From Candidatus Eiseniibacteriota bacterium (GTDB lineage Bacteria > Eisenbacteria > RBG-16-71-46), in assembly GCA_963717505.1 (NCBI GenBank), contig OY970342.1, forward strand, positions 2,016,001-2,080,000: 64,000 nt of DNA, given 5' to 3'. Position numbers and translations under genes: made by a program. Each line of letters starts with the position of its first letter. Position 1 is the first letter of the stretch. This document shows positions 1-64,000 of this stretch, piece by piece. Below the pieces are notes generated by a model. That model made no database searches and was not told the DNA's origin. It saw nothing but the letters and a program-made list of their open reading frames with translations.

Positions 1-686
1 CGAGCGCCGGCGTGCGCCCGAATTCGAACACGCTGATCCTGAACGACTGGGTGGCGCACGAGGGCGGCGTGGCGCTGGCGTTCTCGGGCGCGATCCGCGC
101 CGACGTCGTGGTGTCGCAGGGCTGCCAGCCGGTCGGGCCACCGCTGACCGTGACCCGCTCCGATGGCAACGTCCTGGTCGAGCTGGACGGACAGCCGGCG
201 CTCGAGCGCACCGAGCAGGTGTTGCGCGAGCTGACCGAAGCCCAGCGCGAGCAGTTGCGCCACGGGCTCTACGTGGGCCGGCCGGTGCGCACCGGCGCCG
301 AGGGCCGCGGCGACTACCTGATTCGCAATCTGCTGGGCGCCGACCGCGACCGCGGGGTGATCGCGATCGGCGACGTGCCGTCGAGCCGCGAGCGAATTCG
401 GTTCCACGTGCGAGACGCGAAGTCGGCGCGCGAGGACCTCGAGCTGCTGCTGTCGCCGCAGGAGTTCGACACCCGAGCGCACGCGGCACTGTTGTTCGCG
501 TGCAACGGGCGGGGGCGAGGCCTCCACGGCCGCGCCGACGGCGACATCCGGATCATCCAGGAGGAGCTGGGCGGCAACATCCCGGCGGCCGGGATGTTCT
601 GCGCCGGCGAAATCGGCCCGGTCGGCGGGCGCAACTTCCTGCACGGCCACACCGCGAGCCTCGCGATCCTGAGACCCAAGGGCTAG
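1..686 (+). CDS. FIST signal-transduction protein (5'-truncated by window edge)
   Basis: FIST motifs VVSQGCQPVG, LLFACNGRG, GMFCAGEIGPVGGRNFLHGHTAS; frame open to the window start. Confidence 0.9.
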   Translation, partial: SAGVRPNSNTLILNDWVAHEGGVALAFSGAIRADVVVSQGCQPVGPPLTVTRSDGNVLVELDGQPALERTEQVLRELTEAQREQLRHGLYVGRPVRTGAEGRGDYLIRNLLGADRDRGVIAIGDVPSSRERIRFHVRDAKSAREDLELLLSPQEFDTRAHAALLFACNGRGRGLHGRADGDIRIIQEELGGNIPAAGMFCAGEIGPVGGRNFLHGHTASLAILRPKG

Positions 687-852
687 AAGCTTCGCTCAGT
701 AGGATCGGCTCGCCAGGGATGTCCGTGTGGCCGCTCGCCTCGCATCGTGCTCGTCTCGCTGAGGCCTCGGCCCGCTCCGCCATCCCTGGCTACGCGGGCC
801 TCCGACTCGCCGCGTTGGACATCCCTGCCCTCGCCGATCCACCCGAGGCTTC
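686..852. repeat. Long imperfect inverted-repeat element (REP/MITE-like or structured RNA)
   Basis: GAAGCTTCG/CGAGGCTTC, GGATCGGC/GCCGATCC and CAGGGATGTCC/GGACATCCCTG pair end to end; internal hairpin GGCCCGC..GCCA-TCCC-TGGC..GCGGGCC. Confidence 0.6.
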
Positions 853-859
853 GCGACGG

Positions 860-993
860 GGCGCAGAGGGGTCACCGGCGAGATGGGCTGTAGCGGAGCG
901 GTCGCGCATCCGCACGTCGCAACACTTACACCACATGCTGCAAAGCGCCGCGGAGCGACCGGGCCCCGCCGCAGCCGGGGACCCCTCTGCGCC
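860..993. repeat. Second inverted-repeat element
   Basis: Perfect 14-bp IR GGCGCAGAGGGGTC (860-873) / GACCCCTCTGCGCC (980-993), plus inner CCGGC/GCCGG and GGTCGC/GCGACC. Confidence 0.6.
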
Positions 994-1168
994 ACAGAAG
1001 CGAGGCCAGCTAGAACCGGCGAGCGGCCGCGGAACAGCCTCGGGCGAGGTCGGCGGCGACTTCGAGCCGGCAGATCGCGCGTACGGTCTCGCGCGTGATC
1101 TCGTGCAGCGTAATGTCGCGGTCGAGTGCGGGCATGCGCGCATGCTACGCGCGCGCTACGCCCGGGCG

Positions 1169-3277
1169 CTAGAGACGGTCGTGCGCGGGCGCGGCGGCGG
1201 GTGCCGCGGTGCCGGCCGCGAGGCTGTTGCGCAGGCCTTCGACGATCCGCTCCGCCTCGCGATCCCCGGCGGCGGCGCCGCCGGCGAGTTCGAGGTAGCG
1301 CTCGAGAGCCGGCAATGCGCTTTCCGGCCGGTGCACGTGGATCAGGGTCATTCCCCAGCGTCGCCAGGCCTTCGGATCCTCAGGCGCTAGCGCGCGTGCC
1401 GCGAAGGCTTCGACCGCGGCGGTCGCGGGGTCACCGTTGGCGAGCGCCACATCGGCCAGTCGGGCGTGCATCTCGGGCAGGAACGGGTGCTCACGAACCG
1501 CGGACTCCAGAGTTTTCTGGGCATCAAGGGCGCGTCCCTCGGCCACGAGGTTGTCCGCGTCCTGGTAGACCTTGTGCGGCGAGCGCTTCCACGCCAGCCA
1601 CTCCCGCCAATTGGAATAAGTGTCGTCGAACGGCGGCGCCTGAGTCAGGAACACCGAGTCGGTCGGCGCCATGCGCAGACCGAGATTCGCCATGTGCGGT
1701 TCGGCTGAGAGTTGATGGCCGCGCGCCATTTCGACCCACGCCAGCCAGTAGCGCGACGCGCCGTCGTCCGGATTGGCGCGCAGCAGGTGGCTCAAGGCGT
1801 CACGCGCCGCATCCAGTCGTTCGGCGTACACGATGTCGACCGCCAGCTCGCGAACCTCCTCGGGCCGGCGCAGCTCGCGCAGCTGCGAGCCTTCGGCGGC
1901 GAAGAAGAAATTCGGGCCGCGCCGGGCGCGTTCCTCGGTGAACTCGGTGGCCGGGTAGGCGCGCACGGTCGGATCGCGATACGCCCAGCGCAGGATCGGA
2001 CCGTCGCCGGCCGGGAAGCCCGCGGCCTCGGAGCCCATGAAGTAGAGCGTGCTGTTCGGCGGCAGGTCGGGTCGGGCGCGCTTGAGGTTTGCGAGCATGT
2101 GCTCCTGCGCCTCGCCGGCGTGCGCGATGTAGGCGCGATTGACGTGCGAGCGCTTCTTCCAGGGGTCGCGCCAGGTCGAGAATTCCTCCGACCGTCGCAC
2201 CTGATCGGTCGTCAGCAACAGGACCGCGACTGCGAGCAACGCGGCCGGACGCGGCCCCTTCGACAGCAGCGCGCCGATCGCCAGGGCGGCGCCGCACAGC
2301 GCCAGCAGGTATTGGTACGAACTCCAGGTCGAGGCCGAGGCCGCGACCGGCAAAGCTGCGACTGCCGCCCAGAGAATGCCGACGACGAACGTGCGGCCCG
2401 GTGCGGGTCCGCGCATGCCGGCCTGGGAGCGCGCACGCCTCTCGCGTCGACTCGGCCACAGCCATGCGATGAGCGCGAGCAGGACCGGGATCGCGATCAG
2501 CAACGCGAGCGAGGGTCGCACCCACTTGGAACCGTTGATGCCCCACTCGAGGCCGATCGCCAGGTGGCCGAGATGGAACAGCGCGGGGAGGACCGCGCCC
2601 AGGCCGACCGGCGGATTCACGCCCGGGAACACAGGGCCGCGAGTGACCGCCAGCAACCAGAGAGCCCCGGCGACCACGACGGAAACCACGAGCGGCGCCG
2701 AACGCCGAATGGCCTGGACCACGTCCTCGCCCGACTTGCGATCGACCAGAATCGCGAGCACCGGTGTCACGATCGCGGTCTCTTTCGACAGGAGCGCGAG
2801 GAACAGAACGATGCCGGCGGCGACGCTGGCGCCCGCGCGATAGAGCAGGATGGTGGCGAGCGAGCAGGTCACGGCCAACAGATCCTGACTGGCGCCGGCC
2901 CAATGAGTCACGACGTCCGTGGCTTCGTGGAATCCCACCAGGGTCACCGCGATTCCCGCCGCCACCGGTCCGGCGAGCGACCACGCGATCCAGCCGAGCA
3001 GTCCGAGCGAGATCAGAAGCAGCGCCAGGTTCGCGGCATGGAAGGCCACGGCGCTGCCGCCGCCGGCGCGCGACATCAGCCAGAACCACGCTTGACGCGA
3101 GACCGGACGGTAGTAGTCGCCGAGCGGATCCGGAGTCGCGAGAGCTGCGGGCAACGACTTGCCGGCGACGTGGTCGAGGATCAGGTAATCGCTGGCGAAG
3201 AACGGCGACTTGCCGACGCCGCCTTTGACGATCACGACGGCGACCAGGATCAGGATGAGCGAGATGAGTGCCTTCAC
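1169..3277 (-). CDS. Multi-TM membrane protein with GT-C/TMTC-like N-terminus and C-terminal TPR repeats
   Basis: Likely GTG start at 3277; FFASDY, YYRPVS, FHAANL, LALLSKETA resemble TMTC-like GT-C proteins; many TM stretches then TPR-like helices. Confidence 0.65.
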   Translation of the reverse strand: MKALISLILILVAVVIVKGGVGKSPFFASDYLILDHVAGKSLPAALATPDPLGDYYRPVSRQAWFWLMSRAGGGSAVAFHAANLALLLISLGLLGWIAWSLAGPVAAGIAVTLVGFHEATDVVTHWAGASQDLLAVTCSLATILLYRAGASVAAGIVLFLALLSKETAIVTPVLAILVDRKSGEDVVQAIRRSAPLVVSVVVAGALWLLAVTRGPVFPGVNPPVGLGAVLPALFHLGHLAIGLEWGINGSKWVRPSLALLIAIPVLLALIAWLWPSRRERRARSQAGMRGPAPGRTFVVGILWAAVAALPVAASASTWSSYQYLLALCGAALAIGALLSKGPRPAALLAVAVLLLTTDQVRRSEEFSTWRDPWKKRSHVNRAYIAHAGEAQEHMLANLKRARPDLPPNSTLYFMGSEAAGFPAGDGPILRWAYRDPTVRAYPATEFTEERARRGPNFFFAAEGSQLRELRRPEEVRELAVDIVYAERLDAARDALSHLLRANPDDGASRYWLAWVEMARGHQLSAEPHMANLGLRMAPTDSVFLTQAPPFDDTYSNWREWLAWKRSPHKVYQDADNLVAEGRALDAQKTLESAVREHPFLPEMHARLADVALANGDPATAAVEAFAARALAPEDPKAWRRWGMTLIHVHRPESALPALERYLELAGGAAAGDREAERIVEGLRNSLAAGTAAPAAAPAHDRL

Positions 3278-3431
3278 CCCGGGAACTATCGGGCGTTCGA
3301 GGTCCGGGGTTGAGCCAAAACCCCCATGGATCCCAATGAGCCCAGAAGAGGCCGTGGCTACGCGTGGCTCAGGGGCTCCTGTATGATCCGGCGGAAAGCG
3401 CACCCCACACCATTCATTCGAGGTGTTCCCC

Positions 3432-4622
3432 ATGGCCTATCCCGATGTTTTCATCGTGGGCGCCGCCCGCACGCCCATCGGCCGCTTCCTCGGCGCACTG
3501 GCGCCGCTCAAGGCATCCGACCTGGGCGCCATCGCGATCCGCGAGGCGATGTCGCGCGCCGGAGTCGACGGCAACCAGATCGACGAGGTCCTGATGGGCC
3601 ACGTGGTTCAGGGCGGCCAGGGCCAGGCCCCGGCGCGCCAGGCCCAGATCAAGGCCGGCATCAACCCGGCGGCCGGTGCCGTGACCATCAACAAGGTCTG
3701 TGGCTCCGGGCTCAAGGCCGTGATGATCGGCGCCCAGGCGATCAAGGCCGGCGACGCCGAGTGCATCGTGGCCGGCGGCCAGGAGAGCATGAGCACCGCT
3801 CCGCACTACCTGTTCTCGGGCCGACTCGGGCAGAAGCTCGGCGACACCACGCTCAAGGACGGGGTCGTGATGGACGGACTGTGGTGCTCGTTCAACGACT
3901 GCCACATGATCGAGCTGGCGCAGTACACGGCCGAGAAGGCCAAACTCACCCGCGAAGAACTGGATCGGTTCAGCGCCGACAGCCAGCAGAAGGCGGCGAA
4001 GGCGATTGCCGAGTGCCGGTTCTCGAAGGAGATCGCGACCGTCAGCATTCCGCAGCGCAAGGGTGACCCGATCGTGGTCAGCAAGGACGAGTCGGTGCGC
4101 GCCGACACCACCGCCGAGATCCTGGCCAAGCTGCCGGCGGTGACCAAAGACCGCGGCGGCGTGATCACCGCCGGCAATGCGCCGGGACTCAACGACGGTG
4201 GGGCGGCGTTGATCCTCATGAGCGGCGAGCGCGTGAAGCAGGCCAAGGCCAAGCCGATCGCGCGCGTGGTCGCCTACGCCACCGGCGGCGGCGAACCCAA
4301 GGACTTGTTCTTCGCGCCGATCGATGCCGTCCAGAAGCTCATGAAGAAAATGGGCGTCAAAGTCGACCACTTCGACCTGATCGAGGCCAACGAAGCGTTT
4401 GCCGCGCAGGCGGTGGCCGACGGCAAGGCGCTCGGCTGGGACTGGAGCCGGGTCAACGTCAACGGCGGCGCGATCGCGCTCGGGCACCCGATCGGCGCCT
4501 CGGGGGCGCGCGTTCTGGTGACTTTGATCCACGCGCTCGAACAGAAGGGCAAGAAAACCGGCCTCGCGACACTGTGTCTGGGCGGCGGCAACGCGGTCGC
4601 CCTGGCGGTCGAGCGGGTCTGA
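3432..4622 (+). CDS. thlA: Acetyl-CoA C-acetyltransferase (thiolase)
   Basis: NKVCGSG, NEAF, NGGAIALGHPIGASG, LCLGGG; GAGGTG SD before ATG 3432. Confidence 0.95.
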   Translation: MAYPDVFIVGAARTPIGRFLGALAPLKASDLGAIAIREAMSRAGVDGNQIDEVLMGHVVQGGQGQAPARQAQIKAGINPAAGAVTINKVCGSGLKAVMIGAQAIKAGDAECIVAGGQESMSTAPHYLFSGRLGQKLGDTTLKDGVVMDGLWCSFNDCHMIELAQYTAEKAKLTREELDRFSADSQQKAAKAIAECRFSKEIATVSIPQRKGDPIVVSKDESVRADTTAEILAKLPAVTKDRGGVITAGNAPGLNDGGAALILMSGERVKQAKAKPIARVVAYATGGGEPKDLFFAPIDAVQKLMKKMGVKVDHFDLIEANEAFAAQAVADGKALGWDWSRVNVNGGAIALGHPIGASGARVLVTLIHALEQKGKKTGLATLCLGGGNAVALAVERV

Positions 4623-4647
4623 GGGCTCGGCGCCGCCCGTGGGAACC

Positions 4648-5530
<883 letters not shown>

Positions 5531-5534
5531 AAGA

Positions 5535-6733
5535 ATGAATCCCGAAACGCTGGCCGCCCCCTCCTCAGGGCTCGCCTTCGACCTGAGCGAGGACCAGCTC
5601 GCGGTCCGCCAGATGGTGCGCGAGTTCGCCGAGGCGGAGATCCGACCGATTGCCGGCGAGGATCGACGAGACCCACGAGTTCCCGGCCGAGACCACGAAG
5701 AAGATGGCCGAGCTGGGTCTGCTCGGCATGTTCGTGCCCGACGAGTGCGGTGGGGCCGGGATGGACTACCTGTCCTACGTGATCACGGTCGAGGAGCTGT
5801 CGCGGGTGTGCGCGAGCCACGGCGTGATCTGCTCGGTCAACAATTCGCTGGTGTGCTACCCGATCCTCGACCTACGGTAACGATGCTCAGAAGAAGAAGT
5901 ACCTGATTCCGCTCGCGAAGGGCGAACTCCTCGGCGCCTACTGCCTGACCGAGCCCAATGCCGGCAGCAACGCCGCCAACCAGCAGACCACGGCCGTGCT
6001 CGACGGCGACCACTACGTGCTCAACGGCACCAAGATGTTCATCACCACCGCCGGTCCGGCCAACGTGTTCGTCGTCTATGTCGCGACCGACCGGAGTCTC
6101 GGGCCCAAGGGCATCTCGGCGTTCATCGTCGACGCCGACACGCCCGGCGTGAAGAAGGGCAAGAAGGAGCTGAAGCTCGGCATTCACGCCTCGGACACGC
6201 GCGAGAGTCGCGTTCGAAGAACGCGCGGGTTCCGAAGGAGAACCTGCTGGGTGAGCTTCAACAAGGGCTACTCGGTGGCGCTGGCGACGCTTGGCGGCGG
6301 TCGCATCGGCATCGCCGCGCAGGCCCTGGGCATCGCTCAGGCCTCGCTCGAGGCCTCGGTCAAGTACGCGAACGAGCGTGAGCAGTTCGACCGCAAGATC
6401 GGCGAGTTCGACGCGATTCGCGAGATGCTGGCGAACAGCGCGGTCGAGGTCGACACCGCCCGGCTCCTCGTCTACCAGGCGGCGTGGCTGCGCGACCGCG
6501 GCCGCCCGCACATCAAGGAGGCCTCGCTCGCCAAGTGGCACGCCCGCGAGGCCGCGACCCGCTGCGCGAACTGGGCGATCCAGGTGCACGGCGGCTATGG
6601 CTATCTGTCCGAGTTCCACGTCGAGCGCTACTGGCGCGACGCGCGGATCACCGAAATCTACGAGGGCACGACCGAGGTGCAGAAGATGGTGGTCGCGGCC
6701 CAGGTGTTGAAGGAGAACCCCCTCGGCGGGTAG
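5535..6733 (+). CDS. Acyl-CoA dehydrogenase (frameshifts near 5654, 5868 and 6207-6256)
   Basis: Joined fragments give FDLSEDQ.., [50 protein letters not shown]. Confidence 0.88.
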
Positions 6734-6769
6734 CCGCGCCGGGGAGCAACGACCGACACAGGAGGAGAC

Positions 6770-7154
6770 ATGACCCGACCCGTTCGCCCCGTGGCACTGG
6801 TGATCCTGACCGCATGCATGGTCTACCCCGGCGTCACGCTGCTCTTCCAGGGGCTCTATCCGTTCGTGACCTTCGAGTACTTCACCCTGCAATCGCAAGC
6901 TCGGTCCGTGGATGACGGTGGCGGCGAACCTCGGCCTGCCACCGATGGTGCCGCTGCTGATGATGGCGGGGCTCGGCGGCGCATGGGTGCTGGGCGTGCT
7001 CGGCCTGTGGGCCGGCGACTGGCGCGCCTACCCGCTGGCGCTGCTCGGGGCCGCCGGATCGTTGCTCTATCCGATCGGCCCGGCGGTCATGGGCGTGCTC
7101 GGACTGATCGTGTTGCTCGGTTTCCGCGAGAAGGCCGGGGAAGTTCCCGCGTGA
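6770..7154 (+). CDS. Small membrane protein (frameshift near 6900)
   Basis: AGGAGGAG SD; hydrophobic segments split between ORFs 6770-7180 and 6912-7154. Confidence 0.6.
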
Positions 7155-7176
7155 CATCACGCGTGCATTGCGTCCC

Positions 7177-8331
7177 ATGAACTTCGATCTCTCCGCAGAC
7201 CAAATCCAGATCCGCGACGCGGTGCGCGAACTGTGCGCGAGCGAGTTCGCGCCGCACGCCGCGCGTTGGGATCGCGAGGGCGACGTTCCCGCGTCGGCGC
7301 TCGACACGCTCGCAGGGCAGGGTTTTCTCGGGATGTCGATCCCCGAGGAGTGGGGTGGCGTCGGCTACGACGCGCGCACCATCGCGCTGGTGATCGAGGA
7401 GATCGCGCGGGTGTCGGCGGCGCTCGCGATCATGATCGCGGTGCACAATTCGGTCGGTGCTCTGCCGGTGTTCCGATTCGGCACCGACGCCCAGCGCCGG
7501 CGGTACCTGCCGCGGCTGGTGTCGAAGGAGCTGGCTGCGTTCTCGCTTTCCGAGCCAGGCACAGGCTCGGACGCCGGAGCGGTGAAGACCACGGCCGAGC
7601 GATACGATGGCCACTACCTGCTCAACGGCAGCAAGAACTGGGTGACCAACGGCGCACGCGCCGGGATCTACCTGGTGTTCGCGCGCACCGATCGCGCTGC
7701 CGGCAACCGCGGCTTGACCGCGTTCCTCGTCGAGCGCGGTGCCATCGGGCTCGTGATCGGCAAGGCCGAGGACAAGATGGGCCTGCGCGGATCGGACACC
7801 GTGGCCGCTTGCGCTCGAGAACGTGCAAGTGCCGGTCGACCAGCGGCTCGGCGACGAGGGCGAGGGCTTCAAGATCGCGATGAGCATGCTCGACGCCGGC
7901 CGGATCGGCGTCGGCGCCCAGGCGCTGGGCGTGTTCGCGCGCCGCGTTCGACGAGGCCGTGCGCTACGCGCAGCAGCGGGAGGCGTTCGGCCAGCCGCTG
8001 GCCAAGATCCAGTCCGTGCAGTTCAAGCTGGCCGAGATGGAGCGCCGGCTCCAGTGCTCGCGGCTCCTGATCCAGCGCGCGGCGTGGCTGCGCGACGACA
8101 GATCGGCCCTACTCGCGCGAGGCTTCGATGGCCAAGCTCTACGCCAGCGAGGCCGCGACCTGGGTGACGCATCAGGCGATCCAGGTGCACGGCGGCTACG
8201 GCTACGTGAAGGAGTATCCGGTCGAGCGCTACTACCGCGACGCGCGCGTCATGGAGATCTACGAGGGCGCGAGTGAGATCCAGCGACTGGTGATTGCGCG
8301 CTCGCTGCTCAAGGACGGGGTGACGGTCTAA
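7177..8331 (+). CDS. Acyl-CoA dehydrogenase (frameshifts near 7808, 7935 and 8100-8120)
   Basis: [54 protein letters not shown] across consecutive ORFs. Confidence 0.88.
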
Positions 8332-8402
8332 CCCGGAGCAGTCGACCCCCGCGAACCCGGGCTGGGCCGTGCCGATACCGGGTTCAATGCCCGCGCCCGG
8401 GC

Positions 8403-8411
8403 TGCTACAAT
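8403..8411 (+). promoter_or_regulatory. Extended -10 element
   Basis: TGCTACAAT about 50 nt upstream of ATG 8461. Confidence 0.5.
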
Positions 8412-8460
8412 CCGTCCCCGCCGCAGACGGCCGCTGATCCCCAGGCCACCCGAGGAATTC

Positions 8461-9585
8461 ATGTCCAAAGTCGCCGTTCTGCGCACCTCCCCGGAAACCG
8501 TCGTCCAGGACTACGGCCGCCTGATGGACCTGGCCGGTTACCGCCAGGCCTTGCCATTCAGCTCTCAGACCTGTCTTCGAATCAATATTTCATGGCACGT
8601 GTACATGCCGGCGTGCTCGACCACGCCCTGGCAGATGCACGGCGTGATCGAGAAGCTCAAGGCCGACGGCTACGACGTCTCGCGCGACCTGATCGCCGCC
8701 CAGAACGACACCGTGGTGGTCAGCTGCCGCGAGGGCACCGAGCGCAACAACCTGGCGCCGGTGCTCGAGCACTACAAAGTGCCGATCCAGTACCTGAGCG
8801 AGCCGCCGACCGAATGGATCACGCTACACGCCCAAGTCCAAGATGCTGGTGCTCGACCGGGTGTTCGAGAAGCAGGGCATCCAGATTCCGAAGATCCTGA
8901 TGGGCAAGAACGTCGTGCATCTGCCGACGGTGAAGACCCACGTGTTCACCGGCACGACCGGAGCCATGAAGAACGCGTTCGGCGGGCTGCTGAATTTGAA
9001 TCGCCACTGGACGCATTCGGTGATTCACGAGACGTTGGTCGATCTACTCAGAATTCAGAAAGAAATTCATCCCGGAATCTTCGCGGTCATGGACGGCACG
9101 ATCGCCGGCGAAGGTCCCGGGCCCGCGCGCGATGCGACCGCACGTCAAGAACTACATCCTGGCCTCGAGCGACTGCGTCGCGATCGACGCGATCGCGGCC
9201 AAGCTCATGGGCTTCGATCCCATGAAAGACCTGAAGTTCATCCGGCTCGCGCACGAGAACGGGCTCGGCACCGGCAACCCGAGCGAGATCGAGATCGTCG
9301 GCGACGACATCAAGGGCGTGAACTTCGGCTTCCGCGGCTCGCTCGACGAGAACACGTTCGCGTCGTGGGGCCAGAAGCTCATCTACTGGGGCCCGCTCAA
9401 GCCGCTCGAGAACCTGCTGCTGCGCTCGCCGATCGTGCCGTGGAGCTACGCCGCCTCGCGGCTCTACCACGATGGCTACTGGTATCCGGTGAACGGCATG
9501 CCCCGGGTCAAGAAGATGCTCGAGACCGGGCTGGGGGAAGTTGTTCAACGAGTATGGAGCGAAGACCGCGCTGCAACGCTCCTGA
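8461..9585 (+). CDS. DUF362-like putative Fe-S protein (frameshifts near 8825, 9128 and 9530)
   Basis: NISWH..PACSTTPWQ, LPTVKTHVFTGTTGAMKNAFG, MDGTIAGEGPGP, ASSDCVAIDA; reconstructed C-terminus ..WGKLFNEYGAKTALQRS ends at 9585. Confidence 0.75.
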
Positions 9586-9646
9586 ATTGAAGGGCCGCAA
9601 TCCAAGCACCTGCTGGCCGCAGTCCACCTTGAAGGAGTCCGGGTCC

Positions 9647-11239
9647 ATGCGTCCCTGCGGCAAGCTGTTCATGGCGCTCCTGTCGGTCTCGACGTTCGCT
9701 GGCGCCGCACGCGCCGAATGGCCGAATCACGCGATCAACCTTCCGGTCTGGATCGCGCCTGGATACCAGTCCTATCCGACGATTGTCTCGGACGGAGCCG
9801 CTGGATCGATCATCGTGTGGAACGAGGGGCCGGGTACCCGTGCCCACAAGATCCTGGCGGACGGAACATTCGGATGGGACTCCGCCGCGGTGCTTTGTAC
9901 GAGCTGCACGCAGGGTCTCCTGACCGCAGTGACCGATGTCTCGGGGGGCGCCTACGTCCTCTCGGGGCGTCACAACGATTCGAATGGAAAGACATACATC
10001 CACCACGTGTCCGCCGATGGCGCAGCGCTGTGGTCGGTGACGGAATCCAGCGCGATCGATCCGGAGATTGCGGCAGATGGCAGCGGTGGCGCGCTGGTCG
10101 TTTGGGAGAACTCCAACACTACATCGGGCACCGGAGTGAACATCTGGGCGCAGCGATTCGATGAATCCGGCAGCATCTGGCGCGTCAACGTTTCGGGTGA
10201 TGCGCCGTACGGGCATGAACTCGAGCCCTGCGTTGCCGCGGATGGTTCCGGAGGGGCGTTCGTTGCCTGGGAGGCCGCGGACATCAGGGTGCAGAGGCTG
10301 GACGCGTCGGGAAACAAGCTGTGGTCCGAGTATGGTGTTTCGGCGGGCAGCGGTCGTACCCCTCAGATCGTTGCTGATCCAGTTGGTGGAGCCATGGTTG
10401 CCTGGGGTAACAACATGTCCCCCTGGGTTACCTGGGTTCGGCGAGTGAATTCCTTGGGAGTGCCGATCGGGCTCGGGCCCATCGAGGTGACTCCCCTCAT
10501 GACGGTCGCACACGTCATACGCGCTTCGGACGGAGGAATGATTCTGGTAGGAGAAACTGCTACTCATCAACCTCCCTATTACGGCCGCGTGCTGGCCCAA
10601 CGCATTCAGCCTGATGGACAGGTCTTTTGGGGGCCGGAAGGTGTGGAAATCGTCGTGGCCGAGGCACCGGACCTGACGTATGACGTCGCTCCCGATGGCT
10701 CGGGCGGGATTGTCGTGACTTACTCTGACGGTTCCGGCGTGTTCAACGTGTTCGCCCAAAGAGTGTCGGCCGACGGTGAAAAGCTTTGGGGAGAAAACGG
10801 CGTTGTCGTTTCTTCCGCCGGGGGAAACCAGAAGAATCCGGCCGGAATGATCCCCAGCGGCACCGACTACGCCATCGTCACCTGGGACGACAACCGCAAT
10901 GGCAATAGCGACATCTACGCTCAGCGCGTGGACGGCACGCCCAGCGTTTCGGTCGACGTCGTCGAGGAGGGCGGGCCGTCGCTTTCGCTCGGCCCAAACC
11001 CGTTCCGAGCGCAGCTCAACATACAGTTGTCGAGCGCACGGGCCGGCGTTCTCCGCGGTGCGCTGTTCGACGTGCGGGGTCGGCGGGTCGCGGAGTCGAC
11101 TTGGAACATATCTCGAGGAGCGTCGGTCACGCGTTGGAACCTTCGAGACGGCGCGGCTCCGCTCGACCCGGGTGTCTACTTCGTCCGACTCTCGACCGAC
11201 TCTTGGCGGCGGGACTTTCGAGTCGTGCACATACGATGA
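9647..11239 (+). CDS. Secreted beta-repeat protein with FlgD/T9SS-type C-terminal domain
   Basis: AAGGAG upstream; signal peptide ending ARA-E; repeated DGSGGAxVxW...AQR units; C-terminal PNPF..LFDVRGRRV..PGVYFVRL; lower GC than flanks. Confidence 0.8.
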   Translation: MRPCGKLFMALLSVSTFAGAARAEWPNHAINLPVWIAPGYQSYPTIVSDGAAGSIIVWNEGPGTRAHKILADGTFGWDSAAVLCTSCTQGLLTAVTDVSGGAYVLSGRHNDSNGKTYIHHVSADGAALWSVTESSAIDPEIAADGSGGALVVWENSNTTSGTGVNIWAQRFDESGSIWRVNVSGDAPYGHELEPCVAADGSGGAFVAWEAADIRVQRLDASGNKLWSEYGVSAGSGRTPQIVADPVGGAMVAWGNNMSPWVTWVRRVNSLGVPIGLGPIEVTPLMTVAHVIRASDGGMILVGETATHQPPYYGRVLAQRIQPDGQVFWGPEGVEIVVAEAPDLTYDVAPDGSGGIVVTYSDGSGVFNVFAQRVSADGEKLWGENGVVVSSAGGNQKNPAGMIPSGTDYAIVTWDDNRNGNSDIYAQRVDGTPSVSVDVVEEGGPSLSLGPNPFRAQLNIQLSSARAGVLRGALFDVRGRRVAESTWNISRGASVTRWNLRDGAAPLDPGVYFVRLSTDSWRRDFRVVHIR

Positions 11240-11259
11240 GCCTCGCGGCCTACTGAACG

Positions 11260-11580
11260 CTAGGTCTGGCGCGGTCTCCAGCGATACCTCTCGATCGCGA
11301 CTCGCCCTTTGCGATCGAACTTCACGCCCTCGGCTTCGAGCAGCCCTCGTTGCAGCGGCTCATCACCAGGGTCCGCGCGTCGGCTGACTTCGCCCTTCGC
11401 GTTGATCACGCGGTGCCAAGGCAGGCTCACTCCCTTTGGAGTTGCCGCCAGCGCGTATCCGACCTGCCGTGGGCCTGACGCGTCGGCGAGACTGGCGATC
11501 TGCCCGTAGGTGGCAACCCGGCCGCGAGGAATGCGTCGGATGACCGCGTAGATCCGTGAGTAAGTACTATTCGGTGTCAT
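11260..11580 (-). CDS. atl: Alkyltransferase-like protein (MGMT family, Cys replaced by Trp)
   Basis: IPRGRVATYGQIA, RQVGYAL, PWHRV (not PCHRV), LLEAEGV. Confidence 0.88.
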   Translation of the reverse strand: MTPNSTYSRIYAVIRRIPRGRVATYGQIASLADASGPRQVGYALAATPKGVSLPWHRVINAKGEVSRRADPGDEPLQRGLLEAEGVKFDRKGRVAIERYRWRPRQT

Positions 11581-11588
11581 TGGGGCTG

Positions 11589-11695
11589 CAATATTTACAT
11601 GCCCCGGGGCATGTAACGTTAGGGTCGACTAAGACAACTCGTTCCAGAACGAGTTGCATTAGGGCTGCCTAACACAACTGGCCCCGGGGCCAGTT
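11589..11695. repeat. 40-bp-period palindromic array, copy 1
   Basis: Palindrome centres at 11605/6, 11645/6, 11685/6; 11-6-11 sites TGTAACGTTAG-GGTCGA-CTAAGACAACT and AGTTGCATTAG-GGCTGC-CTAACACAACT. Confidence 0.85.
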
Positions 11696-12434
11696 ACCTG
11701 CACGGCTCGATCGAATACTCCTCGTGCCCGCGCTCGAGCTGGCAGCGGAAAGCGTAGGTCGCGGTTTCGAGTTTCCAGCGCCCGCGCGGATCTCGCCTGA
11801 GCCTCAAGCGATAGCGCTCGCCGCGGACCGAGTCGTCCATCAGCCCGTCGCGAGTGACGGTGACCTCCGCGTCGTCGAACCTCTCGGGCTGTGACTGGAC
11901 GTCCACGGTGAACCCGGAGCACTGGCAATCGGCGCCCACCAGGGTGAGCGCCACGAGCGTGGCCGAACGCGCCCACGCGGAGTCGCTGGCGGCGGACAGC
12001 CGGGCTCGGAACGCGGCGGTCGGCACGATGCGCTCCGTGTACGCCGGAACATTGGCCGGTTTGGAATCAGGCGGGAAGTACACGGGCATCGCGGCCCACA
12101 CCGGCTGCAGGCGGTCTTCGATGTACGGTGGCTTGAATTCCCATGCCGCGACCGCTTCACGCGCGGCCTCGTCGAGGCCGGGCACCGACTCGGCAACGCG
12201 AGTCTCGCGCACTCGACCGTGGGTCCCGATCAGCGCGAGAACCACCACGCGGCCCTTGATGCCACTTCGAACTGCGGCGTCAGGGTATTGCGGGGCCACC
12301 AGGTGGATGACTGCGGGCGGGTCCTGCACGAAAAGATAACCGTCCAGGCGGGTTGCGGTCGAGCTGGTGTCGGCGCTCCCTTGGGCCGTCACATGAAATC
12401 CGGCCAGGAACAATGCGCACAGCCAGAGCCTCAT
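11694..12434 (-). CDS. TonB C-terminal-domain protein with an extra C-terminal domain
   Basis: ATGA overlap with mce stop; PQYPDAAVRSGIKGRVVV..LDEAAREAVAAWEFKP. Confidence 0.75.
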   Translation of the reverse strand: MRLWLCALFLAGFHVTAQGSADTSSTATRLDGYLFVQDPPAVIHLVAPQYPDAAVRSGIKGRVVVLALIGTHGRVRETRVAESVPGLDEAAREAVAAWEFKPPYIEDRLQPVWAAMPVYFPPDSKPANVPAYTERIVPTAAFRARLSAASDSAWARSATLVALTLVGADCQCSGFTVDVQSQPERFDDAEVTVTRDGLMDDSVRGERYRLRLRRDPRGRWKLETATYAFRCQLERGHEEYSIEPCR

Positions 12435-12868
12435 GGCTTCCTCCTCTCGCACAGTTCGACCAGCACGCCGCCGAGGCTCTTTGGATGCAGGAACGCCACC
12501 CGTGTCCCGTGGGCGCCCGCACGAGACTCGGCGTCGATTGCCTGGACGCCGGCCGCCTGGACCGCGGCAAGTGTCTTCGCGATGTCACTGACTTCCAGGC
12601 TCACATGATGAAGTCCGGGCCCACGCTTCTCGAGGAACTTCGCGACCGTGTGGTCCGGCGAACGCGGCTCGAGCAGCTCGATCGTGACCGGGCCCAAATG
12701 CAGGAAGACGACGCGCAGTTCGCCGCCGTCCAAAATCTCTTCTTCGCCGCGCACCGCTCCGAGGGCGCCAACGAGCACGTTCACCAGCGCATCGGCATCG
12801 CGAACCGCGATCGCGATGTGCGCGAGGCCGGTCACCGGACCCGAGGCGCCCGCCGGCCGGGAACTCAT
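12431..12868 (-). CDS. mce: Methylmalonyl-CoA epimerase
   Basis: [42 protein letters not shown]. Confidence 0.92.
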
Positions 12869-14487
12869 GAAGTCTCCGGCCGGTGGACGCCGAACACTCC
12901 GCGCATCGTGTCGCACACTTCGCCGAGGGTCGCGCGCGCCACCAGCGCGGCCAGGATCGGCGGCATCAGGTTGTCGTCGCCGCGGGCGGCGCGTTCGAGC
13001 CGCGTCAAGGCTGCACTCACGGCGGCTGCGTCGCGCTCCGAATGCCACTCGGCCAGGAACTTCGCTCGTTCCTCCTCGACTCCCGGCGCCGGCACGAACG
13101 GCGGCGGCGGCGCCGGCTGGTCGTCTGCAAACTTGTTGACGCCGACGACCGCACGTACGCCGGCTTCCATCTCGCGGTGCCAGCGATACGCGGCTTCATG
13201 AATCTGCTGCTGCACCCAGCCCGACTGAATCGCCGGGAGCATTCCACCCTGGCGATCGACCTGCTCGATCAACGCGCGCGCGCGCGACTCCAGCTCGTCG
13301 GTCAGGTGCTCGATCCAATACGAGCCGGCGAGCGGATCGGCCGCGTCGGTCACCCCGCTCTCGTGCGCGAGGATCTGTTGCGTGCGCAGCGCCAGGGTCG
13401 CGGCCTCGCGGCTCGGCAGCCCCAGCGCCTCGTCATAACCGTTCGTGTGCAACGACTGCGTGCCACCGAGTGCTGCCGCCAACGCCTGAATCGTCACACG
13501 TACAACATTGTTCAAGGGCTGTTGCGCGGTGAGTGTCGAGCCCGCGGTTTGAGTATGAAAGCGCAGCTTCAGGGCTTCCGGGTCGCGGACGCCAAACCGC
13601 TCGCCGAGCATTCCCGCCCACATCCGGCGTGCCGCGCGGAACTTGGCGACTTCTTCGAACAGATGATTGTGGCCATTGAAGAAGAAAGACATGCGCTTTG
13701 CGATGGGGACCAAGTCCAGCCCACGGTCCCGGGCAGCGCCCAAATACGCCAACCCGTTACCCAAGGTGAACGCGATCTCCTGAACCGCGGTGCAGCCGGC
13801 TTCGCGCATGTGATAGCCACTTACTGAAATCGTGTTCCAGGCTGGCACTTCTCGCCCGGCAAATTCGAACACGTCAGTGATCATGCGCAGCGACGCCTTC
13901 GGTGGATAAATGTACGTCCCGCGCGCCGCATATTCTTTGAGAACGTCGTTCTGGATCGTACCGCCGAGCTTGGCCCGAGCGATCCCGCGCGCGTCGGCGA
14001 CGGCGACATAAAAAGCCAATAACAACGGCGCGGTCGCATTGATGGTCATCGAGGTCGTGACCCGATCGAGCGGCAGCCGGTCGAGCAGCGTTTCCATGTC
14101 GGCCAGGCACGAGATCGCGACCCCGGCCTTGCCGACCTCGCCGCGCGCACGCGGATGATCCGAGTCGTAGCCCATCTGGGTCGGCAGATCGAACGCCACC
14201 GAAAGCCCGGTCTGGCCCTGGGCGAGCAGGTAGTGGAATCGCTCGTTGGTCTCGCGCGCGGTGTTGAAGCCGGCGTACTGGCGCATGGTCCAGAGGCGCG
14301 AGCGATACATCGTGGGGTGGATCCCGCGCGTGTAGGGCGGCGTGCCCGGCGCCGGTACCCGGCGCGCGAGGTCGCGCGGCAGGTCGCCCACGTCGTACAC
14401 GGGCTTCACGTCGATCCATGAAGGCGTCTTTCGCGGGGGAACGTCGGCTGCTGCGGCCTTCTTGCGGCGCACGGTGGCCACGATCAC
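12865..14487 (-). CDS. mutA: Methylmalonyl-CoA mutase, substrate-binding (large) subunit
   Basis: [51 protein letters not shown]; no B12-binding domain. Confidence 0.93.
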
Positions 14488-14989
14488 GCTCCCTTGAGCC
14501 GCACCAGTGGCTGTCCCGCGGCGACCGGCGCGCGTTCGGCCACCAACACCTCGGAAACCACGCCTGCGTGACGTGCCGCCAGCTCGTTCTGCATTTTCAT
14601 GGCTTCGACCACGACTACGGCCTGGCCGGCCGCCACCGCATCGCCCGGCTTCACCCGAATCGCAACCACGACGCCCGGCATCGGCGCCGACACGGTCTCG
14701 CCGCCCGACGAGACGCCGGCGCGCGCCACCGACTGCACCAGCTTCTCGAGCGGATGGCGAACCTCGACCGGCACGGTAGCACCCGCGATCGTGACCTCGA
14801 GCCCGACCGGTGCCGTGGCGACCCGCACTTCGTGCGATCGGCCGTCGACCAGGAGCGAATAGACCTCGCCGTCGGGCAATCGGTGGAAGTCGGCCTCGAT
14901 CCGGCGCCCCTCGACCTCGAGCCACACGTGTTCGCCCGTAGAGCGGAACTCGACCTCGGCATCGCGACCTTCGAGCGTCACCCAGAACT

Positions 14990-14993
<4 letters not shown>
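14484..14993 (-). CDS. Biotin carboxyl carrier protein
   Basis: [13 protein letters not shown] biotinylation motif; ATGA overlap with upstream gene. Confidence 0.92.
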
Positions 14994-16522
<1,529 letters not shown>

Positions 16523-16523
16523 G

Positions 16524-16904
16524 TCAGTCCTCGATCACGACGCAGGCGATCGCGAGCCCGGCGTCGTGGGTCAGCGACAGGTGGGAGGCGCGCGCCCCGA
16601 GCGCCTGGAATCGCTCGAGCGCCGGTCCATGCCATTCGAGCCGCGGCTGGTGCCCGCCCGGCTGGATGACCTCGAACTGCTTGAAGCCAATGCCCCCGCT
16701 CATGCCGGTGCCGATCGCCTTGGACGCTGCCTCTTTCGCGGCGAAGCGGGCTGCCAAGTGGGGAAGGGGATCCTTGTGCCGGCGGCAGTATTCCAGCTCG
16801 GCTTCGGTAAACAGCCTGCGCTCCATGCGCTCCCCGAAGCGTTCGAGAGCGGCGACCACGCGCTGGACCTGGACCACGTCGATGCCAATGCCGCGAACGG
16901 CCAC
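16524..16904 (-). CDS. acpS: Holo-ACP synthase
   Basis: GIGIDVV, ARFAAKEAASKAIG, LSLTHD; GGAGG before GTG 16904. Confidence 0.93.
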   Translation of the reverse strand: MAVRGIGIDVVQVQRVVAALERFGERMERRLFTEAELEYCRRHKDPLPHLAARFAAKEAASKAIGTGMSGGIGFKQFEVIQPGGHQPRLEWHGPALERFQALGARASHLSLTHDAGLAIACVVIED

Positions 16905-16947
16905 GCCGCCTCCGGGAACGCCGGGGAGGGCCCGGCGCAAGTGGCCC

Positions 16948-16977
16948 AATCTAGGGAGGCGTCGCGCCCCGGGTCAA
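16948..16977 (-). promoter_or_regulatory. Sigma70-like promoter for the acpS-accC-mutA-mce operon
   Basis: TTGACC-N18-TAGATT on the minus strand. Confidence 0.55.
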
Positions 16978-17025
16978 GACCCGCGCATGGCGCCGGGTGC
17001 GCCGAATGAGCTAGTCTCGTCCGTC

Positions 17026-17736
17026 ATGATCGCACGCAAGGCAGCCAGCATGCTGGTCCTGCTGGCGCTCACTGCGGCCGCGGCGGGATGCTCCAGTTCC
17101 TCGGACGACCCGGTCGAGCCCGAAGTCCCAATCCCGCCGACGCCCAACACCCCCTCGAATGCCATCAAACTGCTCGAGTGGTGCTGGGACGAGCGGGACG
17201 CGGCGCTCTACGGCGACGTGTTCACCGATGACTTCGCCTACCATTTTGCGGTCTCGGACTCGCAGGCGATCGGTACGCTGATCCAGCGGGACGATGAGCT
17301 GCAATTTGCCAACAACCTTTTCGTGAGCGGCGTTCCGGCGCCACCGGCTCCCGCGGGCGCCCTGGGGCCGCTCGCGCTCCCGGCGGCGTCGCGTGTGGTC
17401 TTCGCGGTCAACCCCAATCTCCCGGTGGTCGGCGACTCGCGCCCGGGCAAGAACCCGACCTGGCACAAGGAGATCGCGACCCTGGTCACCCTCAGCGTCA
17501 CGACTTCGGCCGGTACCTACTCGATCCTGTCCGATATGCGCTTCTTCGTGACCCGCGGGGACTCGGCGCAGATCCCCCAGGAGCTGATCGACCGCGGATT
17601 CCAGCCCGACCCGAATCGCTGGTACGTCGACACCTGGGTGGACGAGACCGCCTGCCCGGTCGACAAACGCTGTCAGACCGTGGGGCGCCTGAAGTTGGAC
17701 TATCTCGGCGCGCCGCCCGGACCGTTTCGGCCTTGA
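17026..17736 (+). CDS. Lipoprotein, possibly NTF2/SnoaL-like
   Basis: Lipobox AAGC; WDERDAALYGDVFTDDFAY and WYVDTWVD patterns. Confidence 0.7.
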   Translation: MIARKAASMLVLLALTAAAAGCSSSSDDPVEPEVPIPPTPNTPSNAIKLLEWCWDERDAALYGDVFTDDFAYHFAVSDSQAIGTLIQRDDELQFANNLFVSGVPAPPAPAGALGPLALPAASRVVFAVNPNLPVVGDSRPGKNPTWHKEIATLVTLSVTTSAGTYSILSDMRFFVTRGDSAQIPQELIDRGFQPDPNRWYVDTWVDETACPVDKRCQTVGRLKLDYLGAPPGPFRP

Positions 17737-17757
17737 ACCGCGGGCTTCCGCCCGCCC

Positions 17758-18980
<1,223 letters not shown>

Positions 18981-19031
18981 AACGCCCGGCCGCGCCGGGC
19001 GCTCGAGTCACACTAAAAGGAGAATGCACTG

Positions 19032-19346
19032 ATGGATGCGTTCGCACAGGGCGGAGCCGCAGCACCGGCCAATTCCGGAATCGCCATGGTGGTCCAGTTC
19101 CTGCCGATCATCGCGATCATGGTCATCATGTACTTCCTGATCATCCGTCCGCAGCAGCAGAAGCAAAAGCAGGCGGACGCGATGCTCAAGGCCCTGAAGA
19201 AGGGGGACAGGGTGCTGACCAGCGGCGGCATTCTCGCCACCGTCGTCGGCATCGACGACGCGCACGCGGTGCTCAAGATCGCCGACGACACCAAGGTAGA
19301 GTTCATGAAGTCGGCGATCGTCCAGGTGCTGCCGGAGTCGAAGTGA
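19032..19346 (+). CDS. yajC: Preprotein translocase subunit YajC
   Basis: YFLIIRPQQQ, LKKGDRVLTSGGI; follows tgt. Confidence 0.93.
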   Translation: MDAFAQGGAAAPANSGIAMVVQFLPIIAIMVIMYFLIIRPQQQKQKQADAMLKALKKGDRVLTSGGILATVVGIDDAHAVLKIADDTKVEFMKSAIVQVLPESK

Positions 19347-19401
19347 TGTCAATTGATGTCAGACCGGCCGCATGCGCCGGGATCTCGGAGGCGTGCGGCT
19401 G

Positions 19402-19953
19402 ATGGCGTTGCGCCCGGTACGTATTTACGGCGATCCGGTGCTGCGCGAGAAGTCGCAGCCGGTGACGTCGTTCGACGACGAGTTGCGTCGCCTGGTCGCC
19501 GATTTGTACGAGACGATGAGGGCCTACGACGGCGCGGGACTCGCCGCACCCCAGGTCGGCGTGCCGCTGCGCCTGTTCGTGGTCGACGTACCGGTGGAGG
19601 ACGGCACCCGTACTCGGATGGCGATCGCGAACCCGGTGCTCTCGGAGCGCTCGGGCGACGACACCGCGGAAGAGGGGTGCCTGTCGATGCCCGGGGTCTA
19701 TGAAGACGTGACGCGCTCGGCGTCGGTCACGGTGCGCGGGGTCGACGAGCACGGGAAGCCGGTCGAGGTCATAGCCGAGGGCTTTCTCGCGCGTGCGCTC
19801 CAGCACGAGTCCGATCATCTGGACGGCGTGCTGTTCGTCGATCGCCTGTCACCGCTCAAGCGCCAGTTTCTCAAGCGCCAACTCGCGGCCCTCGCGCGCG
19901 GCGAGGTGCCCGAGGGTTACCACCCGGTGGCGGGAGGGGCGGAGCCGATTTGA
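19402..19953 (+). CDS. def: Peptide deformylase
   Basis: GLAAPQVG, EGCLS, HESDHLDG. Confidence 0.95.
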   Translation: MALRPVRIYGDPVLREKSQPVTSFDDELRRLVADLYETMRAYDGAGLAAPQVGVPLRLFVVDVPVEDGTRTRMAIANPVLSERSGDDTAEEGCLSMPGVYEDVTRSASVTVRGVDEHGKPVEVIAEGFLARALQHESDHLDGVLFVDRLSPLKRQFLKRQLAALARGEVPEGYHPVAGGAEPI

Positions 19954-20939
19954 GCCGAGACGGCGGCGGGGAGAGACCCCGAGTGGTGTTCATGGGCACA
20001 CCGTCGTTCGCCGTGCCGTCGTTGCGCGAGGTGGCCCGGCGCTGCGAGGTGCTGGCGGTGGTGACCCGGCCGGACCGGCCGAAGGGCCGGGGCCGGCGGG
20101 TGGAATCGTCGGAAGTGGCGGTGGTGGCCGAGGAATTGAGGCTGGAATTGCTCAAAACAGAAACCATGAAATCCGAGACCCTGAGTGCCGAAATCAAAGA
20201 GCGAGCCCCGGACCTGTTCGCGGTGGTTGCGTTCGGGGCGATATTGCCGCCCGAGTGGTTGCGTGTCCCGCGCCTCGGAGCGATCAACCTCCACGGCTCG
20301 CTGCTCCCTGACTATCGGGGCGCCTCCCCGGTGCAGCGGGCGCTGATGGACGGACGCTCGGCGACCGGCGTGACCACGATCTGGATGGACGAAGGGATCG
20401 ATACCGGCGACCGGATCCTGCAGCGCTGGGAGCCGATCGCCGCCGACGACACCGCGGCGACGCTCGGCGATCGACTCGCGAAAGTCGGCGCACCGTTGTT
20501 GGCCGAAAGCCTGGTGCGCGCAGCACGGGGCACCGCGCCGCGAATTCCGCAGCCGGCGGGCGCCGGCAGCTACGCGCCGCGCCTGCGCAAGCAGGACGGA
20601 TGGGTGGACTGGACGTCGCCGGCCGACTCGGTGTGGAACCGCCAGCGGGGAGTGACGCCATGGCCCGGAGCCACGACGTCGTTCGCGGGCCGCGGAGTTC
20701 AGATCACCAAGAGCTGGCCCAACGACGTGATGTCGAATGATGCCGAGCCGGGGACCGTGCTCGAGGTGAGCACCGACGGCGTGCGCGTCGCGTGCGGACA
20801 GGGTTCTTTGACGCTGGTCGCGATCAAGCCCGAGGGCAGGGGCGAACTCAAGGCAGTGGAATGGGCGCGTGGCGCGCGAATCGCGCCCGGAATGCGCTTC
20901 GAGGCCGTGACACGAGGACCGCAAGAGGAGGAAGTTTGA
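19950..20939 (+). CDS. fmt: Methionyl-tRNA formyltransferase
   Basis: VFMGTPSFA, NLHGSLLPDYRGASP, DTGD. Confidence 0.95.
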   Translation: MSRDGGGERPRVVFMGTPSFAVPSLREVARRCEVLAVVTRPDRPKGRGRRVESSEVAVVAEELRLELLKTETMKSETLSAEIKERAPDLFAVVAFGAILPPEWLRVPRLGAINLHGSLLPDYRGASPVQRALMDGRSATGVTTIWMDEGIDTGDRILQRWEPIAADDTAATLGDRLAKVGAPLLAESLVRAARGTAPRIPQPAGAGSYAPRLRKQDGWVDWTSPADSVWNRQRGVTPWPGATTSFAGRGVQITKSWPNDVMSNDAEPGTVLEVSTDGVRVACGQGSLTLVAIKPEGRGELKAVEWARGARIAPGMRFEAVTRGPQEEEV

Positions 20940-22720
20940 GCGAGGAACGTTCGTTCGAGGGGGGAACCCCGGGCGGCGCGCCGCAGCGCCGTCGTGGCCG
21001 ATTCCAGCGCCGCCGCCGTGAAGGCCCGCCGCCGGAACGCCGCCGTGATGGCCCACCGCCGGAATACCGCCGCGAAGGCCCGCCTCCCGATCGAGGCCAG
21101 GCGGGGGCGGTGAATCGATCGCGGCCGCTCTACCCCGAAGCGGGCAACGGTGCCGCGCGGCGTGGACCTTCGTACGGTCCGCGCGGCAACGGCGCCGGCC
21201 GCCAGGGTGGCATGCGCGGCCCGAGTGCCGGCCGACAGGGTGGACCCCGCGGCCCCGCAAATCGGTCGGGTGGCATGCGCGGTCCGGGGCGCGGCAACGG
21301 CCGATACGACCGTGGACCCCGCGATGCCGATCGTCGCCCCGGCAACGGCGGAGTGCGCGAATCACGCCCGTTCTTCGCCGACGAGGATGAAGCGCTGCCC
21401 GACAACCCGCGCGAAGCAGCACTCCAGATCCTGCACGCGGTCGAAACCCGCGGCGCCTTCGGTGACCGATTGCTGGACGGCGCCCACGCGCGCGCCGGCT
21501 GGGACGATCGCGATCAGGCGTTGCTGCACGAGCTGGTGAAGGGCGGACTGCGCTGGCGCGGGCGTCTGGACTACGTGCTCGACCCGTTCGTGCACGTCGG
21601 GCTCGACAAGCTGCAGCCGTGGATCCGCAATGTGCTACGACTCGGCGCGTACCAAATCCTGTTCCTGGATCGCGTGCCCGAGCACGCGGCGGTCGACGAG
21701 TCGGTCAAGCTCGCGCACAAGTACGGCCACCCGGGACTCGCCGGACTGGTGAACAGCGTGCTGCGCCGCCTGATCGACGAGAAGGCGCAGATCGTGATCC
21801 CCGAGGGCGACGATGTCGCTTCGCTCTCGGCATGGGGATCGCACCCCGAGTGGATCGTCGAGCGCTGGCTCGAACGCTTCGGTGTCGAGGCGACACGCGC
21901 GCTGCTCCAGGCCGACAATCGTCCGGTGCCGGTGGGCTTGCGGGTCAACGCCGTGCGGGGAACACGCGAGCAGCTGATCGAGCGACTCAAGAATGAAGGC
22001 GTCGAGGCGCGGCCCGCGACCATGTCGCCCGACCTGGTCTGGGTCGAGACGCACCAGTCACCGGGCCGCCTCAAGGCGTTCCGCGAGGGTTGGTGTACGG
22101 CGCAAGACGAGAGCGAATCGCTGGTGGCCAGGCTGGTCGGACCCCGGCAGCACGAGCGGTTGCTCGACCTGTGCGCGGCTCCCGGCGGCAAGTGCACGCA
22201 CCTGGCCGAGCTGATGGGAGACGAGGGCGAGGTGTGGGCGATGGAGCGCGACGCCGCGCGCGTGACCTCGCTCGAGCAGACCATCACGCGGCTCGGCATC
22301 CACAGCATTCACGTGGTCCACGGTGACGGGCGCAATTACGCGTTCCCGATGCCGTTCGACCGCGTGCTGGTCGACGCGCCGTGCTCGGGTCTGGGCGTGC
22401 TCGGCCGACGCGCGGACGCGCGCTGGCGCAAGGGTCCCGAGATCCTGCGCGAGATGCCGCCGATTCAGCTCGATCTCCTGAATGCCGCGGCGAAGCGGCT
22501 GCGCCCGGGTGGCGTGCTGGTCTACAGCGTGTGCTCGTTCGAGCCCGAGGAAACGGCGATCGTGGTCGAGCGCTTCCTGCGCGCGAACCCGTCGTTCGTC
22601 ATTGAAGCGGCAGAAGGATTGCTGCCGGACGAAGTGGTCACGGAGGATGGGTTCATGCTCGTGCTGCCGCACGTGCACGGCTGCGACGGCGCGTTCGCGG
22701 CTCGGCTGCGCAAGGCCTGA
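20936..22720 (+). CDS. rsmB: 16S rRNA m5C967 methyltransferase with Arg/Gly/Pro-rich N-terminal extension
   Basis: NusB-like domain (LRLGAYQ, VNSVLR), DLCAAPGGK, DAPCSGLG, YSVCS; TTG start overlapping fmt stop. Confidence 0.93.
   Translation: MSEERSFEGGTPGGAPQRRRGRFQRRRREGPPPERRRDGPPPEYRREGPPPDRGQAGAVNRSRPLYPEAGNGAARRGPSYGPRGNGAGRQGGMRGPSAGRQGGPRGPANRSGGMRGPGRGNGRYDRGPRDADRRPGNGGVRESRPFFADEDEALPDNPREAALQILHAVETRGAFGDRLLDGAHARAGWDDRDQALLHELVKGGLRWRGRLDYVLDPFVHVGLDKLQPWIRNVLRLGAYQILFLDRVPEHAAVDESVKLAHKYGHPGLAGLVNSVLRRLIDEKAQIVIPEGDDVASLSAWGSHPEWIVERWLERFGVEATRALLQADNRPVPVGLRVNAVRGTREQLIERLKNEGVEARPATMSPDLVWVETHQSPGRLKAFREGWCTAQDESESLVARLVGPRQHERLLDLCAAPGGKCTHLAELMGDEGEVWAMERDAARVTSLEQTITRLGIHSIHVVHGDGRNYAFPMPFDRVLVDAPCSGLGVLGRRADARWRKGPEILREMPPIQLDLLNAAAKRLRPGGVLVYSVCSFEPEETAIVVERFLRANPSFVIEAAEGLLPDEVVTEDGFMLVLPHVHGCDGAFAARLRKA
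21011..21091 (+). repeat. 3 x 27-bp coding tandem repeat (RRREGPPPE)
   Basis: CGCCGCCGTGAAGGCCCGCCGCCGGAA and two diverged copies. Confidence 0.8.
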
Positions 22721-22726
22721 CGAGCG

Positions 22727-23617
22727 ATGAATCCAACCGGACCGGCCCCCGGTCCCGATCCCCTGGATACGTTCGATCCTGCCGTGGGCGCCACGTCCGC
22801 GGGGCCGCGCGGCATCGACATCGTCGGCGAAGACGCCGAGCGCCGCGGCGAGTCGTCGACCCCCGGGCGGATCGATCGTCCGCCGCCGCCGCGCCGGCCG
22901 CTGATCGCAACCCTCGCTCTGTTTGGCATGGGGCTCGTGGCGTTCGTCATCGGGCTCCTGGTGTTCAACCACGTGGTGATGCCGCGGCTGATCCACAGCA
23001 CCGGTACCACCCAGGTGCCCGACGTGACCAACATGACCTACGAACAGGCCGAGGTCGCGCTCAAGCCGCTGGGCATGCCGCTGTCGCGCGCCGGCGAACG
23101 CTTCGACCCCAACGTGCCGCGCGGCTTCGTGCTGTCGCAGGATCCGCTGCCCAACACACCGGTGCGGGGCAAGAAGCGCGTGATGGTGGTGGTCAGCCTG
23201 GGCGAGGAGTTCAGCTCGGTGCCCGGCCTGTTCGGCGAGTCGGTGCGCAGTGCGCGCTACCTGCTCCAGCGCTCGGGCTTGAGAGTGAGCGGCATCACGC
23301 GCGCGCCGTCGCAGGAAGTCGGCGTCGGGTTGGTGGCCGGTACCGATCCACCCGCCGAGATCGTGCTGCCGCGCTTCGGCACCGTGTCGCTCTTGATCTC
23401 GACCGGTGGCGGCGACGAAGCCTGGGTCATGCCCGACCTGCTCGGGCGCGAGATCACGAACGCCCGGCGCCAGCTCGAGTCGTTCGGCTTTCGCGTGGTG
23501 ACGCCGCCGGCAGCGCCCACCGTCGGGCCGATCGTCTACCAAGACCCGCCCCCGGGGTCGCGCATCACGCTCGATACGGAGATCAGCCTTCAGGGCATGG
23601 GCCGGGTGATCCGGTGA
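22727..23617 (+). CDS. PASTA-domain membrane protein
   Basis: One TM helix then three VPDV/VPGL/MPDL..QDP repeats. Confidence 0.88.
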   Translation: MNPTGPAPGPDPLDTFDPAVGATSAGPRGIDIVGEDAERRGESSTPGRIDRPPPPRRPLIATLALFGMGLVAFVIGLLVFNHVVMPRLIHSTGTTQVPDVTNMTYEQAEVALKPLGMPLSRAGERFDPNVPRGFVLSQDPLPNTPVRGKKRVMVVVSLGEEFSSVPGLFGESVRSARYLLQRSGLRVSGITRAPSQEVGVGLVAGTDPPAEIVLPRFGTVSLLISTGGGDEAWVMPDLLGREITNARRQLESFGFRVVTPPAAPTVGPIVYQDPPPGSRITLDTEISLQGMGRVIR

Positions 23618-24363
23618 CGGAATACCCGTTGACGCCGCCGATCATCGCGCCCTCGATCTTGTCCGCCGACTTCTCGATGTTGCCGGAAGAAGTGGCGATC
23701 GTCGATCCCAAGCGCGACTGGGTCCACTGCGACGTCATGGACCACCACTTCGTGCCGAACCTGACGTTCGGTCCGTTGGTCGTGGGGGGTGTGCGGCGAT
23801 TGACCACGGCATTCGTCGACGTCCACCTGATGATCGAGCGGCCATGGGACCTCGCTGCTGCGTTTCGCGACGCCGGCGCTGACCAGATCACGATTCATCT
23901 CGAGGCCTGCCGGCCCGAGGATCAGCCGCTACGCGAGTTCGACCCGAAGCGCGTTGAGGCCGACCGCGTGATCAAAGCACTCGCCGCGGTTCGCGAAACC
24001 GGCGCCAGGGTCGGGCTGGCGCTGAAGCCGGCCACGCCGTTCGCCGCGGCGGTGCCGTTTCTAGAGCTGGTGGACCTGGTGCTGATAATGACCGTCGAGC
24101 CCGGCTTCGGCGGGCAGTCGTTCATGACCGACATGCTGGACAAGGTTCGCGAGGCGGCCGCGTGGAAGCGCAAGCACGGTGCCCAGTGGCTGATCGAGGT
24201 CGACGGCGGGATCACGGCCGAGACGATCGTTCCCTGCCGCGCCGCGGGGGCGGAGGTGTTCGTCGCCGGGAATGCTGTGTACCGGGAGGTGACCGCTCCA
24301 CGCGCGGCGCTGGCCTCATTGCGGAAGTCCGTGCGTTCAAGCGAGCCGGCATCAAGGTCTTGA
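23614..24363 (+). CDS. rpe: Ribulose-phosphate 3-epimerase
   Basis: APSILSADF, HCDVMD, DVHLM, MTVEPGFGGQ, EVDGG. Confidence 0.95.
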   Translation: MTEYPLTPPIIAPSILSADFSMLPEEVAIVDPKRDWVHCDVMDHHFVPNLTFGPLVVGGVRRLTTAFVDVHLMIERPWDLAAAFRDAGADQITIHLEACRPEDQPLREFDPKRVEADRVIKALAAVRETGARVGLALKPATPFAAAVPFLELVDLVLIMTVEPGFGGQSFMTDMLDKVREAAAWKRKHGAQWLIEVDGGITAETIVPCRAAGAEVFVAGNAVYREVTAPRAALASLRKSVRSSEPASRS

Positions 24364-24468
24364 GGGAAAGTTCGAGAGAGCAAAATGGTTGTTGATCTGT
24401 TCACATGCACACTGGCAGTGACGGGCGGGAGCTTCAGCACGCGCCTTCGCGCCGAGGCAATCTGAAAC

Positions 24469-26118
24469 GTGGATGCGAAACGGGTTGTCTCCGTCGGGGC
24501 CGGGGTGGCCCTGTTGACCTGGTTGGTCTCTCATGCCAACGCGGGCGTCTTCAGGCCAAGAGTCGACTACCACGTGGCGGGCGATCCTTGGGCAGCGACC
24601 ATTGTGGATCCGAACCACGACGGCTCTCCCGATATCATGGTGACGCAGCATCGGACAGCCTTCTTTACGATCGACTCAAAAATCATGGTGATGGCCAACG
24701 ACCACGAGGGAGGTCTAACGCCCACGTCCAGCCTCCCTGCGATCGAGTACGGCGGATACCTGACCAGCGCCGACTTCAACGTCGATGGCCGCCTCGATGT
24801 TGCAGTCGTCACCACCAGCGATTCCGTTCAGATCATGCTGAACAATGCTGATGGCACATGGTCAACGACGCGGTTCCGCGAGCCCGGGGACCTAATTTTT
24901 GTCCGAGCAAGAGACCTCACCGGCGACGGGTTTCCCGACCTTGTGGCCGCCAATCGCTCCAGCCACAGGGTGCAAGTGTTTGCAAACGATGGTGCAGGGG
25001 GCTTCTCCCTGTGGCGAAACCTCAACGTCGTCGGGTCACCCACCGGACTTGCGATCCTTCACATCAACAGCGACGGCATTCCTGACATCGCGGTTAGCGT
25101 AGTTACTACGACCATGAGCATCCTCGTAAGCCGCGGCTTAGGCGACTACGAACGCAGGACCAGTCCGATGCCGGGATTTCAATCCCATGTCGAGGCTGCT
25201 GATCTGGATCACGATGGCGACGACGATCTCATCATGGGCCAAGGCAGCAGCATATTGATGTTGCGAAACAACGGCGACGAGACCTTTGGCCCACCGGTTG
25301 CGACGCAGGTTCCGAGCGGGGTTACGCGGCACGCCATGCTGGATTTCGATCAAGACGGCTGGGTAGACGTCGCAGCGGCATCAGCGGGATCTGAAGTAAT
25401 AACCTTGCTCCGAAACGTCGGAGGGAACCTGGTGCGTGGAGAGGATCTGCCGAGTGGAGTCATATACAACGGCCCACAAGTTGCGGACCTGGATGGGAAT
25501 GGCTACCCAGACCTGATTGGCTGCCGGGTCGAAGATGACACGGTCTCGGTGTGGATGAACGCCAACGGACCGACGACGGCGGTGCTTCTTGAGGCCGTTG
25601 ACTACACGATTGTCGACGAGGGCATCCGGCTGATATGGACGCTGGGTGGAGGATGTCCGAGCAGCGTCGGGACGGTAGAGCGACGAGACCACGTCTTGGG
25701 GACTTGGGAACCGCGAGGGAGTATCTCGGCCATCGGATCGCGGGTCGAGTATGTCGACCATGCTGCTGTCGCCGGGGAGCCGTATGCGTATCGGCTCGTC
25801 ACCGAGCGCTGCGGGATCTTGGGAGAAGTCTGGATCGACTGGGGCATTGGCTCACTGAATCTGCGCGCCGAGATCCGGCCCAATCCCGCAATCGGACGTT
25901 TCAATCTCGTGTTCGATCTTCCTCTCAGTGCCGCTGCCAACCTCGAATTGTGGGACGTCCAGGGACGACGAGTCGAGACCCGTGATCTCGGCGATCTCGG
26001 CCCCGGGCGACACAGCATTGCATTGGGGGAGGGAGCCCGGCTGGCGCCGGGCGTCTACTTGGTTCGTTTGATTCAGGGGAGCCGCGTGTTCACCACCAGG
26101 GCCTGCCTCGTCGAATGA
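24469..26118 (+). CDS. Secreted FG-GAP/VCBS-repeat protein with FlgD/T9SS-type C-terminal domain
   Basis: Signal peptide ending ANA; DFNVDGRLD, DLTGDGFPD, DLDHDGDDD, DLDGNGYPD; PNP..WDVQGRRV..PGVYLVRL; lower GC. Confidence 0.85.
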   Translation: MDAKRVVSVGAGVALLTWLVSHANAGVFRPRVDYHVAGDPWAATIVDPNHDGSPDIMVTQHRTAFFTIDSKIMVMANDHEGGLTPTSSLPAIEYGGYLTSADFNVDGRLDVAVVTTSDSVQIMLNNADGTWSTTRFREPGDLIFVRARDLTGDGFPDLVAANRSSHRVQVFANDGAGGFSLWRNLNVVGSPTGLAILHINSDGIPDIAVSVVTTTMSILVSRGLGDYERRTSPMPGFQSHVEAADLDHDGDDDLIMGQGSSILMLRNNGDETFGPPVATQVPSGVTRHAMLDFDQDGWVDVAAASAGSEVITLLRNVGGNLVRGEDLPSGVIYNGPQVADLDGNGYPDLIGCRVEDDTVSVWMNANGPTTAVLLEAVDYTIVDEGIRLIWTLGGGCPSSVGTVERRDHVLGTWEPRGSISAIGSRVEYVDHAAVAGEPYAYRLVTERCGILGEVWIDWGIGSLNLRAEIRPNPAIGRFNLVFDLPLSAAANLELWDVQGRRVETRDLGDLGPGRHSIALGEGARLAPGVYLVRLIQGSRVFTTRACLVE

Positions 26119-26124
26119 CGACGC

Positions 26125-26191
26125 TCAATACAACTCGTTCTGGAACGAGTTGCGTTAGGGCCACCTAACGCAACTGTCCGCACGGACAGTT
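26125..26191. repeat. 40-bp-period palindromic array, copy 2
   Basis: CAACTCGTTC-TG-GAACGAGTTG, site AGTTGCGTTAG-GGCCAC-CTAACGCAACT, AACTGTCCG-CA-CGGACAGTT. Confidence 0.85.
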
Positions 26192-26299
26192 CCCTGCGCT
26201 CATTTGGCCTGAGCCCCGCCTTATCCCCCCACCCGGCCTTGTGTTATGGTGCCCGCTTCCCTTGGGTAACCCGACCCCCTGGGCGGGGTGTAGGTACAC

Positions 26300-27628
26300 G
26301 TGTTCGAAGCACTTTCCGACCGACTGCAGGGCATCGTCCGTGGCCTGACCGGCCAGGTGCGGCTGACTCCCGACAACATCCGGGAGAGCCTGCGCCAGGT
26401 CCGCCGGGCCCTGCTCGAAGCCGACGTCCATCTGGAGGTCGCCCGCGAGCTGGTGGCGCGGGTCGAGGCGCGTGCCGTGGGCGATCAGGTGCTCAAGAGC
26501 CTGTCGCCGGGGCAGCAGGTGATCGGGATCGTACGCGACGAGCTGGAAGCCGTGCTCGGTCGCACGACTGTCACGCTGGGCGGCTCGCCGCACCTGCCGA
26601 CGGTGGTGCTGCTCGCCGGGCTCCAGGGTTCGGGTAAGACGACGTTCGCGGCCAAGCTCGCGCGCTGGCTCGCGCAGAAGAACAAGCGCGTGCTGCTGGC
26701 GAGCGTCGACGTGCATCGTCCGGCGGCGATCGACCAGCTCGAAGTGCTGGCCGGGCGCGCCGGGGCGTCGTTCTGGCGGGCCGAGGCGGGTACCGCGCCG
26801 GCGGCGATCGCCGAGGCGGCACGCGAAGAAGCACGGCGGCGTGGATTCGACTTCCTGGTGCTCGACACCGCGGGTCGCATGCACGTCGACCAGGAGTTGA
26901 TGGACGAGCTGCGTGTGGTTCATGCCACCGCGCGGCCGCATCAAGTGCTGCTGGTGATGGACGGCATGACGGGCCAGGAGGCCGTGCGCGTGGGTCAGGC
27001 GTTCGCCGCCGCGGTCGGCGTCGACGGCCTGGTGTTGACCAAGATGGACGGAGATGCCCGAGGCGGTGCCGCGCTGTCGCTGCGGCAGGTCACGGGCAAA
27101 CCGATCCTGTTCCTCGGGGTCGGCGAGAAGCTGGATGGGCTCGAGGCGTTCGACCCGGCGCGGCTGGCGGGGCGGATCCTGGGGATGGGTGACATCGTCG
27201 GACTGGTCGAGAAGGCCCGCGAGGTGGTGAGCGAAGACGATGCGCAGCGGATGGCTCAGCGCATGCGCAAGTCGGAGTTCACGCTCGAGGATTTCCTCGA
27301 GCAAATAAGACAAGTGAAAAAAATGGGACCGATGGAAGGGATCCTGAAGATGCTGCCCGGAGTGAACTCGCAGATGCTCGAGCAGGCGAAGCCTGATCTC
27401 GATCGGATGCGGCATTCCGAGGCGATCCTCTTGAGCATGACGCCGCGCGAGCGGCGCAACCCACGGGTGATCGACGGCAGCCGTCGCCGGCGGATTGCGG
27501 CGGGCAGCGGCAGATCGGTGCCCGAGGTGAATAGGCTGCTCAAGGAGTTCGAGCAGGCGAAGACGCTGATGAAGCATTTGAAGAAAGGCCCGCGCGGGCT
27601 CGCGGCGTTGCGTGGAATGATGCGGTAG
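26300..27628 (+). CDS. ffh: Signal recognition particle protein
   Basis: GLQGSGKTT, DTAGR, TKMDGDARGG, SMTPRER..SRRRRIAAGSG. Confidence 0.96.
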   Translation: MFEALSDRLQGIVRGLTGQVRLTPDNIRESLRQVRRALLEADVHLEVARELVARVEARAVGDQVLKSLSPGQQVIGIVRDELEAVLGRTTVTLGGSPHLPTVVLLAGLQGSGKTTFAAKLARWLAQKNKRVLLASVDVHRPAAIDQLEVLAGRAGASFWRAEAGTAPAAIAEAAREEARRRGFDFLVLDTAGRMHVDQELMDELRVVHATARPHQVLLVMDGMTGQEAVRVGQAFAAAVGVDGLVLTKMDGDARGGAALSLRQVTGKPILFLGVGEKLDGLEAFDPARLAGRILGMGDIVGLVEKAREVVSEDDAQRMAQRMRKSEFTLEDFLEQIRQVKKMGPMEGILKMLPGVNSQMLEQAKPDLDRMRHSEAILLSMTPRERRNPRVIDGSRRRRIAAGSGRSVPEVNRLLKEFEQAKTLMKHLKKGPRGLAALRGMMR

Positions 27629-27736
27629 CAGCATCGTGTCGCCGCGGACGCGTCCGCGAGCGTAGCGAGAGAATCCCGGCCGCCACGGCGGCCATGAACC
27701 ATAGATCGAACCGCTCGTTTTTCAAGGAGGACATTC

Positions 27737-28192
27737 ATGCCAGTCGTGATTCGACTCATGAGGGCCGGAGCGAAGAAGCGGCCCTTCTACCGCATGGTCG
27801 CTGCGGACTCGCGCCGCCAGCGCGACGGACGATTCCTGGAGATCCTCGGCCACTACAACCCGATCGCCCAGCCGTTCGAGCTGGTGGTGCACAAGGACAA
27901 GGTCGAGCAGTGGCTGTCGAAGGGTGCTCAGCCCTCCGAGCAGGTCGCCTCGTTGCTGCGTTCGCTGGGCATCGCGCCGCGCAAGCACGCGGCACCGCGT
28001 GTCGACAAGCCCGAAGCCGCGGCTCCGGCGCCCAAGGCTGCGAAGGCCAAGGTCGCCAAAGCCAAGGTCGCCAAGGGTGCGAAGGCCAGCGCCAAGCCGC
28101 GCGGCGCGTCGGACCGGAAGAAGAAGGCCAAGGTGCTCCGCGCTCGTCGCAAGGCCGCGGGACCCAAGACCAAGGCGGCGAAGAAGGCGTGA
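27737..28192 (+). CDS. rpsP: 30S ribosomal protein S16 with Lys/Ala-rich tail
   Basis: [36 protein letters not shown]; AAGGAGG SD. Confidence 0.95.
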
Positions 28193-28563
28193 TTTTGCGC
28201 CGCCTCACGGGGCTGGTGCTGGTCGTAGCGCTCGCCGCAGGATGCGGTCCGCGCTCGGCCGGTGAGGCGACCGACACGCCGCCGCGGGAACGCGCGCAGC
28301 AGTTGGTCGAGTCCGGCAACCAGGCGTACCGGATCGGCGACTATCGGCTCGCGGCGCGGCGCTACGCCTCGGCCGCGGTGGTCGATCGGGAAGATCCAGC
28401 GGCGTACTTCGGCTTGGGGATGGCGCTGTCCAAGCTCGGCCGCGACGAAGAGGCGCGCGACGCCTACCGGCGCGCGCGCGAGCTGGCGCGCCGTAATGCC
28501 GTGCTCGGTTTTCAGGGGACGCCGCACGCGACGCCGCCCGACACGGCGGCGAATTCGAACTGA
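28189..28563 (+). CDS. TPR lipoprotein
   Basis: GTGA overlap; lipobox AAGC; TPR-like [19 protein letters not shown]. Confidence 0.75.
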
Positions 28564-31118
<2,555 letters not shown>

Positions 31119-31199
31119 CCGGGACTTCAGCACCCGACCGAAACGGCCGATTCCACTTGTGGCAGCCGACGCCGATTGGCATTATTTCAGCCCGCGAGG

Positions 31200-31838
31200 A
31201 TGGAATGGAGCCGATCGCGCCCAGCCCAGGTTTCAGGGTTCCGCGGACCTTCTGCGAGCCCGCTCGACACCCCCGGCAACCCCGCCGCCGAATTCTCGGA
31301 GAGAGTTCTGTTGTTCGCTAGCGCGTCGCGCCGGATCCTGGCGTACGTCATCGATGCCGTGTTGCTCACGGCCATCCTCTACGTTGCGTTCATCGCGTTC
31401 GGCATGGCGGTAGGCCCGCCGGTCGAGATCACGACCTCGGGCGGCAGGTTCGACTTGGAGCTGGATGTCGGGCGCGCCGAGCTGGCCGCGCTGGTGAGCG
31501 CAGCGATCAGCATGGCGTACTTTGCCGGATCGTGGGTGCTGCTGCCGGCAACCCCGGGCCAGCGACTGCTGGGCCTGTATGTGAGCCGGGCGCGGGATGC
31601 CCGCCCGTTGTCGACGGGACAAGCGGTGTTGCGCTGGGCCCTGCTGATCGGGCCGCTCTACCTGAGCGAGTTGGCGGGTCCGCTGGCGCCCGAGCTGCGG
31701 GCGCCGCTCTTCCTGCTGGCGATCCTCTGGTACGCCATCCTACTCGCCACCACGGTCCTGAGTCCCAGTCGCCAGGGACTCCACGATCGCTGGTCGGGCA
31801 GCGCTGTTCTTGCTGCACCGCGCCCGCCGGCAGTCTGA
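31200..31838 (+). CDS. RDD family membrane protein
   Basis: RRILAYVID, TPGQRLLGL, QGLHDRWSG. Confidence 0.85.
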   Translation: MEWSRSRPAQVSGFRGPSASPLDTPGNPAAEFSERVLLFASASRRILAYVIDAVLLTAILYVAFIAFGMAVGPPVEITTSGGRFDLELDVGRAELAALVSAAISMAYFAGSWVLLPATPGQRLLGLYVSRARDARPLSTGQAVLRWALLIGPLYLSELAGPLAPELRAPLFLLAILWYAILLATTVLSPSRQGLHDRWSGSAVLAAPRPPAV

Positions 31839-33544
31839 TGTTGCTCGACGCCCGCAACCTGCCCCCTGGAGCACGGATTGAGGCCGACCTGTGCATCATC
31901 GGCGCCGGCGCCATGGGTATCACACTGGCCCGCGAGTTCTCGGGTACGGGTCTCAACGTCGTCGTGCTCGAGAGCGGCGCCCCCTTGTTCGACGCGCCGA
32001 CCCAGGAGCTGGCCGGCGGCGAGATCGTGGGACTTCCGTACTTCCCGCTCGACACCTCGCGCCTGCGCTGGCTCGGAGGCACGAGCAATCACTGGGGCGG
32101 CATCTGCCGGACCATGGAGACGGCCGACTTCGAGAAGAACCCGGCGGCGCCCCACAGCGGCTGGCCGATCACGCGCGCCGATCTCGATCCGTTCTACGAG
32201 CGCGCTCGCGTCGCCTGTGGGCTGCCCTACGGCGAGGAAACGCTTCCGACGGTGCTCGAGCGGAACCGCTACCGGCCATGGCCCCTGGACGACAGCCGGA
32301 TCCTTTCCCGGGTCGGGCAGATCGTGGCGGTCGGTGACCGCAGCTTTCGCGTGCGATATCAGAAGGATCTCGAGGCGATCGCCAACGTTACGATCTACTG
32401 CGGCGCCAACGTCACTGAACTCGAGACCAACGAACCTGGCACCGTCGTCACGCGCCTTCACTTCGCGACCCTGACCGGCAACCGATTCACCGTCAGCGCC
32501 CGCCGCACGATCCTGGCGGCGGGCGGCCTCGAGAATGCGCGGCTGCTGCTGGCGTCGAATCGCCAGTGGCCGAGGGGGCTCGGCAACGCGCACGATTGCG
32601 TCGGCCGGTTCTTCTCGGATCATCCGCGGTTCGTCAGCGGCATCATCGTCCCGACGCGCCCCAACCAGTCGGTCCACTACTACGAGTATCATCGCTTCGC
32701 GCGGACCGGGCTCCACGGATACTTGGCCCTGAACCCGGAGCTGCGGGCGCGGGAGGGCCTGGTCGACGTCCAGCTCGTGCTCGTGGGCGCGTACGAAGAG
32801 ACCTTCCAGAAGGCGATCAATTCCGACGCCGTCATTGACGCTCGCGAGCTGACCGCGGCCCTCAGACGCCGGGGCCAGGTCGACCGCCTGGCCCGGCACC
32901 TGGCCAGCGTTTCGAAGGACCTCATGAGCTGGCAACAGGCGACGATCCCGGGGGCGCCGCTGCCGGTACCGTTCCCCGACCTGGTCGGCCGCCTGATGCG
33001 ATCGACGCCGATCGAGGCGCAAGCCCTGATCCCCGCCGCACTCGGTGACATCATCGGCAACGCGTACGCCAGGGCGGTCGGGGCCCCGCTGCGGCACATC
33101 AACGTCCGCACGCGGATCAATCCCGCGCCCAATCCCGACAGCCGTGTGACCCTGAGCCCCGAACGCGACGCGCTGGGTATGCCGCGGACGCGGCTCGACT
33201 GGCGGCTGAGCCCGGTCGACCACCACAGCGTGCGGCGAACCCTCGAACTCGTGGGCGCCGAGATCGGGCGGTCCGGGCTCGGCCGGCTGCAGATCGTGTT
33301 TCCCGAGGGCGAGAACACGTGGCCGGCCGACCTGGCCGGCGGCTACCACCACACCGGGACCACGCGAATGAGCGACGACCCGAAGCGCGGCGTCGTCGAT
33401 CGCAACTGCCGGCTGCACGGGGTGTCCAATCTCTACGTCGCGGGTAGCTCGGTGTTCCCGGGCGCGGGATCGGGCACGCCGACCCTGACCGCGGTCGCCC
33501 TGGCGCTGAGGCTCGCCGATCACCTGAAGGGAACGACCTCATGA
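31838..33544 (+). CDS. GMC family FAD oxidoreductase
   Basis: IIGAGAMG, GGTSNHWGG, AGGLENARLL, VGRFFSDHP, HHTGTTRM, NLYVAGSSVFP..PTLT. Confidence 0.9.
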   Translation: MLLDARNLPPGARIEADLCIIGAGAMGITLAREFSGTGLNVVVLESGAPLFDAPTQELAGGEIVGLPYFPLDTSRLRWLGGTSNHWGGICRTMETADFEKNPAAPHSGWPITRADLDPFYERARVACGLPYGEETLPTVLERNRYRPWPLDDSRILSRVGQIVAVGDRSFRVRYQKDLEAIANVTIYCGANVTELETNEPGTVVTRLHFATLTGNRFTVSARRTILAAGGLENARLLLASNRQWPRGLGNAHDCVGRFFSDHPRFVSGIIVPTRPNQSVHYYEYHRFARTGLHGYLALNPELRAREGLVDVQLVLVGAYEETFQKAINSDAVIDARELTAALRRRGQVDRLARHLASVSKDLMSWQQATIPGAPLPVPFPDLVGRLMRSTPIEAQALIPAALGDIIGNAYARAVGAPLRHINVRTRINPAPNPDSRVTLSPERDALGMPRTRLDWRLSPVDHHSVRRTLELVGAEIGRSGLGRLQIVFPEGENTWPADLAGGYHHTGTTRMSDDPKRGVVDRNCRLHGVSNLYVAGSSVFPGAGSGTPTLTAVALALRLADHLKGTTS

Positions 33545-33960
33545 GCGAGACCCGCGATCTCACCCGCCGGCGCTTCCTGCTTCTGGCGGCCGCACTCGGC
33601 GCCGGCGCGGCGGCGAGTCCGGTGTTGCGCGGGGCGTGGTCGGACGGACGTCCGGCGTCGCACGCGGCCCGGCTGCTGGACTGTTTCGGCGATCTGGAGA
33701 GCGCGCGAGCCGTCGGCAGCGCGTGTCTGGAAGTCCTGAACGACGAACGCTCGACGACAACATTGCTCCAGGCGATCGAGCGCGAGTTGGGCGGGGAGGC
33801 GGTCTATCAGGAAACGGCCTACCGGTTGCGCACGCGAATCACGGACATGGTCCGCCGCGACTTCGAGGCCCTCGACATCGTGCGCGTTCGCGGCTGGGTG
33901 CTGTCGCGGAACGAGGCGCGGCTCTATGCGCTCGCGGCGCTCGAACCCTCGAGCGCGTAG
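33541..33960 (+). CDS. Small Tat-signal protein, probable GMC partner subunit
   Basis: TRRRFL twin-arginine motif; DF....VRVRGWVLSRNEARLYAL. Confidence 0.75.
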   Translation: MSETRDLTRRRFLLLAAALGAGAAASPVLRGAWSDGRPASHAARLLDCFGDLESARAVGSACLEVLNDERSTTTLLQAIERELGGEAVYQETAYRLRTRITDMVRRDFEALDIVRVRGWVLSRNEARLYALAALEPSSA

Positions 33961-33969
33961 TCCCGATCG

Positions 33970-35646
33970 CTACTGGGTCGCCACCCGATCGGGGCCGAAC
34001 TTCTTGCCGAAATAATCGTCCGCGTTCCACTGGGGCCGCGCATCGGCCTGCGCCACGTTCCATCCGAGCAGGAAGTTGACCCGTGCGAAACGCGCGCCCG
34101 AGTCGTAGTCGATCGGCTGCTGGAGGTCGTCGGCGGGGGCGTGGTAGCGATTCTTTCGCCACTCTTCTTCGATCTCTTTGCCGTTCGCCGCCGGATCGTG
34201 GCTCTTGTTCCCGGCGGTGATGAACAGCGCCGGCACGCCCTTGCGCACGAAGGGGAACTGGTCGCTGCGGATGAACACGACCTCTTCGGGCTCGGGGTCG
34301 GGACTGACCTCGAATCGGTTGCGCGTCGCCGGATCGGCCAACATCGGACCCAGGCTCGAGTGCTCGGCGCCGAACGCGACCAGGTCGGCGACCGGATACG
34401 CCATCACGAACATGTCGAGATTCAGGTTGGCGACGATGTCCGCGACCGGCACCGTCGGGTGCTCGGTGTAGTACTCGGCGCCGAGCAGGCCCTTCTCTTC
34501 GCCGGTGGTCGCCAGGAACAGGATCGAGCGCCGCGGCGAGGTTCCCAGTCGCTTGAACGCGCGCGCCACCTCGATCATGGCGGCGATGCCCGACGCGTTG
34601 TCGAACGCGCCGTTGTTGATCGAGTCGCCGTCCACCGGTTCGCTGATGCCGATGTGATCCAGGTGGCCCGAGTAGACCACGAACTCTCCGGCCAGCGACG
34701 GGTCCGAGCCGCGCAGCACGCCGATCACGTTCGGACTCGCGGCGTCGGCCAGCTTGGAACGCGATTCGATCCGGGCCGACGTCGGCAGCGGGAAGCTGAC
34801 CGAGCGGCCGGTCTCGCAGCGGTCGAGCACCGAATCGAGGTTCGCGGCCGCGCCTTCGAACAGCCGCACGACCGACGGGCGGGACAGCGTGACCTGCCCC
34901 AGGATCTCAGGGAACACGTGATGCGGCTCGCCGCCGGGGTCGAGCCACTCGAAGCGCGGCAGCTTGGACTGGCGAACGCTTCGTTCCCAGCGCGCCATCT
35001 GGTCGTCACGTCGGGTGCGGATCTGGATGATGCCGATCGCGCCGTGCTCGACCGCGGTCTTGGCCTTCATGTAGCTCCACGAGTAGTACGCCCGCTCGTC
35101 GTTGGAGAAGCGCGCGGGAGCGCCTCGGACCATCGCCACGATCTTCCCGCGCACGTCGACGTCGCGATAGTCGTCGTGCTCGTATTCGGGTGCCGTGACG
35201 CCGTGGCCGACGAAGACCACCGGAGCCGAGACCGCGCTCTGGGCGCGCAGCGCGTCACCGCTCATGGTGAAGTCGCCGTAGGCGAGCCGAGCCTCGTGGC
35301 CGTCCCGAGCCAGCGTCACCGAGCTTCTCGCGTGCAGCAGTTCGGAGCGCCGGAACGGAACCGGCTGGAACCAGCCCTCGGTGCCGCCCGGCTCGAGTCC
35401 GGCGGCTTCGAATTGCGAGGCGACGTAGTTCGCGGCCAGGTCGTAGCCCCGAGTGCCGGTGGCGCGGCCCTCCAGCAGGTCGTCGGCCAGAAACGTCATG
35501 TGGCCGCGGATGCCGCCGGCTTCGATCGCCGCCATCGCCCGCTGCGCGTCACCGGACGGCGCGGACGATCCCCCGCACCCGGTGCACGCGAACAGCGTCA
35601 CCGCGAACAGGGGCTCGAGCCATCGCGGGGATCGCCGCAAGCTCAC
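33970..35646 (-). CDS. M28 family aminopeptidase with PA domain (lipoprotein)
   Basis: CTGC lipobox; EGRATG, GHLDHIG, GAFDNASG, GEEKGLLG, NLDM, RSDQ, YHAPAD; start GTG 35646 or TTG 35640. Confidence 0.9.
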   Translation of the reverse strand: MSLRRSPRWLEPLFAVTLFACTGCGGSSAPSGDAQRAMAAIEAGGIRGHMTFLADDLLEGRATGTRGYDLAANYVASQFEAAGLEPGGTEGWFQPVPFRRSELLHARSSVTLARDGHEARLAYGDFTMSGDALRAQSAVSAPVVFVGHGVTAPEYEHDDYRDVDVRGKIVAMVRGAPARFSNDERAYYSWSYMKAKTAVEHGAIGIIQIRTRRDDQMARWERSVRQSKLPRFEWLDPGGEPHHVFPEILGQVTLSRPSVVRLFEGAAANLDSVLDRCETGRSVSFPLPTSARIESRSKLADAASPNVIGVLRGSDPSLAGEFVVYSGHLDHIGISEPVDGDSINNGAFDNASGIAAMIEVARAFKRLGTSPRRSILFLATTGEEKGLLGAEYYTEHPTVPVADIVANLNLDMFVMAYPVADLVAFGAEHSSLGPMLADPATRNRFEVSPDPEPEEVVFIRSDQFPFVRKGVPALFITAGNKSHDPAANGKEIEEEWRKNRYHAPADDLQQPIDYDSGARFARVNFLLGWNVAQADARPQWNADDYFGKKFGPDRVATQ

Positions 35647-36344
35647 AGCTCCGATCCGAACACCGTGCCGAGACGAACCAGAATCTGATTGGAATCGTGG
35701 GTCTTCCGATCCCACGACACGTTGCCGCCCGCGCTCGTGACCTCGCCCGGGATCACGTATTCGACCCCGATTCCCGACCGAAACTCGGCGCTCAGCTCGA
35801 TCTTGCCGCCGGGGACGCCGGACATCTGACGCCGGATACCGGCTCCCGCGCTCCAGGCGAACACGGTGCTCGTGTGTCCGACGTTCGCGTCATAGCCCTG
35901 TCCGCCGGCGGTTCCCTTCAGGTGGCTGTTGGTCCAATACACGTTGAGTCCGACCATACCGAACACGAATCCGCGCATCTCCCCGCTCGCCTTCCCCAGC
36001 TCGGGTCCGATGCCGAAGAACAGGCTGGTGTTCGAGGTCTCGAGCTCGAGGACATCGCCGCCGGCGAGGTTGGCCGCCGGAACGCCGGCCACGCGCTCGA
36101 AGTTGTACCCCCAGCCCAGGCTGGAACGCAGATTGAGAAGCCGCGTGGGATCGCGGCGAACGTAGGTGGTGCCGTCCGCACCGAGTCCGAACCCGGCGAC
36201 CTCGGCCCAGTCGCCTTGTGGAAAGAGACCGACGACGTAGCCGCCTTCGGTGATCATCTCCTCCTGTGCACCGGACGTTCCGGGCAGAGCGGCCAGCGCG
36301 GCGACCATCCCAACGGCGAGCAGCGACTTGAATCCGGCATTCAT
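35643..36344 (-). CDS. Outer-membrane beta-barrel protein
   Basis: Signal peptide; amphipathic Gly/aromatic-rich strands. Confidence 0.6.
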   Translation of the reverse strand: MNAGFKSLLAVGMVAALAALPGTSGAQEEMITEGGYVVGLFPQGDWAEVAGFGLGADGTTYVRRDPTRLLNLRSSLGWGYNFERVAGVPAANLAGGDVLELETSNTSLFFGIGPELGKASGEMRGFVFGMVGLNVYWTNSHLKGTAGGQGYDANVGHTSTVFAWSAGAGIRRQMSGVPGGKIELSAEFRSGIGVEYVIPGEVTSAGGNVSWDRKTHDSNQILVRLGTVFGSEL

Positions 36345-36553
36345 GGCGACTCCCTGAGGCGCGAGTTCCTCGCGGCGAATTGAGGGGTGAGGATTGGTGG
36401 AAACGGCGCCATGGGACGGCGCGCCCGGGCATGCTATGCGAGAGGCGAACGCGAGGGAAGTGCGTCGCCGGCCGCGCGATTGCCGGGGTTTTCCGGCCGT
36501 GGCGCGCTGGGCCCGCGGTTTTGGGCCTGCGCCGCATGCAGTAGAGTCCGGGC

Positions 36554-38128
36554 ATGACCGAAGAGCCCCGCCGGCGCGTCTTGTGGGCCGACGACGAGAT
36601 CGACCTCCTCAAACCCCACATCCGCTTCCTCGAACAGAAGGGTTTCGCCGTCACCCCGGTGCCCAACGGCGAGGACGCGCTCGAAGAGCTGGGACGCGGC
36701 CGGTTCGATGTCGTCCTGCTCGACGAGATGATGCCCGGACTCGGCGGACTCGGCACGCTCGACCAGATCAAGGCCCGCGACCTCGGCGTGCCGGTGATCC
36801 TGGTCACCAAGAGCGAGGAAGAGAGCCTGATGAACGAGGCGATCGGCCGCCACATCACCGACTACCTGATCAAGCCGGTGAACCCGTCGCAGGTGTTCCT
36901 CGCGTGCAAGCGCGTGTTCGAGGCGCAGAAGATCCAGGACACGCAACTCGCGCGCGACTACGTCGCCGAGATGCAGCGCTGGCAGTCGCTCGACCTGCGC
37001 GGGCTCGACTGGCGTGGCTGGATCGACCTCGCGGTCGAGGCCGCGCGCTGGGACGTGCGTTTCGATCACGCGCCGGAATCCGGCCTGCGCCAGTCGCACA
37101 TCGACTTCCGCCGCGGCGTCAACGTCGAATTCGCGCGCTTCGTCGAGGAGGGCTACCCGGGATGGGTGCGCATCGCCGAGGGCCGCCCGATGCTGTCGAT
37201 CGACGTCATCGAGCGCGGGGTCGTGCCCCACCTGCGCGCGGGCAAGCGAGTGATGTTCGTCATCATCGACTGCATGCGGCTCGACCAGTGGTTCGCGCTC
37301 GAGGGCCTGCTCGAGGACCTGTTCGACATCCGCCGCGACTACTACTACTCGGCGCTGCCGACCGCGACGCCTTACTCGCGCAACGCGATCTTCTCCGGGC
37401 TGCTGCCGGCCGACCTGTGGCGCAAGCACCGCGAATACTGGCAGGAAAACGACCCGGAGGAGCGGACGCGCAACAAGTACGAGCGCGAGTTGCTCGAGCT
37501 CCAGCTCGCGCGCCTCAATGCGACTCCCGAGCGCGGGCTCAAGTACTTCAAGATCTACGACCAGGAGGAGACGCTCCAGGTCCGCCGCCAGCTGCACTCG
37601 CTGTCCGGGCTATCGCTGGTCAGCCTGGTGGTCAACTTCCTCGACATCGTCGCGCACGGCCGCTCCGAGAGCGAGTTGCTGCAGGAACTGGCGCCCGACG
37701 AAGCCGCGTTCCGCTCGATGATGACCGCGTGGTTCACGCACAGTCCGCTCTACGACATCTTCCGTGAGCTGTCGCGGCAGCCCGACTGCGTCACCGTGCT
37801 GACCACCGATCACGGTGCGGTGCTCGCCCGGCGCGCCGCGATGGTCCACGGCAACCGCGACACGTCGACCAACCTGCGCTACAAGTACGGCCTCAACCTC
37901 AATGCCGACGCCAAGCAGGCGGTGATCGTGCGCAAACCGATGGAGTTCATGCTGCCCGACGACGGCATCAACAAGAACTACCTGCTGGCGCGCGAGGACT
38001 TCTATTTCGTCTATCCGACGCGATTCCACGAGTACGAGCGCCAGTACCGCGGCACGCTGCAGCACGGCGGCATCTCGGTCGAGGAGATGATCCTGCCGCT
38101 GATCACCCTCACGCCGCGCCGCGGGTGA
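36554..38128 (+). CDS. porX: PorX-like response regulator (receiver + PglZ alkaline-phosphatase domain)
   Basis: LWADDEIDLLKPH, LLDEMMPG, TKSEEE, YLIKPVNP, IDCMRLDQW, LPTATPYSRNAIF, TTDHG, QHGGIS.EEM. Confidence 0.9.
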   Translation: MTEEPRRRVLWADDEIDLLKPHIRFLEQKGFAVTPVPNGEDALEELGRGRFDVVLLDEMMPGLGGLGTLDQIKARDLGVPVILVTKSEEESLMNEAIGRHITDYLIKPVNPSQVFLACKRVFEAQKIQDTQLARDYVAEMQRWQSLDLRGLDWRGWIDLAVEAARWDVRFDHAPESGLRQSHIDFRRGVNVEFARFVEEGYPGWVRIAEGRPMLSIDVIERGVVPHLRAGKRVMFVIIDCMRLDQWFALEGLLEDLFDIRRDYYYSALPTATPYSRNAIFSGLLPADLWRKHREYWQENDPEERTRNKYERELLELQLARLNATPERGLKYFKIYDQEETLQVRRQLHSLSGLSLVSLVVNFLDIVAHGRSESELLQELAPDEAAFRSMMTAWFTHSPLYDIFRELSRQPDCVTVLTTDHGAVLARRAAMVHGNRDTSTNLRYKYGLNLNADAKQAVIVRKPMEFMLPDDGINKNYLLAREDFYFVYPTRFHEYERQYRGTLQHGGISVEEMILPLITLTPRRG

Positions 38129-38646
38129 GCCCGGCCGCACCCGACGTGTCGGTCGATCCGGTGGTTTGGACCACGACGTCCGGCGACGAGGCCGGCACCG
38201 AAGCCCTGGGCGCCTCACTTGCGCCCCTGCTCGCGGCCGGCGACGTCGTCACGCTGTCGGGGCCGCTCGGCGCCGGTAAGACCCGGTTCGTCGCCGGACT
38301 CGCCCGCGGGCTCGCGGCCACCGCGCACGTGCGCAGCCCGACGTTCACGCTGGTGAACGAATACCGCGGGCGCCTGCGCCTGGTGCACGTCGACCTCTAC
38401 CGACTCGAGACCCGCGAGGTCGCGGGGCTCGGGCTCGAAGAAGCGCTCGACGACGCGGCGGTCGTGGTCGAGTGGGGCGAGCGGCTGCCGGCCTCGTGGT
38501 GGCGCGACGCGCTGCGCATCGCACTCGAAATCGAGCCCGGGACTCGGCGCCGCGTTCGTGCGGAGGCCGAGGGAGACAGGGCACGCACACTGCTCGCGGC
38601 CTGGTCGAGTTCTGCGGTTTCCCGCGACGATATGGAGCGCTCCTAA
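38125..38646 (+). CDS. tsaE: tRNA t6A biosynthesis ATPase TsaE
   Basis: GPLGAGKT, SPTFTLVNEY, HVDLYRL, VEW. Confidence 0.93.
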   Translation: MSPAAPDVSVDPVVWTTTSGDEAGTEALGASLAPLLAAGDVVTLSGPLGAGKTRFVAGLARGLAATAHVRSPTFTLVNEYRGRLRLVHVDLYRLETREVAGLGLEEALDDAAVVVEWGERLPASWWRDALRIALEIEPGTRRRVRAEAEGDRARTLLAAWSSSAVSRDDMERS

Positions 38647-38647
38647 A

Positions 38648-39856
38648 GTGGCGGGGCTCGTGATCGAGGCCGCGACCTCGCACGTCGAGCTGCTGGTGTG
38701 CGGTCCCGATGACGCTCCGAGAGCCCACGTGGTCGAGGAGGTCGGACACGGGCATACGCGACGCTTGTCGGCGCTGGTCGGACGCGCACTCGACGAAGCC
38801 GGAGTCGAGGTTCACTCGCTCGATTGGGTGGCTGCCGATCTCGGGCCCGGCTCGTTCACCGGGGTTCGCGTCGGACTCGCGACCGCTCAGGCGCTCGCGA
38901 TGGTCGCGAAGGCGACGTTGCTCGGCGCCTCGTCGCTCGCGGCACTGGCCCATGGTGCTCGCTGCGAGCGGGCCCTGGTGGTGCCCCTGGTGCCGGCGGG
39001 GCGGCGTGATGTCTATGCCGGATTCTTTCGTGCCGGTCGCGACGGCGAGGTCCGGATCCTCGAGTCGGCCACCGTCGGCCCGGTTCCGATCCTGCTCGAG
39101 CGAGTTGCAGAAGCACTGTCGGCGTTGGGTCCGGTGGCACCGAAGTTCGTGGGCCCGGGGGTGGTGCGGGAACGCGAGGCCCTCGAGGCCGCCTACCCGG
39201 GCAGCGCCACCGAGGTTCGCGCCGGCGGGCTCTCGGCCCACGACCTCGCGCACGCGGCGCGACTCACCCTCGGACCTCCCGCGGGGTTGCCGGCGGCGGG
39301 CTCGCCGGTGCGCCCCGAATACGTCCGCTCGGCCCAGGCGGAGGAGCGGGTCCGGCACCGGGCGCTGGCGGCGACCCCGATCTCGATCCGGCCGATGACC
39401 GCGAGGGACGTCGCCTCGGTGGCGGCGATCGAGCAGCAGGTGTTCCCCGACCCCTGGCCCGAATCGTTGTTCCACGGCGAGCTGGACCACCCGGAGAGCC
39501 ACGCTCGCATCGCCGAGCGCGAGGCGCAGCTGGCCGGGTACAGCCTGGCGTGGCTCGGCGGCGAAGTCGGCCATCTGGGGAATCTGGCGGTGGTCCCGGG
39601 CCAGCGACGGCGCGGGGTGGCGGCCGCCCTGCTCGACGATCTCTTGACCGAAGCTATACGTCGCAGCGTGCGGAACCTCACGCTCGAGGTCCGCGTATCG
39701 AATGGCGCCGCGCAGGGGCTCTATCGCAGCCGCGGCTTCCGATTGGCCGCGGTTCGCCGCCGGTATTATCGTGACAACGGCGAAGATGCTCTGGTCATGG
39801 AGTGGCGCCCCGAAAGCGGGGCGGCTCCGGCATCGAGCTCCCATCGGAGGCCCTGA
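38648..39856 (+). CDS. tsaB: TsaB-RimI fusion
   Basis: GPGSFTGVRVG (TsaB) then GNAT motifs NLAV..RRRG, LEVRVSN..AQGLY..GF..RRRYY..EDALVM in one frame. Confidence 0.85.
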   Translation: MAGLVIEAATSHVELLVCGPDDAPRAHVVEEVGHGHTRRLSALVGRALDEAGVEVHSLDWVAADLGPGSFTGVRVGLATAQALAMVAKATLLGASSLAALAHGARCERALVVPLVPAGRRDVYAGFFRAGRDGEVRILESATVGPVPILLERVAEALSALGPVAPKFVGPGVVREREALEAAYPGSATEVRAGGLSAHDLAHAARLTLGPPAGLPAAGSPVRPEYVRSAQAEERVRHRALAATPISIRPMTARDVASVAAIEQQVFPDPWPESLFHGELDHPESHARIAEREAQLAGYSLAWLGGEVGHLGNLAVVPGQRRRGVAAALLDDLLTEAIRRSVRNLTLEVRVSNGAAQGLYRSRGFRLAAVRRRYYRDNGEDALVMEWRPESGAAPASSSHRRP

Positions 39857-39861
39857 CCCGC

Positions 39862-40830
39862 ATGTCGTGGCTCAAGCGCGAACGGACCGGCATCAAGACC
39901 GATCGAAAAGAACCGCGTCCCGAACTCCCGGAAGGACTGTGGACCAAGTGCCGGGGTTGCGACGAGCCGCTGTTCCGCAGCCAGCTCGAGGAAAACCTGT
40001 GGGTCTGTCCGAAATGCGATCACCACTTCCGGGTTCCCGCGAGCACGTATCTGGAAATCCTCGTCGACCCCGACTCGTTCGAGGAACGCGACGCCAACCT
40101 CGAGGCCGGCGATCCGCTCGGGTTCCGCGACGCGAAGCTCCCGTATCCCGAGCGGCTGGCCGAGGCGCGCCGCGACACCGGCATGACCGACGCCGCGCTC
40201 TCCGGCAACGCGACCATCGGGGAGAAACCGGTCAGCCTGACCATCATGGACTTCCACTTCATGGGCGGCAGCATGGGCTCGGTGGTCGGCGAGAAGGTGG
40301 CGCGCACGATCGAGCGCGCGATGGTCGAGCGGCGCGCGGTGGTGATCGTGTCGGCGACCGGAGGCGCGCGCATGCAGGAAGGCATCCTGTCGCTGATGCA
40401 GATGGCCAAGACTTCGGCGCTGCTGGCGCGGCTGCGCGAGCAACGCCTGCCGTTCCTCTCGATCCTCACCGATCCTTCGACTGCCGGCGTGCTCGCGTCG
40501 TTCGCCTCGCTCGGCGACGTGATCCTCGCCGAACCCAAGTCGCTGGTGGGTTTCGCCGGGGCGCGCGTGATCCGTCAGACCATCGGGCAGGACCTGCCCG
40601 CCGGCTTTCAACGAGCCGAATTCGTTCTGGAGAAAGGCTTCATCGATCGGATCGTGCACCGACGCGACATGCACGCCGAGGTCGCGCGCCTGCTCGAGTT
40701 CTTCTGGCGTTCGACCAGTGGCTTCGCGGCCGACGGACGAGCCCTGCCGGCCACCCTTCGCTCCCTGCCTGCAACCCCGAACCGCGCCGTCGCTCCCCCG
40801 GCGGAATCCGCGACCCGGCCGAACGACTGA
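39862..40830 (+). CDS. accD: Acetyl-CoA carboxylase carboxyltransferase beta subunit
   Basis: WTKCRGC..CPKC zinc finger, FMGGSMG, GGARMQEG, GFAGARVI. Confidence 0.95.
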   Translation: MSWLKRERTGIKTDRKEPRPELPEGLWTKCRGCDEPLFRSQLEENLWVCPKCDHHFRVPASTYLEILVDPDSFEERDANLEAGDPLGFRDAKLPYPERLAEARRDTGMTDAALSGNATIGEKPVSLTIMDFHFMGGSMGSVVGEKVARTIERAMVERRAVVIVSATGGARMQEGILSLMQMAKTSALLARLREQRLPFLSILTDPSTAGVLASFASLGDVILAEPKSLVGFAGARVIRQTIGQDLPAGFQRAEFVLEKGFIDRIVHRRDMHAEVARLLEFFWRSTSGFAADGRALPATLRSLPATPNRAVAPPAESATRPND

Positions 40831-40835
40831 TACGG

Positions 40836-42131
40836 GTGAGTCTCAACCTTCAGGATGCCCTCGAGAGCCTGTACGGTCTCGAACGGCGGCGCGACAAATT
40901 GGGCCTCGAGGGCACGCGCGCGCTGCTCGAAGCACTCGGCCGTCCCGAACGCCGGTTCCGGTCCGTGCACGTCGCCGGCACCAACGGCAAGGGCTCGGCG
41001 TGTGCGCTGATCGAGCGCGTGCTGCGCGAGGCCGGTGTGCGCACGGGGCTCTTCACCTCGCCGCATCTGGTCGACTTTCGCGAGCGCATCCGGATCGACG
41101 GCCGCTGGGCCGATGAGGCGCGTCTCGCCGAGCGCCTGGCCCACGTGCAGTCGCTGGACGCCGGGCGCGACCGCACGTTCTTCGAGGTTTGCACCGCGCT
41201 CGGGTTCGACGCGTTCGCCGCTGCCGGCGTCGAGTGGGCGGTGGTCGAGGTCGGACTCGGCGGCAGACTCGACACGACCAACGTGCTCGAGCCGGCGGTC
41301 TCGGTGGTGACCTCGGTCGGGCTCGACCACACGGAGATTCTCGGCGAGACGGTGGCCCGTATCGCCGCCGAAAAGGGCGCGATCGCCAAGCGCGCGACGC
41401 CGATGATCACCGGAGTCGAAGATCGCGAAGCCACCCCGGTGATCGCCGAGGCCGCGCGGGCGGTCGGGGCGCCGCTGGTCGAGGCGCGAGAACGGGTGCG
41501 ACTGTCGAGGGTCGCGTGCGACGGGGACGGCAGCCGCTTTCACGCGGCGGTCGCGCCGTGGGGGGAGATGGACCTGGCGATCGGCATGCGCGGGCGACAT
41601 CAGATCGCGAACGCACGGGTGGCTTTGGCCGCGTTGTCGGAGCTGGCGCGCGGTCCGCTGTCGATCGCTGCCGATGCGGTACGCCGGGGGCTCGCCGCGG
41701 CGCGCTGGCCCGGGCGACTCGAGCCCTGCGCCGCGGAGCCGCGGCTGTGGTGGGACGGCGCCCACAATCCCGAAGGATTGCGCCGGCTGGCCGACGCCTG
41801 GAGCACCGATCTCGGCTTCGAGCCGCCGGCCGCGATCGTGCTCGCCGCCTCGCGCGACAAACCCGCGGCCGCGATGCTCGCCGCCCTCCGGGGGTTCGCC
41901 GCAACCACCGAGCTGGTGATCACGCGCACCAAGAACCCGCGCGCCGAGGATCCCGAAACGCTGGCGCGCGCCGCCACCGAATTCCGCGTGAGCGTCGAGC
42001 CCGACGTGTCGCGGGCGGTGCGGGGGGCGCTCGACCGCGCGGGCCAGCGTCGAGTCCTGCTGGCCGGATCGCTGTTCGCGGTCGGCGAGGCGATGGCGGC
42101 GTTCGGCGGCGCGCCGGGAGAGACGCTGTGA
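40836..42131 (+). CDS. folC: Folylpolyglutamate synthase / dihydrofolate synthase
   Basis: HVAGTNGKGS, TSPHL..ERIR, EVGLGGRLDTTN, WPGR, DGAHN. Confidence 0.94.
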   Translation: MSLNLQDALESLYGLERRRDKLGLEGTRALLEALGRPERRFRSVHVAGTNGKGSACALIERVLREAGVRTGLFTSPHLVDFRERIRIDGRWADEARLAERLAHVQSLDAGRDRTFFEVCTALGFDAFAAAGVEWAVVEVGLGGRLDTTNVLEPAVSVVTSVGLDHTEILGETVARIAAEKGAIAKRATPMITGVEDREATPVIAEAARAVGAPLVEARERVRLSRVACDGDGSRFHAAVAPWGEMDLAIGMRGRHQIANARVALAALSELARGPLSIAADAVRRGLAAARWPGRLEPCAAEPRLWWDGAHNPEGLRRLADAWSTDLGFEPPAAIVLAASRDKPAAAMLAALRGFAATTELVITRTKNPRAEDPETLARAATEFRVSVEPDVSRAVRGALDRAGQRRVLLAGSLFAVGEAMAAFGGAPGETL

Positions 42132-45100
42132 GGCGGCGTACGACGTGCGTGGCGGCGATCGGCGCCTGGCTGGCGATCGGCATTACGACCTCGATCGCGG
42201 CCGGACAATCGCCCGCACCCTCCGCCGCGCCGCCGCCGGGTTCGCCGACCGCGCCTTCTCCTTCGTCCTCGACCCCGCTCGACATCTCGGCCGACCGCAT
42301 GACCGGCAGCCACGGTCCGGAAGGCGACGAAGTCCAGCTCGACGGCAACGTGCGCATCATCCGGGGTCGCGCCGTGATCACCGCCGAGCACGGCCGCTAC
42401 CTGCGCAACGCCGGCATGTTGCACCTGGAGCGGAACGTCCGCCTGGTCGACAGCACGACCACCGTGACCTGTGACAAGGCGTCCTACGCCGAGTTCACCG
42501 ACATCCTGCACCTCGAGGGCCACGTGCACGTGGTCGACCGCGAAGCGACCCTCGACGCGCCGTGGGCGACCTACGACCGGCGCGAGGGGCGGATCGACCT
42601 GCATGGCGGCGCTCGCGCGCGCGATCAGCGCCAGCAGATGGAAGCCGACAGCGTCACCTATCATCGCGACGACCAGGTGCTCGAAGCTCGCGGCAACGTC
42701 CGCGGGGTGGACGAGGAAAACCGGCTCCACCTGACCGCGGGTGCCGTCGACTACGACCGGACGACCAGCGTCGCCGAAGCCTGGCGCGACCCGCTGCTGA
42801 TCTCGCGCGAAGAGAAGGGGCCGCCGACCCACATTCGGGCGCGACTGTTGCGGATCAACACCGAGAGCCGGCTGGCCGAGGCGATCGACTCGGTGCGGGT
42901 CGAGCGCGACACGATGCATGCGAGTGCCGACTACGGCCAGTTCGATGACCCCAACGACTACGGGCTGATGACCGGCCACCCGCGCGCGTGGGACGACGAA
43001 ACCGAGGTGTCCGGCGACACCCTGGAGTTCTGGACCGACGACAACCGTCTGAACCGGGTCGTGGTGATCGGTAACGCCGACGTCGGCTACCGGGGGATGC
43101 GCGAGCAGAATCGCGACGAGCAGAACCGACTCGTCGGCGATCGGGTCGACGTGTTCTTCACCGACAACGAGATCGACAGCCTGGTCGCCACCGGCAAGGC
43201 CGGCAACCAGTATCAGGCGGTCCCGAAGGAAGGGAAGACGCCCGAATCGAATCAGGCGCAAGGCGACACGATCACCGTGTTCTTCACCGACCGAAAGGTC
43301 ACGCGCGCCGTGATCGAAGGCAATGCCTCGGGCGAGTACCGCTTTGCCGTCGACCCGAGCGACACCGCGGCCGTGTCGGCCGAGCGGGTTGTCTACCGGG
43401 CGCCACGCATCGAGTACCAGGTTGCCGAGGACCGCATCGTCCTCGACCGCGAAGCGCAGGTGAACTACCGCGATCTCGAGCTCAAGTCCCAGCGCGTGGT
43501 GTTCGACGTCGGCGAAGAGGCGCTGACCGCCGAGGGCCAGCCCGAGCTGATGGATCGCGGCGAGAGAGTGGTCGGCAAACTGATGACCTACGACCTGGAA
43601 AGTCGGGTCGGCAACATCTACGAAGCCGAGACCCAGTACGAAACCGGCCTCTATCACGGCCGCCAGATCCGCAAGGTCAACGAGAACGAGCTGCAGGTGG
43701 CCAGGGGTTCGTACAGCACCTGCGACCAGGTCGACGCGCACTACCACTTCGCCGCACGCCGGATGAAGATCTACCTCAAGGACAAGGTGGTGGCGAAGCC
43801 GATCGTCCTGTACGTGAAGAACGTGCCGCTGCTGGCGCTGCCGTTCTGGGTGTTCCCGGTGCGCCCGGGCCGGCACTCCGGCGTGCTGATCCCGCGTTTC
43901 GAGCTGGGGTTCAACCGCGAGGCCGGGCAGTTCATCCGCAACGTCGGCTACTACTGGGCGGCCAACGACTACATGGACTTCACCCTGGCCGGCGACTACT
44001 ACCAGGCCGAGCCGTCGTGGGTCCTGCGTGCCGACATGGTCTACAAGCTGCTCTACGTGCTCGACGGCGAGATCAACACCAGCTACGCGCGCAACGAAGG
44101 CGCCGGCGAGGAGAACTGGGACCTCGACGCCTACCACACGCAGGAGCTGACCCCGAACACCCGGCTCGCCGCGCGCGGCTCGTACGTTTCCAGCCGCGAG
44201 TACAGCCAGAGCAATCTCTACGGGCGGCCGCTGTCGCAGCGGCTCAACCGGTTCCTGACTTCGAACATCGCGATCAGCCACACCGCGGCCTGGGCGGCCT
44301 TCAACGGCGTGGTGGATCGGCGGCAGGACCTGGACGCCGCCGACGGCCTGGACGATCCCGATGGCGACGGTCCGCAATCAGGACCCCCGGTCGGCTCCCT
44401 GGCGCCTCTGCCGTCGCTCACCGCGAGCCTGCCCAGCATCACACTCTCGTTCCCCACGCGGGCCCTGGGATCCATTGGCATGTTGCGCGGCACCCCGCTC
44501 GAAACCACCCTGGCCAACGTGTACTTGTCGCTCAGCAGTCGCTACCTCTACTACCAGGAGGAGCGCGCCTTCGTCGAGCAGCGCGTGTTGTCGACCCCCA
44601 ACCCGGGCGAAGCTTCCATCGAAGATTCGATCCTGGTGATCGGCGAGCGGCGCACGGTGCGCAACGGCTTCCAGACCGACATCTCGGTATCGGACGCGCG
44701 CCGGGCGCTCGGCTGGATCAACCTGCGTCCGATCCTCAACTCCACGGTCGCGGTGTTCGACCACGATGTCGAGGGCAACAAGAACGTTCCGGCCGGCGTG
44801 TGGTCGGCCGGATTGGCGGCCAGCACCACGTTCTATGGCACGTTCGCTCCCGGAATCGGCGCGCTCGAGGGAGTCCGGCACGTCGTGTTCCCGTCGGTAT
44901 CGATGACCTACAGCCCCGAGTTCCCCGGGCTGGTGGCGCAGGACAGCGCCGGGAACCCGATCGACCGCTTCGAGAGCTTCGGCTCGATCGGCATTTCCGG
45001 ATTCAAGCAGTTCCGCATGAACATGGCACTGGAGCAGCGGCTTCAGGTCAAGGTCCGCCGCAAGAACGAAATCCAGCGACTCGACAATCTGCTGTCGTGG

Positions 45101-45700
45101 ACCATGGGCGCGAACTACAACTTCCTGTGGCGCGAGCAGAATCAGGTGCACCCCCTGTCGACCATCGGGTCGGCGGTGACGCTGACGCCGCCTCGTTTCG
45201 TCAATGCGACCTTTAGCTGGGTGACCGACGTCTACAATCCGAAGCCGCTGCGCACATTCAACTACAACCTGGGGATGAACCTGTCGAGCACCGACGCGCG
45301 CAACTACTTCGCGGCTCCCGACCTCGCGCTCGACCGCAACGCCCGCAAGGTGCAGCCCTTCACCGACCAGTGGAACGTCGCGTTCGCGTTCTCGTACGCC
45401 GGCGGCTACGCGTTCGACGGCCGGTGGCTGGCCTCGCGCAATGCGAATCTGGTGACCAGCTACCAGATGAGCCCGGCGTGGAGCGTCGAGTACTCGGCGG
45501 CCTACGACGTGACCAACCGGCGGATGGGCACCCAGCGATTCTCTCTGGTCCGCGACCTGCACTGCTGGCAGGCGAGCTTCACGCGCACGTTCATGGTCGG
45601 AGGCGAGGACGAGTACTACTTCAAGATCGGCGTGAAGGAGCAGCCGGAGATCTACATCGACCGCGGTACCCGCGCGATCAGCATCGGCGGCATCCAATGA
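42128..45700 (+). CDS. lptD: LPS-assembly protein LptD with long OstA/LptA-like N-terminus
   Basis: Repeated OstA-like beta units; YSTCD..HYHF, RHSGVLIP, GYYWA, RDLHCWQ; about 1190 aa. Confidence 0.82.
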   Translation: MRRRTTCVAAIGAWLAIGITTSIAAGQSPAPSAAPPPGSPTAPSPSSSTPLDISADRMTGSHGPEGDEVQLDGNVRIIRGRAVITAEHGRYLRNAGMLHLERNVRLVDSTTTVTCDKASYAEFTDILHLEGHVHVVDREATLDAPWATYDRREGRIDLHGGARARDQRQQMEADSVTYHRDDQVLEARGNVRGVDEENRLHLTAGAVDYDRTTSVAEAWRDPLLISREEKGPPTHIRARLLRINTESRLAEAIDSVRVERDTMHASADYGQFDDPNDYGLMTGHPRAWDDETEVSGDTLEFWTDDNRLNRVVVIGNADVGYRGMREQNRDEQNRLVGDRVDVFFTDNEIDSLVATGKAGNQYQAVPKEGKTPESNQAQGDTITVFFTDRKVTRAVIEGNASGEYRFAVDPSDTAAVSAERVVYRAPRIEYQVAEDRIVLDREAQVNYRDLELKSQRVVFDVGEEALTAEGQPELMDRGERVVGKLMTYDLESRVGNIYEAETQYETGLYHGRQIRKVNENELQVARGSYSTCDQVDAHYHFAARRMKIYLKDKVVAKPIVLYVKNVPLLALPFWVFPVRPGRHSGVLIPRFELGFNREAGQFIRNVGYYWAANDYMDFTLAGDYYQAEPSWVLRADMVYKLLYVLDGEINTSYARNEGAGEENWDLDAYHTQELTPNTRLAARGSYVSSREYSQSNLYGRPLSQRLNRFLTSNIAISHTAAWAAFNGVVDRRQDLDAADGLDDPDGDGPQSGPPVGSLAPLPSLTASLPSITLSFPTRALGSIGMLRGTPLETTLANVYLSLSSRYLYYQEERAFVEQRVLSTPNPGEASIEDSILVIGERRTVRNGFQTDISVSDARRALGWINLRPILNSTVAVFDHDVEGNKNVPAGVWSAGLAASTTFYGTFAPGIGALEGVRHVVFPSVSMTYSPEFPGLVAQDSAGNPIDRFESFGSIGISGFKQFRMNMALEQRLQVKVRRKNEIQRLDNLLSWTMGANYNFLWREQNQVHPLSTIGSAVTLTPPRFVNATFSWVTDVYNPKPLRTFNYNLGMNLSSTDARNYFAAPDLALDRNARKVQPFTDQWNVAFAFSYAGGYAFDGRWLASRNANLVTSYQMSPAWSVEYSAAYDVTNRRMGTQRFSLVRDLHCWQASFTRTFMVGGEDEYYFKIGVKEQPEIYIDRGTRAISIGGIQ

Positions 45701-46863
45701 GCGGGGGCGCCGGCGCCCACTCGGGGCGCCTGCGCGTCGCGTGCGATGCCTGTGAGGCCGGTGCGTGGATCGGTGTGCCGCCGGGCGCGGAGCCCTGGTG
45801 CGAGCGCTGCCAGCGATCGGTTTCGGCTCCGCGCTGCCCCGATTGCGGCACGACGCCGGCCACCGCCGAGCCTCGGTTCCTCGAGGCTCACGGACTTCTC
45901 CAGAACCTCGATGCCGTGCTCGCGGCCTGGGTGGGGGACGCCGCCCCGCTCGACCGTCTGCTGCCGAGGCGGCCGCGGTTCCTGACCGACCTGACGCCGC
46001 CGGCCACGGCCGCGGGTGCTCCCGGGCTCTTCGCCGAAGTTGCTGCGGGCCGATTCGGGTCCGCACTCGCCGAGGCTCCGCCGGAGCCGGGCTCGAGGGA
46101 CGGCCTCGCGACCTTGCGCGCGCTCGCGGTCGCGTGTCAGCGGACCGGCGCCGGTGCCGCCGCGGACACGGCTTGGTCGCGGATTCTCGAGGTTCGGCCG
46201 GACGACCAGGTCGCGCGCCTCAATCGCGGCGTGCTGCGCGCCGTCGGCGAGCGATGGACCGAGGCCCGCGAGGATTTCGAGCGTGCCGGCGACGGCTTCG
46301 AGGCGCGCTGGAATCGCGCGGCGCTCAGCGTGGTCGAGTCGGTGGCCGCGGGCGGCGTGCCGAGCGCCGAAGCACTGCGCGCGGCACGCGACCAGACGGG
46401 CCCGGCCAGCTCCTACTGGAGCGACCAGACCATCGGTCGACTGTTGTGGGCGCTGCTGGTCGAGCGCGCGGCTCGCGCGGAGGGTTCCTCCCGTGCGACG
46501 GCTGTCGAGAACCTGCGTGCGGCCGAGTCGGAACTCGAACACGAGACCTTCTGGGATCGGGCGCTGATTCTCGAAGGCTTTGCCCGTCTCGGGTTGGCGA
46601 GCGATCGCGCGCGCGTGGCGGAGCCGCTGGCCCAGGGCCTGATCGCCGAGCTCGAGGCACAACCCTTTCTCGGCGCCGCCCGCGCCGCGGCGATGCGCGC
46701 GGCGTTGGCCGAGGCCGCACGCGCGATCCGCGGCGGCGATCCGACCACGGCGCGCGAAGCGTTGCGCCGGATGCCGGGGAGAGAGGATCTCGGCCGCTAT
46801 CGCGTTCCGTGCGCCGCCTGCGATGGCGGCACGGTCGGCGTCGAGGAATACGAGTCCGACTAG
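45697..46863 (+). CDS. Hypothetical protein with four CxxC motifs and TPR-like helices
   Basis: CDAC, CERC, CPDC near the N-terminus, CAAC near the C-terminus; ATGA overlap with lptD. Confidence 0.65.
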   Translation: MSGGAGAHSGRLRVACDACEAGAWIGVPPGAEPWCERCQRSVSAPRCPDCGTTPATAEPRFLEAHGLLQNLDAVLAAWVGDAAPLDRLLPRRPRFLTDLTPPATAAGAPGLFAEVAAGRFGSALAEAPPEPGSRDGLATLRALAVACQRTGAGAAADTAWSRILEVRPDDQVARLNRGVLRAVGERWTEAREDFERAGDGFEARWNRAALSVVESVAAGGVPSAEALRAARDQTGPASSYWSDQTIGRLLWALLVERAARAEGSSRATAVENLRAAESELEHETFWDRALILEGFARLGLASDRARVAEPLAQGLIAELEAQPFLGAARAAAMRAALAEAARAIRGGDPTTAREALRRMPGREDLGRYRVPCAACDGGTVGVEEYESD

Positions 46864-46900
46864 CGGCCGATTGGGCGCCGATTTGGGGCCGACTGGGGCC

Positions 46901-47731
46901 TCAGGCGAGTCCCCAGGTTTCGAGGTCGTCTTCGTCGAGCCCGAGCAGATGACCGACCTCGTGCTGGACCGTGACGCGCACCTCGCGCTCGAGATCCTCC
47001 TGCGTGGTGCAGAAGCGCAGCAAATTGCGGCGAAACAGGTAGATCGCGCCCGGCGCGGACGGCAGATCCTGGGTGGTGCGGCTCATCAGGTCGCGTCCCA
47101 CGAACAGTCCGAGAATGTCCGGTGAGAGCGGCGGTTGCTCGGCGGTGAGGATCGCCGAGTCCGGAAGCGGCTCGACCACCACCGGGATCTCCTGGACGCG
47201 TTGCTTCACCACCGCCGGCAGCTCGGCGAGGCTCTTCTCGACCAGCGCATCGAACGCGTCATCGTCGAGATCCAGAGGTTCCGGATAACGCTCGGGGTCG
47301 AGCGCATTCGCTTGCTCGGCGTAGTCGGCGGCGACTTCCGAATCGCCGAGGTGGTCGCTCGCGCGCGACATCAGATCCAGGGCCTCGGCCAGGTCCGGCC
47401 GGATCGCCAGGGCGCGGTCGGCGTCCTCGCGCGCCTGCGTGAACTGGCACATGTCGTAGCGCGCCGCGGCGCGCAAGTGAAAGAAGAGTGCCGGGTCGGC
47501 CGACCGTTCGGCGCCATCGAGCGCGGTCAGGGCCCGCTCCGGATTGCCCTCCTCGAGCGCCACCGCGGCATCGACCACGCGAACATCGGGGTGCGTGAGT
47601 CGATCGGGGAACGACGACCGCAGCTCGAGCGCGGCCCGCTCGGGATCGCCTTCCTCCATCAAGTCCCAAACTCGGTCGAGTCGGGACCACTCGGCTTCGC
47701 TGAGGGTCGGGTAGTTCACGGGATGGTTCAT
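46901..47731 (-). CDS. TPR + zincin-like (DUF1025-type) metallopeptidase
   Basis: ILGLFVG, IYLFRRN, VTVQHEVGHLLGLDEDDL. Confidence 0.85.
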   Translation of the reverse strand: MNHPVNYPTLSEAEWSRLDRVWDLMEEGDPERAALELRSSFPDRLTHPDVRVVDAAVALEEGNPERALTALDGAERSADPALFFHLRAAARYDMCQFTQAREDADRALAIRPDLAEALDLMSRASDHLGDSEVAADYAEQANALDPERYPEPLDLDDDAFDALVEKSLAELPAVVKQRVQEIPVVVEPLPDSAILTAEQPPLSPDILGLFVGRDLMSRTTQDLPSAPGAIYLFRRNLLRFCTTQEDLEREVRVTVQHEVGHLLGLDEDDLETWGLA

Positions 47732-47810
47732 GGCGTGAGACTAGCGGCCCCGATCGCGCGCGGCCAGCCCGGGCTCTGCTACGATTCGGGCCCCCGCCGC
47801 AGGAGGAACG

Positions 47811-48110
47811 ATGACGCAGGCCCAGTTGCTCAGGAAGGTCCGACGCAGTCACGGCCGCTGGTTGGATCGGATCGCGCGGCGCGCCTATCAGGAGGGGTTC
47901 GAAGCCGGACTGGCCCGCGCCCACGGCACCGGGCGCCGGGGCCGTACGATTCGCGGCGACGCCACGGTCGCCGGGCTGATCCGGATCATCGAGCGCCACT
48001 TTTCCCTAGGCCGCTACGGATTCGAGGTCCGGATCGTTCATTCACGCTCCGGGCGGAAGGTCGCGACCGGCGACCAGATCCGGAAATACCGTGTGCCCGA
48101 GGCCTCCTGA
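47811..48110 (+). CDS. Small basic hypothetical protein
   Basis: AGGAGG SD; upstream TGCTACGAT extended -10. Confidence 0.65.
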   Translation: MTQAQLLRKVRRSHGRWLDRIARRAYQEGFEAGLARAHGTGRRGRTIRGDATVAGLIRIIERHFSLGRYGFEVRIVHSRSGRKVATGDQIRKYRVPEAS

Positions 48111-48222
48111 TCCCGGTGAGGAGCCGCCCCGCCCGGGCCGAAAACAGGGTGACGGTAGGGCCAGGTATGTCAGCACTTCGCAACTTCGACCGGTTCGCAC
48201 CGTGCTCGGTGCGGTTCGAGTC

Positions 48223-48252
48223 TTGACCCTGGTCGCGGGCGGTCCGTAAAAT
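48223..48252 (+). promoter_or_regulatory. Sigma70-like promoter for the selenoprotein gene
   Basis: TTGACC-N18-TAAAAT; AGGAG SD before ATG 48298. Confidence 0.65.
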
Positions 48253-48297
48253 CCCACCGCGCAACACGTCCCACCGAACCCCAGGAGTTTTCCGTCC

Positions 48298-49701
48298 ATG
48301 AAGCACCTCGCCACGCGATTGTTTGCCTTCGTGATTGTGGCGCTCATTGGAGCGCTCGTGTTGTCGGCTGCCGGTCCCTCGACGGTCCTGCAACCGGACA
48401 AGCTCATCATCCTCTCGACGACGGACGTAAAGGGGAAGACGAGCCCCTGCGGTTGACACACCCCCAAGGGGGGTCTGGCCCGGCGGGCCAGCTACGTCGA
48501 CAGCACGAAGGCGCAATACGGTCAGGTCCTGTTGGTCGACAACGGCGGATTCTTCCCCGAGTCGGCGAACTCGCACGATGTCGCGTGGTTCCTGATGGAC
48601 GCGATGAAGCTGCTCGGGACCGACGCGGTGGGCGTCGGGGACCGCGATCTGCGCTACGGGGTCGCTTATCTGCAGTCGCAGCAGAAGCGCACCGGCCTGC
48701 CGCTGGTCTCCTCGAACCTGCTCGACGCCAAGACCAAGAAGCCGCTCTTCCAGCCCTACCTGATCAAGACAGTGGGCAAGGTCAAGGTCGGAGTTCTCAG
48801 CCTGATCAGCGACAAGGTGGATCTCGGCCCGGCCCGCGATTCGTTGTCGATCACCGAGCCGGCGGTCACCGCCGAGAAGACGATCGCCGAGATGAAGAAG
48901 AAGGGCGCGCAGGTGATCGTGCTCCTGTCGCAGCTCGGCAAGGTCGAGACCGAAGACCTGGTGACCGCGGTCGCCGGGATGGACGTCGCGATCGTCGGCC
49001 GCAACGTGCCGCTGCTCCAGCAGGGCCGCGTGATCAAGAACACGATCGCGTGCTACGGCGGCGAGCAGGGTCAGTATCTCGGACGCACGGTGATCACGCT
49101 CGACAAGGGCGTGGTGACCAAGCGCGAGAACGACATGTCGATCCTGAGCCCGGTGGTCGGCGAGAAGCCCGAGATCCTCGAGCTGGTCAAGAGCTTCGAG
49201 GATTCGTACAACGAGAAGCTGCGCAAGCAGGAAACGGCGGCTGCGACGACGCGTCAGGAAAAGCAGGAGGATCAGCCGGATCGCTTCCTGGGATCCGAGG
49301 TCTGCATCCGCTGCCACACGGCCGAGGGTGAGCAATGGAAGACCACCTCGCACTCGGTGGCCTGGCAGACGCTGATCGACGCCAAGAAGGACGCGACCCC
49401 GGACTGCATCGGCTGTCACGTGGTCGGGTTCCGCAAGCCGACCGGGTTCACCAACCTGACCTCGTCGCCGCACCTGTCGAACGTTCAGTGCGAGAACTGC
49501 CACGGCATCGGCACCCGGCACGAAGCGTTCGCGGCGGCGCCGCATCGGGTCGCCGAGGCGGTCTGCACCCAGTGCCATCAGGGCGAGAACGACCCCGAGT
49601 GGAACTGGGAGAAGAAGCTGCCGATGATCGCCCACCACAACTTCTCGGGCGAGACCGTCAAGAACAAGAAGAACAAGATGAGCGGCGGCAAAGCGCACTG
49701 A
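48298..49701 (+). CDS. Probable selenoprotein: secreted UshA/5'-nucleotidase-like domain with CxU motif fused to a tetraheme c-type cytochrome (467 aa, Sec53)
   Basis: MKHLATRLFAFVIVALIGALVLSAAG..LIILSTTDVKGKTSPCG-TGA(48454-48456)-HTPKGGLARRASY..LLVDNGG is in frame with ORF 48532-49701; hemes CIRCH, CIGCH, CENCH, CTQCH. Confidence 0.85.
48472..48493 (+). promoter_or_regulatory. Putative bacterial SECIS element
   Basis: CTGGCCC-GGC-GGGCCAG 7-bp stem (48475-48491); G-initiated loop 25 nt after the UGA. Confidence 0.7.
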
Positions 49702-49729
49702 CGCGGCGGCCGTCGCTCCGTCCTTCACG

Positions 49730-49762
49730 ACGCGGCGTTCCCTCACGGGACGCCGCGTTTTC
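49730..49762 (+). terminator. Rho-independent terminator
   Basis: ACGCGGCGTTCC-CTCAC-GGGACGCCGCGT followed by T residues. Confidence 0.75.
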
Positions 49763-49775
49763 GTTGCGGTGGTGC

Positions 49776-49804
49776 TTGACGGCCCTGGGACCCGACACTA
49801 GCCT
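49776..49804 (+). promoter_or_regulatory. Sigma70-like promoter giving a probably leaderless cbs mRNA
   Basis: TTGACG-N17-TAGCCT, 6 nt before GTG 49811. Confidence 0.65.
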
Positions 49805-49810
49805 CGGCGC

Positions 49811-51199
49811 GTGACCCAGGTCCCTGCCGGTGTGCGCTACTTCGAAAACATCCTCGACACCGTGGGGCACACGCCCCTGGTGCGGCTGCGCGTCGTGGCG
49901 CGCGACTGCCCTTGCCCGGTCCTGGCCAAGCTCGAAGCGTTCAACCCGGGCGGCAGCGTCAAGGACCGGATCGGGCTCGCCATGGTCGAGGCCGCGGAGC
50001 GCGACGGGCGCCTGAAACCGGGCGGCACCATCGTCGAGTGCACCTCGGGCAACACCGGTTTGGGTCTCGCCATGGTCGCCGCGGTCCGCGGGTATCGGGC
50101 CGTGTTCTGCATGCCGGACAAGGTGTCGAGCGAGAAGGTCAACCTGCTCAAGGCTTTCGGCGCCGAAGTGCTCCTCAGTCCGACCTCGGTCGCCCCGGAT
50201 TCTCCCGAGTCCTACTACTCGGTGGCCCGGCGCGTCGAACATGAGCGGCCGGGCGCGTTCCTCACCAACCAGTATCACAACCCGGCGAACCCGCAGGCGC
50301 ACTACGCGACCACCGGTCCCGAGTTGTGGGAGCAGACTGCCGGCCGCATCACCCACTTCGTCGCCGGTATGGGCACCGGCGGCACGATCAGCGGCACCGC
50401 CAAGTACCTCAAGGAGAAGAATCCCAAGGTCCAGGTGATCGGCGCCGACCCGGTCGGCTCGATCCTCAAGCACTATCACGAGACCGGCGAGATGTCCGAA
50501 GCCCACACCTACAAGATCGAAGGCGTCGGCGAGGACTTCATCCCCTCGGCGACCGACTTCAAAGTCATCGACAAGGTGCTCTCGTGCACCGATCGCGCCG
50601 GCCTCAACATGACGCGCCGTCTCGCGCGCGAGGACGCGATCTTCACCGGCGGCTCGGGCGGCATGGCGGTGTGGGTCGCGCTCGAAGTCGCGCGCGGGCT
50701 GCCGGCCGACGCTCTGCCGGTCGTGCTGGTTCCCGACACCGGTGAGCGCTACCTGTCGAAGGTGCACAACGACGAGTGGATGCGCGACAATCACCTGCTC
50801 GATCCTTCGCGCGCCTCGGCCGGGGAGGTCGTCGACAACAAGTCGCGCGGGCTGCCGCGGCTGGTGTCGGTCCAGGCCGGCGCTCCGCTCAAGGAGGCGC
50901 TGGTGCTGATCGAGCAGCATGCCGTCAGCCAGATTCCGGTGTTCAGGAACGGCGACCTGGTCGGCACCCTCGAAGAGAGCGAGATTCTCAAGGCCGCGAT
51001 CGCGGACCCCAAGGCCATTGACCACGCGGTGGACGGGTGGATGCGCGGTCCGCTGACCGTGGTCGACGCCGGCGAGCACGTGGACGCGGTGACCCGGCGA
51101 CTGGCGAAGGAGCCTGCGGTGCTGGTGCGACGCGGCGGTACCATCGCCGGGATTCTCACGCGGTTCGACATGCTTCAGTTCATTGCGGGGGCGGAATGA
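49811..51199 (+). CDS. cbs: Cystathionine beta-synthase (PLP domain + CBS pair)
   Basis: NPGGSVKDR, TSGNTG, GMGTGGT, YKIEGVG, PDTGERYLSK, C-terminal CBS domains. Confidence 0.9.
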   Translation: MTQVPAGVRYFENILDTVGHTPLVRLRVVARDCPCPVLAKLEAFNPGGSVKDRIGLAMVEAAERDGRLKPGGTIVECTSGNTGLGLAMVAAVRGYRAVFCMPDKVSSEKVNLLKAFGAEVLLSPTSVAPDSPESYYSVARRVEHERPGAFLTNQYHNPANPQAHYATTGPELWEQTAGRITHFVAGMGTGGTISGTAKYLKEKNPKVQVIGADPVGSILKHYHETGEMSEAHTYKIEGVGEDFIPSATDFKVIDKVLSCTDRAGLNMTRRLAREDAIFTGGSGGMAVWVALEVARGLPADALPVVLVPDTGERYLSKVHNDEWMRDNHLLDPSRASAGEVVDNKSRGLPRLVSVQAGAPLKEALVLIEQHAVSQIPVFRNGDLVGTLEESEILKAAIADPKAIDHAVDGWMRGPLTVVDAGEHVDAVTRRLAKEPAVLVRRGGTIAGILTRFDMLQFIAGAE

Positions 51200-52374
51200 T
51201 GGGCGGTGACAAGTCTCTGCCTGCGAACGCGGGCTTCAGCACACGCGCGATTCACGCCGGTCAGGAGCCGGACCCGTCGACCGGCGCCGTGGTCGTGCCG
51301 GTCTACCAGACCTCGACCTATGCCCAGGAAGCGCTGGGCCGCAATCGGGGCTTCGAGTATGCGCGCACGCACAATGCGACGCGCGCCGCACTCGAGGGCA
51401 ACCTGGCCGCCCTCGAGGGCGGCCGCCACGGTCTGTGCTTCGCGTCGGGCCTGGCGGCGACCACGACCCTGATGCAGACGCTGTCGTCGGGCGACCACGT
51501 GGTCGCCGGCAACAACCTCTACGGCGGCACCTATCGGCTGTTCGAGCGCGTGTTCCGCAAGTTTGGCCTGACGTTCACGTACGTGAACGCGGCGAACACG
51601 TTGGAGTTCGCCGCGGCGATCACGCCGGCGACCAAGATGGTGTTCGTCGAGACGCCGACCAATCCCATGATCCAAATCACCGATCTTGCGGCAGTTGCCG
51701 CGATCAGCCGGAAGGCTGGTGCGCGCCTGGTCGTCGACAACACGTTCCTCAGTCCGTATTTCCAGCGTCCGCTGTCGCTCGGCGCCGACGTGGTCATGCA
51801 CTCGGTGACCAAGTACCTGAACGGACACAGCGACATGATCGGCGGCGCGCTGGTGACCAGTGACGACGCGTTCGCCGAGCAGCTCCGCTTCCTGCAGAAC
51901 GCCTCGGGTGCGGTCCCGGGCCCGATGGATTGCTGGCTGGCGCTGCGCGGGACCAAGACTCTGGCGGTGCGTATGGAGCGCCACAACGCCAACGCCCTGA
52001 CGCTGGCGCGTTTTCTCTCGGGACACAAGACCGTGACCGCGGTCCACTATCCCGGTCTCGAGTCCCACCCCCAGTACGATCTGGCCCGCCGCCAGTCGAC
52101 CGGTTTCGGCGGGATGATCTCGTTCGTGCCCGGCGACGGCTCCCTCGAGGCGGGGCGCCGGGTGTTCGACCGCTTCCGGCTGTTCACCCGGGCCGAGAGC
52201 CTGGGTGGCGTCGAGAGCTTGGTGTGCCATCCCGCGTCGATGACCCATGCGTCCGTTCCCCGGGAGACCCGGCTGGCCATGGGGTTCGCCGACGGGCTGC
52301 TGCGCCTGTCGGTCGGGATCGAAGACGTGGCCGACCTCCAGGTCGATTTGGAGCAGGCCCTGGTCGGAGACTGA
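51196..52374 (+). CDS. Cystathionine gamma-lyase/synthase
   Basis: YQTST, EYAR, ETPTNP, DNTF, HSVTKYLNGHSD, AESLGGVESL, RLSVGIE. Confidence 0.92.
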   Translation: MMGGDKSLPANAGFSTRAIHAGQEPDPSTGAVVVPVYQTSTYAQEALGRNRGFEYARTHNATRAALEGNLAALEGGRHGLCFASGLAATTTLMQTLSSGDHVVAGNNLYGGTYRLFERVFRKFGLTFTYVNAANTLEFAAAITPATKMVFVETPTNPMIQITDLAAVAAISRKAGARLVVDNTFLSPYFQRPLSLGADVVMHSVTKYLNGHSDMIGGALVTSDDAFAEQLRFLQNASGAVPGPMDCWLALRGTKTLAVRMERHNANALTLARFLSGHKTVTAVHYPGLESHPQYDLARRQSTGFGGMISFVPGDGSLEAGRRVFDRFRLFTRAESLGGVESLVCHPASMTHASVPRETRLAMGFADGLLRLSVGIEDVADLQVDLEQALVGD

Positions 52375-52434
52375 CCCGTTCCGCCCGCGGCCGGGGGGCC
52401 GAGCCCATCCCCCAGCGAGCCGCCGGGCTGCTGT

Positions 52435-52463
52435 TTGACAGAACCGGGCCCCACCCATAGCCT
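52435..52463 (+). promoter_or_regulatory. Sigma70-like promoter
   Basis: TTGACA-N17-TAGCCT. Confidence 0.7.
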
Positions 52464-52664
52464 TCGCCCGCTTTTTGCAGGGAGCGCTCGTGGACCCTCC
52501 ACGACTCGCTCGTGACCGCTGGGACGCAGTTCGCTCAGGGATGGGTGCCGGCATCGACACCCCTGTTGGTGCGTCGTTCTTCGTTTTCGAGTGCCTGCGC
52601 TCAGACGATTGCTGCCGCGGCTCCTGACGCCGCGGTCTTCCGCTGGGGAGGTGAGGTACCCAAG

Positions 52665-52859
52665 ATGCGTAGCTTTTTGGCTATGTTGATGGCAGCAATT
52701 CTGACTCTCTCGATGGCTCTGACCGTGGCAGGGTGTGGCGGCGGCCAGACCGAGGCTCCGGCAACGTCCGAGGAGCCGGCGATGTCGAGCGAGCCCACGC
52801 CGCCGGCCGGGGACATGACTGCCGATAGTGCCGCGGCCGACACGTCCATGCAGCACTGA
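52665..52859 (+). CDS. Small acidic lipoprotein (64 aa)
   Basis: GGAGGTGA SD; lipobox VAGC; low-complexity tail; own promoter and terminator. Confidence 0.75.
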   Translation: MRSFLAMLMAAILTLSMALTVAGCGGGQTEAPATSEEPAMSSEPTPPAGDMTADSAAADTSMQH

Positions 52860-52880
52860 TCGTTCCTGAACGGGGAACAC

Positions 52881-52910
52881 GAGGGGGGCTCCCGAGGGAC
52901 GCCCCCCTTT
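52881..52910 (+). terminator. Rho-independent terminator
   Basis: GGGGGG..TCCC-GA-GGGA..CCCCCC followed by TTT. Confidence 0.7.
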
Positions 52911-52995
52911 GCGTTCCGCCCGAAAACCCGTGCTCCGCACCTGAAACCGCGGCCCCGGGGAGGCCGTATCCCCAACCACGGAAAGGAGGCGGTCC

Positions 52996-54327
52996 ATGAT
53001 TCAGACCCCCGTCGGCGCTCGCCCCATCGTGAGGCGGGCCCTGTTTGCGACGGCAATCGTTCTTCTCGCGGCCTGGGCGGCAACCATCCTGGGCAGTATG
53101 CCCTGGCAGTCAGGGCTCGCGCGCGGGCCGCTCGCCGCCGTGGTTCACGCGGTCGCGTGCAACGTCGCGACCGCTGTAGCTCAGGAATCCAGTCAGCCGC
53201 CGGAGCCCCCGGTGCCGCCTGAGCCACCCGAGCATCCCAAGATCACGATCGGCAAGTCCGGAAACATCACCCGCATCGGCTCGGACATCGAGATCGGTCC
53301 CGACCAGGTGGTCGAGGGCGACGTGGTCGCGGTCGGCGGTGACGTCACGGTCTATGGCCGAATCGAGGGCGACGTGGCTGCGATGGGCGGCGACGTGCAC
53401 TTGATGGCGAGCGCCGATATCGAAGGCGACGTGGTCTGCATGGGCGGTCGCCTGATCGAGGAAGACGGCGCCAAGGTCGGCGGCCAGCGTGTGAGTGGTC
53501 TGGGTCGCGGCCGCAGAGGTACCGTCATCCGCGAGGGGTGGAAGGAAGAACACCGCCGCGAGAACCGACTGGCCTCGTCGCTCGCCGGCCTGCTCTTGAT
53601 GGCCGGCGCTGCCTGGGGCTTCGCGAGTCTCGGCCCGGGCCGGACGCGCGAGGTGATGACCACACTCCGCCGTGAGACCGTGATGTCGTTCGGCATCGGC
53701 ACCCTGGTCGTCGCCCTGCTCATCCCGTCGATCGTGGCGCTCGCCCTGGTGGTGGCACTCCTATGCATCACCATCATCGGGATCCCGGTGGCACTCGCCG
53801 CGCTGCTTGGCTACTGCCTGTTCCTCGTGCTGATCTGGGTCTGGGGCTACGTCGCGGCCGCCGCCGTGCTCGGCGAAGGTATCCTGTCCCGGCGTGCAGC
53901 GAGTGCCGCTCCCGGGGCCACGTTCACGCCGCCGACCCTGGTGAACGCCGCGTTGCTCGGCGTCCTGGTGGTCAATGGCAGCTCGTTCCTCGGCGCCCTG
54001 CTCAGGGAAACCGGTGGATTCCTCTCCGGGTTCGGCACGTTGATTCGCGTGCTCGCGGTGATTGCGGCGTTCCTGCTCACGATCGCCGGATCGGGCGCCT
54101 GGCTGCGGACCGAGTTCCGCGCCGGGACGATCGCGCGCTGGTGGCGTGGAAACCAATGGGGACGTAGAAGCGATCCCGTGCCGCCACCCACACCGCCGCC
54201 GGCACCGTCGTCGCCACCGGTGGCGCCGCCGCCGATGCCGTCTCCGACCTCGGCTTTCATGCCTCCCGGGATATCGCCGGGATCGGGGCACGGGGGATCC
54301 GAGCCGCCGTCGATACCGACCGGCTGA
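52996..54327 (+). CDS. Bactofilin-like beta-helix + multi-TM membrane protein
   Basis: AAGGAGG SD; repeats VEGDVVAVGGDV, IEGDVAAMGGDV, IEGDVVCMGG; ITIIGIP TM region; Pro-rich tail. Confidence 0.78.
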   Translation: MIQTPVGARPIVRRALFATAIVLLAAWAATILGSMPWQSGLARGPLAAVVHAVACNVATAVAQESSQPPEPPVPPEPPEHPKITIGKSGNITRIGSDIEIGPDQVVEGDVVAVGGDVTVYGRIEGDVAAMGGDVHLMASADIEGDVVCMGGRLIEEDGAKVGGQRVSGLGRGRRGTVIREGWKEEHRRENRLASSLAGLLLMAGAAWGFASLGPGRTREVMTTLRRETVMSFGIGTLVVALLIPSIVALALVVALLCITIIGIPVALAALLGYCLFLVLIWVWGYVAAAAVLGEGILSRRAASAAPGATFTPPTLVNAALLGVLVVNGSSFLGALLRETGGFLSGFGTLIRVLAVIAAFLLTIAGSGAWLRTEFRAGTIARWWRGNQWGRRSDPVPPPTPPPAPSSPPVAPPPMPSPTSAFMPPGISPGSGHGGSEPPSIPTG

Positions 54328-54600
54328 AGACCACTGCCGATCGGAGCCCGCCGCGGCTCCGATCGGTGGCCCGCCGAACCGGCCTGGGTTCGCCTTCGGG
54401 CAAGCGTCCGAGCTACTGTCGCGAGCCCGCGGGGGCGTGGGGGCAGGTAGGGGCGGGTCTGCGTCGAGCCATGGCGCGCCACGTGGCTCCGCCACGCGGC
54501 TTCCATGGGCAACACCATCGACGCCAACCCGCCCTACCTGCCCCCACGCCCTCGCGGGCTCGCGACATCGTTTTCCCGCCCGTCACGGCGGAGGTGATCC

Positions 54601-55128
54601 ATCGGGAAGTCGCTGGTCGTTCTCCTGATCCTGCTCTACGTCGACGCCTCGACGCTGGCGTTTGCGACCACCGCGCTGCTCCTGATCTACGGGCGCCACC
54701 ACGAACCCTGGGTGATCGCGGTGTTCGGCGGCGGGGCGAGCGCATTGGGCAGCGCGACGCAGCTGGCGTTGCTGCGCTGGATCCTGGCGGGTGACAAGCC
54801 GTGGATGCGTCGTTTCGCGCCGTCGCGCGAGCGGGTCGAGTCGGCACTCAAGCAATATCCCTCGGCATCGTTCCTTGCGCTCACCGTGGCGCGCGCCACG
54901 CCGCTACCCGACGCGCCACTCAAAATCGTCGCCGCAACCATCGGCTATCCGATTCCGCTCTACGGGTTGGCGACCTTCCTGGGATCGATGCCGTACTACT
55001 TCGTGCTCGCGCTGATCGGACGCAACTTCGACATCCCGGTGTGGGTCATCCTCGCAGCACTCGGACTGGTGGTCGTGGGGGTGGGCATCGACCTCCTGAG
55101 GCGGCGCCAGCGCCGGGCCGCGTCCTGA
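54601..55128 (+). CDS. DedA/VTT family membrane protein, probable ATC start
   Basis: Hydrophobic frame extends 37 codons upstream of GTG 54712 to ATC 54601; ARATPLP motif. Confidence 0.75.
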   Translation: MGKSLVVLLILLYVDASTLAFATTALLLIYGRHHEPWVIAVFGGGASALGSATQLALLRWILAGDKPWMRRFAPSRERVESALKQYPSASFLALTVARATPLPDAPLKIVAATIGYPIPLYGLATFLGSMPYYFVLALIGRNFDIPVWVILAALGLVVVGVGIDLLRRRQRRAAS

Positions 55129-57146
55129 TGCGGCAGAAGCGGCGACCGCGAAGCGCCGTTCGAACCCGCACGATGCGGGGCCGAGCCGATTCCGATCGGA
55201 TCGGCGTCGACACCGGCGGCACCTTCACCGATTTCGCCACGTTCCAGCGCGGGCGGCTCGCGTCGGTGAAGGTCCCCTCGACGCCGCGCGCCCCGGAACG
55301 CGCGGTGCTCGCCGGGCTCGACCGCATGTCGGCGTCGGCCGCGACCGCCGTGCGTCACGGCTCGACGGTCGCGACCAATGCGCTGATCGAGCGCACCGGC
55401 GCGCGGGTCACCTTCGTCACCACCGCCGGGTTCGAGGACCTGATCGAGATCGGTCGTCAGGATCGGCCCGACATCCATGCCATTGCGCCCCGGCGGGCAG
55501 TACCGCTCGTGCCGCGCGAGCGACGCGTCGGCGTCCGGGAGCGAACCGGTCCAAGCGGAGAAACGGTCCTGCGTCTGACCCCGGCCGAACTTGCGCGGCT
55601 GGGGCGGGCCGTGGCGCGCACCCGGCCGCAAGCGATCGCAGTCGGTCTGTTGCACTCCTACGCGAATCCGGCGCACGAGCGGGCGATCCGGCGGGCACTC
55701 GCGCCGCTGGGGGTCCCGATCACGCTGTCGAGCGAACTCTGCCCGGAGATCCGCGAGTACGAACGCTTCGCGACCACGGTCGCCAACGCGTTTCTGCTGC
55801 CGCGCGTCTCTCGGTACCTCGGGCGGCTGGCGCAGCGCGCGGGGTCGAGCCTCGAAATCGTCGAATCCCACGGCGGCACGGCGCCGGTTGCGCACGCGGC
55901 GCGCCATCCGGTGCGCCAGCTCCTGTCGGGCCCGGCGGCCGGGGTTCGCGCCGGCTGGGCAGTGGCGCGGGCGTGCGGCTTTCGCGCGGCGCTGACTCTC
56001 GATGTCGGCGGCACATCGACCGATTGCGCGCACGTCGAAGGGACGCTGCCGCGCAGCCGATCGCGTGAAGTCGCCGGTCATCCGATCCAGGTCCCGATGC
56101 TCGACGTCCACACGATCGGCGCCGGGGGTGGCTCGATCGCGCGCGTCGATCGAGGTGGCCTGCTGCACGTCGGGCCGACGAGCGCCGGGGCCGACCCGGG
56201 GCCGGCATGCTACGGGCGCGGCGGGCCGCCAACCGTGACCGACGCCCTCGTGATCCTCGGTCGCATTCCCGGCGACCGCCTGGCCGGTGGCACCTTCCCG
56301 ATCGATCGCGCCGCCGCCCATGCCGCGATGCTCGAGCTGGCGCGCGCACTAGGGCACCGCGATCCCCTGCGCGCGGCCGCCGGCGTCGTGACGCTCGCCG
56401 AGGCGCACATGGCGGCGGCACTCCGGCGCGTATCGATCGAGCGCGGCCACGATCCGCGGCAGGCGGCCCTCGTGTGCTTTGGCGGCGCGGGCGGGCTTCA
56501 CGCGTGCGCGCTCGCCGGGCCCCTGGGCTCGGTCGCCGTGTTCCCGCGCCACGCCGGTGTGCTCTCAGCGCTCGGCGCGTGGCTTGGAGGCTCGCGTCGC
56601 GAACGAAGCCGCTCGGTCCTGCTCGACACCGGGGACCGGGGCGCGATCGGCCGCGGGCTCGCGGCCCTCGAGCGCGAGGTGCGCGAGTCGTTCCCGCGCG
56701 CGGAGCAGCGACTCATCCAGATCGAGCGACGGGCGGAGGTGCGCTACCGGGGGCAGTCGCACGAACTCTCGGTCGAGGTCGGCGTCGATCTCGTCGGCCG
56801 CTTCCACCGCGAGCACGCGCGGCGCTACGGATTCGCGGAACCCGAGGCCGCGGTCGAGGTCGTGACTCTCGATGTGCGCGGCGCCCTGGCGGATCGGCCT
56901 CTGCCGCGTGCATCGCGCCGCAGTGGTGGCGCGTCACGCGCGGCGAATCGGGCGCGCGTCCACGACGGCGAACGGTGGCGCACCGTGCCGGTGTGGCGCA
57001 TGGAAGCGCTCGGTCCCGGCTTCACGACCCGCGGTCCCGGTATCGTGATCGAGGACGGAGCGACGCTGTGGATCGCGACCGGCTGGCGCGCGCGCTGGCA
57101 TCGGTCGGGAGCCCTGGTGCTCGAGTCGTCGAGGCGGCGGGCATGA
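55128..57146 (+). CDS. Hydantoinase/5-oxoprolinase A subunit
   Basis: GVDTGGTFTD, HGSTVATNA, REYERF, SGPAAG, DVGGTSTD, GAGGGS, SAGADPGPACY. Confidence 0.92.
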   Translation: MRQKRRPRSAVRTRTMRGRADSDRIGVDTGGTFTDFATFQRGRLASVKVPSTPRAPERAVLAGLDRMSASAATAVRHGSTVATNALIERTGARVTFVTTAGFEDLIEIGRQDRPDIHAIAPRRAVPLVPRERRVGVRERTGPSGETVLRLTPAELARLGRAVARTRPQAIAVGLLHSYANPAHERAIRRALAPLGVPITLSSELCPEIREYERFATTVANAFLLPRVSRYLGRLAQRAGSSLEIVESHGGTAPVAHAARHPVRQLLSGPAAGVRAGWAVARACGFRAALTLDVGGTSTDCAHVEGTLPRSRSREVAGHPIQVPMLDVHTIGAGGGSIARVDRGGLLHVGPTSAGADPGPACYGRGGPPTVTDALVILGRIPGDRLAGGTFPIDRAAAHAAMLELARALGHRDPLRAAAGVVTLAEAHMAAALRRVSIERGHDPRQAALVCFGGAGGLHACALAGPLGSVAVFPRHAGVLSALGAWLGGSRRERSRSVLLDTGDRGAIGRGLAALEREVRESFPRAEQRLIQIERRAEVRYRGQSHELSVEVGVDLVGRFHREHARRYGFAEPEAAVEVVTLDVRGALADRPLPRASRRSGGASRAANRARVHDGERWRTVPVWRMEALGPGFTTRGPGIVIEDGATLWIATGWRARWHRSGALVLESSRRRA

Positions 57147-58767
57147 GACGGCGCATTGCGGGCGGGTTCGACGGGGCTCGCCTCGCCCTCTTCCAGGGCT
57201 TGTTCTCGGCGTGCGCCGAGGAGATGGGCGTGACCCTGATGCGCACTGCGCACTCGCCGAACATCAAGGAGCGCCTCGACCACTCGTGCGCGCTGTTCGA
57301 CGGCCGCGGGCGCCTGGTGGCGCAGGCGGCGCACATTCCGGTGCACCTCGGCAGCATGCCGCGCGCGGTCGAGGCGGTGCTCGAGCGTTGCGCGTTCGCT
57401 CCCGGCGACGTCGTGTTGCTCAACGATCCCTATGCCGGCGGCACCCACCTGCCCGACCTGACGCTGGTCTCGCCGGTGTTTGCTCGACACCTGCGCCGGC
57501 GCGGCGAACCACGCCCCGACTTCCTGGTCGCGAGCCGCGCCCACCACGCCGACATCGGCGGCGCGATCTCCGGGCTCGATGCCGACTTGCGCGCGAGATC
57601 TACGAGCGAAGGCCTGCGCATTCCGCCGGTCCACCTGGTGCGCGGCGGGCGCATCGTGCCCGACGTGCTCGCGCTGGTGCTCGCCAACGTGCGCACCGCG
57701 CGCGAGCGCCGCGCCGATCTGCTGGCGCAGCTCGGTGCTCAGTCGACCGGCGAACACCGGCTGGGCGAGCTGATCGGCCGGCACGGGCTCGCGACGCTCG
57801 AGGCCGCGGCCGAATCACTCATCGGCTACGCCGCTCGCTGCATGCGCGCGGCGTTGAGCGCTCTGCCGCGCGGGCGATGGCGGTTCGCGGATGCGCTCGA
57901 CGACGACGGACTCGGCGGCGGACCGGTCCGTCTGGCGGTCACGCTGGTGACCGGCGGCGGCCGGCTGCGCGTCGACTTCACCGGATCGAGTGCCGCGACC
58001 GCGGGGCCGCTCAACGCGTCGCTGGCGGTGACCCAGGCCGCGGTGACCTACGCGGTCCGCTGGTGCTCGGCGGCGACTTCCCGGTGAATGACGGCTCGCT
58101 CTCCGGAGTCGAGATCGTGGCGCCGCCGGGCAGCATCGTCCATGCGGTCGAGCCCGCGGCGGTGGTCGGCGGCAACGTCGAGACGTCGCAGCGCATCGTC
58201 GACGTCGTGCTCGGCGCATTCGCGCGCGCGCTGCCCGGGCGGATTCCGGCCGCGAGCAACGGCACGATGAGCAACCTGCTCGATCGGCGGACGCGATCCG
58301 CGCACCGGTGCCGCCGTTCTCGTACTACGAGACCTTGGCGGGCGGCCACGGCGGCGGCCCGGGATGGTCCGGGGCTTCCGCGATGCAGGCGCACATGACC
58401 AACACGCGCAACACGCCGGTCGAATCGCTCGAACACGCCTATCCGTTGCGCGTGGTATCGACGCGCATCCGTCGCGGGAGCGGCGGCCGCGGGCGCTTCC
58501 GCGGCGGCGACGGCATCGAGCGCACGCTCGAGCTGTTGGCGCCCGCCGCGCGTCACCGTGCTGTCGGACCGGCGGCGGACGCGTCCCTACGGTCTCGCCG
58601 GCGGCGGGCCCGGGGTTTCCGGCGTGAATCGGGTACGCGCTCGCGCCGGTGCTCCCGCGCGCCGCATGCCGGGGAAGTTCGTCGTTGACCTGGCCGCGGG
58701 GGCTCTGCTAACCGTGGCCAGCCCCGGTGGTGGCGGACACGGTCGTCGCGCCCGCCGCCGCCGCTGA
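57143..58767 (+). CDS. Hydantoinase/5-oxoprolinase B subunit (several frameshifts between 57570 and 58555)
   Basis: SPNIKERLDHSC, HIPVHLGSM, NDPYAGGTHLPD, HHADIGG, GNVETSQR, HMTNTRNTPVE, GSGGRGRFRGGDG, PGGGG. Confidence 0.88.
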
Positions 58768-58790
58768 CCGTGCCGCGCCCAGGAGGCTCC

Positions 58791-59990
58791 ATGCGCCGTC
58801 CGCTTCGCGCCAGTCTGTTGCTGTTGCTCGCCGCGCCGCTCGCCGCCCTGCTCACCGCGAAACGCGCCGAAACGGTTCCGCTCTACGCCGCCCGCACCGG
58901 CAATCTGTGCGTGCAATGCCACTTCGATCCGAACGGCGGCGGCCCGCGCAACGAGTTCGGCTTCATGTATGCGCGCAACCGCCACAGCCTGGAACCGGAG
59001 GGCGAGGGCAGCCCGTGGAAGGACCTGGCGGTGGTCAACAAGGTCGGCGAATCGATGCCTCTGTTCTTCGGCCTCAATCAGCGCTTCATGCTGCTGGGCA
59101 ATACCTCGATCGAGAGCGACTCGCTCGACCGCCTCGGATTCTTCAACATGGAGAGCGCCCTCCACGTGACGTTCCAGCCGCATCATGCGTTGACCCTGGT
59201 CTATTCGCGCGGAGCGAATCCGTTCGGCGGTTCCGGTTCCGTGGAGCAGAAGGAGGCGTTCGGAAAGCTCGCCATGCCGGGCGGCGGCTACCTGAAAGCC
59301 GGACGCTTTCGAAATCCCTTCGGCCTGCGCATGGACGACCACACGGTCGCGACCCGCAACGGATTCCTCGACTTTTCGACCACCGATCGCTACCTGCCCT
59401 CGGACCCCCGTGCGACCGACATCGGCATCGAGTACGGCCAGAACTATGGCGCGTTCTTCGGCCAGGCCGCGTGGACGAACGGCTCGTCGGACGTGTTCTT
59501 CGGCAACACGTTCGCCGAGACGAAAACCGTGAAGATCGGCATGAACGGCCCGATGTACCAGGGCGCCGTGTCCTTCTACGACGACTTCCAGAAGAACGTG
59601 ACCTTCGGACCGCGCCGCGCCACACGCTGGGCCTATTACGGCATGACGCACTACGGGCCCTTCGCGCTGCTCGGTGAGATCGGCGCGGGCACGGACGACT
59701 TCGATGTCAGCAAGCGCAACCTGCTGGCCTGGTTCGCCGAGCTGGACTACGCGCCGACGCGGACGCTCAACTTCAGGCTGCGGACCGACTACCTGAACCC
59801 CGACCGTTCGAGCGATGAGACGGTGCGCGAAGCCAACACGCACTACCGCTATGCGCTCGAGGGCGAGGTGGTCCCGATGCCGTTCGCCGAGCTGCGCTGG
59901 GTGATCCGCAGGATCGATCACGCCGACGAGCAGGCGTTCGGCTACGAAGACGAGATGCAGTACTACGTCCAGGCGCACTTTTCGTACTAG
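58791..59990 (+). CDS. Monoheme cytochrome c - outer-membrane beta-barrel fusion (Cyc2-like architecture)
   Basis: Signal peptide, VPLYAARTGNLCVQCH..GGGPRNEFG, aromatic amphipathic strands, terminal YVQAHFSY. Confidence 0.75.
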   Translation: MRRPLRASLLLLLAAPLAALLTAKRAETVPLYAARTGNLCVQCHFDPNGGGPRNEFGFMYARNRHSLEPEGEGSPWKDLAVVNKVGESMPLFFGLNQRFMLLGNTSIESDSLDRLGFFNMESALHVTFQPHHALTLVYSRGANPFGGSGSVEQKEAFGKLAMPGGGYLKAGRFRNPFGLRMDDHTVATRNGFLDFSTTDRYLPSDPRATDIGIEYGQNYGAFFGQAAWTNGSSDVFFGNTFAETKTVKIGMNGPMYQGAVSFYDDFQKNVTFGPRRATRWAYYGMTHYGPFALLGEIGAGTDDFDVSKRNLLAWFAELDYAPTRTLNFRLRTDYLNPDRSSDETVREANTHYRYALEGEVVPMPFAELRWVIRRIDHADEQAFGYEDEMQYYVQAHFSY

Positions 59991-60006
59991 GCGAGCCGCC
60001 GGAACT

Positions 60007-61497
60007 TCAGGCTTGGGTGCGCAGGCCCGCGATCCGCCGCGCGACGATGGTGCGCGTGAGCGGCGTGGCGTCGGCGGCCGAGATGCGGACCATGGCTTCC
60101 GGAACGTGGTCGAGGAAGCCGTCGTTCTGAAGTCCGACGAGCACGGTCGGCAGCGCGCGACAATCGGTGCGAATGCGGTCGATCTCGTCCGCGGCCAGCG
60201 GTGCCCGACTGCGCACCACGATGACTTGAGCGGACGCGGGCGCTGCCGGGTCGGGGCTCAACGGAACTCCTGAGGCCGCGAGTTCCGCCTGAAGCGGCAG
60301 GTCCTCGGCGACCGACACCGCAATGCCGCGCGCCGCGAGCTCGGCGTCGACCGCCGACATCGCGCGCGGTCCGGCCTGCGCGATCCGCCACGCGCCGCCG
60401 CGAGCGTTGGCCGGCAGCGAGCCCCGGACGATCAAGCCACGTTCGATGATCGCCTCGAGCCGCTCGGGCCACTCCGCAGGCGTCAGCGACTCGAGTCCGG
60501 CCTCGAGCTCCGGGGCTCGGGGTTCGCCGTGAGTCTGATCGAATGCCATCAAGCGCGGTCGCGCGGCGTCGAAGCTCTCGCGGTCCACGCGGTCTTCGGT
60601 CAGGTCCTTGGCCAGCTCGAGCCGCACGCGTCGGACGGCTTCGTCGTGAAACGCGAACAGCAACAGATCGCAGCCGGCTGTCAGGGCGCGCCGCGCGGTC
60701 TCGGCCGGCGAGAGCCCGACGGCGCCTTTCATCTCCAGGGCATCGGTGATGGTCACGCCGCGGAATCCCATGCGCTCGCGCAGCAGGTCGCGCAGGATCG
60801 CGGCCGAGAGGGTCGCCGGTGACTCGGGGTCGAGCGCGGGGAAGGTCACATGCGCGGTCATGACCGCGCCGGCCTCGAGATTCGCGCGAAACGGGACCAG
60901 CTCGCGCGCTTCGAGCTCGGCGGCGGACCGGGCGCACACCGGACGAGCCACGTGGGAGTCGAGCACGGTGTCGCCATGCCCGGGGAAGTGTTTGAGGCAG
61001 GAGGCGATTCCTGCGTCGCGGTGGCCGCGCAGCGTCTCGGCGACCGCCGCCGCGACTCGGGCGGCGTCGGTGCCGAAACTCCGGGCGCCGATCACGGGAT
61101 TCTCGGGCGCGGAGTGAACGTCGGCCACCGGTGCCAGCACCCAGTCGACTCCGAGCGCGCGCAGCCTTTCGCCGGTGACGCGCGCGATCCATTCCAGGTC
61201 GCCGGGTGCCGCGCCCCGGGCGACCAGCATCGCGTTGGGCGGCACAGTCAGATGACCCTCGAGCTGCGAGACGTGGCCGCCTTCTTCGTCCATCGCGATG
61301 AAGATCCGGCGCGGCCGCGCGAGCTCGCGCAGCCGCGCCGTGAGGCGTCGCAGGCTTACCAGGTCGACGAAGTCGCGACGGAAGACGATGACGCCCGCCG
61401 GGGGATAGGCGGAGAAGTCGCGTTCCCAGGCGGGTGAGGGTCCCTCGGGCGGCAAGCCGAGGATCATTCGGCGGGCGATCGCGCGCTGCGCGTCCAT
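60007..61497 (-). CDS. nagZ: GH3 beta-N-acetylhexosaminidase
   Basis: DEEGG, APVADV, KHFPGHGDTVLDSH, MTAHV, ITDALEM. Confidence 0.92.
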   Translation of the reverse strand: MDAQRAIARRMILGLPPEGPSPAWERDFSAYPPAGVIVFRRDFVDLVSLRRLTARLRELARPRRIFIAMDEEGGHVSQLEGHLTVPPNAMLVARGAAPGDLEWIARVTGERLRALGVDWVLAPVADVHSAPENPVIGARSFGTDAARVAAAVAETLRGHRDAGIASCLKHFPGHGDTVLDSHVARPVCARSAAELEARELVPFRANLEAGAVMTAHVTFPALDPESPATLSAAILRDLLRERMGFRGVTITDALEMKGAVGLSPAETARRALTAGCDLLLFAFHDEAVRRVRLELAKDLTEDRVDRESFDAARPRLMAFDQTHGEPRAPELEAGLESLTPAEWPERLEAIIERGLIVRGSLPANARGGAWRIAQAGPRAMSAVDAELAARGIAVSVAEDLPLQAELAASGVPLSPDPAAPASAQVIVVRSRAPLAADEIDRIRTDCRALPTVLVGLQNDGFLDHVPEAMVRISAADATPLTRTIVARRIAGLRTQA

Positions 61498-61504
61498 GGG
61501 GCCG

Positions 61505-61533
61505 AAGTTGGGCGAGTGTGCCGACACTGTCAA
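61505..61533 (-). promoter_or_regulatory. Sigma70-like promoter, probably leaderless nagZ
   Basis: TTGACA-N17-CAACTT, 7 nt before ATG 61497. Confidence 0.5.
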
Positions 61534-61693
61534 ACCCCGCGCGCGTCCCGGCGAACCCCGCGTCGGTCGGCCACGGTGCAGCCCGCCCCCGGTGGTCGCG
61601 TAGTTTGCATTGCGTTCCGCCCGGAATCAGTTCACGGCGATGCAAGACGCCGGTTGGGGTCGGTTTCGGGTCGCGTTACACTAATGGGCCACC

Positions 61694-62869
61694 ATGCGAC
61701 CTCCGGTCTCCCAACGCAGCACCCGATTCACCGAATCGGTGATTCGCGAGATGACCCGGCTGTGCCAGCGTCACGGCGGGGTCAACCTTGCGCAGGGATT
61801 CCCCGACTTCCCCGCCCCCGAGGAACTCAAGGACGCCGCGGCACGGGCGGTGCTTTCTGATGTCAATCAGTACGCGATCACCTGGGGCGCCAAGCGCCTC
61901 CGGGATGCGCTGGTGGCCAAGACACGCCGCTTCACCGGTCTCGAATACGACCCCGAAGCCGAAATCGCCGTGTGCTGTGGGTCGACCGAGTGCATGGCCG
62001 CCACACTGCTCGCGCTGGTGGATCCGGGGGATGAAGTCATCGTGTTCGAACCGTTCTACGAAAACTACGGACCCGACGCGGTTCTGTGCGGAGCCGAACC
62101 GAAGTTCGTGCGCCTGCGCGAGCCCGACTGGTCGTTCGATCCCGACGAACTCGAGCGCGCGTTCAGCAACCGGACTCGGGCGATCGTGGTCAACACGCCG
62201 AACAATCCGACCGGGAAGGTCTTCTCCCGCGCCGAGCTGGAGCTCATCGCCGGCCTGTGCCGAAAGTGGAACGTGATCGCGGTCACCGATGAGATCTACG
62301 AGCACATTCTCTACGACGGCGCCGAGCACGTGACCCTGGCCGGACTCGAGGGCATGCGCGAGCGCACCGTGACCATCAGCGGCGCATCGAAGACCTACGC
62401 CGTGACCGGATGGCGGGTGGGCTGGTGTCTGGCGCCTCCGGCGCTGACCAACGCGATTCGAAAGGTTCACGACTTCCTGACCGTGGGCGCACCGGCGCCG
62501 CTTCAGGAGGCGATCGCGGTCGCGCTCGAGCTGCCCGATGACTACTACGTGCGATTGGCCAATGCCTACTGCGAGCGGCGGGAGTTTCTGGTGCCGGCCC
62601 TCGATCGGGCCGGGTTCCGGACGTTTCGGCCGCGAGGTGCGTACTACGTCATGACCGACATCTCGGACTTCGGATTCCCGGACGACGTCGCCTTCGCCCG
62701 TCACCTGGTCGAGGACATCGGTGTCGCCGCGGTTCCGGGGTCGAGTTTCTATGCGGATCCTGTGTCGGGACACCGCAGACTGCGCTTCCATTTCGCCCGC
62801 AGACGCGAGACACTTCAAGGGGCCGCGGATCGATTGGGCCGGCTCACGGCCCGCGCTTCGACGACCTAG
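61694..62869 (+). CDS. Class I/II PLP aminotransferase (YbdL/DapC-like)
   Basis: NLAQGFPDF, NTPNNPTG, DEIYEH, SKTYAVTGWRVG. Confidence 0.92.
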   Translation: MRPPVSQRSTRFTESVIREMTRLCQRHGGVNLAQGFPDFPAPEELKDAAARAVLSDVNQYAITWGAKRLRDALVAKTRRFTGLEYDPEAEIAVCCGSTECMAATLLALVDPGDEVIVFEPFYENYGPDAVLCGAEPKFVRLREPDWSFDPDELERAFSNRTRAIVVNTPNNPTGKVFSRAELELIAGLCRKWNVIAVTDEIYEHILYDGAEHVTLAGLEGMRERTVTISGASKTYAVTGWRVGWCLAPPALTNAIRKVHDFLTVGAPAPLQEAIAVALELPDDYYVRLANAYCERREFLVPALDRAGFRTFRPRGAYYVMTDISDFGFPDDVAFARHLVEDIGVAAVPGSSFYADPVSGHRRLRFHFARRRETLQGAADRLGRLTARASTT

Positions 62870-62884
62870 TTCACGGAGAGTTCC

Positions 62885-64000
62885 ATGGCATCTGCTCGTC
62901 GCAACCCGCTTGGTCCGCTGGCACTGGCCATGGCCGTCTCGGTGACTCTGGGCTTCGGTCTCGCTCGCGGTCTCCAAGCCACCGATGATCTGCGCAGCCA
63001 ACTCGACCTGTTTTCGCAGATCCTCTACCTGGTCCAGAACAACTACGTCGACCCGCCCGACAACCAGAAGCTGATCCGCGGCGCGATCGACGGGATGCTC
63101 CGGACCCTCGACCCGCACACCGTGTTCGTGCCGGAACAGCGGGCCCAGCGCATGGACGAGGAGTTCCAGGGCGAGTATTCGGGCATCGGCATCCAGTTCG
63201 AGATTCGCGACAACGCGATCGTCGTGATCTCGCCGCTCGAAGGCACGCCGGCGTACCGTCTCGGCATCACGGCCGGGGACCGGATCATCGAGGTCGACAA
63301 GCAGCCGCTGCCGAAGAACCTGACCAACGACGACGTGTTCAAGCTGCTGCGCGGGCCGAATGGCAGCCTGGTGGGAGTCACCATTCTGCGGCAGGACGAA
63401 CCCGAGGCGCTCGCGTTCTCGATCGAGCGCGCCAAGATCCCGATCGAAAGTGTGCCCTACGCGTTCATGATCCGCCCGGGTGTCGGCTACGTCCGGGTCA
63501 TTCGCTTCTCGCAGACCACCGGCGACGAGCTGGACAAGGCGCTGGGAACGCTCCAGGACCAGGGAATGAAGTCCCTGCTGCTCGACCTACGCTCGAATTC
63601 CGGCGGTCTGCTATCGCAGGCGATCGAAGTCCTCGATCAGCTGGTGCCCCAGAACAAGCTGCTGGTCTACACGCGCGGCCGGATTCCGTCCGCGAATGCC
63701 GATTACAAGAGCGGCGGCCGCGAGAAGTTCCTCGAAGGCCCGATCGTCGCGTTGATCGACCACGGCAGCGCCTCGGCGTCGGAGATCGTTTCGGGAGCGA
63801 TCCAGGATCTCGACCGCGGGCTGGTCGCGGGCACCAACTCGTTCGGCAAGGGGCTGGTGCAGAACCAGCTTCGGCTCTCGGACGGCTCGAAGCTCCTGCT
63901 GACCATCGCCAAGTACTACACGCCGAGCGGCCGGCTCATCCAGCGCGATTACAGCAAGTTCTCCGACCGCGGCGAATACCAGGAAGAGGCCTATCGCGCC
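62885..64000 (+). CDS. ctpA: S41 C-terminal processing peptidase (3'-truncated, absent from ORF track)
   Basis: Manual translation: LDPHT, YSGIGI (PDZ), DLRSNSGGLL, SASASEIVSGAIQD, SFGKGLVQ, AKYYTPSGR. Confidence 0.93.
   Translation, partial: MASARRNPLGPLALAMAVSVTLGFGLARGLQATDDLRSQLDLFSQILYLVQNNYVDPPDNQKLIRGAIDGMLRTLDPHTVFVPEQRAQRMDEEFQGEYSGIGIQFEIRDNAIVVISPLEGTPAYRLGITAGDRIIEVDKQPLPKNLTNDDVFKLLRGPNGSLVGVTILRQDEPEALAFSIERAKIPIESVPYAFMIRPGVGYVRVIRFSQTTGDELDKALGTLQDQGMKSLLLDLRSNSGGLLSQAIEVLDQLVPQNKLLVYTRGRIPSANADYKSGGREKFLEGPIVALIDHGSASASEIVSGAIQDLDRGLVAGTNSFGKGLVQNQLRLSDGSKLLLTIAKYYTPSGRLIQRDYSKFSDRGEYQEEAYRA

Follow-up and report, generated by a model that had tools for sequence, protein, structure and literature searches.

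A probable selenoprotein of the UshA-like family joining a degenerate 5'-nucleotidase fold to a tetraheme cytochrome c domain in Eisenbacteria

The reading frame and its internal TGA codon

The genome annotation calls the gene described here as a 389-aa cytochrome (P0003), raising the question of whether this is the whole product or part of a longer protein whose frame passes through a TGA codon read as selenocysteine. Within the window (the whole 64,000-nt stretch of DNA that was analysed) the mechanical ORF list splits the locus into two frames, 48298..48456 (52 aa) and 48532..49701 (TTG start, 389 aa). The original prediction had extended the second of these back in the same frame, through one TGA at 48454, to an ATG provided with a Shine-Dalgarno sequence, a promoter and a signal peptide, and had placed the TGA in the context S-P-C-G-[TGA]-H-T-P-K-G-G-L-A-R-R. 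Translation of 48298-49701 reads identically, and the upstream elements and signal peptide were found as candidates in the positions given below. The frame of ATG 48298 contains a single internal TGA, it otherwise stops only at the terminal TGA (49699-49701), and the closest in-frame stop upstream of the ATG is a TAA at 48247. GC3 is coding-like on either side of the internal TGA (0.81 for codons 1-52, 0.88 for the next 25 codons and 0.92 for the remainder). The 389-aa product of the ORF track is a truncation of a 467-residue protein, and the cytochrome of the genome annotation is a mis-call. The features of the gene and its flanks are as follows.

48223..48252, + strand: candidate sigma-70-like promoter TTGACC-18-TAAAAT, matching 10/12 consensus positions (consensus match only)
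48283..48287, + strand: Shine-Dalgarno sequence AGGAG, 10 nt ahead of the ATG (by inspection)
48298..49701, + strand: complete coding sequence of a 467-residue protein in which residue 53 is Sec, followed by the stop TGA
48298..48372, + strand: signal-peptide-like N-terminus, residues 1-25, with a K/R n-region, a hydrophobic core and LSAA|GP (by inspection)
48448..48456, + strand: Cys51-Gly52-Sec53 motif, the Sec codon being the TGA at 48454-48456
48460..48474, + strand: small proximal hairpin ACCCCC-AAG-GGGGGT, downstream of the TGA and ahead of the main hairpin
48475..48491, + strand: SECIS-type hairpin of 7 bp with loop GGC, beginning 18 nt 3' of the TGA
49730..49766, + strand: terminator-like hairpin ACGCGGCGT...ACGCCGCGT, then TTTTCGTT (by inspection)

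One promoter-type site was found, against 0.0 +/- 0.2 in 50 shuffles, and residues 2-23, the putative signal peptide region, form a helix in the AF2 model. The terminator-like hairpin is missing from the listing of the hairpin scan, its loop and stem falling outside the rules of that scan.

Among public sequencing runs the best shared 0.30 of sampled words with this DNA and none reached half; contigs for the locus from four runs were short and of low depth. One of these, assembled from another run (X3, record 14; 48378-48565), carries the same TGA with one differing letter at 48429, and the codon, which the original prediction had wished to see confirmed in reads, is thus present in independent DNA. 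A contig of a relative from an RNA library (X8, record 21) covers both the TGA and the hairpin; such libraries can contain DNA.

The machinery for selenocysteine insertion, also named beforehand as a check, is complete: selA, selB, selD and tRNA-Sec were all found in the 4.16-Mb single-contig genome, and its selD carries one in-frame TGA of its own. A tRNA scan of the window gave none, the tRNA-Sec lying elsewhere in the genome. Homologs had been expected to read CGC or CGU at this position. Cys is aligned to the TGA in 33/33 full-length homologs (>=441 aa, among 120 homologs listed), and 80 related loci, all of one phylum, hold 102 family genes with TGA (64), TGC (29) or TGT (9) at the Sec position and Cys at -2 in every case; the TGA form is present in 64 of the 80 loci. 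In a more distant set of 44 full-length relatives (27-56% identity) the C-x-C motif is found in 43, C51 and C53 each being kept in 43. The peptide is conserved on both flanks of the TGA among relatives.

A SECIS-like hairpin after the TGA had been predicted, and comparison of relatives argues for it. In 58 distinct TGA forms 406/406 cells of the hairpin columns are paired, a result matched by 0/500 shuffles. Pair 24-36 is C-G in 35 of these forms and G-C in 23, with no mismatches, and this compensatory swap falls at synonymous sites of Leu (CTG/CTC) and Ala (GCC/GCG). In the same columns of 37 Cys forms 58.3% of cells are paired. Where the encoded peptide is the identical LARRA, Arg-Arg is written CGGCGG in 54/54 TGA forms versus 1/11 Cys forms, and all seven pairs are intact in 0/11 of these Cys forms, a control at codon level. 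Taken together, the Cys forms have no structure at the hairpin site. Folding of the single sequence 48445-48520 was no better than chance (z -1.56; 15/200 shuffles fold equally well) and so was not counted as evidence, the support coming instead from the comparison of relatives. An Rfam scan of 48250-48650 gave chance-level matches to unrelated families, none of them at the hairpin. The proximal hairpin is present in many, not all, relatives and occurs in two registers. These data indicate that TGA 48454 very probably encodes selenocysteine.

The same TGA in 64 of 102 family genes (80 loci) and in the contig of another run, the conserved and coding-like flanking peptide, the Cys that replaces it in 38 genes and the restriction of the hairpin to TGA forms all speak against its being a true stop, a lesion in a pseudogene or a fault of the assembly, in which case the products would be a peptide of 52 aa and a cytochrome starting at TTG. 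Although translation table 11 reads TGA as stop, gene callers gave the 389-aa P0003 and the gene itself ends in a TGA, this reading is strongly disfavoured and very improbable. Its truncated product would have no signal peptide, which c-type heme attachment by cytochrome c maturation requires.

A degenerate nucleotidase fold joined to a tetraheme domain

The 467-residue selenoprotein comprises two domains joined by a helical linker.

48394..49167, + strand: 5'-nucleotidase-type (metallophosphoesterase-fold) domain with degenerate ligands, residues ~33-290 (2z1a profile alignment)
49168..49266, + strand: long linker helix, residues 291-323 (assigned by DSSP in the AF2 model)
49270..49698, + strand: cytochrome c554-like tetraheme domain, residues 325-467 (PF13435, 1bvb alignment, NF041198 positions 354-518)
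49303-49317, 49405-49419, 49489-49503 and 49564-49578, + strand: four CxxCH motifs, starting at residues 336, 370, 398 and 423

A profile search of the PDB matched the N-terminal domain to the Thermus 5'-nucleotidase 2z1a (E 1.1e-22), and the best Foldseek matches of the AF2 model, in which pLDDT over this domain is mostly >90, were 5'-nucleotidases (E ~1e-20). The degenerate metallophosphoesterase ligands read earlier from the sequence (DVK, DNGG, GDRD, LSQ and GRNV) are borne out by the alignment with 2z1a, in which NDTHAH corresponds to tDvkgk, DAGD to dnGg, GNHEF to GdrdL, LSHLG to lsqLg and GGHSH to vGrnv. Five ligand positions are thereby changed (H to K, D to G, N-H to D-R, H to Q and H-x-H to R-x-V), and the Asp of motif I that survives here varies among distant relatives. 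A Pfam search at E up to 1 gave no match to Metallophos (PF00149) or to 5_nucleotid_C (PF02872), and the cytochrome domain stands in place of the C-terminal substrate-binding domain (PF02872). As judged from these alignments, the N-terminal domain is a 5'-nucleotidase fold that has lost its metal ligands. The Cys51-Gly-Sec53 loop comes directly after motif I of this fold; residues 51-60 have a mean pLDDT of 53 in the AF2 model, with residues 54-56 below 50.

The four CxxCH motifs noted previously after the nucleotidase domain lie within a match to PF13435 well above threshold (58.5 bits versus a gathering cut-off of 20.8). Hemes I-III of cytochrome c554 (1bvb) align with the C-terminal domain (E 1.1e-13), for which pLDDT in the AF2 model is mostly 50-70. 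All four motifs are kept in 44/44 distant full-length relatives. Conserved His residues available as distal ligands number three for the four hemes, namely H352, H408 and H446; in the 44 relatives these candidates (H353, H409 and H447 in P0004 numbering, which is +1 relative to the protein here) are found in 44, 43 and 38, respectively. In cytochrome c554 heme II is five-coordinate.

Family membership and known relatives

The protein scores 283.2 bits against the NCBIfam model NF041198, "UshA-like (seleno)protein", just above the curated cut-off of 275, and several relatives score just under it. On the genome, profile positions 13-277 and 354-518 match in one frame interrupted by one TGA (276 bits summed), the heme region 354-518 contributing 123.4 bits in the same frame as the nucleotidase part. 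Positions 278-353 are unmatched both here and in 150 listed matches from the same phylum, and the linker helix 291-323 corresponds to this zone. A seed-like relative, P0225, covers NF041198 positions 19-518 in one stretch, with four CxxCH motifs and a longer linker. The P-C-G-U motif, the UshA-type N-terminal domain, the four-heme C-terminus and the existence of Sec and Cys forms are shared with this family (UshA_like_PCGU), from whose profile the protein differs in being shorter, with the 278-353 linker unmatched. The gene is very probably that of a real selenoprotein of NF041198.

The original prediction was correct that CxU UshA-like selenoproteins had already been described: "COG0737, UshA-like, CxU" is listed in the GOS selenoproteome (PMC2398784), and "UshA-like protein, NF041198, CxU" in reviews (PMC13188914, PMC9312934). 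Its description of this selenoprotein as hidden holds for the ORF callers, which missed it, but not for the literature or for the NCBI family library, since the NF041198 model takes in the pseudo-nucleotidase as well as the heme domain. Because the cut-off of this family is passed and its profile already spans the heme domain, the gene is an annotation fix and an additional member of a catalogued family, not a new kind of protein.

With UshA, CD73, Thermus 2z1a and SoxB the protein shares the N-terminal fold and a GG[LV]ARR segment after motif I; it differs from them in that the dimetal ligands are lost and a cytochrome replaces the C-terminal substrate-binding domain. Its scores against the UshA family (53.6 versus a cut-off of 600) and SoxB (TIGR04486; 78.1 versus 550 bits) fall far short of the curated thresholds. 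Cytochrome c554 of Nitrosomonas (1bvb/1ft5) has in common with it hemes I-III and a W-x-x-T-x-H segment; the region of the fourth c554 heme aligns poorly, and c554 is a stand-alone electron carrier without a Cys/Sec domain.

A further comparison is with MccSep, an ExtKL-type multiheme cytochrome c selenoprotein of Geobacter. [quoted passage not shown] What it would share with the protein proposed here is a periplasmic multiheme c-type architecture, a non-heme Sec near a conserved Cys and one heme without a distal His; MccSep, as described there, has five hemes, a C-terminal Ig-like domain and Cys239 and Sec325 far apart in sequence, whereas the protein here carries four hemes, its nucleotidase fold is N-terminal and its C-G-U is vicinal. 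Membership of the MccSep/ExtKL family was rejected, there being four CxxCH motifs instead of five and no match to NF040886 at E up to 1 among 20 NCBIfam matches.

Possible function and alternative readings

As an exported member of NF041198, the protein may act in the periplasm, where its four hemes would exchange electrons with the Cys-Gly-Sec loop in one direction or the other. This loop would be the catalytic centre, replacing the lost dimetal site, with Sec53 as the nucleophile; heme II (C370-C373-H374) would, by homology with c554, be open or ligated by Cys51, and the enzyme would act on a compound of sulfur or selenium, e.g. polysulfide, thiosulfate, tetrathionate or selenite. Such a site would match, by convergence, the combination of His/Cys-ligated heme and Sec in MccSep. 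Taken as a whole, with its identity, anatomy and inferred working, the exported NF041198 selenoprotein is the best explanation of the locus and a highly likely one. We infer that Sec and hemes are wired together, and redox catalysis at a CGU loop connected in this way is on balance the better guess. By analogy, the loop could carry out chalcogen redox chemistry beside a heme without a conserved distal His; a chalcogen substrate is possible, though put forward tentatively, and MccSep-like ligation of a heme by Cys is doubtful. It is likewise a speculative suggestion that the UshA-like PCGU family forms a second class of heme-selenocysteine enzyme with an independent origin, in which Cys51 would serve as a ligand of the c554-type heme II (His/Cys) and S-S or Se-O bonds would be attacked by Sec53, in the manner of Cys239 and Sec325 of MccSep. 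In the literature no experiment on any member of the UshA-like (seleno)protein family was found, nor any work joining Eisenbacteria with selenocysteine or joining nucleotidase, multiheme and selenocysteine; the accession NF041198 itself turned up in a single review.

A working phosphoesterase or nucleotidase, a hydrolase like UshA or SoxB with no more than a cytochrome tail added to it, is scarcely tenable: the clear 5'-nucleotidase homology (2z1a, 1.1e-22; Foldseek E ~1e-20) and the weak SoxB match (78 bits) that favour it have to be set against five replaced ligand positions, a motif-I Asp that is variable in distant relatives, a SoxB score far from the cut-off of 550 and the lack of any Pfam Metallophos or 5_nucleotid_C match. 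Gene neighbourhood bears on the two remaining readings. LptD and a zincin-like gene lie upstream here, with CBS and a Cys/Met PLP enzyme gene downstream, and this order (LptD, zincin-like, CBS, Cys/Met-PLP) is conserved within the phylum; no sulfur-respiration partner was found in the neighbourhood. As no convincing functional link emerged, the neighbours were not used to argue for a mechanism, and because all loci come from one phylum the shared order may be inherited rather than functional.

Across the 80 loci and the window, genes upstream include an HMA-domain P-type ATPase (27), a cupredoxin-like protein (11) and an RND pump (6), and these heavy-metal ATPase, cupredoxin and RND genes of some relatives would also suit a role in metal handling. 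The Cys-Gly-Sec loop would then bind a soft metal or metalloid (Cu(I), Hg, As or Te), which the hemes would reduce or oxidise in envelope metal homeostasis, and Cys/Sec pairs are good soft-metal ligands. This is nevertheless unlikely, as the divergently transcribed zincin-like gene separates the metal-transport genes from the target gene, such genes are absent beside the gene here, where LptD lies upstream instead, their order in a single phylum is open to the same explanation by descent, and Pfam and NCBIfam searches matched the protein to no metal-binding family. LptD, as a disulfide-dependent outer-membrane protein, could instead point to thiol-disulfide exchange, in which a C-x-U/C-x-C loop would swap disulfides with envelope proteins in the manner of a PDI-like CXC and the hemes would recycle it. 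The motif is vicinal, the N-terminus looks by inspection to be that of a periplasmic protein, and CXC peptides mimic disulfide isomerase; the fold, however, is not that of thioredoxin but that of the N-domain of a 5'-nucleotidase, whose pocket suits small ligands, and the connection to LptD is one of gene order in one phylum only, broken in four loci (L054, L057, L060 and L079) by a P-type ATPase gene between LptD and the target gene. A role of this kind is considered quite improbable.

In practical terms the locus is to be re-annotated as a 467-residue exported selenoprotein in place of a 389-residue cytochrome without signal peptide, and most relatives need a like correction, the TGA form being present in 64 of 80 loci. 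The count of heme ligands and the precedent of MccSep frame a concrete question, namely whether the Cys-Gly-Sec loop sits on a heme and whether polysulfide, thiosulfate or selenite is turned over by the protein. If so, the family would provide a second protein scaffold for selenium-heme catalysis, a near-universal gene of the phylum would encode a periplasmic oxidoreductase for polysulfide, thiosulfate or selenite whose scaffold is a dead nucleotidase, and a widespread, uncultured soil and sediment phylum would possess an unrecognised sulfur/selenium redox capacity. The family was present in 185 of 201 sampled genomes of the phylum, and a search with a natural Cys-form homolog returned 661 cluster representatives with E values of 1e-30 or lower.

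Reading frame and recoding of the TGA codon

The ORF list starts a plus-strand frame of 389 aa at TTG 48532, and the same frame reaches an ATG at 48298 upstream via one TGA (48454-48456). Apart from this codon the resulting 467-residue gene (48298-49701) has a single in-frame stop, its terminal TGA at 49699; the closest in-frame stop 5' of the ATG is a TAA at 48247. GC3 values of 0.81 before the TGA, 0.88 from the TGA to the TTG and 0.92 after the TTG indicate that all three parts look coding. The TGA lies in the context S-P-C-G-[TGA]-H-T-P-K-G-G-L-A-R-R. The frame through the TGA to the ATG, this context and the four CxxCH motifs had been put forward in the original prediction, together with the start signals, and all were found as claimed.

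AGGAG, + strand, 10 nt 5' of ATG 48298: found by inspection
48223-48252, + strand: sigma-70-like site TTGACC-18-TAAAAT (1 found against 0.0 +/- 0.2 expected)
Residues 1-25, + strand: signal-peptide-like N-terminus, found by inspection
Residues 336, 370, 398 and 423 (start positions), + strand: four CxxCH motifs
48475-48491, + strand: 7-bp hairpin CUGGCCC-GGC-GGGCCAG, 17 nt, beginning 18 nt past the UGA

Four lines of evidence, namely selenocysteine machinery, homologs, related DNA and RNA structure, agree that this TGA encodes selenocysteine. The genome, a single contig of 4.16 Mb, contains selA (489 bits), selB (345.5 bits, rising to 367.8 when adjacent stretches are included), selD (346.7 bits) and a tRNA-SeC with anticodon tca, so the machinery to which the original prediction had looked is present in full. 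A protein search with the target gave 867 matches; among the best 120 all 33 of at least 441 aa were aligned, the other 87 (369-430 aa) being omitted as N-terminally short. Cys occupies the TGA column, with a second Cys at -2, in 33 of 33, in line with the CGC or CGU anticipated for homologs. Scanning related DNA with one genome per species confirmed 255 relatives, and the best 80 loci, mostly Candidatus Eisenbacteria MAGs according to their titles, contain 102 family genes with TGA (64), TGC (29) or TGT (9) at the Sec position and Cys at -2 in every case. At least one TGA form is present in 64 of these 80 loci and a TGA form together with a Cys paralog, often in tandem, in 19. As one of the two search patterns was able to find Cys forms only, the TGA share is not inflated by the search. 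An independent DNA run likewise yielded a contig with this TGA.

The selD gene (3020964-3021887 of the genome's contig, approximately 170 nt upstream of tRNA-SeC at 3022056-3022153) itself contains one in-frame TGA, and SelD is therefore probably a selenoprotein as well. Many relatives have a TGA form with one or two Cys-form paralogs adjacent, and the window has the TGA form only. These paralogs may differ in substrate or provide a selenium-independent backup. The Cys copies lie at the following distances in related loci.

About 1.52-1.53 kb downstream: L040, L042, L043, L048, L080, L087
About 1.62-1.63 kb downstream: L054, L060, L063
4.2-4.8 kb downstream: L052, L053, L055, L064, L068, L075, L076

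The hairpin and its Cys-form control

Taken alone as a single sequence the hairpin is unimpressive. When 58 of 59 distinct TGA forms were aligned (locus L086 was omitted owing to a one-base deletion there), all 406 of 406 pair cells were standard pairs, a level reached by 0 of 500 shuffles, and slid controls were 15-52% paired. At the third pair 35 forms have C-G and 23 have G-C, without any mismatch. Synonymous codons for Leu (CTG/CTC) and for Ala (GCC/GCG) account for this swap: the 54 TGA forms with peptide LARRA use (CTC,GCG) in 32 cases and (CTG,GCC) in 22, with no other combination, and all 54 encode Arg-Arg as CGGCGG. In contrast, the 11 Cys forms with this peptide show all four codon combinations, CGGCGG in one and all seven pairs in none. 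Across 37 of 38 distinct Cys forms (the frameshifted L042 copy was omitted) only 58.3% of cells in the hairpin columns were paired, lower than the shuffled mean. The SECIS-like hairpin of the original prediction is thus upheld, and its retention only alongside the TGA codon is what a bacterial SECIS predicts.

One-base frameshifts directly past the G-G codons are present in L086 (6163-6222, TGA form), where the hairpin letters are retained one base out of register, and in L042 (7606-7665, Cys form); each probably reflects an assembly error or a recent lesion.

Family, fold and conservation

With 283.2 bits the target exceeds the curated cut-off, 275 bits, of NCBIfam NF041198 ('UshA_like_PCGU, UshA-like (seleno)protein'). 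At genome level, profile positions 13-277 match the N-terminal part including the TGA and positions 354-518, without a change of frame, match the heme part; the curated family therefore already takes in the cytochrome. The seed-like relative P0225 (522 aa; C-S-C loop, longer linker, four CxxCH) gives a single continuous match to positions 19-518 (371.9 bits). The finding is a correct annotation repair and a new sequence within a known family. A 'COG0737, UshA-like, CxU' selenoprotein was listed in 2008 from GOS with 76 Sec and 92 Cys sequences (PMC2398784), and the UshA-like protein appears with the NF041198 label in two reviews (PMC13188914, PMC9312934). A literature search, supplements aside, found no publication on the family's function or the role of its heme domain. 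Added here are the Cys-paralog control for the hairpin, the near-universal presence of the gene in the phylum and an argument from three histidines for four hemes.

Pfam searching of the target returned Cytochrome_C554 alone (58.5 bits), with no metallophosphoesterase or nucleotidase C-domain. A profile of a 34-sequence alignment matched 5'-nucleotidases in the PDB (2z1a at 1.1e-22), and in this alignment the ligand motifs D-x-H, D-x-G-D, G-N-H-E, S-H and G-H-x-H are replaced by D-v-K, D-n-G-G, G-D-R-D, S-Q and G-R-N-V, as originally described; the C-G-U loop sits between motif I and the GG[LV]ARR segment. The AF2 model averages a pLDDT of 78.6, with values above 90 for most of the N-domain, a mean of approximately 53 for residues 51-60 and 50-70 for most of the heme domain; Foldseek again gave 5'-nucleotidases as best structural matches (E ~1e-20). 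The C-terminal domain aligns with hemes I-III of cytochrome c554 at 1.1e-13. The original description as a pseudo-nucleotidase fused to a tetraheme cytochrome is correct.

At E <=1e-30, NF041198 was found in 185 of 201 sampled genomes of the phylum, a count including the window's genome and one unpublished genome (184 of 200 without the latter), and in 110 of 121 high-quality ones; among the matches listed, most N-terminal ones contain one in-frame TGA. A full-library search with P0004, a natural Cys form (80% identical), gave 661 cluster representatives at E <=1e-30. From the 150 listed, 44 seemingly full-length relatives (431-476 aa, matching from near the N-terminus; 27-56% identity to P0004) were chosen; the 106 omitted were fragments, forms short at the N-terminus or long multidomain proteins. 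C-x-C is present in 43 of the 44, all four CxxCH in 44, and three additional histidines in 44, 43 and 38, respectively; the remaining motif-I Asp is also not conserved. Many listed representatives start just past the motif, at P0004 residues 58-61, as expected of TGA forms trimmed by gene callers.

Thirteen representatives of 308-345 aa (P0127, P0128, P0130, P0131, P0133, P0134, P0137, P0138, P0140, P0143, P0147, P0152, P0156) have a C-G-C loop (one C-D-C) without CxxCH and may be N-domains that stand alone or else genes truncated by the end of a contig. Elsewhere in the genome (479096-481552) a 1193-aa open frame has two weak, separate NF041198 N-terminal matches (80 and 40.7 bits), indicating two UshA-type domains in one protein, which could be a genuine nucleotidase or a further variant.

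A possible heme-linked Cys/Sec site and gene surroundings

The target is exported and combines four c-type heme sites with a nucleotidase fold that lacks its metal site; its vicinal Cys/Sec pair is invariant. The Cys-Gly-Sec loop would be the active site, with the four hemes acting as its wire. Outside CxxCH only three histidines are conserved (H352, H408, H446), and as four hemes need four distal ligands one heme would be the odd one out, putatively heme II going by the c554 alignment. Heme II of cytochrome c554 is five-coordinate. This argument ties the family to the type of chemistry shown for MccSep, a pentaheme selenoprotein of Geobacter. In MccSep Cys239 ligates heme 2, and a non-heme domain supplies Sec325, which attacks polysulfide or selenite; the authors connect the site with the His/Cys hemes found in TsdA and SoxAX (bioRxiv 10.1101/2025.11.18.688581). 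MccSep is a precedent for a site of heme plus Cys/Sec as proposed here, although the target family, with four hemes and a nucleotidase fold, is unrelated in sequence and architecture, and the NCBIfam search gave no match of the target to the MccSep model NF040886. The two families could have arrived at the same solution. By this analogy a sulfur or selenium compound is a tentative candidate substrate, and Cys ligation of a heme in the target would be rather unlikely.

In five of the 44 full-length relatives (P0174, P0205, P0224, P0229, P0257) a Cys in a C-P-G/S motif replaces the last conserved distal His (H446 in the target), which suggests that heme IV may have His/Cys ligation in these proteins.

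A role in metal handling is a rival reading that is kept alive by the gene surroundings. The neighbours of the target are:

Upstream: LptD-type gene, 1503 aa
Upstream, divergent: zincin-like/TPR gene
Downstream: CBS-domain PLP enzyme
Downstream: Cys/Met-metabolism PLP enzyme

Across the best 80 related loci and the window this order recurs: 53 loci have the zincin-like gene, 44 the CBS gene and 27 the Cys/Met enzyme. Genes further upstream in part of the relatives would fit metal handling, as 27 loci encode a P-type ATPase with an HMA domain, 11 a cupredoxin-like protein and 6 an RND pump; in the window these are absent beside the target and the LptD gene stands upstream instead. As the compared loci all come from a single phylum, and the target carries a promoter-like site and a terminator-like hairpin of its own, this context is treated as weak.

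The ATPase, cupredoxin and RND genes stand upstream of the zincin-like gene and target in L029, L031, L033, L035, L037-L039, L041, L044 and others. Two further genes of the window were recorded:

52996-54324, + strand: coding-like ORF of 443 aa with no Pfam match
36554-38125, + strand: response-regulator receiver domain fused to a PglZ domain, unrelated to the target

Relatives of the 443-aa ORF (cluster c7) occupy a conserved place on the downstream side of the target in 26 loci.
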